A program made the position numbers and the translations under genes. A DNA stretch of 64,000 nt from Ruditapes philippinarum (taxonomy: Eukaryota): the NCBI RefSeq assembly GCF_026571515.1, contig NW_026861745.1, forward strand, positions 1 to 64,000, in the 5' to 3' direction. Positions within the stretch are counted from its first letter, which is position 1; each line of letters begins with the position of its first letter. Below the pieces are notes generated by a model. It saw only the letters and a list, made by a program, of their open reading frames with translations, was not told where the DNA came from and made no database searches. Of this stretch, positions 1 to 64,000 are shown piece after piece.

Positions 1-735
1 CCCTTATCCCAACAACCCCAAAATAATCTTTACTTATAATACAACCTACCCAGGACTAATAAAACTTAATTTTTAAACACAATAAAATACATCAATTTAA
101 ACCATATTACTCTTTTAAAATTTAATTGTTTTACTTTAATACGTGTACAAAATCTCATTGATTTTCGTTGAGTAGTTTTTAAATTATAATGAAAGTCCAC
201 GTTTTTTTATTCACCCTCATACAAATAATTGATTAAGCTTTAAGTAACACCAAAATTGTAAAGGAAATATATTGGTTTCCAAGCTTTATTAGTTTAAGTT
301 ACACCTTGCACGAAGGTCACCTTCATGCAAAAAAGGACTCACAAGATGAACATGAGCTTTAAGTAACACCAACAATGTAAAGGAAATATGGCAGTATCCC
401 AACAAGGATGTAAATGTCCCCTCCATGCAGAAATGGGCTCACAAGTAAAACAACTAATCTTCTGTAAGCCAACTGGTGGGACTTACAGTTAAGTAGTAAG
501 AGTTTCAAAGCCTGCAACCCTAACTACTCAGCCACAGAGGCCAATATAACCAAAAGCAAGAAACTTAACAATCTTTGCTCAGTTCTGTTTGGTTCCGGCA
601 ACAGACTCAACAATGTGTTTATTAGCATATACCTTCCTATACAATTAAACTAAAATAAAACAATTTTCTTGAACTTACTATATTTATCATATAAAAATAT
701 TATGCAAAAGAAAATGAAAAGAAGCTTTGACATAC

Positions 736-3700
736 TTGTGACTTTCTTGTAGCATACTGGACAATTCCTGGAGCTGTTTAAACTGCTTTACCTGGAATTG
801 TTGTTTCTCTATCTCCCTCTTTAACTTTTCATTTTGATTACGTAATTCATCTAAAATACAAATCATGATAAAATCTTTTAATACTTTATTATTTTCACAC
901 ATTTGAAATTATACTATAACCATTATTTTATTGCAATCAATAGTATTGCGAAATTGCAGTGTTGGTATAGTCTTATTCATGCTATAGTATATTCCTGTTT
1001 GAATTTTAATAGCCAATTATGAAAGGGACACCAGTGAGATTTTTAGACATGACAGGACTGGAAATAATTTTTTGAGATTAATGTTCCAAAATTTTATGAC
1101 AAAACTTGTGTGCAAAAAATTTTTACCCGTTAAAAGTTTTTGTGTCTACATTTGACTAAAAAAGGGATCATGTATTGATGCCCGTGTCTGTCAAAAAACC
1201 CATATATGATAAAAACAATTTTTTTAACCCCACATGCTAAATTAAAATGGATATGTAAATTTTTCAATTTTTTGGGAAAAAAAATTTTCATTTTTGGAAG
1301 TTTCAAATATGCTTTTAAATTAAATAGTCAAAATCAGACCATGATAGAAGCAAGAAAAAACAGTGTTTATAAACCCCTGTTTTCAAAAGGGGGAAATTTT
1401 ATATCTGTCAGTTGCCTAAAGTTTAAGTTTTTCTATTCCATAATCCTATATCATTTACTGTTGAATTAAACATGGTCTTACCTAGCTGTGTTTGATTTAA
1501 GTTTGTGGTGTTACCATAGGAGTCTTGATTCTGTACTTTCTGTTGTAATCTTTTATTTTCAGCAGCATATGACTGAATTTTATCTTTCAACATCTCCTGA
1601 AATAGTTAAAGTATAAACAAGTTAGATTACAATTCAATCTACAGATAAGCATACGTATTACATATGATATTACTGAACCATTCTTTAAGTAGGTGTTACT
1701 GAATGAGTATTAATTTTAATACTCAATTTATTAAATAAAATCATATTATGCGAGCTTTTGGAAAATAATAATAAAGGTTTTCAGCTAAGAGTAATTTTTC
1801 ATTGACCCACCTATAGTGTAACGCTAACATTATATCGCGCCTTTACGCTATGTTTCTATATAACACAAATGATGTCACATTAATAAAGTGTTGTTACACT
1901 AGTGTTATATTGTTTATTACACTCATGGCCATGGCTTCAGGATAATATGATCTATACTCCATTCTTAATAGTATGCACACATCAGTACTGTTTTATGGAT
2001 ATTGCGTTTCAATAGAACATGTATCTGTTAAAGTAATGAGCGCATGATAGAGTTTGGTTTCAAGGCAATTGACCATAAAAGGTCATACAAGATTATAACA
2101 TAAATGAGTTAAGTATTCACCTTAAGTTAAGTATAAAGTATTTGTTTGCCTCAAACAATATACTTTAAGTTAACATATTCATACTTGATAAAACCTAAAA
2201 TCTATTTAACAAAATCTCTAAGTATTAACTTCCAGACTTACAACATCAGTGAAAGCTTTCTGTAACGATGCTTTCAAATGTGCCTCAGTTGCCATGTTAT
2301 CTTCGAGACTGGATTTTGTCAAGTCCTCATTGCGTCGTAATCGCTTATTTTCTTTACGTATTTCAGCCAGCTCATCTTTTAACTGTTTTACTTCAAGTTT
2401 ACTCGTGTCTTCAGCCTGTGATCTAAAATAGTCATCTACAGCTCCATATGCTAATGCTGAAATATATGAATGTTTTAATGTTACATTATGCCCATCCAAG
2501 CATAAATAGTGGGTGCACAGGTCAAAGTCAAAATAACTTTAGATTTTCCCTTAATTGTTTTTAATTTTACAGTCCAGTTCATGTGTGTAATTAATATTAA
2601 ATAGCCTACCTGACTCACAGAAAATGCTATAGTCATCCTTCAAAATGTATCATAATTCATTAATGTTCAAGTGACAAAGAAGAGTCTTTTAATATTTTAT
2701 GCAGTTGTTATATTTCTATCCTACATATCTTTCATTATCAATTATAAGTCAATGAACATTGAAAAGTCAATCTTTTTAATATCTACCAATTCAGCTCAAC
2801 TTGACAATAAAAAAGATATAAGCATAATGTTACTGTAACTTGTTCAGTTTCCTATTATGAATTTGGAACACGCCATTCAAAATTTATTGGATTTCAATAT
2901 GGAAACACGAAAAAAATAAGCAACAAATATAGAGCCTTTACTTTCCAGTTAACTCCAGCTTGACACTGCATATCAAGCTATTTTTCTGTATAAGAAGACA
3001 TGGTTCCAATTTGAGAATTAAATCTTTCATGATAAATGGGTAAAAATTTCAAACTTCTGTAAATAAAACAATGTTCAAATTCTACCATACCTTTAAATTT
3101 ATTATTTTTGTGTAAAGATTTGGATCCGTTCCAGTATCGATCAACCAAGTCTAGTATCTGGAAGAGGAACAATCTAGATTCTGGGTTCTCAGATTTTAAA
3201 GGCACATTTTTAGTACTGGCTGAAAGTTCTTCAGGAGCCTTTCTTTGTACTGGCTGCTCACTTTCTTCATATTTCTCTGCTCTTGGTTGATCATAACTGT
3301 CTTTCTGAAAGATAATATAAGAGATAAATTGAACACTGAATATTTTTCTGCACTTCACCTGGTATTGGGTTCAACACATTTCATGTTCATTTTGTGAGGG
3401 GCTTTTCTGGGAGAGTTGAGAGTTCATAATTTATTATGTACATGGTGATATTAAATATAATTTATTAACACAGCCATCTAACATATTACATTTTTGAAAA
3501 CAGGTATGGAAGAAGAAAAGCTATAGTCCAATGCTAATATTTTGTCTTTCTTGCAATACTATAAATAGTAACATTGTAAATAAAGTTAATAAACTAACCC
3601 TACTCCTACTATATGACTGCCTTTGTCCTGGCTCCACGTCTAAATCCTCGTCAGGGTCAGCACCTCTGGTTCTCTCTAGCTGTATCCTGGAGGGAGGTGC

Positions 3701-6700
3701 TGGGTACGAGTCTCTCTCAGCCATAATAAAACTGGCACCATTATCTTCAACATCATCAGCTATTCATTTAACCAAAACAAATCAATATGTTTGTACACAT
3801 TTTTAGATTACATAATTAAATGGTTATTTTAACTATACTTTTTTAGCTTGATTGTGATATTAGCTTAGAGTTTATTCAACTTAATCACATTAACTGCCCT
3901 AAATAGGCTTGTCCACCTTAAAATCTCTCAAAACCATTCATCATTTTAAAAAAAGAACAGAATGAAGAGTTAACAGTGCGGACCATGATCTTGGTCCGCA
4001 GTCATCAATAAGGTAGTTTCAGTTGTAGCAAGCAGACTTAGGTTTAAACTTATATCGTCAAGTCTGTTTTCTGGAAATTACCAGTTCTGTTTCCATATAA
4101 AGAAACAGGGTTATGACCTTTTTATGGCTTCAAGTAATGATCACCCAGTTGAGTATCAGACAACTGAACAATATGACCACATTAAACCAAGTGGTTAACA
4201 ATTTTTACATCAAATCATAATTATGCTCTTTACTTCTACAGATTCAAATTTCTATACCAATTTACTGGAAACTTAGTGAAATTAACTTGGTTTTATTTCC
4301 AGTCTGACAATGCTCCTAGAGTCATAGGTTATAAACATGGTAAGTCACTCACCTGTTTCAGGGTTTGGAGTAAAGAATCCATGACTTTTGAATTTATTAT
4401 AAGCATCTGCCTCATCATCAAACTCTAGGTTAGGATCTCTGTTCCTGGCTGGACCATCATTATCTGAGGGTGGGAACAATTCAACATCAGGTATATTTGG
4501 GTACTTTTTCTTATAAGCTGCTATAACATCATCCATCTCTGTTGGTACTTTATTCTTCTTTGGCTGAAACTGTTGGTAGTTTTATCATATAAATTGGTCT
4601 TTAACTATAATATAATCTACAAAAGCCAGAGGAGTTGAGTTGGATGCTACACCAGAGTCCTTTATCAGAACCGTTAAGTTTTATTGCTTGTAACCAAACA
4701 CTGCATTAAACATACGCAACAAATGACATAATTATATCTAAATGATATACATTGATGTCACTAGTGCTTTTAAACTTGAATGAAAAGACACCTAAACTGA
4801 GAAAAGTGATGGTCCTTAAAAAAACCATGTGGAGGTCCTATGCGCAAACTTATCCACAACATTATCACGAAAATCAAGTATTGCTACATTTTATCTCTTC
4901 ACAAAAGTTAACACAATTAAAACAAACAATATCACACTATACTCACAATCAAATGATAAATCAGGAAAATTTTATTATGTACTTTTAAAAACATTTGCTA
5001 TCTTTTACGACTACTTTTAGTATGTATCAAAAATAATCTGCATTAAAAAAGCAAAAATATTAATAATTTTTAGAAGAACATATGGCTGACTATTATGATA
5101 AGAGTATAATAAAACCATGCAACAATAAATTGTTACAGAGAAACCTGATGGGATAAACTTACCCGTTGTTCCGGTAAATCATCCGGCTGACGGGAAAGCT
5201 TCTTCAGACCTGAAAATATTTAACACATTTAAAGTCAATGTACATTATATATAGGGATGGCAACGAATACCAAAATTAATACTCGAGTACTCGGTCATTT
5301 TTCCGATCGAGTACTCGGTTACTCGGACGATTTCCAATGATCTTCAAAGATTATCACACATTTATCAACACCGTCCGTATGCTACTTTCGTTTTCTATTT
5401 ACATTCATAGAATTCGTAACTATAGATAGGACTGCAAAGGAGACAAATTAACTAAAATTAAATCAACGACATTATACTTAGCTTTAGAACATTTTAATTA
5501 ATGAAATATCAGGTTTAAAACATGTTAAGCAGTTGAAACATCTTTTTCTTCTTGTAATAAAATAGACTGATCGGCGGCAACAAAAGTTTAACCGGGACTA
5601 AATACTACCTTAATTATCATATCATAATAGCAATACGGCCCTTTGTTGTTTTCAAAAATGTTACCTTAAAACAAGATTCTGGTACAAACTGCATTGTGTT
5701 ACACAATTAAAGGTTACTTAATATCATAAGAGGCCGGATGACGTAAGCGACACATGTGCGCGTGTCAAACTGTTGATCGCCTCATTAAATTTATGGTATC
5801 ATTTTCGCACCTCTGCAAGGAAGTTGTGATTGCATTTAACAGGTATTTATGAAGGTATATGCACATCTCCGAATTTTTGAACTAATTGGATACACCAAAC
5901 TGTCTAAAAAGCAAATAAAATGGAAATTATACATTTTTTCCGAGTAATCGAATATCATTTTTGTTAACCGATATTCGGACGTTCGATCGAGTACTCGGTT
6001 AACCGGTTACTCGTTGCCATCCCTAATTATATATAATAAATACAATATGATAGAAAATACTACAATATAAAAATAAAAAAGTTGTTTTTTTACATTACAA
6101 ATTGAAATTGTTAAACATTTTGTGACAATTTCTACACTGTGAAAAGAATGGTGTCATCTAGTATGCACTTATTTTCATAACTTTTATAATTTTCAAATGG
6201 AGGATAAAAAATATATACATGAATGGCTATCATACATTAAGTTTAAGATAATACATAGTCAAAACATTTTGATGTGCCAAAGATAAATTTCTGGGATATT
6301 TTTGTTCTGGGTCAGAAACTTGCTTCTAGAGGGGAGATATTCCCCTTACACAAAATATCACAATGTCTCAAAGCATAGTACATTGGCACAATTACTTAGT
6401 TGGACTAAGATAATACAGACACTTACCAACAATGGAATAATCTTCTACAGAAGGTTCCTTCACATTAGACCCTGTCAATGGACGTGGTTTACTTAAATCA
6501 CCTCCGGTTCTAGCTATCAGATCTAGTATCTCAACATCATCATCATCTAAAACTGTATACATACAATCAAATAACTCACAAAATAACAAATTTAAAAACT
6601 GAAATTATACTTTTACAGTTTATATAGACTGCATCAAGGAAACACTTTGACAAAATCAAACATTACAAAATAAAGCAAGCAAAAAAACATTTGATTATTG

Positions 6701-9700
6701 ATAATATTTATATTTGATATATCCCTATGATGTATAATATTGAAATGACCTCTTTTTATATATATATATTCAGGGCCAAAAAAACCCTTCTTTGTAGAGG
6801 CCGAATATAGGCTGCTTCCCTTACCAAACTAGCCTCTTTTTTTCCCCAGTTTGGTCCTCAAAATTCCCCATTACAGTCTTTAGAAATTTCCCATAGAATT
6901 TAGAACAAAATTAAATGATGGTGTTGAATTTTAAAAAGGTCTTTTACTGCCTTATTAGTATTTCCCAGTGCTTTTTGCTTCTCTATTTTGAAAAACTTGT
7001 TAAAAGTTTGTGTTAAAATTTGAGACCCCTATCCCAAAGTATGCCAAAATCACGCATATTTTCCCCAAGAAAAAGGCTGAGGCCCCTTCCCCAAAAATGG
7101 TGTTTTGGCCCTGAATATTAGTAAATTATTATGCTGAACAATTAGGTAAGAATGAAACTAAAAACTGACAACACTGTTTTGCAGTGAGACTTTATCTTAG
7201 TATATATCTGATGTTATGTTATCTATATAAATGTAATAAGACTGTATAAACCGTTACTCTGATACTCTTTCCTCTGATACTCTTTCCTATATCATATATT
7301 CAAACAACAAACTTAGTTGAGTAATAAATGGTTTATTTTATCATACATGTAACAAAAAAAGGCTGAAAATTGCAAATATGGAGGCTTAATTTTACAGATG
7401 TCTTAAGTTTGAAATACCTCTTCCACTACCCATAGTTTTAACATGTTCTGCTCTAGGATTAGGGATTCTGGACGGAGGTTCCTCTCTGGTTGGGTGGTTT
7501 GTCATTTCAGTAGCTTGACTAGAACTGTAATGTATAAGAGCACCTTGTCTCTCCCTGTCCCGCACACTACGGTCATCTGTAAGTAATATAATAACATTTT
7601 AATAGTGTAAAAATGACTTTCAAAAATAATTATTTGAACATTGTCTAGCTTAACCATTTTTTGAAGTTGAATCATCAATGTCACTAAGAATGTTAACATT
7701 TCAGGAATGGCAAAATCAACTGTCCGTATTGCTGAAGTTGTCCCAAAGACTGTACAGACAAGTGGAAATTTTCAATAATTTACTATATAAATATTATATG
7801 AACAAGTTAAGAAATGCTTTAGATGAAAACAGACAAGTAACTAGAATTCAGATTTTGTTGACGCAGCATTTGGTCAGTGTAGACTCTGGTTCATTTAGGT
7901 AATACTGAACTTCAGAACTCTATCAGTAAGAGAAGTAGAACACAAAAGTAACACAGGTACAAGTTCAAGATGTCAGACAACTGCAAACCCTTAATTCAGC
8001 ATTATTGGTTTTATATAGAAAAAGCCTAAATTTAGATAAATGCTTGAAAACTTGTCTCTTTGCATGTAAAACCTTGGGGTACTAAAGACATATCTGTAGT
8101 AAAATATCCAAAAATGAGTGTATTTGGGAAACAGTAAAGTTAAATTGTTATAAAATACTATACCAAGTTTCTGCAAGTTAGGCAGCATGTGTATTAGATA
8201 CAGCCTATAATCTGTTTCTGTGCGAGTCACTGGGTTCAAACGCAGATCTAACTCCTTCAAATTGGGGTTGAACTTTAATTTCTTCAACTCATCTAATGTT
8301 TCTATGTTATTATAGTAACTGAATAATGAGTTAAGGACAAAACTTCAAATCTGCACAATAAGTTTCACTTTATAAGAATAAATAAATGTGAGACTATGAG
8401 TAAAGTACATGTAATTGTTTAAATATTGTTTTTGTTTTGCTTTTGTTTTCCTAATTGAAGTATTCAAGTATGAAAGTAAATGTAATTGCAACATTTTTAT
8501 GTGAAGATGACAATAACCCAAAACCAAATTCTATGACTAAATTTGTACCCAATTATAAAAGTTACAAATTCCTTCTTCAATATTTAATCTACAAATAAAT
8601 CCATATTGCAGTCAACAGTATTACAAATGATTCTCAAAGGACAGTATCAGGAAGGATTGATTTCATTCTGAATGCTTCATTAAAGAAATAAGAGTCCATG
8701 CTAAGACATCCAGAAATACAGCACTTCTTACTTGACATACCTTAACTTTTACCCTGATGAGACCGACTGATAAAACTGTTGTGTTAAGTCTTTGCCAGCA
8801 GTAAGGACCAAGCCAGTTTGCACATCCACAGTCTGCACTTTGACAAGGCTCATTGTACTGTTGGGTGACCAACTTCACATTTTCATCTTGATATTCCCAA
8901 AACAGAGAATTGTATTTAATAAGAACGCAGTAGGTCAATAAACTTAAATACAAGGGTTGTCCAAAAAATTCCTGCACTGCAGTTATTATTGTAAGAGTTA
9001 TTAATAAAAAGTTATCAATTATAATTTATCACTTGAAGCAGAAATCTGTCTCAAATAAGAAAACAAAAGAAAAATCTGTGTAACCGGCGTGTCATGAAAA
9101 AGAATCATCATACAGTTACCTTAGTAACGTAATACCAGCGCACGACAAAAAATTGGGTTAGTTCATTACTTTGATTGCATTAATTTTTGTTGCTTGTAAA
9201 GTGGTATTTGCTTTTTATGTCATAACTTGTTTTACTGCCAGTAGAGGAATGATTATTGCAAAGTATTTTGTAGTTTTTATTGTTGTTATGCAACCTACAT
9301 GTAACATATTCCACCAGTGCACGAATATATGGACAACCCTCGTCACATGTGCCGGCATTACGGACGGACGTCTGCCTGATCGGTTTTCATCGTCTACCGA
9401 CTCTCTCCATTCTACAGAGCGTTTGTGCCATTTATAAACCAGCCATCATGACAATGAACTGGTCCCCCCTGCCATTTTAAGTTCTTTGTAGGTATCTGTT
9501 GGTGTTTTACCAATGCTTGTGCAAAATTTAATGATCGTCCGTACTTCCAGACGTTTAGCTATTGACATTTTCATGTAATGACAGTATTGACAACCACACG
9601 GAAATATTTGTTTATGACCGTTACAATTGAGCAAATGTTATCATATTTTCGAGTGATGTCAGGAATACATACACACACTTTCCCCTGAATTTTAGCATTT

Positions 9701-12559
9701 ATATGTAGTATTTAAAGGATTGTGTGATGCATCAAATTAATGAACTAACCCAAATTTTTGTCGTGGGCCGGTATTACGTTACTATGGTAACTGTATGACG
9801 ATTCTTTTTTACGACACCGGTTACACAGCTTTTTCTTTTGTTTTCTTATTTGCGACAGTTTTTCCCTTCGAGTGATATATAATTCATGCCTTTTTATCAG
9901 AAACTCTCGCGACATAACTGTAGTGCACAAATTTTGTGGACAACCCTCGTAAATAGATTTTGTGTGGTTATTTAGTGTCATAATGACTAATTTAAATTTC
10001 AAAGGATACAGATTTAACTTCTCCAAAAGTTTTAAGTGTTCCAAGCCCTGAAAAATCAAGACAAAATTTCAATTAAAATAGAGATTTAAAATGAAGTTCT
10101 AAAATGAATTTCTCAATAGGATGACAAATACTAGTATATCACAGTCAATCTTTATTCAGTTAAAGAATGCTATATTTAATGTTTGCTGTAGTACTATCCA
10201 TTAATTCACAGGATTAAATGTTCGAACTCAAATGATTTTTCATTTATCTCTGATGGTCCCTTAAATATTAGTCAAATGAAATTAAACCTGGTCATCAAAA
10301 CATGTTACCTACCTGAAGGCTAGATATATTATTTCTAGAAAGATCGAGATGTTTCAGTCTGGAAAACTTTCGTAGAGATGAACCAAGGCTGACAACTTTC
10401 TCATGATATGTACCTGGCAGGGCCAATGATTTAACATCCTCTGAAATAAAAACAATGACAGTTGTGGGACAATAATTGTGCAATTAATCTGAAAATGATT
10501 CAGGAGGTAGAACTCATCAAGGTGCATCTATATACACAGTTTGAAGCTTCTTTGTCAATGCTTTTTAATCATTTTATTTTATGACTACTAGTTTTATACT
10601 TTGTCATAGGTTAAACTGCCACGAATCCAATATGACCCATGACCTTTTCAAAAGAAGGTAAAACTCATCAATGAATTTATTTTCAATGTAATATCTTCGA
10701 TGCTATAATTGAAGTTACATGTTTAAAGCCATAAACAAACATTTAATCAAATTTTCCCCGGTGAACACTGAACGTGCATGATGAGCACTTAAAATCCAGC
10801 TCTAGGTTTTCAAAATATACTAGAATGAAATTGTACACTGGCCCTAACTGACAGTACCAAATTGGTTAATTATTTACAATAGTTATTCAAACATCAGTTT
10901 AGAACCAAAGAAATGTAAATTTCATTATTTTCTGAGTGTCTGAAAAAATTAGGCTTTCAAATTCCATTTTAAATAAAAATATTTCCTGGCCAAATAATGT
11001 TAATCTTTTTAGAATTATTTTTGTCTAAATTATTCCAAACAAAGGAGGTTGTAATAGTGCCAGGACTATATTAGGGTCAGTTGCGACCAAAACTAAGTCC
11101 AGACCCAAAAAACACTGGTGACTTTGATATATAGTTTTGGTCACAACTGACCCTAATATGCGCTTACCTGTTCTATATTCGTCTTTTTATCAGTTTCCCG
11201 ATTGACAAAACTGTTAAAATGTCCTCATTTTTTAAATAAATTTCCCATAATTGTTATGACTTCCTCACACCAGCTCATAAATGTATTTGTTTTTAAAAGA
11301 AGATTTATTTACAATGACATATTTTATAAGGCTGGATTTCTATTAAATCAACAGTATTAACTCTCAGTGTTATCATTTGACAATTATTTTCATGTATCAT
11401 AATTATCTGGACATAAAATCTTTTTCTTATTGGTGATAACATCTTAATATTTTATTATATTTTCTTTTACAGATTGATAATAGATAACTTTGATTCTGGC
11501 CAATTCAATAATTTCTTCCTCAATATTTCCATCATTTTGTATGAACACCTTGATGAACTGAAATCTAATTGCAATAAAAAATGCCCTTTCACCCACACGT
11601 ACGTCTTATTGACTTCCCATGCAGTCATATGCATGCAATACCTCACATTGAAAATAATGTGATCCAAACTTCTGTCCGCAGACAAATACAGTTGGATTAC
11701 CCAGCATTTAACTGTTAAACCACAGTTTTCAAATATAACCTAATGGACTGGCTAATACTCTTTAATACTGTGTTATTTGTGTGAAAATTTAACTTCTCAT
11801 TTTAAAACCTGTTTTTTTTGTTACAATCAAGTCTTTACTATAATGTATCCAGATATTAAACTTTTGGGTTCTTTAACCATTTAAATTTCAAATCAGTTTT
11901 ATAAAAATATATTAAATTTCTGAACAAGTGCTAGGGTATTGAAATTCCAAAATTTGTCTGTTTTCATTTATTGAGTTTCATTATCACCTACTTTGGTAAA
12001 AGGATCACAAATTGTTTGAAGACAACCCAACTAATCTATTATAACAAATAAATATGTGCTTCAACTTCATAGGTTTGGCTTTAATAAATTTGCACATCAG
12101 TAATTTATGGCTATTTATCGCCACTGAATATCAATACACAGGATTATAGCCTTTCCTTACCAACAATTGGTCAACAAGTCTGGACTTGCATCTCTAACGA
12201 AATTTTAGGGAGGCCATTAGGTTTGCTACAAGATTATTCATTTTAGAAATTAACTAATGCATGCATTCAATAGAGAACACGAAATTTCAAATTAATTGAA
12301 AAATAATACATAACAACACGCACAACCAAAAAAAATAGGTACATTTTTTTGTGATTTTTTTCATGAAAAACCTGTCTAAAATCGTCTGTCAAAATTATTT
12401 TCATGATGAAATGCAAATAATCGAATAATAAAAATCTGGTGATGAATATTCAAAATAATTTGTGAAATGACTGCCAAAACAAATAAATACTTTACCTAAA
12501 TTATCATGCTGCAAGCCGACACGATTCCGTATCAAGTCCTCGGTGAGTGTCAGCGCCAT
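736..12559 (-). CDS. CEP72: Centrosomal protein 72 (N-terminal LRR/LRRcap, C-terminal coiled coil); multi-exon, 3' end lies beyond window start
   Basis: Exons joined by hand with GT-AG sites and matching phases: 12559-12496, 10440-10313, 10047-10010, 8318-8164, 7576-7418, 6552-6427, 5209-5163, 4563-4353, 3759-3599, 3304-3091, 2456-2230, 1596-1482, 850-736. Translation MALTLTEDLIRNRVGLQHDNLEDVKSLALPGTYHEKVVSLGSSLRKFSRLKHLDLSRNNISSLQGLEHLKLLEKLNLYYNNIETLDELKKLKFNPNLKELDLRLNPVTRTETDYRLYLIHMLPNLQKLDDRSVRDRER matches the CEP72/LRRC36 N-terminus as I recall it; C-terminal LQELSSMLQESHK matches the CEP72 coiled-coil end. Confidence 0.9.
5252..6025. mobile_element. hAT-family non-autonomous element (MITE) in a CEP72 intron
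   Basis: TIR TAGGGATGGCAACGA...TCGTTGCCATCCCTA (Ac-like terminus); perfect 8-bp TSD ATTATATA at 5244-5251 and 6026-6033; subterminal TACTCG repeats. Confidence 0.9.
6771..7113. mobile_element. hAT-like MITE
   Basis: TIR CAGGGCCAAAA...TTTTGGCCCTG; no clean TSD (left flank is a TA run). Confidence 0.55.
8319..10009 (-). other. U12-type (minor spliceosome) GT-AG intron, CEP72 intron 3
   Basis: 5' splice site GTATCCTTT (minus strand, 10009-10001); branch point TCCTTAAC (8337-8330) ending 9 nt before the AG; no polypyrimidine tract. Splicing here restores the conserved NLYYN reading. Confidence 0.9.
8951..9949 (-). mobile_element. Tc1/mariner deletion derivative with ~210-bp TIRs and a transposase N-terminal HTH remnant
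   Basis: TA TSDs (8949-8950, 9950-9951); termini CAAGGGTTGTCCA / TGGACAACCCTCG; long imperfect TIRs ~8951-9165 and ~9738-9949; minus-strand remnant RLEVRTIIKFCTSIGKTPTDTYKELK...LVYKWHKR...RESVDDENRSGR (mariner HTH, frameshifted) at ~9345-9575. Confidence 0.85.
11068..11159. repeat. Short fold-back / mini-MITE (28-bp inverted repeat)
   Basis: ATATTAGGGTCAGTTGCGACCAAAACTA ... TAGTTTTGGTCACAACTGACCCTAATAT (1 mismatch). Confidence 0.7.
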
Positions 12560-12562
12560 GTT

Positions 12563-12676
12563 TTCAAAACAAATTCGGACAGGTGCACTATCCGACAAAT
12601 GAAAGGTATTCCGAAGTCGGTATGGGTTGCACAACACTATTTCTGGCCAACACAACTAAATTATTTTTGGCGGGAA
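12563..12676 (-). promoter_or_regulatory. Putative CEP72 promoter with E2F-like site and CHR-like hexamer
   Basis: Locally CpG-richer; TTCCCGCCAAA (minus strand 12676-12666) is an E2F consensus; TTTGAA (12568-12563) lies just upstream of the ATG. Motif match only. Confidence 0.4.
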
Positions 12677-13693
12677 TCGTAGATTTATCTTGGATAATGC
12701 GCAACATGGTGATAATCTGCATTACCTTTGATAATCTGCTTATCTATTGTAATAAAATAATGCTTTGTTACTTAGAATGTGTTATTAATTAAGAAGACAG
12801 CAGATATAACTCTTATTTCTCACTTACATACTATGTAAATGTACCTGGATTATGCATAATCTGTAGAAACAAGATAGATCTAGCATAATCCATTTAGAAA
12901 TGCAGAAAAGTGTAGGTCCCTGGAGAGTAAAATCCCGAGTTTCGGACAATTTCAATAAAACTTTTACCCACCTTAATAATGATATACATCATTAGAAAAG
13001 GCAAAGTGTAAATCAAGAAAATTTAACCAGTGAAATAAGATTTCCAACCTAAGTCTTTCAGATATACAAACCGGTTTCATCTTGGCACATACATAAGTTT
13101 TGAAGCAATTAATTTTCAAATTATAGCATCTGAAATCTCTCAATTATAATCGATCACATGATATATATTGGGCATAATGTCATAATGTCTTTCACAAAAC
13201 ATACAATATAATGGACGTATAAATTAACTTCAAGCTTCTGTTCAAAACTAATACATTAGAACAACAAGGTGCAAAGCTGTTTGGTTTTAAACATTAGTGG
13301 TATCAATAAAGATGACAAAAACACTATGTCTGTTATAACAAAATTTATTATACTTATTTGTACATAATATATTATCATGTATCTATTTTTTCTCTTTTAA
13401 AGGCAAATACATTTTTTTCTACAACCACTTAATTATAATGTGCATGTATATTATTATATCAACAAACAATATTTTTCATGTTGTTATCAAGGTACAGTAA
13501 CTTCTTAAAATCAATACCAATCAATAGGGAACTATTTCATCATACATTATATTGTATCTTGTACTGTATTCTTACAAAGAACACAATCCTTGACACAGTT
13601 TATGCTGTAAAACTCTCAATTTGACTTGGTGCTTTGTCAATTAACAAAATGTGCACTGAAGCCGAAAAAAGTTATAAAGTATGCTTTAACATC

Positions 13694-14799
13694 AACTAGA
13701 ACTCCGCGAGTCGGATGTGTCGCCTTGTGAACAATGTAGTTTAGGGGAAATGGCCAGGACAAAAATGAAATATGAAAAATAACAAAGGGCAATAACTAAA
13801 AAAATAATAAGTGCAGAGCAGCAGTTTCTGTACACTGCACTTCTTATCAATAAGATCTATCATTCTATGATGTTTCAAGTCCATAGCTTTCATACTTGAG
13901 GAGAAATGACCAGGACAAAAATAAAGTAAGAAAATCAACAAAGGGCAATAACTCAAAAATAAGAAATGCAGAGTATCAGTTCTTATGCACTGCACTTCTT
14001 TTTAATGAGATCTATCATCCTATGAAGTTTCAAGTCCATAACTTTTATACTTTCGGAGAAATGGCCTGGACAAAAATAAAGTATGAAAATTAACAAAGGG
14101 CCATAACTCAAAAATTAAGAAATGCAGAGTACCGATTCTTGTGCACTGCACTTCTTAATAATGAAATCTATCATCCTATGAAGTTTCAAGTCCATAGCTT
14201 TTATAATTAAGGAGAAATGGCCCGGACAAAATTAAAGTATGAAAATAAACAAAGGGCAATAACTCAAAAAAAAAAAGAAATGCAGAGTACCAGTTCTTGT
14301 GCACTGCACTTCTTCTTAATGAGACCTATCATCCTATGAAGTTTCAAGTCCATGGCTTTTATACATTAGGAGAAATGGCCCGGACAAAAATAAAGTATGA
14401 AAATAAACAAAGGGCAATAACTCAAAAATAAGGAAGTGCGGAGTACTGGTTCTTGTGCACTGCACTTCTTAATAATGAGATCTATCATCCTATGAAGTTT
14501 CAAGTCCATAGCTTTTTTAGTTGAAGAGAAATGGCCCGGACAAAATTAAAGTATGAAAATTAACAAAGGGCAATAACTCAAAAAATAAGAACTGTAGAGT
14601 ACCGGTCCATGTGCACTGCACTTCGGGTTATTGAAAGAAGCATGCATACCAAGTTTGAAGTCATTCAGACTTATAGTGACTGAGTTATGCTCCGGACAAG
14701 CTTTAGGGGACGCCGACAACGACGCCGACACAGACGCCGCCGCCGACACCGCCGACAAAAGTAACCCCTATATGTCACCTTTTCAAGGCGACACAAAAA
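13694..14799 (-). mobile_element. Helentron-associated non-autonomous element (HINE-like) with ~6 tandem 156-bp units
   Basis: On minus strand: T-run, subTIR TGTGTCGCCTT with adjacent IR, (GTCGGC)n microsatellite, ~156-bp tandem core (CAAAGGGC anchors at 13783, 13939, 14094, 14250, 14408, 14564), second subTIR, short hairpin, CTAGTT end. Confidence 0.8.
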
Positions 14800-14940
14800 C
14801 ACAACAAGATGCTATAAAGTTTTCATTAACATCCCCAAAAACACAAAACAATGCTATAAAGTATATTTTCACATCCCCCCCAAAACCCCAACAAAAACAA
14901 AGCAATGCAGAAAAAAAATCAATGCAAAAAAAAGTAAATA

Positions 14941-16700
14941 AACAAGAGGGCCATGATGGCCCTGAGGTCGCTCACCTGTATATAGCCCCCCCCCCCCCGG
15001 CCCAATTTTTACCCAAGGGCTTTTATTTGTTTATTTGAACAGACTTGGTAGACACCCATAAGAAGATGTTTCATGCAAAACATCTAAGTTCTAGCTCATT
15101 GGGTTTTTTAAAAGAAGATTTTTTAAGTTTTTACTATACACATAGAGTAAAAAACAATGACACCCCTCGGGCAGGGCCAGTTTTGACCCCTGGGCTTTTA
15201 TTTGAACAAACTTTGTAGATATTTACTTAAAGATGTTTCATGCTTAATATCTAAACTCTAGTTATTTGGGTTTTTTTAAAGAAGATTTTTAAGTTTTTGC
15301 TATGTATATAAGGAAAATCAATGACCCCAGGGCGGGGCCAGTTTTGACCCCAGGGCTTTTATTTGAACATACTTGGTAGACACCCATTAGAACATGTCTC
15401 ATGCTAAATATCTTAGCTCTAGCTCTTTGGGTTCTTTAAAAGAAGATTTTATAAGTTTTTACTATATGCATATAAGGAAAATCAATGACCCCTGGGGAGG
15501 GGCCAATTTGGACCCCAGGGGTTTTATTTGAACAAACTTGGTAGACATTCACTAGAAGATGTTTCATGCCAAATATATAAGCTTTAGCTCTTACAGTTCT
15601 TTAAAAGAAGATTTTTTAAGTTTTTACTATATGCATATAGGGAAAATCAATGACCCCCTGGGGCGGGGCCAATTTTGACCCCAGGGCTTTTATTTGAACA
15701 AACTTGGTAGACATTTACTAGAAGATGTTTTATGCCAAATATCTAAGCTCTAGCTCTTACGGTTCTTTAAAAGAAGATTTTTTAAGTTTAAACTATATGC
15801 ATATAGGGAAAATCAATTACCCCCCAGGGCGGGGCCAATTTTGACCCCAGGGCTTTTATTTGAACAAACTTGGTAGACATTCACTAGAAGATGTTTCATG
15901 CCAAATATCTAAGCTCTAGCTCTTTGGGTTGTTTAAAAGAAGATTTTTTAAGTTTTTACTTTATGCATATAGGGAAAATCAATGACCCCCCTGGGGCGGG
16001 GCCAATTTTGACCCCAGGGCTTTTATTTGAACAAACTTGGTAGACATTCACTAGAAGATGTTTCATGCCAAATATCTAAGCTCTAGCTCTTACAGTTCTT
16101 TAAAGGAAGATTTTTTAAGTGTTTACTATATGCATATAGGGAAAATCAATGACCCCCCGGGCGGGGCCAATTTTGACCCAGGGCTTTTATTTGAACAAAC
16201 TTGGTAGACACTCACTAGAAGATGTTCCATGCCAAAAATCTTAGCTCTAGCTCTTACAGTTCTTTAAAAGAAGATCTTTTAAGTTTTTACTATATGCATA
16301 TAGGGAAAATCAATGACCCCCCTGGGGCGGGGCCAATTTTGACCCCAGGGCTTTTATTTGAACAAACTTGGTAGACACTCATTAGAAGATGTTTCATGCC
16401 AAATATCTAAGCTCTAGCTCTTAGGGTTGTTTAAAAGAAGATATTTAAAGATTTTTCTTTCGGTTGCCATGGCAACCAGAGTTCTGCATGGAATTAAATT
16501 CTTTGAACAATTTTTAAAGGTGACCACCAAAGGAACATTCCTGTGAAGTTTGGATGAAATTGGCTCAGTGGTTTATGAGGAGATGTCATTTAAAGCAAAA
16601 GTTTACGGACGGACGACGGACGGACGCCGGACGGACGGACGCCGGACGAAAAGCGATCACAAAAGCTCACCCTGTCACTTTGTGACAGGTGAGCTAAAAA
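14941..16700 (-). mobile_element. HINE-like element with ~9 tandem ~166-bp satellite units
   Basis: Minus strand: TTTTTAGCTCACCTGTCAC..GTGACAGGGTGAGCT subTIR/IR, (CCGT)n microsatellite, core units with period 164-167 bp (anchors 15316, 15480, 15645, 15811, 15977, 16144, 16308), subTIR CAGGTGAGC, 3' palindrome AGGGCCATCATGGCCCT, CTTGTT end. Confidence 0.85.
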
Positions 16701-17269
16701 TAGATTTACAAAGAGATTCAAATACAAATTAGCACTTTTAAAATGCTTTTGTTTATCTTTATTTGGTCCCTAAACAAAACTTTTAATATATACACAAAAC
16801 AAAACAATGCCCTCTGTCACACAATGCATGTACATCAATGTTCTTCTGCAAAGTAGGTGGATAAAAGGAAAACAAATATATTTCTGGAATAGTTTCATTT
16901 CATAATCACATCTTTAACCAGTATAACATTAACCTCAAATTTATCATACACCTCATTGTTTCCAATTAACACCCCTCTCCCTCTAATTAGTGCACCCTCA
17001 CCACATTTTGTACTAAAAACAATCTTACCTGATTATAGGCTGATAGATTTATAAATCATTAAAAAAAAAAAACCTGCATTGTAAATTTGTTTTTCAGATC
17101 ATAATAATGAATAATGATTGTTATAATTGACTTGTATCTATAGTAAACATATTTTACAGCACATTCTTATAGTTCTAATTAGCGCCCGCTTTTGAAAAAA
17201 TGCATGCTCAAGAGGGCATTAACTGGAGACAATACAGTAATTAACGGGCTAATTAAATTCAGGATATAA

Positions 17270-20200
17270 TTAATGGAACACAGACATCTTCTTGACTTTA
17301 CAAAGATCATTCTCCGTGTTTCTCAATGATCGTTTAAGTTGAGGCATATCATTGAGCACGTTCTGTGGGTTAGGTAGCTCTCTCCTACTCTGCATTGCCT
17401 CCATAGCTTCCAACACTGAAATAATACAACAGATTATCTAACTGATAACCATGACTACACTGAAATAATACAACATCAGATTATCTAACTTAAAGCCATG
17501 ACATTAAGTACTGAAATAATACAATATCAGTTTATTAGATTGATAGCCATGATAGCTGATATTGTACAATATAAGTTCATCTAATTGAAAGAAAGAAACT
17601 TTATTACTATCTTACAAAATTTGTGCAATATACATGTACCTTCCTCTTTTTAGAGAACATCAAATTATGAGGAGAGCAGTGGGCTAGTGGTTAAGGCTTG
17701 TAGGTTTGAGTTCACCAGGGGGCATGAGTGTATTTTCTCAGACAACACAAGTACTGTTCAGTTCTAGAAAGCAGACTTAAAATTACTTCAAAATAAGCTG
17801 CAAGATTACTTCACAATCAATCTTTAAATAAATAATGTTCAAGCTAACTTAACTTTAGAATGATAATTACTTTCAATCTGTTCCTGTATTTTGTCAAACC
17901 TATCACTGATCTCTGCTTGTACTCTAAGTATATGACTCAACAGGTTCCTCTCACACACCTCTATAGGATCTTCTATTACACTCTCTGTACTGTCGGAATG
18001 ATTCTCCTCACCTGTCTCCTCTACCTTGATTATTACTTCCTGTAGATATATAACAACACAATGTTTGCATGTATAATACAAATACAGTTATAGCACTTCC
18101 CTTTGTGAGTGGAGGGAAAGCATAATAACCACTTAATTGAAGTGAGTCAACATTAAAAAACTATTTCTTTCCTCAAGTAAATTTACTCACACCTTTAACA
18201 CGCTACCCCCTCGTGATATAATTCCTTACATCCAAACTCAAAACAGTGATTTCATTGAGCAATAAAATCACTGTTTGGGATATATTATTTCTTAAATAAT
18301 ATAGCTTAGGTAAGTTTCTCATACTGTTTTATGAAAGAATAGCAAAGATGTTAAAAGCAGATTATACATTGCATGCTCAAAATTTGTTTCACTCCCACAG
18401 ACAGCGATATATTGATACTTTATCTTATGCCTATCTGCACAGAAATCCGAATCACAATGAAGGCGAAACAAATACAGTGGCAATCAGATCTACATGCAAG
18501 AAATAACTTAAGTAGATCTGAACTTCAGTCTGATTGGGACAATTGTTTTAATTAATTTTCTTTTAAATGTAACAAAAGCGATGACTACCTGCTCCAAACC
18601 TGTATTGTTTTCTAACATCATAGACTGTGCTTCATCCTTTATTTCTTCATGCCCATTATCTGTAGTCAGAACTTCTTTCTCCTCTGTACCAGATTTTACA
18701 GGATTGTTCAATACATCTCCAGTTGTTGTAGAACTTTGAGATTCATCTTCCTTATCTTCAACTTTAACTTCACTAACACCTTCTTCAGTTTTCACAGTCT
18801 CAATTACTTTATTTGTATCACAAGAAGTTTCTGCTTTAATTTCTGTTTTTACTTCTTCTTCATTTTCAATTTTAATAATTTGTTTTTGTGGCACAGTTAT
18901 CTCCCCTACCGCCATACTGTCTTTACTGGAACCATTCTGTGGCACAGTTGTTTCCTCTGTTTCAAAACACTCTTTACTGGAACCAGCCTTTGACACAGCT
19001 GTCTCTTCTGCCTTCACATCGCCATTACTTGAATCAACCTGTGACACACCTGTTTCCCCTACCTCTGCCTTTATGCCATCTTTACTGGAACCAGCCTGTG
19101 GCACAGCTGTCTCCCCTGAATTTATAAAATCTTTACTGGAACCAGCCTGTGGTATGGCTGTCTCCCCTGCATTAATACCATCTCTACTGGTACCAGGCTG
19201 TGGCTCCTTGGAATAATCTTTACTGCAACCAGCAATTGGCACAGCTGTCTCTCCTACATTTATACAATCTTTACTGGTGCCAGGCTGTGGCTCCTTGGAA
19301 TAATCTTTACTGCAACCAGGCTGTGGCTCCTTGGAATAATCTTTACTGGAACCAGCCTGTGGCTCCTGGGAATAATCTTTACTGGAACTAGGCTGTGGTT
19401 CCTTGGAATAATCTTTACTGGAACCTGGCTGTGGCTCCTGGGAATAATCTTTACTGGAACCTGGCTGTGGCTCCTTTATACAATCTTTACTGGAACCAGC
19501 CTGTGGCTCAGCTATCTCCACTGCTTTTATACCATCTTTAATAAAACCATTCTTATCATCTGTTGTCAAAGCAAAACTTTCAAAAGTCTCAGACTCCAAT
19601 ACATCCCAGTCAGCTCTCCACATCTTCAACTTTGATTCATCTTTTGTTCTGATATTAGAAAAAATATATGTCAAAACACATCACTCACCCGAGATACATT
19701 GCTAGAAATGGTCACAATTTTTTAATGTTTAAGCTGCTAATGAGGTTACATTGGGTTTGCCATTTTTTAATCCAAGCTGCATACAAGTAATTTTTGAAAT
19801 ATTTGTAGATGTCTGCTACAAAATGATTCATGACAAATATCTAAGCTCTTGGCATTGAAATTCCACGAAAGAAACTTAATTAATTATGTGTTACTATGTA
19901 TGTTTATATAAACTAAGTGACCCTCAGGGCTAGAACCAATTTTGATTCCAGGGGCATGATTTATATAACTTTCATTTAGACATTATATTTTCTAGTATAT
20001 TCAAAGTTTCAAATTTAAAGTTTCAGACATAAGATTTACATTTAAAGTTTTAAACATAACATTTATAGCTAAGACTTCAGACAAAGGTTTTAAACTGTAA
20101 GATTCAAATATATGAATTACATTTTAAGTTTCAAATTTAAAGCTTCAGACACAAGATTTATATCGTAAGTTTCACAAAAGAAATTCAATATCTTAATATT

Positions 20201-23200
20201 TATGCTACAGTCATTAGATTTATATTCAAATATCTATGTTTCAGACATAAGATTTATATTCAAATATTTATGTTTCCGATATAAGATTTATTTTCAATTT
20301 TTAACTTTCAGATATAACATTTATATTAGAAATATTTCAGTTTCTGACAAATTGCAAGTTTCTAATATAAAATAAATAAAAAGACAACATTACAGTATAA
20401 GATATATACCTGAGAACTTTAAGCTGGAGTTTCAGGCTGTGTAATACAGCATTAAGCTGCTGTAACTCCACCACTAGTGTATGCGTAGACTTCACTGTAC
20501 TACATCTCTCCTCAGACATTGGTGGTAATGGTAGAAAACTAAATGATGGTATCTCGCCAGTCTTAAACCAGTCTTGCTCATGTATATACTTGCTACTCTC
20601 TCGAACACCTAGTGATGTACAAACATATAGCTTTTAATTTATAAGCAATACAAGAGAATCAAGTCTTGATTATTTCATTATTAACATCAATATAAATGTA
20701 TACAAATCAATATCATGCTGAATAATTTAATCTAATAATTTTAAAATAAATTTTAAATCTGCAAGTATATTTAATTTGTTATAAGTAAACAAGAGGGCCA
20801 TTATGGATCTTAGCTCACAGAATGAAACTTAAATATGTTTTCTGATATAAGTTTATATAAATCAAGTATACCTAGGGGTTGACACCAATTTTGATCTCAG
20901 GAAGTCCAGACCTGTGTTCTACACATCATCTGATTATAAGTAATATTTCTGCCAAAAACGTTGGTTCAAAAGATACAGTGTGCACAACAAATTTTTAAAA
21001 TTTCAGACAAAATGACAATAGTGTGACCTTGACCTAAGGAAGGACAACCCTCCACTGTGCACATTGTTATAGTTAATACTGCTGCCAAGTAAAAATGTAA
21101 CAAACATTATTCTATGTTCTCCCTATAAAGAGCATAAAAATCAAATGAACTTACATGTTATGATTATTTTTTAAAAAGTTGAATTTATAAATTTATACAT
21201 AAGTTTTACTTACCAGGTGGGTTTTCACAGACAAAACAGATGTATGTTTTTGGCAGAGTCCTCTCTGTTATACCAAAACATGCAGCATGCTGCCAGCACA
21301 TACACACTTCACACTGAATTAATCCAAGTAAACATATAAATGCATTTGTTATAGGACAAATTCCCAGGACATATTGTAAAATAAACTAAACATTTTAAAA
21401 CGTATTATATTGCCTTTAAAAGTATGTTTATACAATATTATTAACACTGCTGTTATCCTCAATAATACGTAAGCTGACACATAATATACATATATGCCCA
21501 TATTTCCTTTGCCGGGGGATTTAATCACTAAATTTTCTACCTCATCCCATCATATTTCCAAGATCTTCATTGATTACCCATGATAACCTGAGGTGGTAAA
21601 CTATGATATTTTTAACAAGGCTCGTTATAGTAAAAATTACTGTGAAAACTGTATGCCACAAAAAATGTTTATTTCAACCTTAAAAGTACTGGTATTTGTT
21701 TTGACAGAAAACACACACTTTTAACCACTGAAAATGAAATAATTCTATTTAATAATGGATTTTTATATCTCCTGGTAACTTAACACTTCAGAAAATTTTC
21801 AACGCAGATATCTTAAATTCTATCATAAAGGAAATTTGAAACTGTATCATATTTCCTTAATTTCCAATGATATTTTAAGGTGTGTGTAAACCCTTTGTAT
21901 AGTTCATGTATATACCTGTATCATTAGACCATTCTCCTCCTGGAAGTCACATATACAATTGACAAGCTCATCTGGTTTCAGGAATTCTTCTGCATCAGTC
22001 ACACTCGACTCCTCCAGGCTGTCTTGTTTCATACCATATACCTGTACAAAATCATCGCTGGCATAGGACTCCGTGTGTTTACTATGTGATGTTTGAGTAG
22101 GTATCTCACCTGTTTCTATAATATAATTATAACACCACATATTTTGATATAATTTCTCAAAAATCAAGAAAATATAATAGAATCTTACATCACTAAATAC
22201 ATTTACATAGGAATTTTACAGTATTTAACATATTTCTTTAAAGATAATCAATCTATTTAATTTGTTAGATAAAAGTCACTGAAAGGTAATTTCTAATTTT
22301 CAATTGTTTCAGACATTATAAAATCTTCCATATATTACAAAAGACACAATGTACACAGTAGTCTAGCCATTGACTATGCAAGCATGATTTGTTTGGTCTT
22401 ATGTCTCACAGACACTGCAAAAAGGTCAAATGGCGACTTTCCAGCTGAACTGGCAGAAGAAGCTGGATAGCAAGCATGATGTATTAACTTCAACAGAGGA
22501 CATAAGCTATGACCCAATTCCTAAATGTTGTAAGAAAATGAGAATGCAACAAAAAAACCTTTTCTTTTCTTTAGTTAGGTTTAACGTTGCACCAACACAG
22601 TATAGGTCGTATGGTAAATTTCCAGCTTTACTGGTGGAGGAAGACCTCAGAAGCCAGGCAGGAATGGGAACCAGAGTAGGATAATCTAGCTTGATAGCTT
22701 CCTCACATGAACAAATCCAAAGTCCCTGTCGAGAATCGAACCCCACATTGGTAAAGGGCAAGTGGTTTTAAGTTAATGACCATAACCACTCAGCCATGAA
22801 CGCCCCACAAAATCTTTTCAATTTATGTGTCAATGGCAAATGGTAAAAATAACAGACAAACTATTCAAATAAACAGAAGCTTAATCACTAAGCAAAATAA
22901 GTACTGATTAAGTATTAGAAATTTCTTACCTTCGATATCTGGTACCTCAGGAAATTCTTGCTTCAAATCTGGCATAAACATGGCACCCTCTGCTGAAAAG
23001 TTACGGTTCTTCTTTGCAGCCAATTTCTTACCACCAACAATACTCTCAGACTCTGTAGAACCTGAACCAGTCAAAGAACAGACTACTCTTTAAGTGAAAT
23101 AAGCAAAATAAGGAACAATTTACATATTCTTATGGCAATAGACTTACTCCGGAATTAATAATATTTTGAGAGTTTTTCCCAGCTAACCAGGGGGTACAAA

Positions 23201-26200
23201 CAAACTTTTAAATTAACAGATTCGAAAATAAGCACAAACAGGGTTACTAGTCTATTGTGACCAGTAGGGTACCATGAAGCTTTAACAGCAAGTTTCTTTG
23301 TACTGGGAGATAAGATTGGATATTCTTGCATATCAGACAGGATTATCTACCGTTTACACTGGTGCTAGAAAACTCTGTCTTACACCCCCCATGTAAGACA
23401 AGTTTTCGCGCTTTAAATGACGCATTGTCGCACGCCTTTTATGATTGAATTGCGTTCTTAGAATTACGTCACTTAACCATTATGAATGAAGTTGTAAGTT
23501 CATACGCTATTATAAGAAAAAAGTACGCAATGAAAATCAATATCAATTTTCGTAATTTCTGTTCTGAATATAATTGATATGTAATATGCAAGAAAAAGAA
23601 TCAAACACTGGCTGTCTGTGAAGACTGGAATATCTAGCTCTCGGTTAACGTTTTAGCGGAAACTCGGCAGAGCCTCGTTACCGCCATTAACAGTTAGCCT
23701 CAAGCTAGATATTCCAATCTGTACCGGCAGCCAGTGTAAGATTCTTATAATCCCACATTTGCTGAGTTCCAGATAACATCTACTGATTGTGTTTATTAAA
23801 ATCAACAGTTCTATGAACAGCAATATCCATAAGTTGCTTGTATTGATGCAAACTTTACATCATTTTCAAAATTAGTTAAATTACCTGTGATTTTATTTTG
23901 GGAAAATATTTGCAAAATTCTCTGCAGTGCAAATGAATTCAGGATAAATTTGCTGATTTAAACAAGCAGTTTACCTGTCCACTAAGTTAAACATGGATGT
24001 GTGCTTATACAGTCAAACGTGTATTAAGCAACCGTGCAAGGGAAACACCCAAAACGGTCGCATTTAAAGTGGTTGCATAAGACAAAAGTCGCTTAATACA
24101 CATGGTCGCATGAGCAAGTTAGACTGTATTAATTAAAAGGAATAATGTATGGTAATGTAAACAACAACAGCAAAAAAATTCCACAACTTACATGTGCTAG
24201 TTGTTTTTCTTCTCCTTTTGGCAGGTGTTGGTAGAGGGGTATCACCATTTATATGATAGTATTTTATATGATAATCTAGTAGATGTTCCTTCCTGAAGCT
24301 TTTATTACAGCCTTGGTACTGACACTTGTACTGATTGTGATCCGATTCCACCACAAATGCTTTTGGTGGGAGCACTCCAATAGGTGCAACTGCAATTCAA
24401 TAGTAGTAGTTGAAACATTTATTTAGCTAGCCTGTGAGGACCCCAAAGTGCATAGAGCCCCAAATGCAAAGTTACAATGCTCATTACTATTACAAGGGGC
24501 CAATATTATAAAGAAATATTCTAATCTCAACTCAGATCTCAGGTATGGTCAGAAACAGGCACAGAGTGAGAATTGACCAATGAAAATCCTGATATCTGAG
24601 CTTGGTCTCAGGAAGAGATATTATAACCTTGGGGCCTGGTTAGAGATGACGTATAAATATATCAAGTTTGTAAAATATTTCAACCACTATCAAGTCTGCC
24701 TGTTTGCTTGTTTTTCTATTTCTATGCTGGTTTTCATACAAATTTGTTGGTCATATCTCTGCCAACTATCCACCTGAAGGTGATAACATCAATAATTACT
24801 AATTTCTCAGCAAGTAATTGACTGCTTGCCTTATTCATCATGAATTCTGATTCAGCTGTGAGAGACAAATAACCATTATACCCAATGTCCCTGGTCAATT
24901 TCACAGAGAAATTACACCTGGTGTCATTATATGAAGTATTACTGAAGTTACCCCAAAAAGATTAAAATATGTATACGCCCCGTCATTTAGAGGCAGGCAC
25001 GTAACCACTAGCAAGGCTTCTGTTAGTGGCAGTTAGAGAGTCATTTACTCCTTGATTTGTGACTTCCAAAATGTAATGCTTTTCCGTCTTTATTAAATCA
25101 TGTGACTTCCAATTTTTGGAATGCCCTGCACTAGGCAACCTTTACCCTTAACTTCAACTAACAAATTTTAATCAAAACTCAAATACATTATTGCATTCAT
25201 ATTAACAAACAATTCTGCAAACCATTTAAAGAAATAACTACTATTCATACACATGCAATACAGTTGGTCTCTCAAACTGACACTTAGCACTGACATATCA
25301 CAATATATAAAATATGACTATAATGATTTAATAAGATTACTCATCTCGCGTGGTATGTGACTAAAAATTATTCTTACTACTTTCTTTGAGATCTAAAAAA
25401 ATAATTAAGGCCTTTACCTGGAGTTGGCACCTGGGGTTGACCCATGATTTGACCAGCACTGGTTCCTGGCACTCCTATATTGTCAATCTACAACATATTA
25501 ACAATCAAAACTATTCATAACCATTCCAGAACAGTATATCAAAAACTTAGGACAAATGTTTAAACACTTGAAAATAAATGGTATATTATCTTTTTTATTT
25601 AAAGAAAGCAGTTATACTTAACAGTAAGACTTACAAACATTCAGTATAAGTATGGAAACATTGCATAAACATGTGAAGCAATTTTACTTGCAAATGTAAT
25701 GAACACAATAAATTCCAATGGACATTCCTTATATCACATGTTTTAATATTCGATTACAAATGTTCATTTGTATTTTCATTTGTATTAACATTACATTGAA
25801 AGTCAAAAATATGTTTCTCTTAATACTCTCACAACAGATCAGACCCGCATTACTGTTCAGACCCTCACAATGGTAAACACCCTCACAATGGACCAAACCC
25901 TCACAATAGTTCAGACCATCACAATAGTTCAGACCCTCACAATAGTTCAGACCCTCACAATAGTTCAGACCCTCACAATAGTTCAGACCATCACAATAGT
26001 TCAGACCCTCACAATAGTTCAGACCCTCACAATAGTTCAGACCATCACAATAGTTCAGACCATCACAATAGTTTAGACCATCACAATAGTTCAGACCCTC
26101 ACAATAGTTCAGACCCTCACAATGGACCAGAACCTCAAACTGGTTCAGACCCTCACACTAACAACGAAAAAGACATGTTGTTTAGAGATGTAGAAGTTTC

Positions 26201-29200
26201 ATTTATTAAAGACAAAAATATGTTTCTCTCCATACTCTCACAACAGATCAAACTCTAACAATGAATCAGACTATCACAATAGATAAGGCCCTCATGTAAA
26301 ATAGATCTGAACTTACCTTACTACCTTCACCATAGTCAGTCTGTGTAGATACAGGTTCTGACTTGATCTGTACATCAGGTGTGACAGATTCTCCCAGGCC
26401 CGTCACTGATGCATCACTGAACAGTCCCGGTACTATCAGCCGTCTCTTCTTTGTTCTAGGCTGTTTCTTCTCACTGTCTGTGGAGGATTCTCTCCCCCCA
26501 CCTGCTTCCAACTTTACCTTCTCACCTGACCTGACATCTTGAATATCTGGTTGGCTTACTACAACAATATAAACACGTAACATTCTATAAAGTTTAAATA
26601 GTTGTCATATTGATTAGCAAATATTTCGTACCGAAAATGCTTTCATATTAATATATTATTAGTTATAAAGATTTTTGGCAGGTTATATGTCCCTATATAA
26701 ACGGTTGTTTGTAAATATAACCCGAGCCGCTACTAGTGCCCCACAAGTTATAATCATTATGCAGTACATGTAAATTAATTTTATATCAATAATTTTATAT
26801 TTACATGAATGGTCTGTACAGTCCAGCTTCAGTTTAGCCTTTTTACATACAGCCTCTGGAACAGGATCGATCTCAAACGACTGAAAATAAGACAACATTT
26901 TACTTGATAAATATGAAAATGGTACACAACCGCAAGCTATACTCAATCTGTTCTTTGACAGGTGGCAACTATAAATCTGTTAAATGAAACTGTTTCCTGT
27001 TTCTTTAGTAGGGATTTCATATACAATTCTTATTCACTTATATTGATTGTTGATATTTACTCTGAAAACTAGTAGATTTATATAACCTGTATAATCTGTT
27101 TAAGTTTAACATGAATCCAGGGTTATATGGTTTTTTTTTCTAGAGTTCAAACTCAGATCTTTGATTGGTCAGACACCAGTACAGAATAAAAATTGACCAA
27201 TGAAAATTCTGATATTTCAGACAGAACTCAGGAAAGGGTTTAATTCATCTCGAGGCATGATCCTATAAAGTTGTTGCTCTTCATTTATTGTACTTAACCC
27301 AGTGTGTACTTGGAGTATTTCGATAGTACATTTACAGAACACAATCTATTTCCCTTGAATAGCAATCAATTTTTTTCCAGATATTACATAAAATTATGAT
27401 AATTGTGAAGATAAAGATGTTGATATACCAATTACAATCAGAATAGCAGACTTGTTCATGTAAATCAATAAAAAATACCATGCCAGAACAATACCTTGAC
27501 AGTAAGTAATATTCTTTAAAATTAGATACTTACCTTTTGTCTATATTCTTTTGGCATAGATCTCACATTGATAGGCTGTACAAGTTTTTTGAAACCATCA
27601 TAAAATATAACCTCATACGCTCCTGAAATAAACATTCAAATAATAAACGGCACATAATTTTATTTTTGATTTGTACATAGTAGATTATCATACATCATGT
27701 GATAATACATTGATCAAAATACATAAACAATACATTTTCAATGAATTATAACAAACATTAAAGACAATGTCATGTTACATTAATTTTATTAGCCACTATA
27801 AGTTATTACTTAATGATTAAATAAGATGATCACCATAAAGTGAAATGCATTGTTTTATGTTTTCAATTTATTCCAATATAGCATTTTTTTTATAAAGAAC
27901 AAAAAAGCCCTTTTCAGTTCCTAATTAAATATGAAACATTTTACAATAAAGATGTAACAAACTTGGTATTAAAATCTTACAATTAAGACACCATACTGTT
28001 TAAATAGTTGTTATGTTGTTGCTGTTTTGGGTTGGGTTTTTTTTTTCAAAAAAAATTAACATGTTTTGCATGTTGTCAATGATGCAAATATTTTTCTACC
28101 TCAAACTTTGTTTTCAAAACAGATAAGTGTACCATACTAAGATTATTTGGATTGCAATTAAACTCCCTTAAGTTAGGTTGATGGATATATACATATGGTA
28201 TATACATAGACTAAATTACTTTATAAACTTACCATTTGGCATTATATTAGTTATCTTGGCAGGGTACATCTTACAATCTGTCCACTTGGCATATACTGCA
28301 TCCCCTATCTTGTGCTCCTAGTTCATAATTCATATATCAGTTAGATATTATCTTATACATTGAGACATTCTTAATTCAAACTTTAATTGTTAATAATATT
28401 ATGTACAAAGACCAAGACAGTTAATTTTATCTGTTCACAAAATAGTTAATTTTCTGTTCACAGCTTCAATTGACAGATCCCTTACTCTGTCTTTTTATTT
28501 GAATAACAATAGATTTAACCACAAACACTAACATTTGCTATTTTGTTAACAAATATGTTGTGGTGAAATTCTTATTGTATCCACTAATCTGATAATTAGA
28601 ATTGGACAGGTCACTCAGGGATCTATGCATTAGAGTATTTCTAAGTTATCAAAATCACATACAAGTAGTATTTTATTAAGGGTAGAGACCTATTTAATCA
28701 GAACTGATCAAATAACTTTAATATGATAGCAGCTGTCAATTAATGTACTGATTTCTAAGTTTAATATCACTATATCTTCACTCTTAAAACATTATGTGCA
28801 AATATACATATACAAATACGATTCTATTTACCTTGAGAGGTTTTTTGCTAACATTTTTGGCAGAGCCCCGGCCTGAACCCGATGTTGATCTAGCTCGTTT
28901 ACTTCTCTCTTTGCGTTCGGAGTGTCTCACCAGGGGTCTGATACGATCTGATGACATGTCAATCCATTCATCATATCTCTGATTCCAGCCATCAAAATGT
29001 ATTAGCACCTTCATATCATCTTCATTAATTGAACGAATCTTTGCAGGAAACCTGGACAAGGAAAACTGGACAGTTGTACTTTTGTCTTAAGTCTTATTTT
29101 CACTCTTAAACAATCTTTATTTCCTATTAGGTTTCAAGTGTTATTAAGCATAGTGCATTTATATGCATTATTTCAGACCCAAACAACAACTAAAAAATTA

Positions 29201-30598
29201 CATTATTTTTTATAAAAAACGTTCAGTAGCTGTTTAAGAAAAAAGACTGTAAAACCCATGAAATTTACTAATATATAACAAAGTTGTGAGTGTAAGTAAG
29301 AGAATAAGAGAGTAGTGGCATTATACGTGCATTACATGAGGTTTAGCCATGGGATTCCCTGATATCTAATGCATGGAGAATAAACTGATATTAAGGCAAC
29401 AAACTGTCAATAATTATACTGTTAACTGAGACAATATAAAATGAGGTACTTCATTTCATAAATTATGAAAGTCTGTGTTTGAACCACTGAGCCCCACCTG
29501 AATAGGCACACATACCAAGAATTGAGGTAATCCATGGCCTCTAATCGTTCACCTTTTCTCCAGCTGATGCCTAACCGCTGTGGCAGCTGAAGGTTTTTAA
29601 CAGAGCCCGATGATGATGACATACTGTCGTAGTCTAAATGCCGGAGATCACCAAGCTTAAATCTTGTGTTAGGTGTACCCTTCTCTGAGCTGGAGCATGT
29701 TAATGACTGGTCACTTTGACTGGCAGGTGTCACCATACCTGTAACATTATACATGTATATTAATAATTAACATGAGATATGATTTTGTATAATTTACTTT
29801 ACATGTTTAAGTCTGGATGCCAGGTTTTAACCTTAATTTTTCAGTGATTTTTCACAAAATATCACAGGGGCCTATAAAAGGTCTCTTTCCAATGGGATTT
29901 TCTTTAAAATCATGCAGTTTTCCGAATGATCTTAACTTACACAAGCTTTCCAAATTAGCATTTTTAGAGACACTTTTCCTTAAAATCAAAGGACTAAGGC
30001 CTTTTCCCAATTAAGTGTTAAAAAAACTGATTTGTTAAGTAGCGAAATTTTGTTAAAAATACTTGAAATTTATATCACTGTGAAAATAAGGTCTTGGAAA
30101 CTAATTTTCTACATCTTGCTAATTTAAAATTAGTCATATTCGTAACTTTAGCAAACTTGTTAATCTTAAAAACATACTCAAAAGAATAAATATAGCAGCA
30201 TAATCATATGGAATCATGTGTACAATAAAGAATTGACTTACCTGATTCTGGCAAACTTTTAGGAACATCAAAATGATCTTTCACTGGTGTCAATGATTCC
30301 TCCCTTTTAGGATCAACCATTTGACCATCTACAACCTCCCCTTCAATTCCTGCACTTTCTCCACCTAGAGTAAACCTCGGAACAGTAGTGTGACTGTCAT
30401 CTCCGGTCACCGCTGGTTCAACGGGATCCCTAGATGCTGCAGGCTGAGGTACAGAATCTGGAGGGTCCTGAGGAGATGTCCCATCAGGCATTGCTAATTC
30501 ACTGACTAAACAATCTCCCTCAGAATTAACAGGATCAATAAGGCTACCATCTGGCTTAGTAGCAAAATGACTGCTGGCTAACATTTCTGAACTGTCAT
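17270..30598 (-). CDS. PHF20: PHD finger protein 20 / PHF20-like 1 (two Tudor domains, C2H2 finger, PHD finger; NSL/MOF complex reader)
   Basis: Phase-consistent exons: 30598-30242, 29738-29516, 29051-28832, 28317-28233, 27622-27534, 26880-26805, 26558-26317, 25487-25418, 24389-24192, 23061-22930, 22109-21916, 21313-21214, 20608-20410, 19648-18589, 18039-17871, 17415-17270 (TAA). Tudor1 GERLEAMDYLNSWFPAKI..VLIHFDGWNQRYDEW; Tudor2 VYAKWTDCKMYPAKI..YEVIFYDG; C2H2 [64 protein letters not shown]. Start is uncertain: ATG at 30584, or an upstream exon 31633-31549. Confidence 0.92.
17416..17560. repeat. Three ~45-50 bp tandem copies of the last PHF20 splice-acceptor region
   Basis: CTGAAATAATACAA...GATTATCTAAC...CCATGA repeated at ~17416, ~17460 and ~17511. 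Confidence 0.7.
18890..19510 (-). repeat. Coding tandem repeat in a PHF20 exon (39-bp/13-aa EPQPGSSKDYSK units grading into ~57-63-bp units)
   Basis: About 14 [PA]GSSKD-type motifs in ORF 18508-19674; DNA unit TCTTTACTGGAACCAGGCTGTGGCTCCTTGGAATAA. Confidence 0.9.
22575..22806 (-). mobile_element. tRNA-derived SINE
   Basis: Minus strand begins GGGGCGTTCATGGCTGAGTGG (A box) ... GGTTCGATTC (B box), followed by a body (TCATGTGAGGAAGCTATC..GGTCTTCCTCCACCAGTAAAGCTGG) and an AC/A-rich tail. Confidence 0.7.
23323..23749 (-). mobile_element. ~430-bp interspersed repeat (same family as the tandem pair at 48102-48873)
   Basis: Reverse complement matches 48102-48532 along its whole length. Confidence 0.8.
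24010..24126. mobile_element. Tc1/pogo-type MITE
   Basis: TA|CAGTCAAAC...GTTAGACTG|TA termini with TA TSD. Confidence 0.65.
25835..26160. repeat. 18-bp minisatellite (CAGACCCTCACAATAGTT)n, ~17 copies, intronic
   Basis: Directly visible; explains spurious ORF 25870-26076. Confidence 0.95.
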
Positions 30599-32789
30599 CT
30601 AAAAGAAACAAAAATAATCATTTTGATGTCTAGAAGACTAGATGGCTTCATGTGAAAATGTCAGTTTGCCACTCACACAGTCTGTCTTTCTGTTACATTT
30701 TCCCCTCACTTTTAAAAGCATTAAGTTATTAACAGCAGGAATCTGTTATTAATTGTAAGCTTGGAAAATTAAAAAGAAAAAGTATACCACTTGCTTTTGA
30801 AGGGCCATCAAATTTCTGATTTTGAATTATTTTTCTTTATTTGTCCATATATTTATATAGTGAATTATTGAACATTCCCACTTGTCCATACAGGCTGTGT
30901 GACAACCTGGGCAATAGGGACACATGATTTTGCCATTCCTGCAAATTTCTAACAAATATTTAAGTGTTGGTTGGAGTATTTTGATCTGGAACTGGTATGT
31001 CACTCAAATAGATTTTATGAGTCCTAGTTCTCGTGCTGTGTTGAAGAACCAAAGTTTTCTGTTTTTCCCCCCCAAAATTCAATCATTACAATACATACAA
31101 GTATTGTATAATTCTGTTTATCGATAACTAGAATATTTCTGACAACCTTTATCACTGTCCACATCTAGTATGAAATGGTAATATATTGTTATGGATAGAC
31201 ATGTAAACAATTTGACAGTGTGACGAGATTTTACCTTTCCTTTACGTGAATTCTGCTCTGTCATTTCCGTGATTTGTGTGGTTGTTTATCAACTATATAT
31301 ATAACAGTAGACAGTATAAATATTCAATGATTCGAGTTAAAGAACCATTGAAATATCGTTCAGAACTGTGAACATGATCCGGGTCGCGAAATAACCTGAC
31401 AATTGAGCGTAGATACTCAACTGACCAAAGAATAACAATAATAACGATCAGATATGTAGAAATATACCTGAACTATTATTCCATTACAATAGATGCAGAA
31501 AGTATACACTAAAAGTGTCACTAGAACACAAAGATGTGTATTATTTACATTTTCTAGCTGACGGATTCAGCGGAAATAAGTTCCATATCCGGCCAAATTC
31601 CGAGAAAGTACTGTAATGCAACGAAACTACCATAATCATATTTTGGAAAGAGTGACTATTATATAAAAATCTGTCGATATTTTATGTCTTTATTATTCTA
31701 TAAAAGAATAATAACATTTTAGCGGATCCTTGACGGATCTATTTTGTCTGACGGCGTATGAGCCATGACTGTGCTATGTTTAGCGGAACGCTGTGACTGG
31801 TTAACTAATTCCGTTGTCGAATCTTATTGGATAAGAGTACTTTTGAATGTTTTAGCGGCGGGCAAATTTCATTTCGGAATTAACACGCCAAAGTCTATAA
31901 ATACAGACGCTCAATTCAGTTGAGCAGCTTTTCCAACCTTGAAACATGGACTAACAAGGTTATTATTTGAACAGTAGCTCAACCCTAACTAAAAATCCGC
32001 CAAACAACGGAAATCCGTCAAAACTTGAACATTCCGCTAAATAAATATTCCGCTAGAAGACTTTTACTGTAATTTACGCGAAACACGTTCATATAACCCC
32101 TTCTTTAACAACTTTACATTGACGAACTCATTAGATCTACAATAATAATACCAACGGCAAGGGCAATAATTTACATGTTTTAAAGTATTTAATTATCCTG
32201 TTTTATGCATTTGTTTAACAGAAGATCTTAATAAATAAGATTAACTGTACTTGAGCGTTTTGGTATTTTCAAGTGTTTATATTCTTTTTAATTGATTAAG
32301 TTTTATGGTAAATTACCGTACCATTTAACTTCAGTAGCCTTAAAAGTGATCCTGACAAAATCATTTCAACAGTGACAACGGTAACAATATGTTTCCATAT
32401 TTATTATTAAAAGTAGTCCTTTAATAAAATCTTTTGTCACTCCTTGCCATTTTGATACTTATTTTTAACTTAATAAAAAGATCAAGATGAAATTTACATT
32501 GTAAGATGTTTTGCTTTAAAATATATATTTCAAATAATATACATAATGTACAAACCAGTTATATCTGTTGTGTCCATAGGCGTTGCTGTTGTGCTGGTGT
32601 CTTCAGACATTTTGTTTCTTTAACCTGCATTAAAGTAAAACATAAATATTTCTCAAAAGAAAACCGACAAACAAATGAACTTGAATCAATATAATGCAAA
32701 AATTAAAGCAGTGAATGAGCCAAAATCTAAAATGTTATCCTTACTTTGCCATGTCCTAAAAAAAAAGTGTCAGGTGATGCAGGCAATCA

Positions 32790-33105
32790 TAATCAGAGAG
32801 TTATCAGACCCCAGCTTGAATATGGAAGTGTAGATACTAGGTTATCCCTTCTCTATAAGATTCACCACAGTCTGGTTGCTATCCCCATAGCAAAATATTT
32901 GACACCCCTCTCCCAAACATCATCATGCCATGGCCATCCCTTAAAATGTTATAGGCTATTCACAGCAAGCTTAGACTATTATAAATTCTCATTGTTTCCT
33001 AGAACAGTGTACCACTGGAACAACCTGCCCCCTGCAGTTGCCCTACTCCCTACCCAAGAGTAGTTCAGTGCAGCCATAGCTTGCATCGAACATATCTCAC
33101 CCTAG
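32790..33105 (+). mobile_element. 3' fragment of a CR1/L2-group LINE ORF2 (internally deleted)
   Basis: RPQLEYGS fused to RLSLLYKIHH...YKFSLFPRTVYHWNNLP, typical post-RT C-terminal motifs of CR1-group LINEs; in-frame stop and deletion. Confidence 0.75.
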
Positions 33106-33252
33106 TTATCAGCCCCTGTTTTTAACATTTTTAAATATTCTTTTATCCTCTTTTAAACAACTCTTAACTTCCTTGCAAATTTTCACGTGCAGTCTCAAAT
33201 AATGACCTTGGAATAGTGGAGATATTGTCAATACACAAAATAGCACAAATTA

Positions 33253-33915
33253 GGAAAAGAGTCAACTCGGCCCTATACCAACTCGGCACGGGTCAACTCG
33301 GCCCACTTTACAAAAATATATAGGCCTATAACGTATTAACTTTGCTTTGCATGTTGTTAAGGTAAATGAATAATAAGAAATATCTTATTATTATTATATA
33401 ATTATACATTGTACCTCTGCTGAAATAAAGTATATTTAGAAAAAAAAGGTTATTTATTTGTCTAGCAGATTCGATATAATTAATATAGACACAGGCACGA
33501 TTATCGAACCTGGGAAGAAAAAATATGAACAGATTGATAAAATAACTTCATATTTTTTCTTCCCAGGTCCGATACTTGTGCCTGTGAATATAGATATAAT
33601 AAAAATGTGTTTCCTTAGATGCGTTTTGTTTGTAAAGTAATTTTCAAAAAAATATGAAACAAAAATGTGTTTACTTAATAGCATAAGCTTCTAATTAATT
33701 GCAGGTGGTCACTAATCAAATTTGAATGAATGAGTCAATCATAATTATCATCTGATTAATCGGTATCTTTAACATACACATTGATTGATAATAATAGCCC
33801 GTGACAATACGAGTCCTTTGATGTCTTTTACCCATTTTTAAAAGTGGGCCGAGTTGACCCGTGCCGAGTTGGAATAGGGCCGAGTATGTTTTAGGGCCGA
33901 GCTGACCCGGATTCC
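33253..33915. mobile_element. MULE-like MITE with subterminal ACTCGGCCC repeats
   Basis: Termini GGAA...TTCC; inverted subterminal arrays CAACTCGGCAC/CC and GGGCCGAGTTG; TSD (C)ACAAATTA at 33245-33252 and 33916-33923. Contains a small fold-back at ~33483-33590. Confidence 0.8.
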
Positions 33916-33945
33916 ACAAATTATACCTCGATGCATGGGGGGGGG

Positions 33946-36134
33946 GAATGACAGACTATTCTCTCCCTTACCAGTTCCTCCCCCTGACGGTTCTCTCCCT
34001 AACCGTTTCCTCCCCTGACGGTTCTCTCCCAAATTTGAAATATGCAGACAGTTCTCCCCCATTTTTTTTTATAGGTTATCAATTTAGTTTTGACTTAATG
34101 TAATCTAATAATATTTCTTAGTGAAGATTATTAAAATAATGTGTTTGATATTAACTGCATTTTATGTTTTATGTTTATCAGCTGAAAAGTGTTTGTAAAT
34201 TTAACACCTTTTTTCGGTATTTATACGCCCGTTTGAAAAACGGGACGTATTATGGGAACGCCCCTGGCGGGCGGGCGGGCGGCGTCCAATTTTGTCCGGA
34301 GCATATCTCCTACATGTATGGAGGGATTTTAATGAAACTTCATAGAAATGTTCACCACTATGAGGAGCAGTGTCGCGCACATGAACCAGGTCTCTAGGTC
34401 AAAGGTCAAGGTCACACTTAGAGGTCATTGAAAAATGCTTGTCCGGAGCAAAACTTCCACATGTATAGAGGGATTTCTATATTACTTGGCACAAATGTTC
34501 ACCATTGTGAGGCGGAGTGTCGCGTGCAAGATTCAGGTCCTTGCGTCCAAGGTCAAGGTCACACATAGAGGTCAAAGTTCAGATAAAAATATGAAGATGT
34601 GTATATGTACCATTTAGTCATCATTTATTGAGGGATTGTAACACAAATGGTCATTATCAAGACTATGGCTGTGATACATATAATTTAGGTCAATATATAC
34701 AAGGTCAAGGTCACTAAAGATGATGAAATATCCAGATTTTGTAAATAGAATTTAATCAAAGGGCAACAACAAAGTTATTACTTTGTTCATAAATGACTTA
34801 CACAATTACTCCCCTTGATCTACTTTCACTTTCAATTCTAAAAATAGAATTTAATCAAAGGGCATAAAATAATCCTCTTTCTTGGACTTGAGTATGTTCT
34901 AAAGAATGTAACATTTATTTACACATGTTTCATTCATTGGTCAAGATTCTTAACTGTGATAACTATGGTGTTCTGTAGACTTGGTATTTGTTCATAAAGA
35001 TCATACAGTAATTACCTTATCAAATGTAAATACTTTCTCATAGAAATTTAATTATATTTTAATTTTCAAGTAAATATCAGTTCAGCTCATTCAAAGATTA
35101 AGAATTGTAATGAAATGTATTTCCCTAGAATAAAATCTTAAATCAGAATTTTTTAGTTATTAAATTACAATTACATGTACTTTTTATCTTCCCTACTGAT
35201 TTGTTTTAAGGTTCATTTAACAACACAGTGCCAAGGATAAAAACTTGCTTGCTAGATAACACTTATCCATAATGCCCCCATCTCCATCTAAAGCTTTCGT
35301 AAACGGGCGTATTTTGTGACTATGGCACCCTTGTTTAATCCTATCAACACCTTCATCGTGAGAGATATAGATTATTGGACAATGATTGGACACCTGTAAT
35401 TATGTTAAGGTCTAGCTTGTAAATACTTATTCATCAATACCTTTTCACAGCTATCTTAATCTAATCAACACCTTGATTTTTAATAAACATCTCAATTATC
35501 TCTGACAGCAAACTTAAGGCATGTGTGTATTGAACCCCCTTTTCATTATACAAAAGTATGAACAATTAAAATTCATTCATCATTTTTTGCTTATAAATTT
35601 CATATTTATTTATTAAAATAATAATAATAATATCTTATGAATATCCTTATCAAGTAAATTATTCATTAATTATTTTCAATGGCAAAACACATTAAAAAGT
35701 ATACATTACATCTAATTTAAAAAATCAGAATAATTAACTAATTGGCTAAAAAAAGTTTTTCTAATTTAATTTATATCAATTGATAATATTAAAGGTAACC
35801 AATTTATTAAACATCTAAATACTTCATTAAAGTATTTTTTATCTCTAATTTATATCATTCTATAATAAACTTACCCATTAATGATTTATTTAACATCTAA
35901 ACACTTCAATAAAATCTTCTTTTTTTTCTAATTTATATCAATTATGTATAAACTTACCCATTTATTTATCATCTAAATAATTTAATAATAATTTAATAAT
36001 AAAAATAAGAATGGGGAGGAACTGTCTGCTTATTTGCAAAGATACAGACGGTTCTCCCCCAAAATAGGGAGAGAACCGTCAGGGAGGAAACGTCAGGGGA
36101 GGAACTGGTAAGGGAGAGAATAGTCTGACTACCG
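33946..36134. mobile_element. MULE-like non-autonomous element inserted in a poly-G run, with a nested HINE
   Basis: ~110-bp TIRs CAGACTATTCTCTCCCTTACCAGTTCCTCCCC... and ...GGGGAGGAACTGGTAAGGGAGAGAATAGTCTG; G10 runs on both flanks (consistent with a poly-G TSD). Confidence 0.75.
34220..35336 (+). mobile_element. HINE-like element nested in the MULE-like element
   Basis: subTIR ATACGCCCGTTT + IR AAACGGGACGTAT, (GCGG)n microsatellite, degenerate ~150-bp units with AGGTCAAGGTCAC, 3' subTIR AAACGGGCGTAT, CTTGTTT end. Confidence 0.75.
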
Positions 36135-36819
36135 GGGGGGGGGATGGGGGGAGAGATTGCAGGCTCCACAACTTATGTAAACACTAATCTTCATAACAGA
36201 TAACAGGGACCGTTCAAGCCAGCGGATATGGTCTGACCCTTAAGCGTCTGAGAGTGAAACGAGATCATCAGTGATCACCTTATTTCATAATTTGCAATTT
36301 AAAAGCTGAAAATAGACAAAAAAAAATAGGGAAAAAATATTTGTCAGATTATGCATGCAATTTTCGTCTCCAAAATAGATACTGTATAATTTAAATACTA
36401 ATTAACAAATACTTTAAACAATATTCGTGGCTCATCACACATTTAAACCATTACTAACCTATGCAAAACCAAATTCTAATTTTTTACGCATGCCTCAGGC
36501 GCCATCTTTGTTTTGCTTATAAAGAATAAAGTCCGTAAGATGCCGGACCCTAATGGATGGTTGGGAAAATCCCGGGATTCGAGATCCGGAACGCTAATAA
36601 ACTACGTGTTGATTATTATTAGAGGCAATAAAACGTTAGAATTTTTATCATATCGTTTTTTATGACCAGGATATTGATTTAAACTTAAGATTTAAATATG
36701 TGTAGAGCTATTTATTAACAAACATGAAAAGCGGAAATCACGTATTGATCTGTGCCTAAATAGTAAAATCAAAGTTCTTGTTAATACACAATTAGCAGTA
36801 AGTTTTATGTTAATGTATT

Positions 36820-36880
36820 TCATCATCATCATCATCATCATCATCACCACCACCATCATCATCATCATCATCATCATCAT
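36820..36880. repeat. (CAT)n microsatellite with a (CAC) interruption
   Basis: Directly visible. Confidence 0.95.
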
Positions 36881-39619
36881 TATTATTTTGAACAACTTAT
36901 CATCGGAAAAGATCTTAAGATATATGCTTTAACATACTCGTTATGTTGACAACAATGTTAATTCAATTATTATATTAATATATATTGTAGATCAATTGAT
37001 ACCACGGATTTATATTACATGTAATATAAATCTGTGTTGATACACTTGACCCCCGTTTTGTTCTTGTCGTTTTCTGGCCATAGTCAGGGGCGTAGCTTGA
37101 AAGAAACCAATGTGTAGGCACTTGTGTTAGGGGGGTCCGGGGGCATGCTCCCCCGGAAAATTTTGAAAATCTACATTGCCATAGCTGCATTCTGGGGTAT
37201 GTTAAGGCATGTTCTGAAGGAAGGGTATTCATAATTTTGCTGAATTTTGGTCACATTTTTTCCATCAATTTAAAGATGAGTGACCATACTTATATCACTA
37301 ACTCAACGCAAAGCGACTGTGACATTTTGGCAAAAAGAGCTTTTTTTCCGTATATAGTTTTGGGTAATAATATATGAATCCAGAACTATACATTTAAAAA
37401 GAACAAATTTATGCAATTTTTTAAAGCAATCATCAAAATTTCAAAATTCAAAATAAGGTTGTCTAAATATATAATTAGAAAATAATGAAAACAAAGATCA
37501 ACAAGATCGAACCCCATTAACTAAATGCACCCCTATACACCGCACAATCGGTATTTAAATACCAATTGATGATGAAATATCTAATGTCACACAAACAGCG
37601 TCGAATACATTTTCTCAATAAGATTTTATGGAATGAAAACCTTAGTGAAACATATATAGAACATAGAATACACTGTTTACGTGAAGTCAAACATATAAAG
37701 AAAGTAAAGACAAAGCAAACTTACACCTTCAGTAACTCAATAAGTACGTTACCTACAGTAATGTAAAAAAAAGAATTCCGAAGAACTTTTATTATCAAAC
37801 ATTTTTGTAATTTGAATGAACTATTTCGCGCGAAGTAGTGTTAGAATGTTCAAAAATCTATTTCACAATTGTAATAATTACTTTCAGTGTGAATGAATTT
37901 GGCATGTCAGAACGCTCATATTCATTTACATGTACATGTTTATTTTAAAAATGTTTATTTTCTAAAAAAATCGGATATTTTCAATCATGTTTTTCCTTAC
38001 ATTCTTCCTTTCTTCTAATAATTCTCCATAGTAAGTTACCTAAGTCTCTCTATAGTGATAATTCAACAATCAATTATTCTCTAATTTTTCGTTGTACATT
38101 CAAAGAGCTTACAGACTATCCGCAATTTTTTGTATCTTTATTTTGAAAATTACTTTAGCTGGAGAGGTGTTGTATTACATGTTTTCCAATTCAATCTGAA
38201 TTAAATTGTTGTGAAATGTTTGTAAATGTTACTTTAAGTGCAATTTAATGAATAAATAAAGTTTCATTAAAGTATAAATTAAAAAAAGAGAATTGCATCG
38301 CCAGCGTTAAACGCAGGGTTCTCAATAACAGCAGGCCACATGCAGGCCAAAATGACTGGCTGAAATCATCAGTAGGCCTGTTGGAACTTTGTAAGATATA
38401 CAGTTTTCTTACTTTTATGCAGAAAATTTGTGTTTGAATTACACAAAAGGCCTGCAAAAGTAATAGTCTTGTTTTATAGTATCCCAGATAGCATTCTATA
38501 TGGGACCCATGTGGGGCCCATATGGGCACCTATATGGGTCCCATTTGGGCTGCCCATATGGGCCCCATATAGGAAGTGCAACCGGGTTCCAAATGGGTCC
38601 CATCTGGGCAGCCCTTATACTCAATATGGGATTCACATGGGCCCCATCTGGGCAGCCCATGTACACAATATGGGCCCCACCTGGGCAGCCCTTGTACTAA
38701 ATATGGGTTTCAAATGGGCAGCCCAGATACTTCCATTATGGGTAGATTTTGAATTCCGGGGTAGATCTATTTTCAATTACTTCAATTATATGTTTGCTGA
38801 GCGTTTAGATAGCAACCGCTTGCTACAGAGCATGATTCTTGTACTTGCGTTAAATATTCAAGTGATGTTTTAACTCATTCTGTTTCCTGGAACAGACAGA
38901 TTATGGCACAAAGCCTTTATGATCATGCAAGAAAACAATACACAATGTATATGCTTTAACAATGTAACTTTATTTAGTAATCTCACTTATGGTAAGTGTA
39001 TATCATATATATACAGATTCTCAATACATTCTGTGGACGCCTGATGTCAACAAAGAAACCTTTACTTATGTAAATAAACTTAGAAAAGTGTACAATATAA
39101 AAATCCAAGTAAACTGTACATATTTGTAAATCCACAGAATTTCATTTTGACTACATAGTTTTTAATTCAAAAATACAGAAATATTAATTATTATTCAAAA
39201 AGTCCCAGGTAGTAAATATTACTTTGGTACACTAAATAAGCAACATGTAATGGAAAACTGTTTATAATGTACGAACAAAATAATTAAAAATGCAGTTTTA
39301 TAACATTAGATACCTTACAGATCACTATAAGGAAAAATGAAACTTATGCTAGACACTGGTAAAACTTTACAGAAGGTCTTTGGAACTCCAAGAAATATAT
39401 GTGTATAATGTTTAAATTTCAGTAAATCAACAGTAAGACCCTAAATGTCTTTTTAACTTTCTACATAATTCATAGAAAAAGTATTATACATTTACTGTAA
39501 TTCATTACAAATTTCTATCTACCAATTACTTTCATTTTCAAATGATATAGATCTACATCAATTAATATAAAAAGTTGTTCATAACAACCATGTATTACAC
39601 TTTGGTATGGTAGTGCTGA

Positions 39620-40220
39620 AGAAAAAAATGTTATGCAGCTCGTGAAAAGTAACAAATATAATAAAACAAAACCTTGGCACAGTTGTAATACTGTTCATAG
39701 ATGTGTAAACAAAATATTATGCAGCTGATGAAAAAAAATTAATATAATTAACAAAACCTTGGCACGGTTGTAATACTGTTCATAGATGTGTAAACAAAAT
39801 ATTATGCAGCTGATGAAAAAAAAAATTAATATAATTAACAAAACCTTGGCACGGTTGTAATACTGTTTATAGACGTGTGGCCAAAATATGCAGCTAATGA
39901 AAAGTAACAAATATAATACACAAAAGGTTGGCACTGTTGTAATTGTCAACAAAATATGCAGCTAATGAAAAGTAACAAAAAGTAATACAAAAAAGGTTGG
40001 CACGGTTGTAATACTGTTTATATAGACGTGTTAACAAAATATGCAGCTAAAGTAACAAATATGATACACAAAAGGTTGGCACGGTTGTTACAAATTCTGT
40101 TAATAGACGTGTAAACAAAATATGCAGCTAATGAAAAGTAACAAATATAATACACAAAATCTTGGCACATTGAAATACTGTTTATAGACATGTAAACAAA
40201 ATATGCAGCTGATGAAAAAT
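39620..40220. repeat. ~85-bp tandem repeat inside the EnSpm-like element
   Basis: About 7 copies of ATGCAGCT(G/A)ATGAAAA..TTGGCACGGTTGTAATACTGTT. Confidence 0.85.
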
Positions 40221-41339
40221 AAAAAATAGTTTGTACAAGTTTGTAAAAATCAATAATAATTAAAATGTGATATTACACAAAGATCAAATTTGTTGTGAAG
40301 AAATTCATTAAAAAAATTGTCAGTAAAAATAGTTGGTTTCAGTAATTTCTCCGATATTATCAAAGTTTCAACAATAACAACAATAAAGATTACAAGAATC
40401 ATCATTGTAAAGTATTCCAACTTTATTTTAAAGGTTAATACCATATCAATACATGTGTTCCCTGTTAGTGTCAAGTTTTGACAAGATGTTATAATTGTAT
40501 TGATCAGTATCAAAAACATTCCCCAAGCATTTAATGTCTTGATTTAAATAGTAACAATGTTTTTTGTTTGTTTGTTTCATTTTACGCCTTTTACGTCATA
40601 TAGGCGGGTAGTTTCCTAACCATCGTTTCTGGAGAGTTACACCAGTACTAGACTACCTTCCTCCGTGCAGTAACAATGTTTAATGGAAAAAAAACAACAG
40701 CATATAGACAACAGAAAAACAGCATATAATGTCAACAACAAACATAACATAGCAGCAGAATATACTGACTAGAAGGCAAAATTTGACTAGACAAGAATTT
40801 TGCATTTACAAGAAAGACATGCTATGCTGATGACCTCAAACATTAAAATTAGCAACAAAAAGTATAACAAGATAAACAAATGAGCCGCTTACTGTAGTTC
40901 TGACCCTTATCACATTTTAAAAATACCTTGATACATATTGACTTTCAATCAGTGGAATAACTTATATGCAGATGAAGTAAAGGTTTGAAAATGTAAAATA
41001 AAAGTCATTTATTTTATGCTTTTGAGTGTATTACTGATGTATCCGTGAAAAATATATTTGATAATTTCACAGTAAAATGATTAAAATTTCAAACTTTTCT
41101 ATGACGAGACTACTTTTTAAAGATTTTATCATCATTCAAATTTTTTGAATTCAATAAATAATATCATGGCTATTCAACGTTGATTGTCAAACTTATTTTT
41201 CAGCCCAAGACTTCCTGTATTTATGAGAAATGGGACTTAAATTTAACTAAAATTGATGTTAACAGTGGGGAAAACAGATTTAATATTAACGTTAATATTG
41301 AGGAAATTTCATTAGCATAAAATAAAAAGACACTTTATT

Positions 41340-41475
41340 GTTTGTTGTGTAAGATGTAATTTTATATCATTGAAGGAACTTTAAAAAACAGTGTTCTCAC
41401 GAGCGCATAGCCACTCATGAGAATACTGTTTTTAAAGCTCTCTTGATGATATAAAATTTCATCTTACACACAAAC
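41340..41475. repeat. Long fold-back element (~60-bp arms)
   Basis: GTGTAAGATG..TTTTATATCAT..TTTAAAAAACAGT.TTCTCA / TGAGAATACTGTTTTTAAAG..ATGATATAAAA..CATCTTACAC; related core at ~50990-51065. Confidence 0.65.
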
Positions 41476-41521
41476 AAACAAATATCCTCTATAAATTTGC
41501 ATTTTTAGATTAAAAACATGT

Positions 41522-44240
41522 CTAGTCACTTCCTTCATTTTCTTCAGGTAAGGTCTCTGACACTTTGTTTCTTGCTTTTCTTCCCCCATCGCGGTCCCGC
41601 GTGCCAGCCAGCCACTTTGAAACCTCTATTTCAACATCCTTCCTCGTTGCAGCCTTTGTCGGCAAGTTCCTTTGGACACATTCTACAAAACAAGCATTCT
41701 TATCCTTAAAGAATGAAATGAAGTGAAATGAAGGTATTGAAACCATTCAAAGGTCATAAGCCACCTTGTAGCATTTTGAGCAGTATAAATTGGAATATAA
41801 ACTAATTCTGGTATGTTTTACCAAATATAGATGTTTGTTTCCTGGTTTTACATAGCTTTTAACAATATTTCTGTGATATCGCTGCAGTCAGTTGTAAGCT
41901 GAGATCATCTTATCGGTGTATCAGTAAAGAATGTTAAGGTAAGCAAATAACTTGCTTTACAGGAAGGTGATTTCTGTTTATATTATGCATCACAACACAA
42001 TGCATGGGATCAAAACCACACAGCATGTAAAATATTCTCTCTTATTAATTTCCATAAAAGCTAGTCAAGCATTTTCCTTCATTAAAGCAATACCCGAAGA
42101 CACAATAACAAGATCTTGGATAATATATCTATTTTGAAGACACCACTTTGCAAATTTGTAAAATATCACTTACTATACAATACATTCAGTATCTAGAGGC
42201 CCACAAACTTTTCCTTCCCCTTCAGCCACTTCATATTGTACATTCTTGCCAGTTCATTTGACATGGTTTCTTTCATCAAGCGGTCAACAGTTTCCCGTAC
42301 ATCTGCCATACCAAACATTGAGAGGAACCGCACCTTAAATAAAGCAGAACATAAACTTTTTTAACGTTAATTTTAACACTACTAAGTGATGGGCTGCAAG
42401 TCACCAAATGACAAATAATTGTCAACTGGACCTCAAAAACATAATCTGCCGAGAAAACTGTTTGGATTGACAAATTAAAAGATCTTCCCTCATATATTTA
42501 CAGCCTAGGACAACACCTTAGTGACTTGTGCCTTTATGTTTGTCCCCTCCACCGAGTAATATGGGGCACATTATCATTGTTTTTTTTATACAAGAGTTTA
42601 TTCAATATCAACAGAATAATTGTTGATAATAAAATAACAGCTCAATTCCTGGATTTTGTGGGTACTAGTCATTTTCCTGGTATTTTGAAAGCTGCCAGCA
42701 TTTTGATTAATGAATTGACTGTCTTGTCCTAATTAATAATTAATGTTGAAAACGAGGCCAACTGCCCATGTCTTGTGCTCATGGCTATTATAGCATATAT
42801 AAATAACAAAACTGTGTCAATATGAATCAAAAAATTAAAACATGCCAGTTTTTAATTCTGAAATTAATGCAGCAAAGTGTTTGTCCACTGTGCAATATTT
42901 TCCAACATAAATATAGCAGAATGATTATACATTATCATCAAGTGCTCACCACAGACCATTATGTTATTTCGCTTTTAGGCCAGTGGATATGGGGTATACT
43001 TTTTCCAGTTACTAATGGAGCAACATACATGACTAACACTATGCTTACCACAGATGAGAGTATTGTCTGATCTCCCAGAAGCTTATCGAATGCTTCCATC
43101 TGCTCAGGATAACGAATAGGGAATGAGATATCTTTCGGAAGTTGCAGCGGTTGGTCATCTGCTGCTGACCTTAACAGCATTCGCTGCACCATCCTCTTAA
43201 TTTCACGATTCTTCTCTCGCATTGTCTCAAAGACTCGGAGAATCTGTGTAACAGCAGCTGAAAAAAAGGATTCATAATTCTAGGCCATATACTTTTAGAG
43301 CTATGTGTGGTCTGGATCCATGCTGGTCGCAAACCCATTATGTTGGTTTTGTCATGACCCGGCTCAAATGAAAAAAATCCAGTATTTTAAATTTTTCCTT
43401 GGCTTTAACAGTAATTAACGCTAAAATCTCAAAAGGATTGTTGAGTGTGCAAGGTCACAAAATGTGAAAATGATATGAAATCATGAATTAAACTTAACAT
43501 ATTTTTGAGCCTAGGCATGTCATTTGGTGAAAATAAACATTCTTGACTCTTCCAGGGACCGTAACTTTGGATAACAGTAGTGGGGTCAGGCAAGAATATG
43601 CGCACAAATTCACATCATGATAAAGACTAACACAAGTAATCATCAATTTCTTTTGAATATTTTTTGAACTAGGGGCGTCACAAGGTGAAACTTTCCATTT
43701 TTGGCTGTGTCACTCAATCCCGCTTGTTATTACATTTGTTGACTTGTTTTGAGAATATAACATTTAATAAGTATGTACTGTAATAATAAATATATTTATA
43801 GCTCCGAAGTTTATACTTACTGGGCCCAATAATCTGCCCACGGAAGGGTGTATCAGAAGCACCTTGTATTGGAGAAGCACTTTGCACATCACTGCTGGCC
43901 TCTCGCAATGCCTGTGCAGATAAGCGAGGCGGAGATGAAAGTAGGCTTTGTGACTCTTTGGGCGTTGTTGCTTGGTCAATAACTTGTGGTGGCCTACTCT
44001 CTGTGTCTGTCTCATTCTCATCAGTGCCACTATCCGATTCATACAGCCTTTTTGATGGCCTATTTACAATAAAATGAAAATACATTAATAAGTAATTATA
44101 AAATACATATACATTAAGTGAGTTATTGCGCCAAGTGACAATATGATTATGACCCATAATCAGCTGGCAAACATGTACTAGTCTATGTTTACGTACCGAA
44201 TTGTTGTGCCGCAATTTTGTCTACCAAGGATTTTTAGCAT
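41522..44240 (-). pseudogene. Spliced DUF4806-like (EnSpm accessory, TnpA-type) gene with a premature stop
   Basis: Exons 44240-44197 (tentative), 44059-43821, 43257-43049, 42333-42174, 41682-41522 join in phase. Protein: S/P-rich linker, coiled coil, FPIRYPEQMEAFDKLL..VRETVDRLMKETMSNELARMYNMKW.KGKEKF..L, ending EVSKWLAGTRDRDGGRKAR, as I recall for DUF4806 proteins of animal EnSpm. In-frame TAG at 42195-42193. Confidence 0.75.
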
Positions 44241-47200
44241 GAATGCGTTTGTTTCCCCCGACAGATATTTCATGAACGGGAAGGGCTAAAGACTTGGTCC
44301 CATTTGGAAGCTTAATACAAACGTGAAAGTGATAAAAGATTTTTTTAATTGTCTGGACAATTGTTTTCACAACGGCCCCGGAAGTGAATCACTTGCTTGC
44401 AGGCTCGAATCTGGAGTTTCTAGCCTTCTCTTAACTTAAAGTATGTTTTTAAAGGGGGGTATAATTTACAATTTTTTTCGGTTTTTGACCTTTTAAAGAT
44501 GAACACAGGTTTAATTATCTTTCGGGTCATATTTTTGTCATATCATATTTGTCCGATACTCGTGCCTGTGCAACATAGGGCTTGGTTGGTACTTGGAAAA
44601 AATACTTGAATACACCCATAAACACTTTTCATATGAACTACGTAAATAACCGAGGTATATCGAGTGAAAAAATACGAGTTGTTTCCCTTATCTTCGAGTA
44701 AAATCGATATCTCTTACGCTAAAACAATACAAATTAAGCCATTTTTAAACCGCTAGTTTGTGGTGATTAAATGTCTGATTTTAAAAATTATTACATCAAT
44801 GGAAAGCTTGGGATCTTAGCTTTGCCACAGTATATAATTTTACATATTTTTGTCACCAAAGTATTTAAATTAACTGTTAAACCTACCATATGTCAGACCA
44901 TTTTACATACGATTTATACAGCGAGATACGCAACCGGTTATCTTTACTCGAAAACCTACTGATAAGAATAGCCTGTCGTCTGCTAGTTGGGGAAAGTGTT
45001 TATTGGTGTATTTGTAATAATAAGTATTTGCATTTAATATTTTAAAATGCTTATGAATGAAATATTGGTACAAAATGGAAGGGACTTCTAAGGCTAGGAG
45101 GGGTCACTGGATTTCAAATGATGGTGTCCCTTAAAAAAGGATCTCTTAAAATTTAGTCTAGATAGAAACAATATTATTAAAATGTTAGTGTCGACTCCGT
45201 CACAGTTAATTTATTCAACAATAACAACTACACACATCCATAGGCCAGCTAAAGTGTCTAATAGTGGGCGTAAATTCTAGAAAATGTCGCAAATTAAACT
45301 GACAAAAACTATCGCGAAATTACATGGCAAAGGCAAAAACAAAAAATAAATGACGTTTACACTTACCTACACACACAATAAATCTGTAAGGATATAATAT
45401 GAAAGGTCGTTATACGAAATCGTCGTTAAATGTTCCGAATTGAAATGAAATATTGTTTTCGTGTACAATTTTACAATTTAACGTTTCAATACACAATTTG
45501 ATTTTAAGCGGCAGCGGAAATCACGTCTGCGCATGCTCGAAATAAATTTTTCATCAAATGCTGATTTTTATAAATTATTTCTGAATTAATAGTCTAAAAA
45601 ACACATTTTTATATTTAGATTATAAAAATTAAAACCAATATAAAAACTAAACAAATTAATTTCTCGCACCTGCTCAGGCATGCTAATATTTATTGGGTTG
45701 CCCGAATGGGACCCATATGGGTCCCTCATGGCTTGTATATATGTTAATGCTACGATTTTTATAAAAGATAATAGCAATTTATGCCAAGGTGGTCACACTA
45801 TAGCTCAAAGTAAACAAGTTCTAAAGAAATAAATAAACGAAAAATCGTTTTTCCTTATAGTGCTGTAATATGGGACCCATATGGGTCCAATTTGGGCGTA
45901 CCCAAATGGACTTGCCCATATTGGTCCCATATAGGTCCAATATGGGCATACCCATATGGGCTTGCCTAGATATAGCCCATATGGGTCCCATATATGCATG
46001 TTTGCTGGGATGTTCTAAACAAATACGAGTACTACACATAGTACATAGCATTATATCATGTATCATTTCATATATTTTATCACATGTACATCACACATCA
46101 TATATTATGTTGTTCTTTACAATTATGCCAATATAATGCACATTATAACCGGAACAACGTTAACATACTCAAAATTTATATTATTTTCAAATAGATATTA
46201 TCATAATTTATTGCGGAAAAAATGCGAAACAAATCTCTGTAAAAAATATAATAAAGACTGTCAGTAAAATAATTGTGCTTTTGAGAAAGAGGAAACTTTT
46301 ATAAATCTTTTATTAGTTCTAATTTCATTTACCCTCATTTGGTTTGGCAAATCAAATCCAAAAACAAATACTAAAAAAATGCAGCAATCAAAAAACTTCT
46401 TGCGACAAGATATCAATAAACCTTTTCATTGGATTAAATCATTTTTCTTATATTTTGGGTAATGATATATTTTCTTTTGTTTTGGGTAAAAATATCAAAC
46501 ATGCTATTAAAAGAGATCTGACTCAATTGAAACATGATACTGCAATCCTTTACTTGTTGGACACTACGTTTTCGTCTTTTGATCACATCTGACTGACCAG
46601 GTGGGATTCTTTATGATTGGCAGTAAGGGGCGATTCCTCGGAAGCAGTGAAAACAACACTGAACACAGCGGAGCAAGAAGACACAAACAATGAAAGTTTT
46701 TGAGAAATGAAAATAATAACATTTCAGTGGCTTAATAGGCCTCTAATTAGGGTCATTTTCACGTTCTACAAATTCATGATTCTGGAAAAAAGGTGCTGTA
46801 TGAAATATAACTATCAAGCGCTAATTCAATCGCACATAAAACAATTTAAACACTTTAGTCTAAGCCTATTAACTTTTAATTTTCTAATTTATAGTAAATA
46901 GCCTATAAGCACAATCAAATCTTGTATGCGTGCATTATCATACGCAAATAAATAATATCCACATACATTTTGTGTATATGTTAAGAGTTTTCAAGTGTTA
47001 ATTTTAAACGTATTTTTTTAAACGTGTAATATCAGTTTTTATACAAATGGAATATGTTTGATTCTAGAATACCAGTAGTGTCCTGATAATGTGATCAAGA
47101 TCAATGAAGATATATTAAACCGTAATAAACTTCACTTAAGCTGAAGAAAATGGGATTATTGACGAAGACAGCGACTTGATTTATTGACATTATATTTTGC

Positions 47201-47384
47201 GTTCTTGGAAAAGATGCGTCGTGCGTATATAATTATGTATACACCTCTAAATAGATTTCATGTCATCACACCGAGACAATCGTTGAGAACTGACTGCAGT
47301 AAGTATTTTTGCGGTGGTGTGATTTTGAAATATTGTCAACTTCCTGCGCTATTCGTCCTACTCCAGCTATATATTGAAAGAAAG

Positions 47385-47568
47385 TCATGAGCGTGAAATT
47401 ATACATAGAAAAATCCGCGCAGTCTGATCAGGATCCATGCTGTTCGCTATCAGTGTCTCTACTTGTTATAGAGTTTGTAAGCGAACAGCATGGATCCTGA
47501 TCAGACTGCGCGTTGGATACATGCTGGTCGCAAACCTACTATTTGGTTTTGTCGTGACACGGCTCAAA
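47385..47568. mobile_element. Short palindromic MITE-like repeat
   Basis: Perfect ~33-bp arms CGCGCAGTCTGATCAGGATCCATGCTGTTCGCT / AGCGAACAGCATGGATCCTGATCAGACTGCGCG; partial copy of the same family at ~43310-43368. Confidence 0.75.
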
Positions 47569-48101
47569 TACAAAACATAGAATGGTTTTTCCTGTAATAC
47601 ATTTTTGTTTGAAAATCGCCACCGCAACAGCATCACATCGCCGTTAAAATGTCAAAACCATTTTAAAATTTGGGAAGCCTTTTAGCTATAAATGCAATGA
47701 GAACTTTTTTCTAAACAGCAAACGTAATGAAATTTTGAAAGAACACTCCGTTTGTTAGATGTTGTTTACATCAACACAAGAAACTTTTTATATTACATAC
47801 TAGTCTACAACAAATAATTGTCTAACACGTCTCACAATGTTGTATTGTTATTTTGACTATAATTAAGAACTGAAGTGAGACTTAATTAGCTAGCTCAATC
47901 AAGCCGAGTCTGCATCATTTTTCTCTTAAATTACCGTTTTTGATTTTCTTAAAACATTCTTTCTCTTTATGTTTAGTGGAATCATCTTCTACAATACAAA
48001 TATTTACGTGGGATATGTTAATACATACATGAATCTGTATATTATAGTGAAAGAATTATTATATCGGCTATACCACCTTCAAATCATTCAAATGTGAATA
48101 C

Positions 48102-48873
48102 TATAAGAATCTTACACCGGCTGCCGGTACAGACCGGAATATCTAGCTCGAGGGTAACTGTTTACAGCGGTTACGAGGCTCTGCCGAGTTTCCGCTTAAC
48201 AGTTTCCCGAGAGCTAGATATATTCCCGTCTGTACCAACAGCCGGTGTTTGATTCTTTTTCTTGCATATTAAATGTCAATTTCTTTCGGAACAGAAATTA
48301 TGAAAACTGATATTCTTATTACGCACTTTTTTCTTATAGTAGCGTATGAACATACAACTTCATTCATAACGGAAAAATGACGTCATCCTAAGAACGCGAT
48401 TCATTCATAAAAGTCGCGCGTCAATGACGTCATTTAAAGCACGCGACTTGTCTTACATGGGGGGGGGGGGTGTAAGACAGAGTTTTCTAGCACCGGTGAA
48501 AACGGTAGATAATCCTGTCTGAGATGCAAGAATATAAGAATCTTACACTGGCTGCCGGTACAGACCGGAATAATATTATCTAGCTCGAGGGTAACTGTTT
48601 ACGGCGGTAACGAGGCTCTACATATCAATTATTTTCAGAACAGAAATTACGAAAACTAATATTCTCATTACGCACTTTTGCTTATAGTAGCGTATGAACT
48701 CACAACTTCATTCATAACGGTTAAGTGACGTCATCCTAAGAACACAATTCATTCATTAAAGGCGCGCGACAATGACGTCATTTAAAGCACGCGACTTGTC
48801 TTACATGGGGGTGTAAGACAGGGTTTTCTAGCACCGGTGTAAACGGTAGATAATCCTGTTTGACATGCAAGAA
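48102..48873 (+). mobile_element. Head-to-tail dimer of a ~430-bp repeat (second copy internally deleted)
   Basis: Copies 48102-48532 and 48533-48873 both begin TATAAGAATCTTACAC and end ATGCAAGAA. Confidence 0.8.
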
Positions 48874-49006
48874 TTTACCGGCAAGACCGTTGCAACATTT
48901 TCTTAATCATGAGTTCAATATGGTAAAAGAGTTCTTTAAAAGTCAACAGCTACCAATCTGTTTTGCAAATTTTAATTAACAATTTCTTATTTTCACTCGA
49001 TTTTGG

Positions 49007-50038
49007 ATTTGTCTTTTGACGTTTTATCTGTGATACGCAGGCTTCATAACCTCTGATCCCCTTTCAAAATTCCATTTTATTTAGTTCCGCCCATTGTTTT
49101 CTCGTTTAGGGCACACGCTTTTTATTACTTGGGGACCATACGCCGCTTTTCATGGAATGGCACGGAAGTGTCAGATTGAAGGTTCCATGATAACCGCCGT
49201 ATGAACACATCTGCTGATGTTTCTAAATTCACAATTTTACTATTTCATGTTTAAATGTTGAATTCTGCTTAAGCCGGTGCTAGGGGGCATGGACGGTAAC
49301 TTGCACTTTCCAGTACCGTCCATGAACAGGCTCACTCAAACCGAGCCTGCAACATTTTCAATTTTGCCGTGTTGGGCTTTCTTTAGGGATTCTGTATTTA
49401 TCTATTTTATGATCACATCCGTGTTATTTGTGCCGTGTGGCGGCTGTAAAATGTCTCCCCGTACATTTAATCAATGATGTTATATTTTCGATCCTTGAAG
49501 ATCGTTCAGCACGACATTATTGTTGTGCTTGTGGTATTTTTAGTTTCAACTTTACGGAATTTTCTTGTTGGGTGGTTCCAATATTCCTACTTGAATAATA
49601 TTGAATCACCCTTAGGATATGTTGCCTGCTTTTTAAATTTGTCTTTTGACGTTTTATCTGTGATACGCAGGCTTCATAACCTCTGATCCCCTTTCAAAAT
49701 TCCATTTTATTTAGTTCCGCCCATTGTTTTCTCGTTTAGGGCACACGCTTTTTATTACTTGGGGACCATACGCCGCTTTTCATGGAATGGCACGGAAGTG
49801 TCAGATTGAAGGTTCCATGATAACCGCCGTATGAACACATCTGCTGATGTTTCTAAATTCACAATTTTACTATTTCATGTTTAAATGTTGAATTCTGCTT
49901 AAGCCGGTGCTAGGGGGCATGGACGGTAACTTGCACTTTCCAGTACCGTCCATGAACAGGCTCACTCAAACCGAGCCTGCAACATTTTCAATTTTGCCGT
50001 GTTGGGCTTTCTTTAGGGATTCTGTATTTATCTATTTT
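49007..50038. repeat. Identical ~400-bp direct duplication (offset 630 bp)
   Basis: 49007-49408 equals 49637-50038 with no difference that I could see. Confidence 0.9.
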
Positions 50039-50352
50039 TTGGAAAATGTACATAAGTAACCAAACACCACCATTTTAAGTCAGCCTTACAAGTGTGTGGT
50101 CTTATGCCTAAGGGAACTAACCCACAAAATCTTAAGAAATGAGTTCTCTGACCATGAGTACTCTTCATAAAAATCTCTATTATTTAGTCTGGTTCCCAGC
50201 TTCCTATAGTAAAAAATGTGGGAAAATTTAAACATGTGAACTATCCCACTTCAACAGTAAATCTTTACATACAAGTTTGCCAGAGCGAACCAGGAACCAA
50301 TAGTGCTTGATAAGTGTGTATGTTGTTGTGCCAAAGTGAACTATCCAGCAAA

Positions 50353-50481
50353 ATGGCGGAAACTAGAAAATGCCTCGATGAACAAATGGCAAAAATGGGA
50401 AAATAACTGAAACTCTTCTTGAAGAAATATTTCAAGAGGAGAGTGACGACTCGGTGAAAGACCCTGACTATATTCCAAGTG
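50353..50481 (+). pseudogene. Putative shared first coding exon of the Sola element (acidic leader)
   Basis: AAAATGGCG start context; reads ...ITETLLEEIFQEESDDSVKDPDYIPS-G|GTAAAA (phase-1 donor at 50482). Needs one lesion repaired: either +1 A at ~50401 (start 50353) or TGA to CGA at 50379 (start 50370, MPRRTNGK). Confidence 0.6.
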
Positions 50482-51524
50482 GTAAAACCCATTTTGTATA
50501 ATTTATTAAAGATTTAGTAGTTTTCTTAAGTCCATTGAAAATGAAAAAAAGCATGGTGTGGTGGGAGTTTTGTTTAAATGAATTACATAGTATAACATAT
50601 AAAGAAACTTGATGATTCATAATGGTGCCATTTTGCAGAAGGTGTACAGACATGAAATCATGCATTTATAACCTTTGGTTTTGCTTTATCTAAAAACAAT
50701 GGGTTAGTGCACTATAGAAATTTACAAAATACAAAGAGAATGGTGTTTATTATTGGGTTAGTTCACTTTTGGTACTGTAAACAAACCAATTGAAAATTAT
50801 TTTACCAAAATTGAAAAAAGGTTAAAGGAAAGACTTCTAAATTATATTAATGAACACAAATAAATGTTTTACATCAATAATATCTGTTATTGTGAAAATT
50901 ATAATTCTGCAGATTACTATAAGTTTGTTAAATTATTGTATGGTATAAAAAGGATATTCAAGTTTGTTTTCCTACAAATACAGAATTTATTTTCATCGAG
51001 TGGTATTTCACGAGTGGCTGTGGCCACGAGTGAAATATGATTATTTTTCTACAACAAGATGAAAATTTATCGTGTATTAATAGAAAAAACTTAAATTTTC
51101 TGTAATTATTAGAAAGAATTCCCTTTTAATTTTGTATTTTTAAGGAATTTAGAAAAAAAGTAGTCTGGCAAGACACCAGTGAAAATACGGAAAATGAAAA
51201 TGCACATTTTATTTCATCAATATTTCTTAATATTTCATTGATAAGTATAATATAAAATGAAAATATCTATTACATAAACTGCATCACAGGATTGTGAAAA
51301 AAAAAAAACATTTTATTAAAACAATATTACACTTGTGTAATAACATTTTGACGTGACATCAATTGCGTTATATACAAACATAGCGTTAAAGCGAGCACAA
51401 ATTATAATTTTCAGGGTATACGGGCATTTCAGTGCAAACATTTTTATCGCCTGTATATGGACCTTTAAAGATCATTCTGTTTTTTATATTGTTGAATATA
51501 ACGAAATGAATGAAACTGTTACAG

Positions 51525-53534
51525 ATGAGGAAAATTCTGACTATGAAATATCACAGGAAGATATAAATAACAACAATGAAGAAAAAGAAGTTGACCAAAA
51601 CTACCATGTAAAATATCCAGTGGAACATACAGATATTGATGCGGCTTGTAAAAACACAGGTATTATTGAGGCAGATATAAACAGTATTGATTCCCAAGAA
51701 ACAAGATCAATAAACTCTGTTAGTGAACCTATCGTTAATAACAATAAGAGAAAAAGGAGGGCCCCTGAAACATGGGAAAAAAATGTCAGAAAGGAGAAAC
51801 GAAACAAAGGTAAATCCTATACTACAGTAAGTGGCACAATAAAGCCAGAGAAATTTTTTTAAAGACTATGAATGTTTCTGTCCAATGAAATGTAGCATTA
51901 TTCTCAATACAGAAGCAAGAAAGAAGAGTTTTAAAACATTTTACGGGAGTGGTAGATGGGAAATACAAACAATCTACATAAATGCACATGTTAAGTCCCA
52001 CAGTGTGGAAAGGAGGTATACTGACCAAGGTAGAAATTCTAGAAGACAGAATTCTCGATATTATTACCTTAATGACTCAAATGGTACCAAGAAAAGAATT
52101 TGTAAGAATATGTTTATGAACACTCTACAGGTCGATAGTGCTCGAATACACAGAGCTATCGAAAAAATGCAAAGCGGAAACCTGAAAGACTTGAGAGAGA
52201 GGCATGAACCTAGTAATAAAGTAAGTCAAGATAAAGTCGATTTAGTCAAAACCCATATTAATAGTTTTTCTAAGTACACCTCACATTATTGCAGAAGAGA
52301 TACTGAACGCCAATATCTTTCACCAGATCTAAACCTAACGAAAATGTACACTCTTTATAGAGAATGGTGTTCTGAAAACAGCTTTGAGTATGTAAGCATG
52401 TCAATGTATAACAAAGTTTTCTATGATAACTTTAACTATTTTTTTTAAAACACCAGAGAAAGATTCCTGCAAAACATGTGATGCAAATAAAATAGCACTA
52501 ATGGTAGATGATAACGAAAAACGGAAGGAAATTGAAAAGACATACTGAGCATTTAAACATTAGTAAAATAGCACGTGAAGCCCTTAAATTTGATCAGAAT
52601 GTAGTCAAAACAGATAAAAAGCAAGTCACAATCACATTTGATCTTCAAAAAACTTTACCAACCCCTAGAATTCAGACCAGTTTGGCTTACTACAAGAGAC
52701 AGTTATGGGTTTATAACCTAGAATACACTCATATCAAAGTGATGATGAAAAAAGTTACATGTTTATGTGGCATGAAGCTGTTGCTTCACGCGGGGCTCAA
52801 GAGGTTTCTTCATGTTTGAAATATTTTACAAAGAATTTCCTCGATAGTGAAATCAATCATCTGACTGCCTGGTCTGATTCGTGCGGTGGACAGAACCGAA
52901 ACATAAAGGTTTGTTTATTATGGATGCATTTAGTTGCAACCACATCTCTTGAAACTGTTGACCATAAATTTCTCGTTAGTGGCCATTCCTATTTACCTTG
53001 TGATAGTGATTTTGGAGACATTGAACGTTCCCTTAAGTATACTCCTAACATGTATTATCCGACTGAATGGTATGATTTGGTACGTAAATCAAGAAGCAAG
53101 CACCCATTCAAAGTCATAGAGATGTCTTGCAATGATTTCTTTTCAACAGAAAATTTAGAAAAATCCATTATAAACAGAAAAAAGAATGCCAACAACGAAA
53201 AGGTAGAGTGGCTTAAGATTAGGCATATAAGGTTTCAGAAGTCAAGACCATACATAATGCAATACAAGTACACACATGAAGAAACAGAGTTTAATGAGGT
53301 CAACTTAGCACCCAAACGACGAAGCCGTGGACAGGAAGTTCCGGGTATTGATGTTGAAGTTGGTTTGCTATATCCAAATGGAAGAAAAAAAGTCAAGAGA
53401 AGGCAAAGGACCTTAAGGAACTTTTGCCTTACATTCCACTTGTGCATCACAGTTTTTATAAATCATTACAAGTTGACAGATCTATAGAGAATGACGATCT
53501 TTGTGGAAACAGTATTGGCTATAACTTAGAATAA
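51525..53534 (+). pseudogene. Sola1-type DDD transposase (frameshifted)
   Basis: ORFs 51353-51862, 51885-52448, 52508-52819 and 52759-53487 join through 1-bp shifts. Motifs: WEKNVRK..RNKGKSY, CFCPMKC, SHYCR..YL, F.TPEKDSCKTCD, TFDLQKTLPTP..YYKRQLWVYNLGIH, WHEAVASRGAQEVSSCL, WSDSCGGQNRN, FLVSGHSYLPCDSDFG, KDLKELLPYIP..HSFY; stop TAA 53532-53534. Sola1 assignment is from recalled motifs plus the 4-bp TSD. Confidence 0.85.
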
Positions 53535-53555
53535 TTTTCTTGTTTCTCATTCCAG

Positions 53556-54392
53556 TGCGACTGACAGACTTGCCGAATGAGTTGCTCTTGAAAGTTCTTG
53601 GAAATTTGGCGACAAAAGAATTGCTCAAGGTTGCTGTCACTTGCAAATTTCTTTACAATGTTGCACACGAAAAGCAGTTGTGGAAAAATGTCACAATGGA
53701 AATACCACAGGATTCTTTGTATGATGACAACAGTTTTGGACATTTATTTGATCTGCATGCTCAACATATAAATATTTTGAAATTCAAAAGCGCCAAAGGT
53801 CAAATGTATGATATCAATGGAAACCCTGCTGCTATAAATCTTCATTTTCAATTTCAGTTGTGTCGTTGCAGCAGTATAACATGCATTGACTTAAGCAGGA
53901 ATTTGTTAGTGCAAAGTCTAAGTTTTGTTAAATGTATGCCACATTTAAATTTTTTAGATATAAGTGGATGCAACTTTATTGATTCTTCAGAATTACATCA
54001 TTTATCATGTCACCCAGGACTGAAAAAAACTTGAAATGACAAATTTTGAATGCCTTCGGATGAATAAACCTATTGTAGTTGACTTACCACAAGTTGTCAA
54101 TATCTCAGAACTTAATATTGAACGAAGTACATATCTATCGCCTGACCAGTGCACTTTATTGCTTAGTAAGAGCCACCTGAAGGTTTTAGAATTCTCACCT
54201 AAATGGAAGAAACCACCTGCTTGGTGTGTTTTCTATGAAGCTTATCAACATATTGAATTTGGATTGGATTTTCAAGCAGTTTATATGTGTCAGACAAATG
54301 GATTCCGATCTCGAAGATTTATAGACATGATTAATAAAGCGCCATTATGGGATACCTGGGACAGTGATGAATCAGATGATGATTTGAATTAA
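53556..54392 (+). CDS. F-box/LRR protein (FBXL-like) inside the transposon; one frameshift in the A7 run at 54023-54029
   Basis: F-box LTDLPNELLLKVLGNLATKELLKVAVTCKFLYNVAHEKQLWKNV; LRRs ITCIDLSRN, LNFLDISGC, LKKLEM, ISELNIER, LKVLEFS; acidic C-tail; strong acceptor TTTTCTTGTTTCTCATTCCAG at 53535-53555. Confidence 0.8.
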
Positions 54393-57300
54393 TGTTGTTC
54401 AGTTTCAATTGTTCTTACTAGTTTGATTTTTTTAAAACTTCAATAGCTTGGATTAGTTCACTTTGGCATATGAACATGTGATGTTACTTATACACAAATG
54501 CCAGAATGAACTATTCCACAAAATCATGGTTTTAAAAAAAGCCACATAAGCAGTATCAAATAAACAGTTGAGAAACAATTCTTCTTTGTCTATATTTTAT
54601 TTTGTAAAAGTAAAATATTGTCTCCCTGAAATATATTTTGTTGGGGGATTTGGAAACCTTCAGTGGCAATTTTCTGAAAATCGAAAGTATAAGGGTTAGT
54701 CCCATCTGGCATCAGACCACTCAAGTGTAAGGCAACATCATTGATATCGTTGTCATTTTTTAGAATGTGTATAAGGATCTTGTCGTAATAAATAATCAGA
54801 ACCAAATCGAAAAGTATCTCGTATTATTTTTAAATGGTGGTATAAAGGTAAAATGCATCAATCTTTCTAATACATGATGCATGTAAGGAAGAGACGATAC
54901 CATTTTAACTGTAAGAGAACCGTACTAAAGTAACATTTCGTATATTTTTGTAACGTTCTCACGTGAAATATGCATTTGTATCTTGGAACGCAAATAATAA
55001 ACAGTGTCACATCCAAACGCTATATATAACATTTTTTATGACATAGTGGCAAAAAAAGATGACACTCGATGAAACATACGAGAAGTGCAATGAAATAAGT
55101 GCATGTCGTGTCGACTTTATGGCGACGTCTGATTTTTATTTTTGTATTATGATGTTTCTCATTTGTTTCGTAAAGAATATTAAAATAATTAGTTAAGTTA
55201 GTAATTAGATTTTAATACCAAGCACTCGCAAAAACAGACTGTTCCTTGTCATGTGTTAATGGTGCCCGTAAAACTATGTAAGGTTGATTATAAATGATTG
55301 TCGTAAGTCATAAAACATTCATAAAGCCATTTTTATTGATTCTATATACGGTAGTATAAAAGCTAATTAATAAATGATTAATGGCGTGCTTTAGAGAATA
55401 TAATACAAACTTACATGTGCAGTTCAAAAGAAATCCGTTTAACGCGTGCAGCATCTATATTATTATTTGGAAGCATCAGCTTCCATATTTATAAAGACAA
55501 ACATGCCATATTTTAGGATAGATAATGACAAGTAAAAATTTTATGAGGTTAATCGGTCTAAAAATGAATGATTGGAAATGAATGCATATGATTTGACAAG
55601 TTTTTTTTATCGATTTCCATCGATGTTTTATCCTAATGAAGTATTTCATGAAGCTAAAGTTTATAATTTTACAAGGTCACTGTGTCAATATTTATACAAA
55701 TAACATGTCTGTATGAATAGAAAGTATGTCTATTGCCATTTAATGACACTGAAACGGAATCTGTCATGCACTGTTGAAAGGATTATCATAACAAAATAAA
55801 CTCAATAACGCTGCATCATAAGACAACGGGTTTAAAAACACTTTATCAAATATGGTAAGCATAATCACATGTAAATAAAAACAAAACAACAAATCCATTT
55901 GTAAATTTTTTTAAAGTATAATTTTAAACGTGTATTATCAGTTTGTAAACAAATGTAATATGTTTGCCTCTTAATAAAACATTTGTGTTCCGTGTTCAGG
56001 ATATAAAATCGTACTAAACTTCACTAATAATAAAGAAAGAAACTTGATTTATTGACATTACACTTGCGTTCTTTGAAAAGATTCGCCGTATATGTATACA
56101 TCTTTATATATATTCTATTTTATCGTATAGAGATAACCGCAGTATGTAAGTTTTCCAATTTAGAATATTGTCATCTTCCTACGCTATTCTTTTTAAACCA
56201 GTTAAATAAGTTTTTATTGGAGGTAAGTTGAAAAGTTTTACCTTAGGAAGGATTGTTTGTTTTGTTTGGTTTTATGGCACATACACAGTTTAGGTCATAT
56301 GGCGCCGAAACAGGAAATTTAGTAAACACGAGAACTCACAATGTGGCAAAATTGAAAATGTTTTTTATTTAAACCAAAAGTGCAATGTTAATTAAATGAT
56401 AATGTGTCCTGCTTGGTCAACAACCTTTTCATTATTTACCATCCAAACTGTAAAAAAGTATTTACTTTAATTTTCCAATATCTAAAGCTTGACACCGGAA
56501 GCCTAGACAATATCTTAAATATATGAGAATATTGGCTGCGAGGCCGTACTATAACAAACATCTTATTCAGAGCCTAGGGACTTTTGAAAAGGCTTAAAGC
56601 AATACGTTTTGGATATAGAGCATATAATAATATATTAAACATAGTGTTTCACGAACGGAATTTCCCTTGGCGCCATATATCATACTTTGCTATTCTTGAA
56701 AATGTCTTACATATTCTGGTTAACGCCATTATAATCTATAACTTTAAGCAGTGCCTGGTAGATTTACAGTGTTAGGTAGACTTAAAATAAACATTTCTTT
56801 TTAATAACCGATTCCATTTCCTTTACTTATTAGATAGAGTTTATACCGCGAGATTGACTGAACGATTACCTGTGACTTACCAGTGTAACGTTTTTGCAGC
56901 ATACAAATTGAAGTGTACCTAAATGTATTCTCAAAACTGTTTAATATTTAAGCTCATTCTCGCACTGAGAGCATATATATTTTCATTTATTTCAGCCATT
57001 CTGAAATAAAATAAAACACGTTTTATTGCATAGCATAGGAAGATAGACATTACAGTAGGAATAAAATACTCGATCACGATTATTTTCTTTTTTTTTAGTT
57101 GAACAATATATGTATCTTGAAAATTATACCGAATATGACGTCGAAGTCACGCTGAGTAACAAAAACATGTAAGACATTTTCAAATTTTCAAACAGAACGA
57201 AAACTCTTCTCATCTGATAAATACAGCCTATTTTCTGAAACCTTTTATTTTGTTATTTTAATAACCGTTCAATGTTATATTCTATTTTATATTCTATTTT

Positions 57301-60300
57301 CAACAGCATTCCGCAATGATTTTCATTGTCCAATAAAATTCCTCTTTACGGAAATTTCCCTTCCGCTTTTCTCACTCATGTTAATTATCCGCTCACATTT
57401 TTTGACAAAGCGTAGAATTTGCCTATAGTATAGAAACGCCCCTCCCTCATAAACTATCTCTTTTCTATCATGACATGAACATGTCGAACTACAATCAATA
57501 ATACAATGAGTATTTCAGCGTCTATTACCAACTGTGCATTTCATTACAAATCATATATCTTAACCTACTTACAGTTACAATTACCGTATTATAAGATGAA
57601 TTATTTTAATGAAAGAGTTCTTTAAAGATCAACGCCCACCAATTTAGTTCCTTATTTCTGACCTTTTCAACGTGGGTGGTTCCAGTATTCCTACTTGAAT
57701 ACTGTATAATAATCATAACCTCATAACCTCTGATCCTCTTTTCATTTAATTTAGTTTCACCTATTGTATTCTAATTTTTAGACATATGCGTTTTTTTAAT
57801 GTAAGGACATATATGGATTGGCACTTTCGTGCTGCATTAAAAGTTTCATAGTAACACATCAAAGTTTCACCACTTTCATGTTGAAATGTTGAATTCTGCT
57901 TATGCCAGTGCTAACTTGCAAATACCGTCACCGTCCATGAACCGGGTCAATCAACCCGGGCCTGTCACATTGTCAATTTTGTAAGTAAAGAATATAAAAT
58001 ATATTTGACATATCAATACCATGCACTTTCAAAAAGTTCGCTCGTTTGTAATACATAAATTAGTGGTAATTGTAAGGGTAAAACTAGTGTGGATAAACAA
58101 AGTTAATTATAAATGGTTTCACTCAATTATTAAACATTCATAAGCTTCTATAATTATTGACGCAATATACCGTGATACAAAAGCCAATTTAGTAATGATT
58201 AATGGCGTGTTGTAGAGAATATTGTGCAGTTCAAAGAAATTAGGTTACCATGTAAAACATCACTCTAAGTATTTTGAATCAGCAACTTCTGCATGACAAA
58301 AAGAGAAATATGCCTAATTAACCTACATCCGTTACCAATATGATAACTCAATAATTCGATAAAAGGTTAACAGGTCTAAAAAAGAACGGTTGCAAATGTC
58401 TGTGTCTGATTTAACAAGTTCGCCTAGTTTAATATTTTATCATGATTAAATGAAAATTTTTCACAGTATGTGTCAGTATTAATGCAAATTAGTTATTCTT
58501 ACGAAATGAGGCTATGGTTTTATCATTAAGGAAATTCTGATACAATGAGTAATGGTTACAACACAATTAACTTACAAACAATGTAAGATAATCGACGGTC
58601 TTTAAGACACTTGAATATTTACATAACATTAGAATATATGTTAGTGATTTCATGAATGCCTAGTGCGCCGTTTTGTTGACTTATAAGACGTTTACGTTTT
58701 AAGTCTTCTTTAAATTACCATTTGATGAATTTGCTTTACAGTTAATGGTATCAGGACCTTAAGTACTTTTTCGCAATACAAACATCAATAATCACTTTCA
58801 GACATAAGTCTGATATGTTTTATCTCATCTATCTCTAAAATATGAAATGCACTATTGTTGCTAAATTAATGACAATGTCCATCAATCTTCTCGCATGGCT
58901 ATAAGGGCTATTCTTTGATAAGGAACATTAAAATAAGTGTCTGTTTCCTCTAAAATAATAGCAATTCAATGTTTGCTAGCTGCGAAAGTTGTCATATTAA
59001 GAAATAGCCCACGTGGAAATTATAACATTGGCGTATAAGATAGAATCATTAATATTGTCATAGAGTATTTGTATCAGCTTAACTGATCTGAATCAAATAT
59101 CAATCGCAATCTATTACACTGAGTTTTAAGACACGGTATGTCAATTGAAGCTTTATATTGTACGGTGATATATTATTGAGAATGAAATTGCAATTATTAA
59201 GCGGTTAATACGGTCTGACACTTTAATGGAATAAGTGACAGCAAATGGATCTGTAATACTCTTTTTATTATTATTATATATTCTTTTTTGAGACATAATG
59301 AAGTTGATATCGCAAAGCTTGAGATTCTCATGTCAATTAGTGTAAATGTTGTTAAGGTGGTGCTAAAGTCACCCCGTACTTCATCCAAGTGTCATAACAC
59401 TTATATGGTTTCTTACTGGATCTACACATTTTGCAAAGGCATGATATCACTTCAAATTTACAAAAAGGTTTAGTCCTACATACCTATAAAGACTAAGGCC
59501 TCTGCCCAATTTTTTTTAAAGAAGAAATTATATAAAACCATGTAAAAGAGCATTCATATTACATTATCCTTAATATTCTGTTATTAAAATTTTATTCAGA
59601 AGGCACGTTGTAGTATATATTTAACTTCATATACAGAAAAAAATCGTTTCAAAAATATAAGACCATTGAATATTTGATTAAAAAAAAGCATGTACTACTG
59701 TGCAGATATGGGCCTGTATAATCGCCAAGGCAAAAGAAGACACAGTCGTCCTTTCGGTTAAGATTTGCCCTTTCTACGCAGACATTAATATAAATTTGAA
59801 TTTCAATCATAATAACGAGTGCCTGCGACTGAGACGTTGTACTCAATGTCAGGATCAATTTGTCCGAGGAATAATTGGTCTTTTTGTCTCAAGCACGAGA
59901 GGACAACTCACATGTAGCGGTTAGGGGCCATTGATTAGACGTCAGTATCAATACCATTTAAGCCACTGAAACCTTTATCTTTATAAATAATAAAATTAAA
60001 ACGTCCGAAGTCTAATATCATATAAAATAAAAGTTTTATTTACGGCATTCAAAATTCTTTTACCAGTAAAACTGTAAAGTCACCTTATGACCTTTTCAAT
60101 GTTAATGAGACTTAGGGATTTTGTTTTTCTATCTCTATTTTGAAACCCAACAAAACAAACAAAATACAAGTTATGAATATTCATTTAAATTGAATACAAA
60201 CCGGACATTCAACACAAAAAAATCCAAGTCGGTGCTTTGTTTCTGTTTTCATTGCCTTATTTAGTTTTTTATGGGTCCGCTTACCCAAGAAAGGAAAATG

Positions 60301-60494
60301 ATAAAATCTAACTTTAATATCATTCATGTTGCAACTACTGTATATACTTCATGTATTTATGACACAGCCAACTTGCTATGTTTTTGGTTTACTTTTAAAT
60401 GTTTTGCTGCTTTGTGATTATCTTTTAAACCGTAATTCGGAATATTAAATACAAAATTGAAAACAGTGCCAGTGGAATAAGTTATTTTGCAATC

Positions 60495-61005
60495 GCACTC
60501 AAACCGAGTTTCATTTTTTATTCTGTTGTATTGCCTTTCAGATACTTAAATCTGTACACAGAATGTTTTGATTTGCAGAATTCAAGTCAGTAGCGGAAGG
60601 ACATATTTTATCGTCACTTACTGTGTAATTGAGTCTTCGGTATTTTCCACTGCTATTGAAACAAAGAACAGCTATGCATAATTGAATGGTTTAAGAGTTT
60701 AATAAGAATGTTTAATTCTTTTTTTATGTCTTATACTTTGCTTACAACCGCACTCAAACCGATTTTCATTTTCTATTCTATTATATTGTTTTTCAGAAAC
60801 ATTTATTTGTTCACAGAATTTTTTGAATTTGCAGAATAGAAGTTAGTAGCAGAAAGAAATATTTTATCGTCAATTACATACTGTGTAATTGAGTCTTCGG
60901 TATTTTTCTCTGCTATTGAAACAAAGAACAGCTATGAACAATTGAACAGTTTAAGAGATTTATAAGAATGTTTAAATCCTTTCTTTATGTCTAATGCTTT
61001 ACTTA
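60495..61005. repeat. Two diverged tandem copies of ~255 bp
   Basis: CGCACTCAAACCGA.TTTCATTTT at 60495 and 60750; shared CTGTGTAATTGAGTCTTCGGTATTTT..GCTATTGAAACAAAGAACAGCTATG. Confidence 0.8.
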
Positions 61006-64000
61006 TAATTCTGAGAACATGTATGTAAGGAACATAAAAATCAATAACTATTTCAGTGTAAAAAATTACAACTTTACATTTCGCACAGTCTTGAGGTAAA
61101 TTAGTGGAAAGTATGTTGTATTTGTATCTCAGAATAAAGAATTTATTTCGTAAGAAATCGACACTGCATGTTTGAAAATTGTATACTGCTCTGTATAAAG
61201 CACGTAACCTCTATGCTTACTTATCATTTTAGGCGAGATTTAGTTTACGTGACGATTTGAATATCAGGCAATTAGAAAATATTGCGTTTCTTTATAATAC
61301 AGATGTTAATGAAAATGGTTTCGGTAAAACTAGTACTTTTATGTTAGGTTAATCATAAATGCTTGCCACAAATAATAAAACATTAACAAGCTACCGTGAT
61401 TGATTGACACAATATAGTACTAGAGCTAATGAAGATATCAATGTATGACGAGCGCATTTTAATCATAGCGGAAACTTATATGGATTCAGATAAATGTATA
61501 TCATGCTTTATTAGAAGAGGGATATTAATTAAATGCAAAACTTTAAAAGAGGATGTAACTACTTGACACATTAAAACAATGCATAAAGTTTAATCATACA
61601 AAAAGGAGTCCTTATATTATGGATACGGGTTATTACGGAAACCTTTATGTTTAGCGTGAATTTGATAATGGTTTCATACTCAAATAAAAAGTTTGTTCAT
61701 CAATTATTTGTAATATATTGATATTATTAATTGCACTTTAATACTTTCCAATAAAATCTGACATTTGATGTAATGAGAGGCAACCAATAGGACCAGCATT
61801 TGTCTCTTATGGAAATATTCAATCATTCTTGCATTCATGTTATGTTATTGTCACCGAGGGCTATGCCAATTAAAAAAAACACAATATGTTTTTGTATGAC
61901 AACTCCACATACGTAAATTAAGATTATTTACTGATAAAAACACAAATCATAAACTAATTAAATCATCCGGATGAAGACGAAAACATCTGAGGCCTCATTA
62001 TGAATGCAGAATGAAAATGCCAACATCTTTGTGTCATTTTAAACGCTTAGTAAAATTAAATTTGGTACTTGATCTATGGTAATGTGATCAAAAACTAAAA
62101 ACACAAAAGAACACAAAATGATATGTTCCTTTCTAGCGGGTGATATACATATTCATGGCAAATGAATTACTTGGGACTTTTTAAACACGTACCTATTTGT
62201 TATAATAATTAACATTTTATATGTAATCGACACTTTGTTCCAGCAAAAAATAAGTACCTGAATACCAGTAGTGTCCTGAGATGTGATCAAGATCAATGAA
62301 GATATTAAACCGTAATAAACTTCATCAAAGATGAAGAAAATGAGATTATTAACGACTTGATTTATTGACATTATATTTTGCGTTCTTGGAAAAGATGCGT
62401 CGTGCGTACATGTATACATCTATAAATAGATTTCATATCATCATATCCAGACAGACTGTGACAACTGAATGCAGTAAGCATTTTTGTGGTGGTGTAATTT
62501 TGAAATATTGTTAACTTTCTGCGCCACTCGTCCTACTCCAGTTATAGAGTATTTTTCATTTGAGGTAATTTGGAAGGTTTTACTTAATAAACCATAAAGC
62601 AAAACATAGACGCATTTAGCGACATACACACATGGTAGTATCATCTGATGATCGAACAATATATTTAAAGATGGGGGATCCTCGTAAACGTAATGAGGTC
62701 TATAGATTTCTCTACTGTTTATCTCATGAAATTCACTGGTTCTTTATATACTGATCAGTGCAAAGTTGTCACATGGCAGTGACAGTACGTGTAGGCGTGA
62801 TGCAATTAAATAAACATACTAGTATACCGCAAGTAGGAAAAGGATATATTGACATAGCCATTTACAAAAGTGTGACATATACATGTAATAATAATTTAAA
62901 TGTATGTGCTTTATTTTTGATAGATAAAATGGAAATCTAGTAAAAACTTCCAAAGTGACAAAAATTAAAAATGTTGCAGAATCGTTTTTTTTTCATGGAT
63001 GGCAGTTGAAAATGCAATGTACCGTATACGTTCGCCTAGCATCGGTGTTTAATTGAAACTAAAGTGTTATTAAGAACCACTCTCCTCACTTGCATTACTA
63101 AAGTAATGTTTGAAGAGAAAGAAATAATAATTTTAATTTTCCACATTCTAGAGCTAAACAAATGTATTGAATATAGAAATGTTTATCAACTGGTATTTTT
63201 TCTATATGAGAATATAAGCTGCAAGGCCACATTGTAAGCCATACATGACACCGTAAGGTCAAGGGACATTTAAGAATTATACTTAAAATAATACGTTTTA
63301 AATAGAGTTATATCTCAGAAGCGTGAAAGATAATCTGTGAAACATTTTCAAGAACGAAAGTACTCTTGGTGCTATATGTCATACTTAGCTATTCTTAACT
63401 ATGTCTTTCATATTTTGTTTACGGTCATTATGATCTATAAATTCAAGAAGTGCGTGACTTGTAAAAACGGAGTTTATACCACATGTGCGGCTTATCAACT
63501 GTAGAACTTTTTATTTTCTGTTTTCCTAGTTCCTCTCATTGTTTTATACTATCTTGTTTATGAATTTATGCGTACTTCTATGTTATAAGTTTGAGTTTTT
63601 ATATTGTAATATTCATGTGCCTTGACCCTGGAACTCGCTATTGAACATTTTAATTACAGATGCTTTGCCATTATTTTGCTTACAATAATGACATGTGTTA
63701 TCCCTCATGTACAGACTCAATCAAACCGAGTCTGCAATTCTCTTGTAATTTTGTTGTGATTAATGCTTCCGAGGGATCACTTTGTTTCCAGATTTTTTTT
63801 TAGAATTGTGATTGAGTAAGAACCAATTTTCGAAGCCTACAAAATTAATAAGTTGGAACCAGCAACATAGCCTATAAGAATTGATAAAAAAGTTAAAAAA
63901 CAGTATATCACTGAAGTCAAGTTTAATAACTAGTGCAAAAATGGTTTTCGTACTAAAACAATAAAAAAGGCTTTGAAATAAAGATGAGTTATTAATTTAT

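Follow-up and report, generated by a model that had tools for sequence, protein, structure and literature searches.

A Sola1 element has been described in Megachile rotundata, and a DNA transposon with two products is known from En/Spm-CACTA, in which TnpA and TnpD arise from a shared leader by alternative splicing. Among RNA viruses, the poleroviruses encode P0, a minimal F-box-like protein. The Sola superfamily of DNA transposons (Bao et al. 2009, as cited in PMC3845634 and PMC4455052) includes Sola1, of which a 4-bp, A-W-D-T-like target duplication is a hallmark (PMC3845634). Chimeric Sola2-Fanzor1 elements were found in Dictyostelium and Polysphondylium (PMC3627910), and the KSS proteins are F-box antidotes of toxin-antidote elements in Caenorhabditis tropicalis (PMC12680543).

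We analyzed a stretch of 64,000 nucleotides from Ruditapes philippinarum (hereafter, the window). At a probability of roughly 0.7, we consider positions 50094–54722 to be an inactive copy of a Sola1-like DUF7869 DDE cut-and-paste DNA transposon, the family of which regularly carries an FBXL-type F-box/LRR gene. The window element and the Sola1 elements are both cut-and-paste transposons bounded by terminal inverted repeats (TIRs), with a 4-bp duplication of the A-W-W/D-T type and termini starting with G, and homologues of the window transposase occur in insects in which Sola1 has been described. Both are large, at 4.6 kb for the window element and, on average, 5.4 kb for the curated Sola1 elements of bivalves (PMC10294476). 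It differs from Sola1 as described in its conserved F-box/LRR gene, which is not mentioned in the Sola literature that we searched. The initial annotation of this DNA had called the element Sola1-like; this membership is indirectly supported by the A-W-D-T-like 4-bp duplication and by the distribution of homologues, including those in Megachile rotundata. Its accompanying view that Sola elements encode a transposase only was not supported, since Sola2 with Fanzor1 as a second gene has been published (PMC3627910). Those chimeric elements share with the window element the Sola superfamily, AWWT-type 4-bp duplications and the presence of a further protein gene next to that for the transposase; however, they belong to another Sola group and other hosts, and carry as passenger a TnpB-like Fanzor nuclease rather than a ubiquitin-ligase adaptor.

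The resemblance to En/Spm-CACTA is that a 5΄ leader and downstream alternative coding exons would yield two proteins per element, although splicing of the window element is predicted from sequence, and in place of a DNA-binding accessory factor its second protein is of the F-box/LRR type. The window element also resembles P0 and KSS in that a selfish element provides the substrate-recognition subunit and borrows the SKP1-CUL1 core of the host, but KSS proteins are encoded by toxin-antidote loci, not transposons, and P0 is the protein of an RNA virus. Our literature search returned no published record of a ubiquitin-ligase adaptor in an animal DNA transposon, nor of a pairing of transposase with F-box/LRR.

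Boundaries, copies and transposase of the element

Homology to other genomic copies began at 50093/50094 and ended at 54722/54723. The termini, GTGTGGTC... and ...GACCACTC, formed an imperfect 31-bp TIR that was conserved across the copies (Table 1). The bounds proposed in the initial annotation were exact. The genome contained at least six further copies of the element, whose A-N-N-T duplications differed, and the F-box frame lay inside every full copy. The five other two-ended copies each had their own duplication (ATTT, ATTT, AATT, AACT and AATT); bounds consisting of a TIR and a 4-bp duplication were accordingly confirmed at six independent insertions, including the window copy. A-N-N-T also fitted four of five further single ends, the exception being a divergent right end (L063). 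If the T...A were counted into the termini, the target duplication may alternatively be read as one of 2 bp.

A 17-bp subterminal motif matched six times, always within the element, compared with 0.41 matches expected in the 64-kb window, and none of 100 shuffled sequences reached six. These sites may be bound by the transposase. An Rfam search of positions 48800–55200 gave no match.

The transposase had 613 homologues, the best of which was 59% identical; they occurred in Megachile rotundata, aphids and beetles, and aligned over the breaks that split the window gene into four frames (51353–51862, 51885–52448, 52508–52819 and 52759–53487). In an alignment of 28 homologues, D13 and D92 were conserved in at least 90% and E141 in all, and the window copy retained all three, which suggests a catalytic role for these residues. 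The window copy itself is dead, with a frameshift in the leader, at least three breaks in the transposase frame and one frameshift in the F-box frame.

Table 1. Positions of features of the transposon in the window
Feature	Position	Strand	Remarks
Left target-site duplication, AAGT	50090..50093	.	Same 4 bases at 54723–54726
Left terminal inverted repeat, 31 bp	50094..50124	+	25/31 positions complementary to right end; homology with other copies starts here
17-bp subterminal motif (GCCAAAGKGAACTAWCC-like), first of six	50106..50122	+	Putative transposase-binding site
17-bp motif, other five copies	50330–50346, 50756–50772, 54451–54467, 54500–54516, 54694–54710	+, -, -, +, - (respectively)	
Candidate 5΄ leader exon	50354..50481	+	ATG at 50354; 43 codons + 1 nt; donor G/GTAAAA after 50481; phase 1
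Transposase gene, ~660 codons in family	51506..53487	+	Pfam DUF7869 (PF25273), E=5e-6; stop in window copy 53485–53487
Presumed DDE triad	52640..53025	+	D in TFDL (52640–52642), D in SDSCGGQNRN (52876–52878), E in GDIE (53023–53025)
Polypyrimidine tract and AG splice acceptor before F-box exon	53534..53555	+	Kept in close copies and in C7508
F-box/LRR exon, ~278 codons	53556..54392	+	Stop 54390–54392; Pfam, family profile, fold
Window-specific 1-nt insertion in F-box/LRR frame	54023..54029	+	7 A here; 6 A in C8441, C11523, C15011 and C7858; 5 in C10498
Right terminal inverted repeat	54692..54722	-	Pairs with left end
Right target-site duplication, AAGT	54723..54726	.	Matches 50090–50093

The F-box/LRR exon and its candidate leader

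The exon encodes an F-box (approximately 53564–53695) followed by LRRs, a conserved C-terminal block and an acidic tail. The Pfam F-box-like model PF12937 matched the window frame with E=5e-12 (45.8 bits, compared with a cut-off of 24.3), and PF00646 matched with 31.3 bits (cut-off 20.5); matches to Pfam LRR models were weaker than that to PF12937. With the PF12937 match well over its threshold, the F-box and LRR frame of the initial annotation is real, and it was also correctly placed in the orientation of the transposase, with its stop 330 bp short of the element end. The frame had been said to start 21 nt after the transposase stop, for which we measured 68 nt to the exon and 37 nt to its open frame. 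It had further been taken as a single continuous frame from 53556 to 54392; in the window copy, it is divided into two ORFs (53540–54034 and 54036–54392) because an extra A shifts the frame. Single lesions in other copies were different, namely one additional T in C8441 and one TGA in C11523. Because each close copy carries a different single lesion in a frame of approximately 278 codons that is continuous apart from it, the frame must have been intact in the source element. The remark that the F-box frame is no more decayed than the transposase was borne out, the latter being itself broken into four frames.

The proteins form a conserved family of about 245–311 aa, with 25–40% identity over the full length in other assemblies; a C-terminal FSPxW...FGxD...APFW block is among the conserved parts. 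The family profile matched cellular FBXL proteins with E values from 1e-28 to 1e-17, for example FBXL2 (residues 15–204, E=1e-28) and SKP2 (E=1e-23). A structure model of the F-box/LRR protein (pLDDT 87.6) consisted of alternating strand and helix repeats, and its top Foldseek matches were SKP2, FBXL2, FBXL17 and KDM2A, the best fold matches being SKP1-bound FBXL proteins. Both profile and fold support an FBXL-type protein. As in the cellular SKP2, FBXL2 and FBXL17, the LRRs directly follow the F-box; however, the transposon protein is much shorter (approximately 5–6 repeats, 280 aa in total), carries a conserved C-terminal block and acidic tail of its own, and is encoded in the transposon. 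A homologous-protein search with a 216-aa piece of the F-box protein found nothing at E<=1e-3, and the same search with the family alignment found 15 proteins, all of them unnamed. The sole metagenome match (L064, alignment A2) was discarded as irrelevant: this locus has 63% GC, a generic LRR and no transposase.

No in-frame ATG precedes the F-box in this exon, which lies behind a strong splice acceptor and most likely is spliced to a 5΄ leader exon at 50354–50481. The phase of the leader donor matches that of the F-box exon acceptor, and homologous F-box proteins from other assemblies contain acceptor-like residues (such as FIPV, ISG, FSG and LTG) translated just before the F-box. In the window, the leader frame is broken by a 1-nt deletion near 50399. 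It is open in C8441, and the base absent from the window is present in the aligned C10880, which covers the region from about 50375; C15011 and C7858 have an extra base in this stretch, and C10498 and C11741 have larger indels. A search for the leader peptide among the retrieved proteins gave no significant match. We rejected a mini-exon between the transposase stop and the F-box exon (ATG at 53491, 44-nt intron), for which the phase was wrong and the intron too short. The F-box gene had been annotated as free of internal introns; for the gene as a whole this is doubtful, because the exon, which is devoid of a start codon, opens at a splice acceptor. If the leader is joined to the F-box exon, the transposase gene would therefore lie within that intron or share the leader.

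An alternative is one gene rather than two, in which the F-box/LRR part would be a domain or an alternative isoform of the transposase, produced by splicing or frameshifting, that would tether the transposase to an SCF ligase or control its turnover. The transposase region does have a phase-1 acceptor (AG at 51525–51526) that, like that of the F-box exon, is compatible with the same leader donor, and at loci with the F-box upstream, the coordinates place the F-box frame against the start of a long transposase frame. However, a stop codon ends the window transposase where homologous transposases of other species end too, for which reason we also rejected the F-box as a C-terminal extension of the transposase. 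Between this stop and the F-box exon lie 68 nt that include a separate acceptor. In the family, moreover, the transposase frame has its own ATG, directly preceded by an in-frame stop in other copies, and none of 120 transposase homologues matched any of 109 F-box family proteins. We thus regard a single gene as unlikely and the F-box/LRR gene as a second gene of the element.

Recurrence of the pairing in the genome

The F-box directly follows the transposase in three diverged subfamilies (C9602, C7508 and C7051; 70–83% DNA identity), and in C1791, the transposase of which is 42% identical to that of the window, an open F-box/LRR frame of 219 aa lies just downstream. Using the F-box family HMM, we found 20 further loci with an F-box/LRR frame upstream of, and on the same strand as, a DUF7869 DDE domain. 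The spacing between F-box and DDE domain at these loci was 1.4–1.9 kb, with 3.7 kb at one. Open F-box frames of 239–276 aa were present at the best-matching loci, and some weaker loci contained stops; several had open transposase frames of 750–907 aa, and in several distant loci both frames were open. Two gene orders were therefore observed, transposase to F-box in the window family and F-box to transposase in most others. A transposase neighbour was found at 15 of the 22 best non-family F-box matches, for a chance expectation that we roughly estimate at 0.001 per locus. Conversely, among the 12 transposase frames that reach 700 aa or more, 8 had an F-box neighbour.

These ~20 loci are known from coordinates alone, and Sola1-like elements might simply insert beside a host F-box/LRR family, or both might accumulate in repeat-rich regions. 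Such a coincidental neighbourhood is very improbable: in four insertions of the window family with different target duplications the F-box gene lies inside the TIRs, and the other loci vary very little in strand, order and spacing, which is not what random insertion would give. The initial annotation had proposed the F-box frame as an integral gene of the element, and its presence inside the TIRs of independent insertions, in diverged subfamilies and at ~20 loci of distant families agrees with that proposal.

An integral gene could still be a passenger if the element had acquired all or part of a host FBXL gene in a single event, similar to Pack-MULE-type transduplication, and had kept it as neutral cargo without a role. 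Fragments of an F-box gene were captured by telomeric retrotransposons of Drosophila (PMC13534243). In decayed subfamily copies, dN/dS was 0.5–0.9 for the F-box and 0.4–0.7 for the transposase; because out-of-frame controls (0.45–1.9) overlap with these values, no constraint is seen on either gene by this measure, which would be compatible with passive capture. However, the pairing recurs across transposases that are only 25–42% identical, in two gene orders and with open frames of constant size, and the F-box family is conserved from end to end in other assemblies. There is also no close host-gene relative among 1.84 billion representative proteins, only nine of which reach E<=1e-10 against the family; those aligning from end to end are small proteins of a comparable size (170–311 aa). 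We consider passive capture to be quite improbable. Judging from sequence comparison, the pairing of F-box and transposase is old, being found again in several transposase lineages of the genome that are deeply diverged from one another, and the F-box frame does not represent an isolated capture; family-wide conservation and the many open frames argue for constraint on the F-box gene.

Proposed function and implications

The product of the F-box/LRR gene (approximately 280–320 aa) most likely docks onto the SKP1-CUL1 of the host via its F-box, and the short LRR arc would pass a protein to the ubiquitin system, to the benefit of the element. The first candidate for this protein would be a host factor that restrains transposition, followed by the transposase itself, the dosage of which would thereby be controlled. 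We offer as a tentative and, on the whole, doubtful proposal that a whole clade of animal Sola1-like transposons uses an SCF substrate receptor of its own for counter-defence, through which a silencing or restriction factor of the host (of the piRNA pathway, chromatin or DNA repair) would be targeted for proteasomal degradation. Such a counter-defence may still operate in those several families of this genome in which both frames are open and, if true, would be the transposon counterpart of the viral F-box suppressors.

The ~20 pairing loci of the genome represent about seven distinct families, and at several of these loci both genes are open. For genome annotation, short F-box/LRR genes that adjoin DUF7869 proteins are probably genes of transposons rather than of the host, and they could inflate FBXL gene counts. 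The usual view of transposons is one of passive targets that the host silences; by encoding a conserved ubiquitin-ligase adaptor, an element would actively manipulate the stability of host proteins, as is known for viruses.

Limits and copies of the element

An ORF listing placed a run of reading frames, all on one strand, between 51353 and 54392 of the window. When both ends were read, the left end was found to begin at 50094 with GTGTGGTCTTATGCC..., and the complement of GTGTGGTCTTATGCC finished at 54722; because this terminal inverted repeat (TIR) is imperfect, the repeat finder gave no TIR for the element. The 1.4-Gb assembly containing the window was searched at the DNA level, and the copies retrieved from it were compared using BLAST (see Table). 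In every copy, homology with the window started at 50093/50094 and ended at 54722–54728. A comparison of the flanks revealed a 4-bp duplication fitting A-N-N-T on both sides, namely AAGT for the window and ATTT, ATTT, AATT, AACT and AATT for other copies. Therefore, the limits proposed in the initial annotation (50094–54722) are exact. A 4-bp A-W-W/D-T duplication is a hallmark of Sola1 (PMC3845634), and curated bivalve Sola1 elements have a mean length of 5.4 kb (PMC10294476). Judged by its target duplication and the distribution of its homologues, the element is likely Sola1-like. A 17-bp motif akin to the inner TIR occurred six times, always subterminally in the element (0.41 expected for the whole window), and these copies are plausible as putative transposase-binding sites.

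The two internal-deletion derivatives share an identical deletion but differ in their target duplications; therefore, the deleted, non-autonomous form was itself mobilised at least once. One of them (C7858) contains ~2.2 kb of additional unrelated sequence. The direct repeats just left of the element recur near two other loci (L060 and L062, 84–95% identity) and had no match in Rfam; they have the appearance of a high-copy or tandem repeat with no relation to the transposon.

Table. Features of the element, its copies and loci bearing related genes (window coordinates unless a contig is named)
Feature	Contig	Position	Description
Direct repeats	window	48988–49287; 49618–49917	300 nt each, 97% identical, 630 bp spacing
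Proposed leader	window	50354–50481	ATG at 50354, 43 codons; donor G/GTAAAA after 50481, phase 1
Transposase ATG	window	51506	in-frame stop just upstream in other copies
AG	window	51525–51526	phase 1, just past transposase ATG
Last transposase piece	window	52759–53487	Pfam DUF7869 match
Pyrimidine tract + CAG	window	53534–53555	directly before F-box exon
F-box/LRR frame	window	53556–54392	stop at 54390–54392; phase 1 start
Frame lesion	window	54023–54029	one additional A in run
Full-length copy	C8441		96% identical to window element
Copy	C11523		1.1-kb internal 5΄ deletion
Copy	C10498		indels
Deletion derivatives	C15011 (L055), C7858 (L056)	51196–53959 missing	left 1.1 kb and last 770 bp retained
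Single ends	C10880, C11741, C10009		
Diverged relatives	C9602, C7508 (L058), C7051 (L059), C1232		70–88% identity
Secondary insertion	C7508, C7051	53814/53815	~116 bp, A-rich ends
Upstream-type loci	C3623, C4552, C13580, C4655, C15570, C14589, C14603, C1511, C9400, C11327		10 of 20
Upstream-type loci	C9571, C9173, C4098, C4831, C11266, C1258, C15786, C4712, C6628, C6094		other 10 of 20
DUF7869 domain	C14537	25545–26474	
DUF7869 domain	C15381	1367–2281	
DUF7869 domain	C2674	35–739	

Coding capacity and a model of expression

A search with the 310-aa open piece of the C8441 transposase yielded 613 relatives (E down to 1e-111), and those with a named source were from insects; the nearest language-model clusters were from Cnidaria, Arthropoda and Rotifera. 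These relatives include a predicted Megachile rotundata protein; an autonomous Sola1 element has been described in this species (PMC3845634). Alignment with homologues runs uninterrupted through the frame breaks seen in the copies; therefore, these breaks are frameshifts and not introns, and the C-terminal end of the homologues coincides with the stop of the element's frame. In an alignment of 28 homologues, the D of TFDL and the D of SDSCGGQNRN were each conserved in at least 90%, and the E of GxIE was invariant; the window transposase retains all three residues. No intact transposase was found among the copies of this family.

In the F-box/LRR frame, Pfam placed the F-box at residues 9–52 of the frame from 53540, followed by LRR matches. 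Aligned copies indicated an uninterrupted ancestral frame of ~278 codons. The window copy, which is a fossil, contains one additional A, C8441 a different 1-nt insertion and C11523 only a single nonsense codon, and the two deletion derivatives have another nonsense codon in common. These independent single lesions indicate that the source element had an open F-box/LRR frame when the copies arose. The insertion common to C7508 and C7051 falls within the F-box/LRR frame and lacks GT..AG borders, and is probably a small secondary insertion marking their common ancestry. Comparisons of the close group with diverged copies (Nei-Gojobori) gave omega values of 0.5–0.9 for the F-box exon, 0.4–0.7 for the transposase and 0.45–1.9 for out-of-frame controls, values dominated for both genes by neutral decay after insertion. 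Constraint is argued for by conservation across the family and by the large number of open frames.

The F-box exon has no in-frame ATG ahead of the F-box. The leader ATG, with its 43 codons running up to the donor, is present in all other copies retaining the region, and the window leader stretch has a 1-nt deletion; the donor and the start of the F-box exon, both phase 1, fit. The 5΄ leader exon would accordingly be spliced to the F-box exon at 53556, and either the transposase gene would be nested in the F-box gene's intron, or a single leader would be common to both products. In homologues from other assemblies, the residues just before the F-box resemble a translated pyrimidine tract plus CAG/G, suggesting that the nearest relatives share this acceptor as a family trait; more distant members have a Met directly at the F-box start.

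Pairing of F-box/LRR and transposase genes across the genome

The junction between the transposase end and the F-box was unchanged in the diverged subfamilies C9602, C7508 and C7051. A six-frame protein search led to C1791, which has a transposase 42% identical to that of the element and an open 219-aa F-box/LRR frame ~150 nt downstream of the estimated transposase end. The F-box family profile had 93 matches in the genome, and we called pairs by cross-reading their coordinates against those of transposase matches; the transposase superfamily is abundant, with at least 661 first-look candidates. At 20 loci, the F-box/LRR frame lay upstream of the DDE domain on the same strand, 1.4–1.9 kb apart (3.7 kb at C6094). 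This spacing corresponds to the length of the N-terminal half of the transposase, and the two frames therefore abut. These F-box frames were open for 239–276 aa in the best-matching loci, with stops in some weaker ones, and several of the transposase frames were open for 750–907 aa. Judged by frame length and score, the loci represent ~7 families with transposases 25–35% identical to that of the element. Such a neighbour was present at 15 of the 22 best non-family F-box matches, compared with a roughly estimated chance of ~0.001 per locus.

The recurrence at C1791 and in the ~7 upstream-type families indicates an old pairing, with two gene orders. The F-box frame is thus not a one-off capture; the initial observation is confirmed, and the reading of the frame as an integral second gene is well supported. 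Four long transposase frames (C14537, C2674, C10005 and C15381) had no F-box neighbour; therefore, only part of the superfamily carries the gene. By coordinates only, the DUF7869 domains of C14537, C15381 and C2674 lie in open frames of 1017–1344 aa lacking an F-box neighbour, and these lineages may have other fused domains.

The F-box/LRR family and its precedents

Only 96 F-box/LRR relatives, nine of them with E ≤ 1e-10, emerged when 1.84 billion representative proteins were scanned in full with HMMER. A subset of ~245–311 aa aligned over the full length at 25–40% identity, and this alignment took in both the acidic tail and a C-terminal block (FSPxWxxPPxW...FGxDF...APFW). The family profile matched FBXL2 (E = 1e-28, F-box and first LRRs), SKP2 (E = 1e-23), FBXL17 and FBXL3. 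AlphaFold gave confident models for the 216-aa piece from the element (pLDDT 87.6) and for the intact homologue P0123 (pLDDT 88.5), each with three helices in the F-box and strand-helix repeats after them. The top fold matches were SKP1-bound FBXL proteins, and the language-model neighbours were F-box/LRR clusters. Family membership would thus point to the biochemical role of the protein. Fragments 87–90% identical to the frame (proteins P0121, P0217 and P0126) occurred on JGI/IMG metagenome contigs of 1.4–1.6 kb; therefore, DNA of the host or a close relative was present in the sampled environments.

No F-box gene of Sola or of any other animal DNA transposon came up in our literature search. 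Viral F-box proteins are one of the nearest precedents. Others are the Drosophila telomeric retrotransposons that captured fragments of an F-box gene (PMC13534243) and toxin-antidote elements with F-box antidotes (PMC12680543). The initial view that Sola elements encode a transposase only does not always hold, as Sola2 elements carrying Fanzor1 are described (PMC3627910). The finding is of value for the transposon family and for the apparently intact relatives to which it points.

What the first reader, a model, noticed from the sequence alone, without database searches (positions are those of the whole stretch)
50353..54392. One leader exon, two mutually exclusive products: transposase sits inside the intron of the F-box gene
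Seen: a short acidic exon ends ...DDSVKDPDYIPS-G|GTAAAA (phase 1, donor 50482). Acceptor 1 (TTACAG|AT, 51525) gives G+AT=Asp in frame with the transposase (DEENSDY...). Acceptor 2 (TTTTCTTGTTTCTCATTCCAG|TG, 53556) gives G+TG=Val in frame with the F-box (VRLTDLP...). The F-box ORF has no ATG ahead of the F-box and no room for its own promoter, because its polypyrimidine tract starts on the base after the transposase TAA. Acceptor 2 is much stronger than acceptor 1. Inference: alternative 3' splice choice makes the F-box isoform the default and the transposase a regulated isoform. This parallels maize En/Spm TnpA/TnpD and P-element splicing control, but here with an E3 adaptor.
Basis: partly seen in the sequence, partly recalled or inferred. 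Interest (0 to 1): 0.85.

Follow-up and report, generated by a model that had tools for sequence, protein, structure and literature searches.

The report
Dead Sola1 transposon with F-box gene
This is a broken copy of a jumping gene (a Sola1 DNA transposon) whose ancestor carried, besides its transposase, a ubiquitin-ligase adaptor gene that has no start codon of its own and so probably needed splicing from a shared first exon; no RNA data could be obtained to show this.

Summary
It has a 1-base deletion in the leader, at least 5 frame breaks in the transposase and 1 in the F-box ORF.

The stretch lies inside a 4,629-bp Sola1 transposon (50094-54722, TSD AAGT). There are about 10 copies in the genome, none intact.

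The Skp2-like F-box/LRR ORF is an old partner gene of a Sola1 clade:
- At least 12 other loci carry a homologous ORF just upstream of the transposase, some intact.
- In the two loci read, it follows a leader exon, an intron and an acceptor. One of them has a split AT|G start codon.
- The closest sister family has the ORF downstream, reading TAA-ATG.
- In this family that ATG is replaced by the element's only strong pyrimidine tract plus CAG.

So the F-box exon must be spliced. The leader donor is the simplest partner, but an internal phase-1 donor (51810) also fits. "F-box default, transposase regulated" is unsupported.

First readers of this scan noted Sola1 with F-box elsewhere in this genome (s1-806793).

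The parts
50090..50093 (+). 5' target-site duplication AAGT
   Evidence: The same 4 bases are at 54723-26. Four other copies have their own 4-bp duplications: ATTT, ATTT, AATT, AACT.
50094..50125 (+). 5' terminal inverted repeat (starts GTGTGGTCTTATGCC)
   Evidence: Homology to five other copies begins here. It is the inverted match of 54691-54722.
50112..50766 (.). 5' subterminal repeats (GGGAACTAACCC-like) at 50112, 50236 and 50336 (+) and at 50701 and 50755 (-). They flank the leader exon.
   Evidence: Motif scan and repeat families D2, D3 and I21.
50353..50481 (+). Leader exon. It runs from the ATG inside AAAATGGCGG to the last base G (phase 1). A 1-base deletion breaks it in this copy.
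   Evidence: In C8441 it is open for 43 codons (MAETRK...DPDYIPS). C11741 is open from the third ATG.
50482..51524 (+). Proposed intron 1, from GTAAAA to TTACAG. It holds a nested palindromic repeat at about 50944-51396.
   Evidence: The donor is kept in 5 of 7 copies and the acceptor in 5 of 5. The nested repeat has dozens of genomic matches on both strands.
51525..53534 (+). Transposase exon (DUF7869, Sola1 type), about 669 codons, stop TAA at 53532-34. It has 5 frame switches in this copy.
   Evidence: PF25273 scores 27.9 bits. There are 7,997 relatives. It aligns to its end with 680-800 aa relatives. Frame breaks differ between copies.
51806..51815 (+). Internal candidate donor AAG|GTAAAT (GT at 51810), phase 1, last exon base G
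   Evidence: It is the best phase-1 donor on a rough matrix and is present in all copies that hold this stretch. It lies in the conserved N-x-G-x-x-Y coding motif.
53535..53555 (+). Pyrimidine tract plus CAG (acceptor 2), starting on the base after the transposase stop
   Evidence: The closest sister family (C1791) has ATG at this place.
53556..54392 (+). F-box/LRR exon, about 278 codons, stop TAA at 54390-92. There is one frameshift near 54032 in this copy.
   Evidence: PF12937 gives E 4.8e-12. The SKP2 F-box matches at E 3.7e-7. The model's best structural hits are SKP2, FBXL2, FBXL17 and FBXL3. It is homologous to the ORF1 of other Sola1 families.
54559..54564 (+). AATAAA, a candidate shared polyadenylation signal
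   Evidence: It is the first AATAAA after the F-box stop. This is inference only.
54691..54722 (+). 3' terminal inverted repeat (ends GGCATCAGACCACTC), followed by TSD AAGT at 54723-26

Best explanation
Window 50094-54722 is one decayed copy of a low-copy Sola1 DNA transposon. It has TIRs, a 4-bp A..T target duplication and subterminal repeats.

I infer that the active ancestor made one pre-mRNA from a promoter in the 5' subterminal region. Its 43-codon leader exon (donor after 50481) was joined either to the transposase exon (51525) or, skipping the transposase, to the F-box/LRR exon (53556). The first join gives a transposase of about 712 aa. The second gives a Skp2-like SCF adaptor of about 321 aa. 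Both would end at the same poly(A) site.

The F-box/LRR gene is an old partner of this Sola1 clade, not recent cargo. In this family its start codon, which once abutted the transposase stop, was replaced by a 3' splice site.

Shown: the element, its copies, the protein identities, the missing ATG, the acceptor and the sister-family structures.
Inferred: every RNA junction, and what the adaptor targets. I favour a host factor handed to the host SCF ligase.
For: Element and copies:
- TSDs and TIRs were read in 5 copies.
- An AWWT-type TSD is the Sola1 hallmark (PMC3845634).

Transposase:
- It ends where its relatives end.
- The older copies C10498 and C9602 lack the in-frame ATG before acceptor 1, and C9602, like the young copies, keeps the in-frame stop 7 codons upstream, so the leader must supply the start.

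F-box ORF:
- It has no ATG, and it is preceded by the element's only strong pyrimidine tract plus YAG.
- The acceptor AG is kept in 5 of 7 copies and the tract is largely invariant.

Sister families:
- L055 and L057 have intact F-box ORFs. L055 is 26% identical to ours over 141 aa (E 2e-6), and the whole family aligns end to end.
- In both, the ORF follows a leader exon with a GTAAGT donor, an intron of 419-477 bases and an acceptor placed 4-13 codons before the DLP motif.
- The L057 ORF has no Met at all. The predicted junction AT|G makes the start codon.
- C1791 reads TAA ATG GTG AGA CTG ACA where ours reads TAA, then the tract, then GTG CGA CTG ACA.

Precedent: En/Spm expresses tnpA and tnpD this way (PMC2613891).
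Against:
- The leader peptide has no significant similarity to the N-termini of relatives. The best match is DPDYIPS against DSDYIPN, E 0.12.
- Differences between copies show no codon-position bias, so selection on either ORF within this family cannot be shown.
- All copies are broken.
Confidence: 0.5

Rival explanations
1. The F-box exon is joined from a donor inside the transposase exon (51809|51810, AAG|GTAAAT). The mRNA has three exons: leader, the first 95 codons of the transposase exon (acidic stretch plus KRKRR basic patch), then F-box/LRR. The product is an N-terminal transposase/F-box fusion, not a product exclusive of transposase sequence.
For: The donor is phase 1, ends in G and would also give Val at the junction. 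It has the best score of all phase-1 donors and is present in every copy that holds the stretch.
Against: The GGTAAA there encodes the conserved G of the N-x-G-x-x-Y motif, so its donor likeness may be a by-product of coding. Sister-family and database F-box proteins begin 2-10 residues before the F-box, with no long N-terminal extension.
Confidence: 0.15
2. The F-box gene was already dead in this family. An insertion of a T/C-rich stretch destroyed the TAA-ATG coupling, and the ORF stayed open only because little time passed before the copies were made.
For: The sister family has ATG at this place. No signal of purifying selection is seen within the family. The family is small and extinct.
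Against: The replacement is a textbook 3' splice site (80% pyrimidine plus CAG) placed exactly at the first codon. Chance expectation is about 3e-4 per position. All 7 copies that cover the site share it, including those about 22% diverged. The F-box domain scores higher here (45.9 bits) than in the intact sister ORFs (37 and 32.7 bits).
Confidence: 0.2
3. There is no splicing. The F-box ORF is translated from the transposase mRNA by termination-reinitiation at a non-AUG codon (TTG at 53540 or GTG at 53555) just after the TAA. This would echo the stop-start coupling of the sister families.
For: Sister families have stop and start within a few bases of each other: TGA-A-ATG, an overlapping ATGAGTAA, and TAA-ATG.
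Against: Reinitiation after a 700-codon ORF at a non-AUG codon is inefficient in eukaryotes (general knowledge). It also leaves the clean pyrimidine tract unexplained.
Confidence: 0.07
4. The acceptor, F-box exon and poly(A) signal act as a natural gene trap. When the element lands in a host intron in the sense orientation, host exons splice onto the F-box exon.
For: There is a strong acceptor, an exon without ATG and a downstream AATAAA.
Against: No chimeric proteins were found. Phase 1 would fit only a third of host introns. The sister families express the same protein as a standalone ORF.
Confidence: 0.05

Closest known systems
Maize En/Spm (CACTA) tnpA/tnpD
   Same: One promoter and a shared first exon. 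The transposase ORF lies in the first intron of the accessory protein's mRNA, and alternative splicing decides which protein is made (PMC2613891).
   Different: Different superfamily (Sola1, with a 4-bp A..T TSD). The accessory protein is a single-exon F-box/LRR adaptor, not the 11-exon DNA-binding TNPA. Here the splicing is inferred, not observed.
Sola1 families of the same genome with F-box/LRR ORF1 upstream of the transposase (L055 = C4552, L057 = C11327, and at least 10 more loci)
   Same: Homologous F-box/LRR protein and DUF7869 transposase, with a leader exon, an intron and an acceptor directly before the first ORF.
   Different: The gene order is reversed. The two ORFs are coupled by stop-start adjacency instead of a second acceptor. 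The leader there looks non-coding.
Sister family C1791 (L056)
   Same: The transposase comes first and the F-box/LRR homologue follows. The same GTG-(C/A)GA-CTG-ACA follows the stop.
   Different: It has ATG directly after TAA, with no pyrimidine tract. The copy is heavily decayed.
Drosophila P element
   Same: Splicing choice decides whether transposase is made (general knowledge).
   Different: The P element retains one intron within a single ORF and makes a truncated repressor. It has no second gene.
Viral F-box proteins (polerovirus P0, nanovirus Clink, poxvirus ankyrin/PRANC)
   Same: A selfish genetic element encodes its own F-box adaptor to use the host SCF ligase (general knowledge, not tested here).
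   Different: Those are viruses. No sequence relationship was found, and no target is known here.

Membership tests
Sola1 DNA transposons | 4-bp target-site duplication with an AWWT/AWDT-type preference | tested here: met
   AAGT, ATTT, ATTT, AATT and AACT in five copies. The hallmark is as stated in PMC3845634.
Sola1 DNA transposons | Terminal inverted repeats bounding the element | tested here: met
   GTGTGGTC... and ...GACCACTC, shared by all full-length and deletion copies.
Sola1 DNA transposons | Transposase related to named Sola1 transposases | tested here: inconclusive
   DUF7869 scores 27.9 bits against a cut-off of 26, and there are 7,997 relatives. No named Sola1 reference sequence was available for comparison.
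F-box/LRR (FBXL) SCF substrate adaptors | F-box motif | tested here: met
   PF12937 scores 45.9 bits against a cut-off of 24.3. The SKP2 F-box matches at E 3.7e-7.
F-box/LRR (FBXL) SCF substrate adaptors | C-terminal leucine-rich-repeat solenoid | tested here: met
   The model has alternating strand and helix from residue 100 on, with pLDDT 63-77. The best structural hits are SKP2, FBXL2, FBXL17, KDM2B and FBXL3. Pfam LRR hits alone are below the cut-off.
F-box/LRR (FBXL) SCF substrate adaptors | Binds Skp1 and recruits a substrate | not tested
   No host Skp1 sequence was in hand.
En/Spm-type two-product expression by alternative splicing | The transposase ORF lies between a shared donor and the accessory gene's acceptor, in compatible phase | tested here: met
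   The donor at 50482 and the acceptors at 51524 and 53555 are all phase 1.
En/Spm-type two-product expression by alternative splicing | Two mRNAs with the same first exon observed | not testable with these tools

The most novel reading that the evidence does not exclude
A large clade of Sola1 transposons in this animal genome encodes its own SCF substrate adaptor (F-box/LRR) as a working second gene, and some families are still intact. Different families co-express it with the transposase in different ways: ORF1 stop-start ORF2, TAA-ATG, or, in this family, a start codon turned into an alternative 3' splice site. The adaptor would hand a host factor, or the transposase itself, to the host ubiquitin ligase. 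Other Sola1 families that carry deubiquitinase-like domains point to the same pathway.
Probability: 0.3. Interest if true: 0.8.

Novelty: new variant of a known kind. Interest (0 to 1): 0.6.

Why it matters
Accessory genes of animal DNA transposons are poorly known. An F-box adaptor kept alongside the transposase across Sola1 families whose transposases are only about 28-46% identical would be a transposon counterpart of the viral F-box proteins that hijack host ubiquitin ligases. I found no paper that links Sola1 and F-box.

The family studied here also shows how the same gene pair can switch from translational coupling to splicing-based co-expression, the En/Spm solution, in an unrelated superfamily.

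The intact sister families (for example C4552 and C3623, whose F-box ORFs read identically) make both ideas directly testable.

Tried and rejected

Searches that gave nothing:
- A protein search with our F-box ORF found nothing among proteins of 120-380 aa.
- In the genome, our F-box ORF matches only copies of this family, so no donor host gene was found.
- Ten full-length relatives of the transposase from other sources carry no F-box.
- Inverted-repeat searches did not reveal the ends of the sister elements L055 and L057.

Tests without power or support:
- Codon-position and synonymous/non-synonymous counts show no bias for either ORF. This holds between copies and for differences shared by the old copies, which also share a stop and so may be duplicates of one decayed copy. 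The test has no power here.
- Leader-peptide homology to the N-termini of relatives was not significant. The acidic D-Y-x-P motif occurs in only 5 of 65 long relatives.

Readings rejected:
- A read-through or frameshift fusion of transposase and F-box. The frames differ, there is no slippery site, and the transposase ends where its relatives end.
- An upstream acceptor at 51415 (TTTTCAG|GG). It has the wrong phase, and an in-frame stop follows it in other copies.

Other limits:
- The bacterial promoter scan is irrelevant here.
Exons were searched one by one, by reference.
Full report
**1. The observation**

- The acidic exon ends ...DPDYIPS plus G at 50481, followed by GTAAAA.
- TTACAG ends at 51524. 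AT at 51525 gives Asp with the leader's G, then EENSDY.
- The transposase stop TAA is at 53532-34.
- A 21-base tract (TTTTCTTGTTTCTCATTCCAG) fills 53535-53555.
- TG at 53556 gives Val with the leader's G, then RLTDLP.
- The F-box frame has a stop 10 codons upstream and no ATG until after the F-box.

The second acceptor is not a chance match. A tract with at least 16 of 20 pyrimidines followed by YAG occurs 41 times in the 128 kb of both strands of the window. It occurs once in the element, at exactly this base.

- The ATG at 50353 is out of frame with the exon end, because of a 1-base deletion. The leader is open in copy C8441.
- The transposase reading switches frame five times.
- The F-box ORF switches frame once near 54032.

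**2. What it is**

Homology to other copies runs from 50094 to 54722.

Five copies have the same ends (GTGTGGTC... and ...GACCACTC) and different 4-bp duplications: AAGT, ATTT, ATTT, AATT, AACT. This A..T tetranucleotide is the stated hallmark of Sola1 (PMC3845634).

A GGGAACTAACCC-like motif is repeated in both subterminal regions and flanks the leader exon.

The family is small.
- Four near-full-length copies are 92-96% identical.
- There are two deletion derivatives.
- A few older fragments are about 72-78% identical.
- None is intact, and the frame breaks differ from copy to copy.

The transposase matches DUF7869 and has 7,997 relatives. It aligns to its very end with relatives of 680-800 aa. 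So it is complete at the TAA and needs no F-box extension.

The downstream ORF is a real F-box/LRR protein.
- PF12937 gives E 4.8e-12.
- The SKP2 F-box matches at E 3.7e-7.
- A model of moderate confidence has SKP2, FBXL2, FBXL17, KDM2B and FBXL3 as its best structural matches.

**3. The F-box gene is an old partner of a Sola1 clade**

While checking other DUF7869 loci of this genome I found two families with intact ORFs, L055 (C4552) and L057 (C11327). Their transposases are 28-29% identical to ours. In both, an F-box ORF of 257-272 codons lies directly upstream of the transposase.
- The two ORFs are 34% identical to each other over 230 aa (E 4e-39).
- Ours aligns with L055 over 141 aa, including the repeats (26% identity, E 2e-6).
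- Ours aligns end to end with the whole family, database members included.

A genome search with the L055 ORF gave 86 matches, many of them open. On at least 12 contigs the match lies about 2-2.7 kb upstream of a transposase match on the same strand. One of these is a second locus whose F-box ORF reads identically.

The closest sister family is C1791 (L056), whose transposase is 43-46% identical. Its homologue lies downstream, as in ours.

No host paralogue of our ORF was found.

**4. How the sister families bear on the splicing claim**

In L055 and L057 the F-box ORF follows the same layout: a leader exon ending in a strong donor (...AAAAT|GTAAGT...ATCAT|GTAAGT), an intron of 419-477 bases, and a pyrimidine tract plus AG that lies 4-13 codons before the DLP of the F-box.

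The L057 ORF contains no Met codon at all. The predicted junction AT|G creates the start codon in frame. So a leader-to-F-box splice looks like the usual arrangement in these families.

The transposase follows by stop-start adjacency: TGA-A-ATG in L055, and an overlapping ATGAGTAA in L057.

In C1791 the order is transposase then F-box, and the text reads GAA TAA ATG GTG AGA CTG ACA. Ours reads GAA TAA, then the pyrimidine tract, then GTG CGA CTG ACA. The start codon of the sister family is thus replaced in our family by a 3' splice site. All seven copies that cover the site share the tract.

**5. The transposase side**

Acceptor 1 (TGTTACAG|AT) is unchanged in all five copies that hold it.

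The in-frame ATG 19 bases upstream is present only in the three youngest copies. C10498 and the old copy C9602 share a different, ATG-less text, and C9602 and the young copies keep an in-frame stop 7 codons upstream. The older master element therefore needed an upstream exon for its start codon. The leader is the only candidate: it is open for 43 codons in C8441, and its donor has the right phase.

I could not show that the leader peptide is homologous to the N-termini of relatives. The best match has E 0.12.

**6. Most likely mechanism, and its limits**

Inferred: one pre-mRNA, one donor (50481|50482) and two acceptors. One join gives a transposase of about 712 aa, with the F-box exon as its 3' UTR. 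The other gives an adaptor of about 321 aa. A shared AATAAA lies at 54559.

This is the En/Spm layout (PMC2613891).

I put this at about 0.5, for four reasons.
- No RNA could be examined.
An internal donor at 51810 (AAG|GTAAAT) has the same phase and the same last base, and it scores like the sister-family donors.
- Substitutions between copies show no codon-position bias, so selection inside this family cannot be shown.
- The claim that the F-box form is the default rests on pyrimidine content alone. The upstream acceptor is transcribed about 2 kb earlier, which may favour it.

In this window nothing functional can be made from any isoform.

**7. Novelty**

Alternative splicing that yields a transposase and an accessory protein is known (En/Spm, P element). 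A Sola1 clade with a conserved F-box/LRR partner gene did not turn up in the papers I could search.

First readers of this scan noted related things on other DNA of this genome: s1-806793 (spliced F-box/LRR cargo), s1-792537 (stop-start coupled PHD ORF) and s1-804442 (a deubiquitinase-like domain). Of these I checked only what is cited above.

Noticed in passing
L055:3349-7200 (G000:C4552, minus strand); second locus with matching ORF reads at G000:C3623:447396-450856: An apparently intact Sola1 element. It has a leader donor AAAAT|GTAAGT, a 419-base intron, an F-box/LRR ORF (240 aa from its ATG), the junction TTT TGA A ATG, and then a 901-aa transposase counted from its ATG (907-codon open frame). 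At the C3623 locus the F-box ORF match is 100% identical and the transposase match reads the same (29% to the query), which suggests recent activity. A 100% identical 240-aa protein is in the public protein collection (P0162).
   Followed up: partly
L057:2130-5719 (G000:C11327): The F-box ORF of 272 open codons contains no Met. The donor ATCAT|GTAAGT (2199) and the acceptor TAACAG|G (2676) would create a split AT|G start codon, giving M-S-N-L-L-D-L-P. The transposase ATG overlaps the F-box stop (ATGAGTAA). The motif AAAATGGCGG lies upstream of the donor, as in our leader.
   Followed up: partly
L052:1600-5478 (G000:C14537) and L054:2-3052 (G000:C2674): Long open Sola1 transposases (1,293 and 1,017 aa) carry an N-terminal Herpes_teg_N domain (PF04843, the herpesvirus UL36-type protease region) at 42 and 50.8 bits. 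This is a second link between Sola1 and the ubiquitin system in this genome.
   Followed up: no
window 50944-51396: A nested repeat lies inside proposed intron 1. It has dozens of genomic matches at 66-79% identity on both strands, so it looks like a palindromic MITE. Older copies of the element break homology here.
   Followed up: no
window 49001-49930: A 630-base unit is repeated in tandem (99% identical) just upstream of the element. A related sequence is inserted inside the C1232 copy of the element, so it is a repeat family of its own.
   Followed up: no
L039 (G000:C11523), corresponding to window 50329-51405: This copy has lost the leader exon and most of intron 1 through a 1,077-base deletion. 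It keeps the derived ATG just before the transposase exon.
   Followed up: partly
L035 (G000:C10498), corresponding to window 53554-53557: The AG of acceptor 2 is mutated to AA. By coincidence this makes an in-frame ATG CGA CTG (M-R-L-T-D-L-P). It is a single copy and looks derived.
   Followed up: yes
L036 (G000:C15011) and G000:C7858: These are deletion derivatives that keep about 1.1 kb of the 5' end and 0.77 kb of the 3' end. C15011 has its own TSD, AACT. They are non-autonomous members of the family.
   Followed up: partly
L056:5338-5610 (G000:C1791): After TAA ATG GTG AGA CTG ACA the decayed sister copy has about 215 extra bases. These are bounded by GTGAGA and a pyrimidine tract plus AG, and they precede an F-box-like MPDELIL.IYTYL. 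This could be an intron or an insertion. I could not resolve it, because the copy is full of stops.
   Followed up: partly
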